Made by a program: the position numbers and the translations under genes. Below, piece by piece: positions 1 to 19,816 of a stretch of DNA of 19,816 nucleotides. This DNA is from Candidatus Heimdallarchaeota archaeon (GTDB lineage: Archaea > Asgardarchaeota > Heimdallarchaeia > Heimdallarchaeales > Heimdallarchaeaceae). Under the pieces are notes generated by a model, which was given only the letters and a program-made list of their open reading frames with translations, was not told the origin of the DNA and searched no databases. The stretch's first letter is position 1, and every line of letters begins with the position of its first letter. The stretch is taken from NCBI GenBank assembly GCA_018238545.1, contig JABCTC010000057.1:1-19816 (forward strand). Direction: 5' to 3'.

Positions 1-114
1 GCATTTTAGGCTAATTCTTCTAAAGCTAACATGGAATAAGAATCAATAAGCGATTTTGGTCTACTACAGAAGAGATTACCTTAATGATAAGTGGTTAAGA
101 AGAATAGTTCATTT
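1..114. repeat. Non-coding direct repeat, copy 1 (probably continues left of the window)
   Basis: Aligns to 2172-2285; positions 14-104 vs 2184-2274 show 9 mismatches in 91 nt by manual count. Confidence 0.93.
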
Positions 115-121
115 AATATTA

Positions 122-146
122 ACCAAAGAGAAGAAAAGAGAAGAAA
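122..146 (-). terminator. Pyrimidine/T-rich terminator candidate after the 660-aa gene
   Basis: Minus strand TTTCTTCTCTTTTCTTCTCTTTGGT directly follows the TAA at 147-149; archaeal terminators are typically oligo-U/pyrimidine tracts. Confidence 0.5.
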
Positions 147-2129
147 TTATCTTCTTTTTTTAATCCACAGGATTACCATAACCATTGATAATTGAGTAAA
201 GAGCAGAATAAAACCATAAGAAGCTAAGAACTCAGAAATGACAGGAGTTCCTAATGGAAAAGGATCTACCGAACCTGCTAAGCCTATTATCAGATATTCT
301 CCTCCGGTCCAATCGCTCCACCAGTTGCCTTCACTAGTTGTTATATCATACCAGACATTTCCTGTTCCTTCATCTCTAGCTTGAAAGGCAGTATTGTATA
401 CTAAATGGTTATGGTGTATGATATTGCTATAAGAACCAATACTAAGATACAATCCACAGTGATTTTGAGTTAAGTAATTATAATTTATTAGAGATTGGTT
501 TGATTCAGTAAATCGTATTCCCGTAGAACTAAAGCTGCAGTTGTTCCCATACAAAGTAGAATTAGTACTTCTCCATATTTCTATTCCATCATGTCTATTA
601 TAATAATTAGTGTTGTTAGATATAGAGACCTCACTTGAATAAAAAACTAATATCCCAGTAGAACAGTTTCTACAGATATTGTCTCCAATAATTGTATTCC
701 CATCTGTAAACAAAGCAGTTATTCCTTCCCAATACATTTCCTCGCAGAAGTTACTTAATATTTCACATGAATTTGAATATTGAACATGGATTCCACCATA
801 AAAACTATTATTACAATAATTCTGAGAAATCAATGATGATGACGCATTATCAAGATAGATACCATAGTCATCGTTGTTAATCAAAGAATTGTTGTGAATT
901 GTAGCCGTACCATTTAAGAGGTTTATTAGGGATATTCCTGTTCCACTGCTACTTATAGTGCAGTTTTGTATGATAAAATGTTTTGTAGTCCCTTTAACTG
1001 ATATTCCAATTAGATTATTTGTATCAATTACAAGATCTTCAAGGATATAAGGTTGCATCTCTGTTCCATCACCTTCGAGATTCAAGGTTTCAAATCCAAC
1101 ATCAGAATGAATCTGTATAAAATCAAGATTGTCCAAATTGACAAATGGATACATATCATAGGATCCTGCTGATCCATCAATGTAGTAATATCCTCCAGTC
1201 CAATCACTCCACAGGTTACCTTCAAATGTGATATTGTCATACCAGATGTTTCCTGTTCCCTCATCAAATCCTTGGGATGAAGTTCCCCCATTATCAATAA
1301 TATCATTATGATGTATAGTATTATTTATTGAATCAGATTCTAAGCTAATACCATAAATAGATGTAGCTAGAACCTCATTTGAGATGATACTTATATTAAC
1401 TCCGCTAATAACTCTTATACCATCAAAAATATTACTATAACAATAATTATCTTTGACAATGCTGTTTTCACCAAACCAAGTAGAAATTCCCCAGTTATTA
1501 TAATTGCAAATATTATTTTCAATTAAGAGATTAACTGAAGTTGATGTAGAAATGCCACTAGCAAGGTTACTCTTGCAAGTATTGTTGTAAATTGAGCTGT
1601 AATTTGAATCATGAACATCTATACCATCTTGATGATTGTATTGAACAGTATTATTGAACATTTCACAGCCTGGATAACGATAGATTAGTATTCCTTCCGA
1701 ATCATGGTTAACGATCACATTATTGTAAATTGTAAGTTTACCAGAATAAGTACCAAGGATATAAATCCCCCAATTTTCAGCATCAATGTAACAATTTCTT
1801 ATGATAAAACTAACCGAAGTATCTTGGATATAAATACCAATCGGGTTTGTATTTTCTATTTTATAATTCTCTATAACATAAGGGTCAGATTCAGAACCAT
1901 TTCCAGTAACTATACCATTAAGTGGGTCTAAATCAACATCAGTATCCCCAATAATGGATATAGAACCACGCTCAATATAATCGAAAGAAAAGGCAGTATT
2001 CTCATCAGATACTTGGGCATAAACTCCAGAAAATATCAAATTCAAATTGGAGCTTACGAATAGAGATAATATAACAAACAAACCCAAAGATATTAATTTA
2101 TTATTTTTTCTAAAAAACATCCTCCACAT
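147..2129 (-). CDS. Cell-surface right-handed parallel beta-helix protein (NosD/CASH-like) with two tandem modules, signal peptide and C-terminal membrane anchor
   Basis: Many GI-x-I/L...N..I.NN....N repeats. Each module opens with G.G...[D/Q]PY.[I/L]E and closes with DEGTGN.WYD..T.EGN.WSDWTGG.Y.I.G.AGS.D..P. Basic plus hydrophobic N-terminus; ends PVISEF + hydrophobic stretch + KKRR. Confidence 0.9.
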   Translation of the reverse strand: MWRMFFRKNNKLISLGLFVILSLFVSSNLNLIFSGVYAQVSDENTAFSFDYIERGSISIIGDTDVDLDPLNGIVTGNGSESDPYVIENYKIENTNPIGIYIQDTSVSFIIRNCYIDAENWGIYILGTYSGKLTIYNNVIVNHDSEGILIYRYPGCEMFNNTVQYNHQDGIDVHDSNYSSIYNNTCKSNLASGISTSTSVNLLIENNICNYNNWGISTWFGENSIVKDNYCYSNIFDGIRVISGVNISIISNEVLATSIYGISLESDSINNTIHHNDIIDNGGTSSQGFDEGTGNIWYDNITFEGNLWSDWTGGYYYIDGSAGSYDMYPFVNLDNLDFIQIHSDVGFETLNLEGDGTEMQPYILEDLVIDTNNLIGISVKGTTKHFIIQNCTISSSGTGISLINLLNGTATIHNNSLINNDDYGIYLDNASSSLISQNYCNNSFYGGIHVQYSNSCEILSNFCEEMYWEGITALFTDGNTIIGDNICRNCSTGILVFYSSEVSISNNTNYYNRHDGIEIWRSTNSTLYGNNCSFSSTGIRFTESNQSLINYNYLTQNHCGLYLSIGSYSNIIHHNHLVYNTAFQARDEGTGNVWYDITTSEGNWWSDWTGGEYLIIGLAGSVDPFPLGTPVISEFLASYGFILLFTQLSMVMVILWIKKRR

Positions 2130-2153
2130 ACTATTATATTAAAATAAACTTCA

Positions 2154-2165
2154 ATATAAGCATTT
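2154..2165 (-). promoter_or_regulatory. BRE/TATA-like promoter of the 660-aa gene
   Basis: AAATGCTTATAT ends 25 nt upstream of the ATG at 2129; similar boxes occur before several other genes in the window. Confidence 0.6.
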
Positions 2166-2171
2166 ACATTT

Positions 2172-2285
2172 GCATTATAGGATATTCTTCTAAAGTTAAT
2201 ATGGAATAAGAATCAATAAGCAATTTTGGTTTACTACAGAAGAGATTGTTTTACTGATAAGTAGTTAAGAAGAAATAGTTCATTT
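2172..2285. repeat. Non-coding direct repeat, copy 2
   Basis: About 90% identical to 1-114 with small indels; lies immediately upstream of the TATA box of the 660-aa gene. Confidence 0.93.
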
Positions 2286-3125
2286 GTTTATTACACGCTT
2301 TCTAGTTATCAAAAATAGGGGAATTAGTTTAGACCGAGTATAATTACAATTATTTGCATGTCAGTGTTATTACTGGGTTCTGCAAAAAACTGGAGGGCTC
2401 AATAATTCATTTTGAGGAAAAGGATCGCTAGCACCAGATTCACCTCCAATTGAATAACTTCCTGTTCCTGACCAAGAATCCCAATAGTTACCTTCAAGTG
2501 TTTCAGTATCATACCAAATGTTAGCTGTTCCATGATCACACGCTTGTGATGCAATATCAAAAACACATCCAAGATTATTAGCTACAAAGTTATTATGATG
2601 AATGATATTCTCATCACAATCGGAATCTAAGAATACTCCAAACCACTCATCTTCTTCTAGAAGATTATAAGTAACGACACAGAAATCAGAATTCTCAAGA
2701 AAGATACCTATGCGGTTATCGTTGCAATTGTTGTTTAATATAGTTGCTGTACCATCAGCTACATGATCGATATAGATGCCAGAATAGTTTGTGTTAACAT
2801 AGCAGTTGTAAACAATGAAATATTTCGTTGTATCAGTAATATATATTCCAGATGTGATAGTTGTTGATATCCTATATCCCGTGATTAGATAAGGATCTTT
2901 TTCTGTACCAGATCCAGGAAAATTATACTTTGAAGAACCAAAATCGCTATCACAAAGAATTCTTATTGGTTCATGTGGTATCAAAGAGAAACTATCTTGA
3001 TATTCATGTGAACTACTAGCAGATTTAGTATTCATTATCGGTGATATACTTAATCCTAATAGCATTATTAAAATACAGAAAAATGCTCTGAAAGAAGTAT
3101 TCAATGGGCTTGATAATCTCTTCAT
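2280..3125 (-). CDS. Single-module parallel beta-helix surface protein. ORF as given stops at 2370; the membrane anchor is encoded out of frame down to TGA at 2280
   Basis: Same opening (GSGTEKDPYLI) and closing (DHGTANIWYDTETLEGNYWDSWSG.GSY.IGG..GASDPFP) motifs as the 660-aa paralog. Removing one T from the T6 run at 2384-2389 gives AEPSNNTDMQIIVIILGL, and the original frame then resumes LIPLFLITRKRVINK-stop. Confidence 0.82.
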
Positions 3126-3378
3126 GTTTTTGACCTAGATGCAAATGACTAGTACTTGATTCAATACATTTTGTTTTATTTATTTCTTTCTCTAAATATA
3201 TACCCAGTTTTAATTAGTTTAAAGCGTGGTCTAAATCAAAAAAATATTTTTTGAAATAAAAAAAAAATTCAACATAGTAAAATAAAGTTTAGATGAGTAA
3301 GGCATGGACTTCTTCATCATGAAACTAATAGTATTGACTATTGGAGCAAAATACCTTCTTATGATCTAGGAAAAAATT

Positions 3379-4134
3379 TCATTTATTTTTATTTTTCTCA
3401 TACACAAGTATCCCAACAATATATATTACAGCACTAATAGCGAGAAGTATTCCCAGTAGCATCCAAATATACGAGTCAGTTAAAGAAACTCCAGCAAAAA
3501 TATAGCCTAAACCTTCAGTAGCATAGAAGCTCGGAAATATCCATTTAAATGAATCTGCCCCAATAAATGCTGGAGGAATAAAGGTGGCAAATAATTGTTG
3601 TGGCACGATAAAAATAAAAGCTAATCCACCTGCAGCACCTGCACTTTTTGCAAATTGAGCAGTAATCAGTCCAAACCCTACAGAGCTAAATGTGAGAAGC
3701 ACCAAAAAAACAATCACCAATAAATATCCCGCAGCTGTTGCTAATGGTCTATATCCTACAAGAAGAGCTACACCAAATCCTAGAAACATTTGGATAAGTG
3801 GTTTAATAGTATAGGAAATCAACTGACTAAGGATATATTCAACAGAAGTTAATGGAGTTGTATTGACCCTTTGTTGTATACCTGAAGCACGTTCACCGGC
3901 AACTGATGCTGCGACGTCATATATTGTCATTAAACAGGCATATGCTAGAAATCCTGGAAGCATTATTTCAAATATGGTATATTCAGAACTCCATCCATAG
4001 TTAGAGCCCATAGTTAACCCGAAAATTAGAATTAGCACTGGTACTAACAATACTGTGAACACTAAAACAACTGGGTCTCTTAGTAATCTTAACATCTCCA
4101 TCTTAACAATGGTAAGAACTCTTTTTGTTTTCAT
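3379..4134 (-). CDS. ABC-2 type exporter permease
   Basis: About six hydrophobic segments; E...LLRDP near the N-terminus; ER.SG...R..TTP motif; 2 nt downstream of the ATPase gene. Confidence 0.92.
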   Translation of the reverse strand: MKTKRVLTIVKMEMLRLLRDPVVLVFTVLLVPVLILIFGLTMGSNYGWSSEYTIFEIMLPGFLAYACLMTIYDVAASVAGERASGIQQRVNTTPLTSVEYILSQLISYTIKPLIQMFLGFGVALLVGYRPLATAAGYLLVIVFLVLLTFSSVGFGLITAQFAKSAGAAGGLAFIFIVPQQLFATFIPPAFIGADSFKWIFPSFYATEGLGYIFAGVSLTDSYIWMLLGILLAISAVIYIVGILVYEKNKNK

Positions 4135-4136
4135 AA

Positions 4137-4952
4137 TTAAATCCCCTCCACAATTCTTCTACCAGTAATCTTCATAAAAACCTCTTCCAAATTTGTAACT
4201 TCATACTCTTCAATTAATTTTTTTGGAGGTCCAATTGCGATTACTTTTCCATAATCAATGATTGCTACTCTATCACAAAGCGCTTCTGCTTCTTCGATAT
4301 AATGGGTGGTTAAAATAACAGTTCTATTTTGTCTTCTTATGGAACCAAGAAACTCCCAAACCTTTCGACGAGCTCGAGGATCCATTCCGACTGTTGGCTC
4401 ATCTAGAAATAGTATGTCGGGCTCGTTGATCAAAGCAATGATGAGACTTAGTTGTCTTAACATACCTCCACTATATCTTTTTGTTTTCCGTTTCCGGTCA
4501 TCATATAATCCTAACAATTTTAACAGTTCTTCTGCCCGTTCCAATATCTCTTTTTTCGACATTAAGTGTAAATTGCCGAAAAACTGAATGTTCTCAATGC
4601 CAGTAAGGAATGTATATACGGACGGTTCTTGTGGGCACACACTTATTATTTCTTTAATCTCCTTAAGATCTGTTCTTACATTATATCCCCCAACAACTGC
4701 TGTGCCTTCAGTTGGTGAAACTGCACCCGTTAGAATGTTAATAGTGGTTGTTTTGCCAGCGCCATTTGATCCTAGAAGACCGAAAAATTCTCCGTGTTCA
4801 ACATGAAATGTGACACCATCAACAGCCTTGACGCTTTCAATTTTTCTCTTACCCTTGAAGTGTTTCTTAAGATTCTTTACTTCAATGGAAATAAAGCTAT
4901 CAGGTGCATTTATTTTGATATCTGAATTTTTATTTTCTTTAGTTGATAACAT
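4137..4952 (-). CDS. ABC exporter ATP-binding subunit (DrrA/NodI-like)
   Basis: Walker A GSNGAGKTT, Q-loop CPQ, signature YSGGM, Walker B LFLDEP, H-loop TTHY. Start moved from GTG 4961 to ATG 4952 because AGGTG precedes it at RBS distance. Confidence 0.95.
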   Translation of the reverse strand: MLSTKENKNSDIKINAPDSFISIEVKNLKKHFKGKRKIESVKAVDGVTFHVEHGEFFGLLGSNGAGKTTTINILTGAVSPTEGTAVVGGYNVRTDLKEIKEIISVCPQEPSVYTFLTGIENIQFFGNLHLMSKKEILERAEELLKLLGLYDDRKRKTKRYSGGMLRQLSLIIALINEPDILFLDEPTVGMDPRARRKVWEFLGSIRRQNRTVILTTHYIEEAEALCDRVAIIDYGKVIAIGPPKKLIEEYEVTNLEEVFMKITGRRIVEGI

Positions 4953-5088
4953 TATGGGCACCTAGTTAAGTATAGTTCTTTTTATTCATTTTTAAATTCT
5001 TAGTGAATAATTATGTTCAATTTAAAAAATACTATTAATATTTAGAGATTAAATTTGTAAAAAGTAAAGTGATATGATTTTATCAGAT

Positions 5089-5712
5089 CTAGAGTTTCTT
5101 TGCAACAATGAAATGAATAAGAGGATTAGATTGGATTTTTTCAGTTTCGACGATTTGAAAGTTACATTCTATAATCAAATTTTCTAATTCTGAAGACTTA
5201 AGATTGTAAAGATTTGGAACAATCCCCATTTTACTGATTAAGTTGAATAAAATGCTCAATAATGATTTTTTTTCAGCTAAACAAACTGTTTCTGAGATGA
5301 AGAAACCTCCTGGTTTCAATAGTTCATTTATTCTCTTCAATGTCTTCCGTTCATCTTCTACAAGATGTAAAACATTGAATGCTGTAATAACATTGAAAGA
5401 CTCATCCTCTAACTTCTCATCAAAAATAGTTGATTGAGCATAGTCTATATTTTTAATGTTATCTTCCTCTGCATTTCGTCTTGCAACATCAATCATTTTC
5501 GAAGAGATGTCAATCCCTAGAATCTTTTTAACATGTTTCGTAAACTGATTAGTCATTAATCCAGAACCACAACCATAATCTAGAACTATATCACTTTGTT
5601 TAAGATAAGATTTAGTTTTATCAACTGCTCTGTTATAAACTGGTTCAGATCTCTTCTCTTGGTTTACGTAACCTTTTGCTCTTTTATCCCAGAATTTCTC
5701 TGCCTTATTCAT
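5089..5712 (-). CDS. Class I SAM-dependent methyltransferase
   Basis: FWD..A..Y N-terminus, motif I VLDYGCGSG, GIDISSKMI, FNVITAFNVLH, LLKPGG. ATG 5712 is preceded by GGAG and is preferred over TTG 5727. Confidence 0.92.
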   Translation of the reverse strand: MNKAEKFWDKRAKGYVNQEKRSEPVYNRAVDKTKSYLKQSDIVLDYGCGSGLMTNQFTKHVKKILGIDISSKMIDVARRNAEEDNIKNIDYAQSTIFDEKLEDESFNVITAFNVLHLVEDERKTLKRINELLKPGGFFISETVCLAEKKSLLSILFNLISKMGIVPNLYNLKSSELENLIIECNFQIVETEKIQSNPLIHFIVAKKL

Positions 5713-5760
5713 TTTTTGAATCTCCAAGACTTTAATTGGAATTTATCCTCTTTAGCTATG

Positions 5761-5832
5761 TTATATGACAATTATGGCTACATTGCCTTTTTTATGTCCT
5801 TTATCTACATTTCTATGAGCTTCCACTATTTG
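5761..5832 (-). pseudogene. 3-prime relic (23 codons + stop) of an MDR-family oxidoreductase gene
   Basis: Translates [23 protein letters not shown]-stop, 18/23 identical to the C-terminus of 6879..7802 ([23 protein letters not shown]-stop); 55/72 nt identical to 7731-7802. Confidence 0.88.
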
Positions 5833-5834
5833 GA

Positions 5835-6659
5835 TTAGTATCTCCTTCGTACAATGAAACGAAATTCATGAGAACCAGTTTCTTCTGCGGATATAAGTTC
5901 TTGATTAGTTACTGTAGCCCAAGCTGGAATATCTTTCTTACTACCTGGATCAGTTGTTAAGATTTCCAACACTTGCCCAACTTTTAGCATCATAATTGCC
6001 TTTTTGGATTTTAAGACAGGGATAGGACAGCTTTCATTACGTGCATCAATGGTATGATGTACCTCATCTACATATGTTTCATCAGAGCTAAATCTATCTC
6101 CAACCCCTTCAAGAGATACGGTTTTGTTCTCCTCTAGAGGGTAATTTGGATCCAATTCAGTAGTAGTAGGATAACCTTTTCTATCCCAATCATCAATTCC
6201 AGCTTTTAAGCTCTTAACATCTTTAAATCCTGCTTTGACCATAATTTCTGCAGCTACTAGAGACATTCCTCCTCCTGGACATATTGTAACAATTTCTTTT
6301 TCCTTGAAAGAGGAAAGATTCCCTAAATTGGGTGCCAACTGCATTATTGGGATAGACATAGAATCTTGAATATGGCCATATTTTCTCCAAGATCCTTCAG
6401 CACCATAAAATTCTACTCTATCTCTAGTATCAATTAAAATTGGAGTTTCACTAGAATTAATTCTATCATGTAACTTGTCAGCAGTAATTTCTGATACTCC
6501 TGGAAGAAACCATTTAGTTCTGAAGAGAGTAAACAAAAATAGTTTCAAAAATTTTAATGTTATCCTAAACTTGCCAATTTTAACTTCCTTTATTTTATTC
6601 TCATCTTCCATTTCGTTCACCATATTTCTCGAAATAACCTGATTTGGATACACAACCAT
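5835..6659 (-). CDS. Rhodanese domain fused to a C-terminal TusA/SirA-like sulfur carrier domain
   Basis: Rhodanese motifs LIDTR...EF, GHI..S.SIP, active-site loop ICPGGGMS, GF.DV.SL.AGI..W...GYP. TusA motifs IDAR...CPIPV, GQVLEILTTDPGS..DIPAW. True start may be ATG 6611 (GGTGA 5 nt upstream). Confidence 0.92.
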   Translation of the reverse strand: MVVYPNQVISRNMVNEMEDENKIKEVKIGKFRITLKFLKLFLFTLFRTKWFLPGVSEITADKLHDRINSSETPILIDTRDRVEFYGAEGSWRKYGHIQDSMSIPIMQLAPNLGNLSSFKEKEIVTICPGGGMSLVAAEIMVKAGFKDVKSLKAGIDDWDRKGYPTTTELDPNYPLEENKTVSLEGVGDRFSSDETYVDEVHHTIDARNESCPIPVLKSKKAIMMLKVGQVLEILTTDPGSKKDIPAWATVTNQELISAEETGSHEFRFIVRRRY

Positions 6660-6715
6660 CCCGGAAACTTATTGTAGATATGTAATAATTCTTAACAACA
6701 CGCTATGTTATAAGA

Positions 6716-6729
6716 ATTTAAGCATTTTT
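6716..6729 (-). promoter_or_regulatory. BRE/TATA-like promoter of the rhodanese-TusA gene
   Basis: AAAAATGCTTAAAT, near-identical to the box at 2154-2165. Confidence 0.5.
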
Positions 6730-6843
6730 CCACTATTAGGACTTTTAACAAAAGGATAGATGAAGTAAATTTGAGCATAAAAGCTAAGATAGTCGAATTA
6801 AGTAGTCTTTAAAGACAGCCTACATTATTCTTATGGACTTTAA

Positions 6844-6871
6844 GAAATATTTATATCACATATTCTGGAGG
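6844..6871 (+). promoter_or_regulatory. BRE/TATA box and RBS of the MDR gene
   Basis: GAAATATTTATAT at 6844-6856 and GGAGG at 6867-6871 before ATG 6879. Confidence 0.6.
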
Positions 6872-6878
6872 AAAATAT

Positions 6879-7802
6879 ATGAAAGCGATAGTATATGAAA
6901 AATATGGTCCTCCGGAAGTTCTTCAGCTAAAAGAAATAGAAAAACCTACTCCCAAGGATAATGAAGTACTGATTAGAGTATATGCCTCAACAGTACATGC
7001 AGGGGACGTGAGAATGAGAAGTTTCACAGTTCCGCCTCAAGAATGGCTCCTTGCACGGTTATTTCTAGGTATTAGAAAACCAAAGAGAAGCATTTTAGGA
7101 ATGGAGTTAGCTGGGGAAATAGAATCAGTAGGTAAAGATGTAAAACAATTTAAAAAAGGTGATCAAGTTTTTGCATCTACTTTATGGTCGAATTTTGGTG
7201 GTTATGCTGAATACAATTGTATGCCTGAAGACAAGGTAATAGGCATAAAACCAGCTAATATGACATTTGATGAAGCAGCTACTATTCCTAATTCTGGAAT
7301 TACTGTATTGAAGATTCTTCGTAAAGCAAATATCCAGAGCGGAAATAAAGTCCTAATCTATGGTGCTTCAGGAAGTACTGGAATTACTGCAGTACAGATA
7401 GCCAAGTCCCTTGGAGCAGAGGTTACAGGGGTTTGTAGTACAAGAAATGTAGAAATGGTGAAATCATATGGAGCTGATAAGGTCATTGATTACACCAAAG
7501 AGGACTTTACACAAAGCGGTGAGACATATGATGTTGTTTTTGATGCAGTAGGTAAGATGGAAAAGAGTATCAAAAAATCACTAAAGAAGACAGTAACCTT
7601 TCTTGATGTTCACAAGGATAGTGGAGGAATGGATAAAGCTTCGAAAGTAAGAGAAGATTTAGTTCTCCTCAAAGAGCTATGCGAAGCAGGAAAATTCAAA
7701 GCGGTTATAGATAGAAGCTTTCCTTTGGAACAAATAGTTGAGGCACACAAATATGTTGAAAAAGGACACAAAAAGGGAAATGTAGTAATTATTGTTGAAT
7801 AA
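6879..7802 (+). CDS. Medium-chain dehydrogenase/reductase (zinc-independent NAD(P)-dependent quinone oxidoreductase-like)
   Basis: [70 protein letters not shown]. No structural zinc cysteine cluster. Confidence 0.93.
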
Positions 7803-7844
7803 TGTTATCACTACATCATCTTCAACTTTTTTCCTATTTTAAAA

Positions 7845-8267
7845 TTAAAAAGATAAATGGCATTCTTCCCTGATAGTGCAAGATGGGCATTTTATCCTTA
7901 CTATATGAAGATAATTTCCAACCAAAGAAGCAATAAAGACAACTAAAGCTATTATTGCTAAATAAGAGAAATTTGTAAAGAATGAAATGATAATTAGTAC
8001 GATACGTAATAACCATATTAATAACATCAGCCACACCCAGTTTTTTTGACCTACATGCATATGTAAGAGCGTTTTACTCCATTTTTCTATGGATTGTAGT
8101 TTCTCAGTAGTCTTCAGTTGCTTTTTATCTATTGCAGTATCTTTAACTTTGAAATAACAGTATTTACAAATCGTTAATGGCATTATCAAAAAGTAATACA
8201 ATAGAGAATATACTAAATACCCCAAGGCAGCCCATAAATTGAAATAGTATATTCCCCAGGTTCCAGC
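7845..8267 (-). pseudogene. 5-prime-truncated membrane protein with two Cys motifs (CKYC; CPSC-x5-C)
   Basis: The frame is open from 8267 (AGTWGIYYFNLWAALGYLVY...) but is blocked by TAG at 8268-8270, with no convincing start or RBS. The TTG at 8225 lies inside a hydrophobic helix. Confidence 0.65.
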
Positions 8268-8454
8268 CTACTCCTGTGGGATTTGTCGGATCAGAAACAT
8301 CGTCTATCTCAATAGCAGCATAGAGACCGCTAATTACATACGCGTATGAACCACTGATTGCAACTGATTTCACAGAAGGATAGTTCAAAGATTTATTGAT
8401 ATACCTCCCTACAAATTCTAAGTTACTAGGATCACTGCAATCAAAAATTCTCAT
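8265..8454 (-). pseudogene. Internal fragment of an LVIVD-repeat (beta-propeller) surface protein, about 1.5 repeats
   Basis: RIFDCSDPSNLEFVGRY and SVAISGSYAYV...IEIDDVSDPTNPTGVG match the LVIVD repeat pattern. The remainder of ORF 8164..8454 is out-of-frame read-through of the neighbouring fragment. Confidence 0.8.
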
Positions 8455-8897
8455 GGGATACAGATGATAACGATGGAGCGTACTATACTTTTAACATTGC
8501 TGAAGGAGATCCTCCTGTCATTTCCGATGTAAGTCATTCTCCAAACAATCCAACTTTCGATGATGAAGTGACAGTAAGCTGTTCTGTTACCGATGATACG
8601 GGTATAGATTATGTGCATTTGTTCTACATAGTGGATGGAGATATTTTCAATACTCCTCTATTGATGAATCATACCACAGGTTCAACCTATACCGCCACGT
8701 TTGGACCTTTTGAAATTAATACGACAATAGAATGTTATATCGCTGCTGCTGATAGTTCAGTAAACGGGAATTATGGTATACTGGATGATGAAACCTTTAC
8801 ATTCAAAGTGGGAGAAACAACTAGTTCTCCATATTTATTTGTTGTAGGAATCATCACATTCATAGGTTTAGCTTCTATCTATCACAAAAAACGATGA
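8451..8897 (+). pseudogene. 5-prime-truncated surface protein: last Ig-like domain plus C-terminal TM and basic tail
   Basis: The frame extends upstream of the GTG at 8568 as WDTDDNDGAYYTFNIAEGDPPVISDVSHSPNNPTFDDEVTVSCSVTDDTGI, with stop TAG at 8427-8429 and no start or signal peptide. Ends SPYLFVVGIITFIGLASIYHKKR. Confidence 0.75.
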
Positions 8898-8907
8898 AGA
8901 TCTAAAT

Positions 8908-8931
8908 CCTTTTCCTTTTTCTTTTCTTTTT
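8908..8931 (+). terminator. T-rich terminator candidate
   Basis: CCTTTTCCTTTTTCTTTTCTTTTT begins 10 nt after the stop at 8897. Confidence 0.5.
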
Positions 8932-9063
8932 GAATTGTTTAGAAATGAACATAAGAATTTAATCCAAATCATTTTCTGTAATATTTCATTCTAGCTAAGA
9001 AAAAATTAAAATGCTTTGCAATAGGTTTAAAAGTGTCTGTTAGCGGTTTTTACTGAACTAATT

Positions 9064-10002
9064 ATGAAAAAGGTAAAATTTGGTAAATCAGATTTAGATG
9101 TATCAGAAATAGGTATTGGGACTCTAACTTTTGGTCATCCAACTAAAGGTATTCAAGATTTTGATGAAATAAAGAAAATCCTAAATTTTGCTCTTGAAAA
9201 TGGGATAAATTTCCTTGATACTGCCGAAGAATATGCGGGCGGATTATGTGAAAAATACATCGGTGAGATTATTAAAGAGAGAGGGAATCGAGAGGACATT
9301 ATCATTGAAACTAAAGCCTCCCCTGTAAATTGTGGTTATAAGGAACTAAAAAAAGCCTGTGATAAAAGTTTGGAAAGGCTTCAGACAGATTATATAGATA
9401 TATATCTTTTACACTGGCCTTGGTGTTATTATCCTGCAAAAGAGTCTGCAAAAGCTTTAGATGAGCTGTTAGAAGAAGGAAAAGTAAGATATGTAGGAGT
9501 CTCAAATTATCAAAATCCATTGGTTGAAGAATTAATGAGCTATCTTAAAAATGGCGAAGTAATTACAAATCAACTTTCGTATAGTCTAACTAGTAGAAGT
9601 ATCGAGAAAGAAATCCTACCCTTTTCAAAGAAAATGGGAATACAAATAACAGCTTGGGGTCCTTTAGAAAGTGGATTTTTGACAGGAAAATATAATGAAA
9701 AGAGCGAATTTAAGAAAAATGACTATAGAAATAAACATCCTTTATTCCAAACTAAAGAAAATTTCGTTCAAACAAAGCCTTTGTTTAATCAATTGGAATT
9801 GCTTTCAAAGAAATATGATGCAAATCCATCTCAAATTGCTTTGAACTGGATTATTAACAAAGAACAAATAATACCTATTCCAGGTGCAAAGAATGTTAAA
9901 CAAGTTGAAAGTAATATAAATGCAACTATGTTTCAGCTTACTAATAAAGAAATAAATGAACTATCAAACCTAACTCAAAATGTGGATATTTGGAAATTTT
10001 AA
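9064..10002 (+). CDS. Aldo/keto reductase
   Basis: VSEIGIGT, GINFLDTAEEY (catalytic D, Y), ETK (K), SLERLQTDYIDIYLLHWP (H), GKVRYVGVSN, AWGPL..G.LTGKY, IPIPGA. Confidence 0.96.
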   Translation: MKKVKFGKSDLDVSEIGIGTLTFGHPTKGIQDFDEIKKILNFALENGINFLDTAEEYAGGLCEKYIGEIIKERGNREDIIIETKASPVNCGYKELKKACDKSLERLQTDYIDIYLLHWPWCYYPAKESAKALDELLEEGKVRYVGVSNYQNPLVEELMSYLKNGEVITNQLSYSLTSRSIEKEILPFSKKMGIQITAWGPLESGFLTGKYNEKSEFKKNDYRNKHPLFQTKENFVQTKPLFNQLELLSKKYDANPSQIALNWIINKEQIIPIPGAKNVKQVESNINATMFQLTNKEINELSNLTQNVDIWKF

Positions 10003-10089
10003 GACTTAAGATCACATCATGGATTTGGATTATTTTTTATAATATTTCATTGCTTCTTCTTCTTTTCCAGATATGTAATCAACCCAGAA

Positions 10090-11226
10090 CTACAGTTCTT
10101 CTATAGTCTCATTAAATATCACATTTCTTTTCCGTAAGTGTTCAATAACTTGGTGATAGACCTCTGAATGTTTTCCTAATAGTTCTGGAGGAATGATTCC
10201 TTTTTCTTTGAATTTTCCTGCAAGTACAATTTGAGCTACAGCTGTACAAGTATATCCTGTTGTTCTTGCTATAGAAAAAATATGCTTCTCTCTATCGTAC
10301 TTATCAAGCATATCATAAGTATAACGTAGTTTCTTGTCTTCTTTCATTCCTTCAATAACTACTTTCATTATGGTATGATCTTCATCTCCCTTTTCAAACA
10401 TCCAATGATCAAGTAAAAGCTTACCTGTAAGCTCAATTGGTTTGATTTTTTTTCCTTTTACATCAATTTCCTCTGTATTGAGGAAACCTGCTTCTATTAG
10501 CATTTGCATCTTTTCTATATGATCAGGATATCTCAGTGTTTTTTCTTTCATGAAAGGGATATCCATTGTATTGATGAGAGTTCTAAGACCATTAGTATTG
10601 ATGGCTACTAGATTTCCTACTTCTGGAAAATCTAATAGTTCAAGTTCAGATAAAGCAGGTTTAACAACTATCTCACTGTTCTCAATGTATCTCGCTAATA
10701 GGATATATTCCTCGATAACCTCAATGGGAGGATAAGGAGATTTATAATCAAAAAGCCAGTTTCTTTCTACCGGTAATCCTCCAACATAACATAGGAAACT
10801 TTCTGTTTTATCTAAGATAGAATCAATATAACCAAGTATGATGTTACTTGAACCAGGAGCTACTCCACAGTCAACAACAGCCGTAACTCCTTTCTCCTTT
10901 GCTAATTCATCTAAGCTTAATGCATCTTCCTCGAAAAATGAGATATCTACTATGTTCTTTCCTGCTTCAATTACTGCCTTAAGAGACTTATAACCTATAG
11001 AACTTGGAAGAGCTCCAATTACTAAATCAAAATCCTTCACAATATCTTTGATGATACTGGGATTGGATAAATCTGCACATATTCCATGAAGATCACAATC
11101 ATGTGTTAGTTTATCTAAAACTTCTTGGTTAATATCAACTATTGAAACCTCAGTTGAGGGATCTTCTGCTAGATCTCTTGCAATAACATTTCCTACATAT
11201 CCTGCTCCTAAAACAACAATTTTCAT
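10090..11226 (-). CDS. Saccharopine dehydrogenase-family protein (L-lysine 6-dehydrogenase-like)
   Basis: Rossmann VLGAGYVG, VDISF, DCGVAPG.SN, YVGGLP, EKTLRYP.H, ARTTGY, GIIPPE. RBS GAGGT and TATA-like GAAAATCTTTAAAT at 11279-11266. Confidence 0.9.
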   Translation of the reverse strand: MKIVVLGAGYVGNVIARDLAEDPSTEVSIVDINQEVLDKLTHDCDLHGICADLSNPSIIKDIVKDFDLVIGALPSSIGYKSLKAVIEAGKNIVDISFFEEDALSLDELAKEKGVTAVVDCGVAPGSSNIILGYIDSILDKTESFLCYVGGLPVERNWLFDYKSPYPPIEVIEEYILLARYIENSEIVVKPALSELELLDFPEVGNLVAINTNGLRTLINTMDIPFMKEKTLRYPDHIEKMQMLIEAGFLNTEEIDVKGKKIKPIELTGKLLLDHWMFEKGDEDHTIMKVVIEGMKEDKKLRYTYDMLDKYDREKHIFSIARTTGYTCTAVAQIVLAGKFKEKGIIPPELLGKHSEVYHQVIEHLRKRNVIFNETIEEL

Positions 11227-11277
11227 ATCTAAACCTCTAGGGATGTATTATATTGGAAATAGATAATTTAAAGATTT

Positions 11278-11500
11278 TCAGTCGAAAATGTAAACCTCAA
11301 TTCTGGAATTTATTCCTGAAGAAGTTTCTTCTTCCTCCTCTATACCAGAACTACGTATCAAATCTAATAATATTTCGTCGCTTCTTCTTCTTCTTTTCCT
11401 GGTTCGAAATTATCCCAGAATTCTTTTGGTGGGTGACGTAATTCATAATTAATGCGAGAGTCATGTAATACACAAGGGCAATTTATATGAACTAACACTA
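11278..11500 (-). pseudogene. Possible degraded 3-prime end of a gene with an acidic tail
   Basis: One frame gives HDSRINYELRHPPKEFWDNFEPGKEEEE; after a single shift near 11381 it continues DEILLDLIRSSGIEEEEETSSGINSRIEVYIFD-stop. No clear start. Confidence 0.35.
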
Positions 11501-11585
11501 ATAAGAATTGTTTAGTTCTACACTAAGAAGAAACTAGAGAATACTGTGAAAAAGGTTTTAATTACTAAAAGAAATGAAACACTAG

Positions 11586-12902
11586 ATGGCTTCTACAAAA
11601 ATTGTTGTAATTGGAGCTGGTAGCTTACAATTCGGATTGGGAACTTGTGGTAGTATCTTTAATTCTAAGGTGCTAAAAGACGCTACAGTAAGTTTGCATG
11701 ACATAAATGCAGAGAACCTAGAATATGCAAGGGATGCATGTCAGGCAAAGATAGATCATGACAGACTTAACTTCACCTTAGAATCTACAACAGACCGAAA
11801 GGAAGCTTTGAAAGGAGCTAATTTTATTATTAATTCTATTGAAGTAGGACCAAGATTTGATTGGTGGGAATTAGATAAAAGAATTCCATGGAAATATGGT
11901 AGTCCTCAAGTGTTTGGAGAAAACGGCGGACCAGGAGGAATGTTTCATTCTTTGAGAGTTGTTCCACCAATTCTAGATATTTGTGAAGACATTAACAAAA
12001 TTTGTCCTGATGCTACTTTCATTAACTATTCCAATCCCATGCATAGAATACTTTTGTCAATCAAAAGAAAGTTCCCTAAACTTAAAACAGTTGGACTTTG
12101 TCATGAAATAGCTTTCGCAGAATATCTTCTCCCAAAAATTCTGAAAATACCTTTTGAAAAGATGGATTTATGGTGCGGAGGATTGAATCATATGGGAGCA
12201 ATAATCAAAGCTAATTACAAAGATACCAATGAAGACCTAATACCTGAAATTCGGCAAAGAGGTGTTAAATTCTTGAAAAGATGGAGATGGAGTATTCCTT
12301 CAAGGATGTTACATCCAGTTGGTCTTACACTCTATATCTTAGAAAACTTTGGCTTTCTACCTTATACTAATGATTCTCATTATGGAGAATACATTGGATG
12401 GGCAAAGGAGGTTGTCAATATGCAAGGAATCAGAAGTTTTTACAACCTCTATAGATTTTTTGTTAATTATAGTGGAACTCAAATTAGAAAGAAAATTAAA
12501 AGAAACAATGGACATAAATTAGTAAAACCTGATCATGAACGAGCAATACCAATTATAGAAGGCATCCTTTCTGACAGTAACTATCATGAACTATCAGTAA
12601 ATCTTCCTAATAAAGGCATAATCTCTAATCTCCCAGAAGATTTGGTTATAGAATGCCCAGCAATTATCAATAAATCAGGAGTGAATGGAATCCCTCTTGG
12701 AGAATATCCAGAACCATTAGTTGATCTATTAAGAGATGAAGTTACTGTCCAAGATTTAGTAGTTAAAGCTATTCTCAATAACTCTAGAGATTATGCAGTG
12801 CAAGCTCTTCAAGCTGATCCGAATTTTCCTCGAAAATTTTTGATTGATACTTTCCTAGATGAAATGTTAGAACTTCAAAAAGATTGGATTAAACTTGAAT
12901 AA
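11586..12902 (+). CDS. Glycoside hydrolase family 4 (NAD+/Mn2+-dependent alpha-glucosidase/alpha-galactosidase, MelA-like)
   Basis: IGAGS..F, AL.GA.FII.SI, GENGGPGG.FHSLR, NYSNP, GLCHE (metal-binding Cys), GLNH, DSH.GEY, N.PN.G.I.NLP.D.VIE.P. TATA-like GAAAAAGGTTTTAAT at 11548-11562. Confidence 0.94.
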   Translation: MASTKIVVIGAGSLQFGLGTCGSIFNSKVLKDATVSLHDINAENLEYARDACQAKIDHDRLNFTLESTTDRKEALKGANFIINSIEVGPRFDWWELDKRIPWKYGSPQVFGENGGPGGMFHSLRVVPPILDICEDINKICPDATFINYSNPMHRILLSIKRKFPKLKTVGLCHEIAFAEYLLPKILKIPFEKMDLWCGGLNHMGAIIKANYKDTNEDLIPEIRQRGVKFLKRWRWSIPSRMLHPVGLTLYILENFGFLPYTNDSHYGEYIGWAKEVVNMQGIRSFYNLYRFFVNYSGTQIRKKIKRNNGHKLVKPDHERAIPIIEGILSDSNYHELSVNLPNKGIISNLPEDLVIECPAIINKSGVNGIPLGEYPEPLVDLLRDEVTVQDLVVKAILNNSRDYAVQALQADPNFPRKFLIDTFLDEMLELQKDWIKLE

Positions 12903-12962
12903 CTTGAATATTAATGTCAACAATCAATCGGTTAGTATTTAATGAAGTCAGGTTGTAATATT

Positions 12963-13901
12963 TCAATCAAATACGTTACTCATAAATTTGCTGTTTCCCA
13001 TTTCATATAATTTGTCGGCTATATCTACCATTTGTTGGTGATCAGTTGATCTTTCGTAGGTTGCGAAGCGGATATGAGATTGTCGAAATCGCCAAATAGA
13101 TGCTGTCACCGCAGCGTATATGCAAAATAAATTTAAAGATTCAATTTCAATTGGTGTTAACGATTTCACTTCTTGGTATCCTTTTATTAGAGCCTTCGTG
13201 TAGCTCATATCAACTATTTTATCCAATGTTAGCAATCCTGTTATAGCCATACCCAAATCGAAAATCAAGTGATAATTTGAAACATCCTCAAAATCAATAA
13301 TTGCTACCAGATTTCCATTTTTTTGAATAATATTATCTGGAAATATGTCACCATGAACCAATCCTGTTGGTAGTTGGTCTGGAATTAGTGCCTCTATATA
13401 TTCTAATTTGGTTTTAAGCCACTCAATATAGGGATGATCAATATCTGAGGTGGTTACTTCATTAAGATAAGATAAACCATAGGGAGAAGCAGTTGGGATA
13501 TTATCTGGACAGGGAATATTATGTAACTGGGCTATGCGGCTACCTAGATGTTCCATAAATTGTATCGTGGGTCTCTCTACAATCTCACCCTCAAGAAATT
13601 TCTTTAGATAGACAGGTTTACCATTATGTTCGAGTACATATTCGTGATCTTTTGTCGAAATCACTTGATTAGTTTGAAAATGGTTTTTGTGAAGGTAGAT
13701 CAACAAATTCGTTAAGGTTAGGGTTTGTTGCCTAGTTGTATATTCACAGATAGTTAGGATATAGTTCTGAGTTTTGTTTTGGATAAAATAATTTGTACTA
13801 GATCCACCTGTCATTGGATGAAATTTGATAACTTTACCGAGTGAATATACATTTGCAAATTTAGTAATTTCTTTTGAGGTGAGAATTGTATAATGAGACA
13901 T
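12963..13901 (-). CDS. thrB: Type II homoserine kinase / APH-family phosphotransferase
   Basis: MSHYT.L N-terminus, G...TNY, Y.LTI.E, A.LH, LPTGLVHGDIFPDN, IIDFE, FDL, ...WR. Pseudomonas-type ThrB pattern; the substrate is not demonstrable from sequence. Confidence 0.78.
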   Translation of the reverse strand: MSHYTILTSKEITKFANVYSLGKVIKFHPMTGGSSTNYFIQNKTQNYILTICEYTTRQQTLTLTNLLIYLHKNHFQTNQVISTKDHEYVLEHNGKPVYLKKFLEGEIVERPTIQFMEHLGSRIAQLHNIPCPDNIPTASPYGLSYLNEVTTSDIDHPYIEWLKTKLEYIEALIPDQLPTGLVHGDIFPDNIIQKNGNLVAIIDFEDVSNYHLIFDLGMAITGLLTLDKIVDMSYTKALIKGYQEVKSLTPIEIESLNLFCIYAAVTASIWRFRQSHIRFATYERSTDHQQMVDIADKLYEMGNSKFMSNVFD

Positions 13902-14113
13902 CTGAAATGAACACCTTTAATTTGTTTTATAGCTTTATAAGATAGGCGATATCAAGGATGCCGACCTGCTTTAGATATGAAAGGACTTCTTTTGTTTTCT
14001 TTTATATGGTTTTCTCTTAAAATTTAAAAACAAGCATCTTTCTAGAGTAGTAATTGAAATTGCCATCTTTGCAGGTAATCACACACAGTTAGTCAAAAAG
14101 TAGATGAATTATT

Positions 14114-15109
14114 ATGAGTATTTCTAGCCTTGTTTTTCCATGGCCTTGGTGGTCAGTAATGGTGTTTATTAGCTTCGTGAACTTAGTAATTTGTGCACTC
14201 GTTTTCATAAAATCTCTGAATCCTAGGGATGGAAAGGATTCTAAATATCGGATATGGATGAGAGTAATGGGAGTAATATTTACAGTAGTCGGAGCATACA
14301 GATCGGTTTTTGTATCTCGCTACCATACACAGTATGCTTGGTTTGATACTCTTGCAAATAGTTCTCTATTGATTCGAACATTTGCTATGCTAGCCGAATT
14401 GTCCTTAAGTGGATTAATCGCATTAGCAATGTTAAGATTCAACAAATCTTTGCCTGCTAAAGAAGGCGCAAATAGTAATAAGTTCATATCCTTTTTTACT
14501 ACAAAAACTCCATACGTTCTAGTGATCAGTATATTTTTAGCACAGTTTTTTGCCTTTGGTGCAACAATCACCAAGCTTCATGTATTATGGGCAATTGAGG
14601 AAACATTGTGGGGGATTGGATTTCTATCAATTCTTCCACTTGCAATTGTACAACTACGGCGCGCTTTCCTGATAAAAGAAGAAGAAGTAAAACAAGAAGT
14701 AAAACAACGTATGAAAATGCTAAGGATATCTGCAATAATAATTGCTGTTTGGTGTATAATTTACGTCTGCTATTCAGTTGTCTATCATTTACCAAGCTAC
14801 TGGATTTCTGTAATCAATCAATTTCAATCAGGACCATTAGATGCTCAGACTGGTTTAAGTGCAATAATTGATGCGTTTATGATAGTAAACATAACCAGAG
14901 CGTATAGTGATTGGGGTTTTGGTTTTCTATTATGGCATTCAGCTTACTTCAGTGTCTGTGTATGGATTTCGATATTCTTGATGCAAGCACCAAGACCATT
15001 GGAAACTCCTAAGAAACTTAACAAAAAGCTAACCATAGGAACAGTAACAATGATAGTCATAGGAATAATAACCTTATTATCATTGATTATCTTGTCAACC
15101 TTTACTTAG
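14114..15109 (+). CDS. Uncharacterised polytopic membrane protein (about 8 TM)
   Basis: 331-aa ORF with alternating hydrophobic helices and basic loops; no family confidently recognised. Confidence 0.85.
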   Translation: MSISSLVFPWPWWSVMVFISFVNLVICALVFIKSLNPRDGKDSKYRIWMRVMGVIFTVVGAYRSVFVSRYHTQYAWFDTLANSSLLIRTFAMLAELSLSGLIALAMLRFNKSLPAKEGANSNKFISFFTTKTPYVLVISIFLAQFFAFGATITKLHVLWAIEETLWGIGFLSILPLAIVQLRRAFLIKEEEVKQEVKQRMKMLRISAIIIAVWCIIYVCYSVVYHLPSYWISVINQFQSGPLDAQTGLSAIIDAFMIVNITRAYSDWGFGFLLWHSAYFSVCVWISIFLMQAPRPLETPKKLNKKLTIGTVTMIVIGIITLLSLIILSTFT

Positions 15110-15291
15110 ATTTGCTATTAGTATTGTATAAGTTAAAGTACTCATACATAGTATGTACCTGTTGAAAAATACCTAACGGGCAAATAGGCAAGTTCTTGGT
15201 GTAGGGGGGGACAACCATGATAATTGTAGAACGCACTTTTGCTTTCATATCATAACAGGACTTAATATAGGAATTAATAGTTTAAGGAGAG

Positions 15292-15861
15292 TTAGATATC
15301 TACATTCTCACTTTGTTTCAGCAGATTATCCAATTCCTTCTTGACTCCTTCTCTTTCTGATAGCTCTGTAAGCAATTCATAGTTTAATTCGTTCTTCAAT
15401 CGCAGAATTATACTATATGCATCATCTATATCTTGATCACTCCCATAGAGGATTTTTGCAATAATTATCTCTTCAGGAATTTGGATAAATGTTTCTTCAT
15501 CAAAAATTGTTAATATAATCTTGTTTTGAAGAGCTTCTTCCTCCAGCTTCCTTGTTGGTGTTTTGATATCTAATCTTAAAATTGTCTCATTGTCGAAAAC
15601 TGAACAATGTGAACCCTCCAAGAAAGCTTCCATAATTTCATTCTCTCCAACAATCAATGACTCATTCCTCAAATTCTCTTCAAGTTTTGCAATTTTTTTC
15701 ATATTATGCTCAATAATAACATCTATATCCATTGTAGAACGAGGTCTTCCATAAATTGAAACAATCACTCCACCAATCAAAACATAATCTATTTCAGATT
15801 TATTGAGCGCACGTATACACAACGTGATGAAACGTTGAAAGGGATTACCTGAAACTTCCAT
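15292..15861 (-). CDS. Pol-beta superfamily nucleotidyltransferase (DUF6036/AbiEii-like)
   Basis: YVLIGG....YG.PRSTMDID signature, third Asp in RLDI, C-terminal PEEIII.K...G...D..D. Confidence 0.85.
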   Translation of the reverse strand: MEVSGNPFQRFITLCIRALNKSEIDYVLIGGVIVSIYGRPRSTMDIDVIIEHNMKKIAKLEENLRNESLIVGENEIMEAFLEGSHCSVFDNETILRLDIKTPTRKLEEEALQNKIILTIFDEETFIQIPEEIIIAKILYGSDQDIDDAYSIILRLKNELNYELLTELSEREGVKKELDNLLKQSENVDI

Positions 15862-16056
15862 CTACGATTTCCTCCTACCATTTAGCAAATCAACTATTTT
15901 GCGTAGTTTTGCACTATCTTCTCCTTTTTGTAGTTTTAGAAGAGCTGTTACCAAATCACACATTGCTTTCAAGGTATCTTCCCCATCTAACCCTAATTCG
16001 TGTATTCTGGAAATCTCTCGTTCAATGGAAGCCTTACGTTTAATCACTAAAGTCAT
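15862..16056 (-). CDS. 64-aa helical protein, translationally coupled to the nucleotidyltransferase (putative partner/antitoxin)
   Basis: Its TAG directly abuts the next ATG (TAGATG); charged, helix-like sequence. Confidence 0.7.
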   Translation of the reverse strand: MTLVIKRKASIEREISRIHELGLDGEDTLKAMCDLVTALLKLQKGEDSAKLRKIVDLLNGRRKS

Positions 16057-16159
16057 AATTCAACAATGAAGTAAAGGAAAGAGAAGAATATTAGTGTTTC
16101 TAAATTTCATAACTCAGTCTTTAGATGCTAAAATAAACTGAAAATTAAGGTCGGATTGG

Positions 16160-16465
16160 TCAAATAATTATGAACTTTGTGTCAAATTTACCCAGAGTAT
16201 GAATACTTGGATTTCCAACACCATTATGATTTAGATGTTTGAAAGTATTTAATTTATCTTTTTTATCATAAATTGCTGCTTTGATGAATCTGATAAACAA
16301 ATTTCTTTCAGATAATCCTTGAAGAAGAAAATCAAAATTCAATATAAATGAATCTCTTTCTTCAACGAGATAAATCACTTCAGGTTCAATATGTATAGAA
16401 ACAACTTGCTCTTCTGATGAATGAGATGAAAGAAAATCATTAAGAATGAAGCTTCTGAAGTTAGC
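16160..16465 (-). pseudogene. Probable gene fragment, product unknown
   Basis: The frame is open for ~100 codons from 16465 (...EEQVVSIHIEPEVIYLVEERDSFILNFDFLLQG...HLNHNGVGNPSIHTLGKFD). Protein-like text begins before the only start (GTG 16378). Confidence 0.5.
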
Positions 16466-16616
16466 TTATATATTATTTCTCGTGTAATTCAATTCCTGAT
16501 GAGTGTTAGAACTGCAAAAAGAATCTCAAATATAATTATTTGTTAAACCTTTTATGAGAATTATGCAATGTTTTTAGCTCTAGATTTATTTTTTACTTCT
16601 TCTAGTATGATCATTT

Positions 16617-17152
16617 TCAGTTTATCATAGAATACATTATTCTTGTTAAGCCATCAAAAATGAAAATTATTGATAAGAGTATTATCAAGGGATAAGTACC
16701 ATATTGTGCAAAAATTAGTGTCACTATTCCAAAGAAAATTGTTATTATGCCAACAAGAGTAGTTAGTACTTTATACCAAATAGGTAAATTCTTTTCAACT
16801 ATAGCAATGATTATCCTCAAGATACCATTTGCAATCATAGCACTTGCAAGTAAAATTATAACAATATCAATTCCTAAAGATTGAAATGAAATCACTATTA
16901 TGGCTAGCGATGTTAAAAGTATTCCAAAAACGATTTTCAAGATTCTTGAATGTTTTGCCTCTTCTTTAAAGTAAAAACTTACAAAGATTATTGTTAAACC
17001 AAGAACAAGTAGGGAAACACTTAGATAATTACTGCAAAAAGAGTTGCAAATTGGTGATTAATAATTGTAATAAATGCTAGAACAATTAAGATTGCACCTG
17101 CTGATCTATTCAAAACCTTCAAACCTTTCTTCATGACCTTAACTTCTGCCAT
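16617..17152 (-). pseudogene. HdeD/DUF308-like membrane protein split by a one-base frameshift near 17025
   Basis: ATG 17152 gives MAEVKVMKKGLKVLNRSAGAILIVLAFITIINHQFATLFAVII-stop. The second frame continues LSVSLLVLGLTII...KIVFGILL into ORF 16617..16940; adding one base gives 178 aa. Repeated I.[N/D]G[I/L].RI helix ends are typical of the family. Confidence 0.75.
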
Positions 17153-17175
17153 GTATAAGATAACTTATTTTTGTA

Positions 17176-17188
17176 ATATAAGTATTTC
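17176..17188 (-). promoter_or_regulatory. BRE/TATA-like promoter of the HdeD-like gene
   Basis: GAAATACTTATAT ends 24 nt upstream of ATG 17152, supporting that start. Confidence 0.6.
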
Positions 17189-17578
17189 CAACATCAGATT
17201 CCACCAATATAAGGAATTGAAAAATATCCCTTTTAATAGATTAAAAAACAATTATTTATAATTCTTTAATCTAATCTATTTTCACATAAGTATTCATATT
17301 ATTCTAGAAAATTATCGCTTTGTTTTCTTACTTTCCTTCTTCTTTTAGCTTTTCTCTTTCTTCTTCAGATAGTTTCTTGTTCAAAAACATTCAGAACACA
17401 TCTTTATTTCAAAACAGAGGAAAAATAGTCTTCTAGTTTATTGTTTTTTTCTCTTACTTTTTTGCTTCTAGTACCTATAGAATTGGTTCTGAAACCTTGC
17501 TACAAGGTTATACAAGAATTTTCGAGGACACCTTCCTGTCATCGAGGACTTTCATAAGAAGGTGGGTTAACGACAAGG

Positions 17579-19492
17579 TTAGTTCTTTTGTTTTTTCCTT
17601 ATGATTATCAAAAGAATAACAGATAAACAACTTGGCAAGAATAATGATATTGATTCTTCTAGTCTTGCATAACCTGCTGCTTCCATCCATTTCCAAGCCA
17701 AATCTAGATCACGATGATATTTTATTGGAAAAGAATCAAATCTCCAAGTATGGAGAGTAAACATAGGTTCATGAATCATAAGATACTCACCATTATGAAT
17801 AACTTGATTTATTTCACCTCTATCAATAACATAACAAATCGCCTTTCTAATTGCGCAAGCTTTTGTGTAATCTCCTAGTTCAGTGCCATTTATCCATTCT
17901 AGATTGCTAGAGCCACCAATATTTGGTCTATGCATATTGAATGCTAAGAGGTTGAATCCATAGCTTAGTATGCATTGAACTTCAAATCTTGTATCTGCTT
18001 GCATAGTTTTTCTTTCAGCTGGGAAGGGAGTTAAATCACACAAATCAAGTCTACCAGCTTTGAATTCTGCTAGTTCTGCCGAGCTATCAGGTATAATATG
18101 AACATTGATGGTTTCGAGGTCTAGGTCTTGTTCAGTTCCGTCTATAACACCAAAATTCATCCAGTAAGGACTAGCTTGGAGAACAGTAACGGAGTCCTTG
18201 ATATAGTAATCTAGCTGGTATTTACCACATCCAAATGCTGAAGTGCTAGCAGTTCCCCATGAATCAGAATCTTGAATTCCTTCATAGAAGCCAGTACATT
18301 TAACTCCACCAGAAGTGTATGAAATAGTAGAATCACTTGAATTCAAGAAGAACTCAGGAAGAACAAACTGGTGGAGACTTGACCAAAAGTCTACATATGG
18401 TTCAATTTCAGGTGTTTCAGGGTTAGCATCTATCTCAATGTGGAAAGCTAGTGGATCTACTGGGTCAACATAAACATTTGAAATCCAGTTGTGATATGAT
18501 GGATTTTCACTGACGATTGGATTTGCCCAAGCAAGGTAAGTAAAAACTGCATCTTTTGCTGTGACTAGTTGATTTGTACCAGTACTAACTTCCCCATTCT
18601 TCAAACCATTCATTAATGGAGTTGTTGCAACTTCAAGTGATTCAGAACTGGCATTTCTTCCGGTTACATTGTATGAAGGATTCCAATATACACCATCTCT
18701 CATAGTAAATTTGTAGTGGAATTCGTCAATTTGTTCCCAATCTACAACTAATGAAGTTTTGAGTGGGGCTAAATCAGGACTCCAACCAACAATCGGTTCA
18801 GCTATTAAGCTGTAAATAAATAAACTAGCTATATCGTCTGTTTTCAACAGGTTCAGATCTCGCCAATTATCATCAGCCACATTGAATTCATTTAATGATT
18901 CTTGACCTTCATGTAGACCATCATACTCCATATATGGCAAAGAATCAGCCAATCCCCATCTTAAATCAAATCCCAATGTATTATCCCACGTGGCAACATA
19001 TTGTCTAGGGCTGAAAAGGGGTAATAGAGGTAGAATTTTATCCATCAATAAAATTTCCCAATCATAATATGTTTGTTGTCTTTCTGCTAAGTCAATCATA
19101 GAGATAGCTTCATTTTGCATTGTTTCACTTTCATTCTGATATGGAATACTTCTATCCAAACGAAATAGATTGAACATACCTTCTTCAGTATAATAATCTC
19201 TCATATCGTGAGTTTTAAGATCTGAAAAAGCTGATAAGGTCATATCGAAATCATCCATCAAATAGGGATCAAACCTATAAAACCCACCTGAATCTAATTT
19301 TACTTCAAGGTCGATGTTAATTTCTTGAAGATATTGTGCTACATATAACCCATAATCTGGATAATTTTCTCCTTCGCCAGCTCTCAATACTAAAGTGAAA
19401 AAAGGTTCAACAGTTTCTTCGCCCTTTACAGTTACAATACTAAAAGAGACAATTAGATAGAAAATTACAGAGATAGCTATTTCTCTTCTCAT
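17579..19492 (-). CDS. Family 5 (OppA/DppA-like) ABC solute-binding protein, circularly permuted, with C-terminal membrane anchor
   Basis: Motifs FTMRDGVYW, TAKDAVFT, GCGKYQL, ASPYW, FKAGRLD, LAFN, IRKAI.Y.IDR, A...MEAAGY, ERQQTY...LPLLPL. ATG 19492 follows AGGTGA and starts a signal peptide, so it is preferred over GTG 19564. Ends with a hydrophobic stretch + RKKQKN. Confidence 0.9.
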   Translation of the reverse strand: MRREIAISVIFYLIVSFSIVTVKGEETVEPFFTLVLRAGEGENYPDYGLYVAQYLQEINIDLEVKLDSGGFYRFDPYLMDDFDMTLSAFSDLKTHDMRDYYTEEGMFNLFRLDRSIPYQNESETMQNEAISMIDLAERQQTYYDWEILLMDKILPLLPLFSPRQYVATWDNTLGFDLRWGLADSLPYMEYDGLHEGQESLNEFNVADDNWRDLNLLKTDDIASLFIYSLIAEPIVGWSPDLAPLKTSLVVDWEQIDEFHYKFTMRDGVYWNPSYNVTGRNASSESLEVATTPLMNGLKNGEVSTGTNQLVTAKDAVFTYLAWANPIVSENPSYHNWISNVYVDPVDPLAFHIEIDANPETPEIEPYVDFWSSLHQFVLPEFFLNSSDSTISYTSGGVKCTGFYEGIQDSDSWGTASTSAFGCGKYQLDYYIKDSVTVLQASPYWMNFGVIDGTEQDLDLETINVHIIPDSSAELAEFKAGRLDLCDLTPFPAERKTMQADTRFEVQCILSYGFNLLAFNMHRPNIGGSSNLEWINGTELGDYTKACAIRKAICYVIDRGEINQVIHNGEYLMIHEPMFTLHTWRFDSFPIKYHRDLDLAWKWMEAAGYARLEESISLFLPSCLSVILLIIIRKKQKN

Positions 19493-19672
19493 TAGTTCAC
19501 CTAGGGATTTGTTACGAAATATTATGCTGAAACACCTATAAACTTTGCTTACAATAGAAATCACTTGACAATCATGAACAAACTGATTCAGGATAATAAG
19601 ATATTCCTACAAAACTAGAACATCTAGCCAATTACTTTTTAAACATAGAAAAACATACCTTATTTTGAATTT

Positions 19673-19694
19673 AACAGATAGATAATTATCTGTT
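19673..19694. promoter_or_regulatory. Inverted repeat, candidate operator in a divergent promoter region
   Basis: AACAGATA-N6-TATCTGTT containing the perfect palindrome AGATAATTATCT (19680-19691), next to TTTTAAA. Confidence 0.4.
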
Positions 19695-19717
19695 TTAAAC
19701 AAAAATGAGGTCAATAA

Positions 19718-19816
19718 ATGAAAAGAATAAAACAAAGTATAGCGCTGGCTATAACACTAATTTTATGTTTCTCATTGAATCAAACAGCTGTAAACAGCTT
19801 AAATGATACAATGCAA
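19718..19816 (+). CDS. 5-prime end of a secreted/surface protein (runs off the window)
   Basis: GAGGT RBS, then MKRIKQSIALAITLILCFSLNQTAVNSLNDTMQ: a signal-peptide pattern, open to the window edge. Confidence 0.75.
   Translation, partial: MKRIKQSIALAITLILCFSLNQTAVNSLNDTMQ

Follow-up and report, generated by a model that had tools for sequence, protein, structure and literature searches.

Family-5 solute-binding proteins are among the best-studied receptors of bacteria and archaea, and the course of their chain is regarded as invariant: it runs through lobe 1, an extra domain, lobe 1 again, the hinge, lobe 2, the hinge once more and finally the end of lobe 1. We found one documented precedent for natural permutation of a binding protein, TpMglB-2 (Tp0684) of Treponema pallidum. 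This circularly permuted glucose-binding protein, classed as 'Type Ic / Cluster Bc', has N-lobe strands moved to its C-terminus, with a fourth hinge crossing created, and founds a subfamily of mostly tethered members, for which the authors proposed a link between topology and tethering (PMC4990184). In a second described system, the paralogous receptors DppA1-A5 of P. aeruginosa are proposed to share one translocator (PMC4206461). A permuted cluster C, or family-5, protein was not reported in the literature we covered, which was incomplete.

Here we describe a gene from a Candidatus Heimdallarchaeota archaeon that encodes a cluster C (Opp/Dpp/Nik-type) solute-binding protein whose chain is circularly permuted. 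The gene lies in a stretch of 19,816 nucleotides, the window, which is the entire contig C61 of the assembly. Like TpMglB-2, the window protein represents a natural permutation of an ABC-type binding protein that is kept across a subfamily; unlike it, TpMglB-2 belongs to cluster B, is MglB-like, comes from a bacterial host and shares no sequence relationship with the protein described here. All sequence and structure matches of the window protein were to cluster C, and homology to MglB or cluster B was not found.

The open reading frame occupies 17579..19564 (-) and has a GTG start. We took the ATG at 19492 as residue 1 because 50 aligned homologs begin there, giving a protein of 637 aa; the GTG at 19564 would add 24 aa. 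Full-length homologs number more than 260, at 45-90% identity. The gene coordinates and the three motif blocks recorded in the first-pass annotation were borne out, with block C (FFTLVL...LPLLPL) at residues 31-158, block A (DLN...TAKDAVFT) at residues 212-318 and the end of block B (AWKWMEAAGY) at residues 599-608, next to the transmembrane anchor and its basic tail (Table 1). The anchor consists of a short linker, a hydrophobic helix and an RKKQKN tail. AlphaFold2 modelled residues 1-24 as a single helix with low pLDDT. In the family alignment, the signal and the C-terminal transmembrane helix with its basic tail are kept in the 50 homologs, and the protein is predicted to be exported and tethered, as other archaeal binding proteins likewise are. 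The genome also encodes an exosortase-family protein (C43:12012-12752), a candidate for processing of the C-terminal signal.

Table 1. Features of the window protein gene, with positions in the window.
Feature	Position	Strand	Evidence
CDS, circularly permuted family-5 solute-binding protein	17579..19492	-	ORF, Pfam, homolog N-termini
Predicted N-terminal signal peptide, residues 1-24 (MRRE and an 18-residue hydrophobic stretch)	19421..19492	-	Sequence, family alignment
Former C-terminal third, residues 27-186 (most of lobe 2 and the strands returning to lobe 1)	18935..19414	-	
Junction of old C-terminus to old N-terminus, residues 187-215	18848..18934	-	Between both mapped blocks
Former N-terminal two-thirds, residues 216-612	17657..18847	-	Pfam, model, hhalign
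C-terminal membrane anchor, residues 613-637, and stop codon	17579..17656	-	Sequence, family alignment

The Pfam SBP_bac_5 profile (PF00496) matched the window protein at 88.4 bits (cut-off 32.4), a match above cut-off that it shares with the canonical cluster C proteins DppA (1DPP), AppA (1XOC), NikA/NikZ and A. tumefaciens MoaA/AccA. This match spanned profile positions 9-282 of 368 only and fell on the C-terminal part of the protein. Residues 1-246 alone gave no Pfam match, and a search against NCBIfam returned only weak, sub-threshold matches to Opp4A and NikA. It had been anticipated that SBP_bac_5 would yield two hits in swapped order; four paralogs gave this pattern, whereas the window protein itself gave the 9-282 hit and no second one. 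We scanned its own genome (3.63 Mb, 128 contigs) with the same model and identified a sole canonical protein, C88 (profile 1-366), and at least 11 proteins whose profile match stops near position 280. In 11 of 11 non-canonical family-5 paralogs, profile positions 2-280 mapped to the C-terminal half and the match stopped about 30 residues before the stop codon, with the anchor alone following. Profile positions 287-366 were found upstream in the same open reading frame in the four paralogs (E 1e-6 to 4e-4).

A family profile built from 50 homologs (A1) was searched against all PDB sequences. In B. subtilis AppA, residues 265-346 matched profile positions 535-615 (i-E 7.5e-4) and residues 358-503 matched positions 33-180 (i-E 6.8e-9); two further segments, residues 96-109 on positions 313-326 (i-E 2.2e+03) and residues 210-272 on positions 460-524 (i-E 1.4e+02), were not significant. 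The same swapped segment order was seen in H. pylori DppA, where residues 294-378 matched positions 537-622 (i-E 4.8e-6) and residues 384-518 matched positions 47-181 (i-E 1.1e-4), together with a non-significant match of residues 43-103 to positions 216-275 (i-E 29). The mapping was also swapped on the canonical paralog, with profile positions 215-276, 553-614 and 33-93 falling on C88 residues 45-106, 293-354 and 371-436, respectively; scored with this profile, C88 itself is in the normal A-B-C order. Using hhalign, we placed A1 match columns 427-621 (window residues 416-610) on residues 204-370 of the E. coli DppA precursor, the end of the family domain ('AAGY') corresponding to precursor residues 365-370. 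The N-terminal block aligned with E. coli DppA, taken as a single sequence, in the expected register and without significance (E 0.7). Given this value and the empty Pfam result, we base the mapping of the N-terminal block on the family-profile matches to AppA, H. pylori DppA and C88, together with the fragment model described below. The swapped segment order is far beyond chance.

We used AlphaFold2 to model the whole window protein (pLDDT 87, pTM 0.82), and its structural neighbours by Foldseek and VIA-align were cluster C binding proteins only. Sequential alignment always paired model residues 187-612 with target residues 1 to ~344. Against DppA 1-344, VIA-align gave a Z of 21 with 324 residues aligned, and Z was 21-22 to MoaA, AppA and DppA over 315-326 residues. 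No full-length colinear alignment was present among solved structures in the best 1000 Foldseek matches, and the colinear end-to-end alignment named in advance as evidence against a permutation was not obtained. Residues 1-246 modelled alone gave a mediocre fragment model (pLDDT 70), of which residues 24-155 aligned, for each of the best 50 matches, with the last third of a cluster C protein, including DppA 337-471 and AppA 341-482 (Z 6-7.3, ~123 residues aligned). The N-terminal ~150 residues are accordingly not an unrelated domain, the other outcome that would have spoken against the first-pass proposal. The two model alignments meet at the same canonical position, indicating that the fold is complete and the chain circularly permuted.

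The first-pass annotation had proposed that the gene was cut after the eaG motif and the old termini joined, and sequence profiles and structure models agree in supporting this. Pfam, the family profile against the PDB, hhalign and the two AlphaFold2 models with VIA-align independently gave the same breakpoint, at DppA mature residues ~342-344, and a chain order of C-A-B in place of the canonical A-B-C. The permutation was read from sequential alignments. Since just 25 residues, the transmembrane anchor, come after the 'AAGY' helix, a partial duplication is excluded. The window protein keeps the three-domain bilobed fold of canonical cluster C proteins (Z 21-22 over ~320 residues) and their motifs F.LR..V.W, TA.D..F, AVRKAI.YAIDR and AAGY, with FGCGKY replacing GTGPY. 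The mature permuted protein is ~80 residues longer than its canonical counterparts, through insertions.

On this mapping, the mature chain would begin in the middle of lobe 2, right after the end of the canonical 'eaGy' helix, then reach the old C-terminal strands of lobe 1 and pass through the ~30-residue junction into the old N-terminus. It would next build lobe 1 with the extra domain, recross the hinge and end at the 'AAGY' helix in lobe 2, from which the transmembrane anchor would hang; residues 216-612 would cover lobe 1 and its extra domain, followed by the hinge and the opening portion of lobe 2 as far as that helix. Lobe 1 would therefore form one continuous segment, with lobe 2 assembled from both chain ends. 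Both termini, hence the signal peptide and the anchor, would lie on lobe 2 instead of lobe 1, and the lobe crossings should stay at two. The assignment of the breakpoint to a lobe follows DppA domain boundaries, with mature residues 261-478 taken by us to be domain III. Because of the permutation, the tether would leave from the other lobe. The canonical paralog C88 also carries a C-terminal transmembrane anchor, placed after the old C-terminus, which argues that the permutation moves the tether.

The survey of homologs recommended in the first-pass annotation placed the window protein in a large family. Its own genome encodes 11-13 copies, which fall into three subfamilies that share the breakpoint: an A1-type subfamily (C4, C61, C73 twice, C57), a C63-type subfamily (C63) and a ~600-aa subfamily with a shorter junction (C109, C21, C94, C45, C100). 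Across the A1-type subfamily the junction is conserved; members of the ~600-aa subfamily have one that is shorter by ~25 residues. Colinear full-length copies, several per genome, were present in 30 of 30 genomes of the same GTDB family, reaching 18-20 per genome, some in tandem arrays. Named homologs at 45-90% identity are all from Heimdallarchaeota MAGs. Among 300 Asgard genomes, the A1-type family was found in two families, f1 (27/27) and f6 (11/11), and families such as f11 (76 genomes) and f14 (68 genomes) yielded no member.

We scored 1.84 billion representatives with a junction-spanning profile of the N-terminal part, 309 positions long; there were 455 matching clusters at E <= 1e-10, of which 98 reached E <= 1e-30. 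The best 150 of these 455 all match at their own N-terminus, that is, in permuted order. Judged by these profile matches, the permuted family comprises no fewer than 150 clusters at 50% identity, and the total is probably ~450. Named members of 20 sampled clusters were all Asgard (Heimdallarchaeota, 'Asgard group' and one Thorarchaeota label), while 77 loci from species-representative genomes came without exception from archaeal MAGs of Heimdallarchaeota type or otherwise unclassified; among these are the complete chromosomes of Ca. Heimdallarchaeum aukensis and Ca. H. endolithica. As far as sampled, the permuted family is restricted to Asgard archaea, mostly Heimdallarchaeia, and adds a new chain topology to a known family.

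Family members vary between the 'AAGY' helix and the anchor, where some have Thr/Pro-rich linkers or a ~110-aa extra domain. Other members carry long stalks of TSP3 Ca-binding repeats. One relative, P0166, consists of two complete permuted modules in tandem, and tandem two-module proteins with TSP3 repeats were present in the representative search. These modules are already permuted and are thus not clear duplication intermediates. A search for longer relatives (>1115 aa) as tandem-duplication intermediates gave none at that setting, which is weak evidence. Separately, a search of the ESM Atlas returned SBP_bac_5 clusters only, one of them a 732-aa cluster mostly of Thermoplasmatota.

We then considered genomic context. 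Neither an Opp/Dpp permease nor a corresponding ATPase is encoded in the window, as the first-pass annotation had stated; the window has only an ABC system of the ABC-2 type, 13 kb from the gene. In the same genome, no BPD_transp_1 gene shares a contig with a permuted paralog, and an all-against-all comparison of neighbours revealed no recurrent partner gene beside the 12 copies. Permuted copies in two closed genomes, and in one that is nearly closed, lie 15 kb or more from the nearest permease. No Opp-type permease lies within 6 kb in 76 of the 77 loci (778 kb in total). Permuted copies are therefore almost always unlinked to permeases, in contrast to canonical cluster C proteins such as C88, which sits in a normal operon.

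The sole exception among the 77 loci, L073 (G026:C21, same genus), encodes on one strand a 492-aa protein, an ABC ATPase, OppB-like and OppC-like proteins, a 259-aa protein, a full-length permuted binding protein and the start of an OppD-like ATPase. The same arrangement was found in a congeneric genome up to its contig end (G009:C87). A permuted relative thus occurs, like canonical cluster C proteins, within an OppBCDF-like operon. The best own-genome match of this operon-embedded binding protein is the window gene (45-47%), and the operon permeases are 81-82% identical to those of an operon in the window protein's own genome, C119:39176-44786, which has the L073 arrangement minus the binding protein. 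The own Opp-type operons C119, C8 and C40 contain no binding-protein gene. Of the 300 Asgard genomes, those in which C119-type OppB was detected all belonged to f1 (26/27) or f6 (7/11), the two families that hold permuted proteins, a co-distribution that rests on two lineages of related, non-independent genomes.

On the basis of the operon-embedded copies, the operons without a binding protein and the co-distribution with the permease, we favour the interpretation that the window protein is a surface-tethered ABC-importer receptor delivering solute in trans to an Opp-type importer, which we consider probable. A Venus-flytrap receptor of this kind would hand its solute to an OppBCDF-like ABC importer encoded elsewhere, most likely of the type found at G000 contig C119:39176-44786. 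The arrangement would resemble that of P. aeruginosa DppA1-A5, in which several family-5 receptors are proposed to feed one OppBCDF/DppBCDF-type translocator encoded elsewhere, although those receptors have the canonical chain order and form far smaller families. The permuted family is probably still linked to transport. The suggestion that permutation might let the protein act as a stand-alone receptor is correspondingly weakened by the Opp-type operon copies in two genomes and by permease co-occurrence, while the window gene itself does stand without a linked permease.

In DppA, R383 is the carboxylate-binding Arg and D436 the amino-group-binding Asp (PMC12136057). In low-confidence alignments, the family motif 'VRPDY' may correspond to R383, with Y44 in the window protein where most of the family has this Arg, and the D436 position is Gly in most members. 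Unlike in canonical cluster C proteins, the peptide-clamping Asp thus appears to be absent from most of the permuted family, and classical peptide binding is not assured.

A rather unlikely alternative is that the permuted protein has left transport and serves as a stalked surface receptor, sensor or adhesin with no hand-over to an importer. It would fit the apparent absence of the clamping Asp, the massive expansion to 11-13 copies per genome, the near-universal orphan status of copies without conserved neighbours, and the relatives with a ~110-aa stalk domain, Thr/Pro-rich linkers, TSP3 stalks and, in some, tandem modules. Orphan or multiple binding proteins served by one shared translocator are, however, common in bacteria, and the presence of a permuted copy within the Opp-type operon of two genomes, the Opp-type operons lacking a binding protein in the own genome and the phyletic pattern shared with the permease all argue against a departure from transport, as does the lack of any signalling gene recurring beside the copies. 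A variant that we consider improbable holds that the permutation gave rise to a class of stalked surface receptors specific to Asgard archaea, most of them uncoupled from transporters, with the operon copies as an ancestral remnant. If true, a tether, stalk or tandem module would be attached at lobe 2, and the class would act in sensing, or in capturing partner-derived molecules or surfaces.

It is very unlikely that the fold was co-opted as an enzyme, or for a purely structural role in the cell envelope, with loss of solute binding. Solute-binding folds have become enzymes elsewhere (PMC7683729), and the high copy numbers and the surface anchors on all copies would suit such a role; against it, no catalytic motif or enzyme family was detected in the window protein, its best structural neighbours are all ligand-binding transport proteins, and a permuted copy is embedded in a transporter operon in two genomes. 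Finally, we rejected as barely credible the idea that there is no real permutation and that the N-terminal 190 residues form an unrelated domain or the order reflects an assembly or gene-calling artefact: the blank Pfam result for the N-terminal 246 residues and the hhalign E of 0.7 against the single E. coli DppA are outweighed by the profile matches of this block to the C-terminal third of AppA and DppA (6.8e-9 and 1e-4), by the fragment model mapping there in all of its best 50 matches, by the permuted order of the best 150 clusters and by the same architecture in >260 homologs, 77 loci and two closed chromosomes.

The permutation accounts for the short 'SBP_bac_5 Middle' match and the 250 unexplained N-terminal residues that annotation pipelines report. 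The family-wide occurrence of the permutation indicates that new termini following the 'eaGy' helix are compatible with the fold. Evolution has used this site to hang anchors, stalks and second modules, and it lends itself to biosensor design as a natural point for splitting or insertion. The family also provides a testable case of how tether position relates to docking on an ABC translocator. The permuted form is the dominant family-5 form in Heimdallarchaeaceae. These findings point to an expanded, lineage-specific repertoire for nutrient capture within the archaeal group that stands closest to eukaryotes.

Among the 50 aligned homologues of the binding protein, many end in a tripartite C-terminal signal (Thr/Pro-rich linker, P-[FL]-P, Gly/Ala-rich transmembrane helix, RKRK) that resembles the PGF-CTERM-type sorting signals. 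In the subclade of the window protein, this signal is replaced by FLPSCLS with a conserved Cys. The window's own genome encodes an exosortase/archaeosortase-family protein (41 bits combined), and degraded copies of the binding-protein family were found both there and in Ca. H. endolithica. Outside the Asgard archaea, a 732-aa SBP_bac_5 cluster, drawn for the most part from Thermoplasmatota, ranked third in an ESM Atlas search with a score of 0.98 by language-model features.

Features in the window and in the two genomes
Feature	Location	Strand	Remarks
NosDFY-like module	window 147-4961	-	four genes
Two short overlapping ORFs	window 7845-8454	-	LVIVD repeat in one
DUF6036 nucleotidyltransferase-like gene and 64-aa ORF	window 15292-16056	-	189 aa; 64-aa ORF directly upstream, abutting
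Opp-type permease (BPD_transp_1 + BPD_transp_1_N)	own genome (G000) C8:43138-45744 (= L019:4138-6744)		N-terminal LVIVD beta-propeller
Exosortase/archaeosortase-family protein	G000 C43:12012-12752		
Degraded family copy	G000 C100:10804-12591		in-frame TGA
Degraded family copy, Ca. H. endolithica	G006:C1:1681412-1683353		split by TAA, TGA and TAG stops

Elsewhere in the window, the DUF6036 gene and its 64-aa neighbour could be a toxin–antitoxin-like pair, separated from the binding-protein gene by a 1.5-kb gap whose sole content is a DUF308 membrane protein. The two overlapping ORFs, one of which has the LVIVD repeat, look like a frameshifted or degraded gene. Two genes of the NosDFY-like module encode NosD-type proteins, one of 660 aa (NosD/right-handed beta-helix) and one of 251 aa (NosD-like); the other two encode an ABC-2 membrane protein and an ABC ATPase.

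An LVIVD beta-propeller of ~500 aa is fused, within one protein, to the N-terminus of the Opp-type permease on contig C8. The operon of this fusion encodes a second permease and two ATPases and lacks a binding-protein gene; the propeller may be a built-in receptor domain. Upstream of the operon lies a NosD/beta-helix gene similar to that of the window module.

Finally, five giant relatives (P0166, of 1772 aa, P0164, P0180, P0174 and P0211) each contain one or two complete permuted modules, together with a stalk in which bacterial TSP3 repeats are combined with a binary-toxin-B-type Ca-binding domain. Where modules of the permuted order C-A-B stand in tandem, the canonical order A-B-C is present across the module boundary. 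The tandem proteins thus show a possible route by which duplication could interconvert the canonical and permuted topologies.
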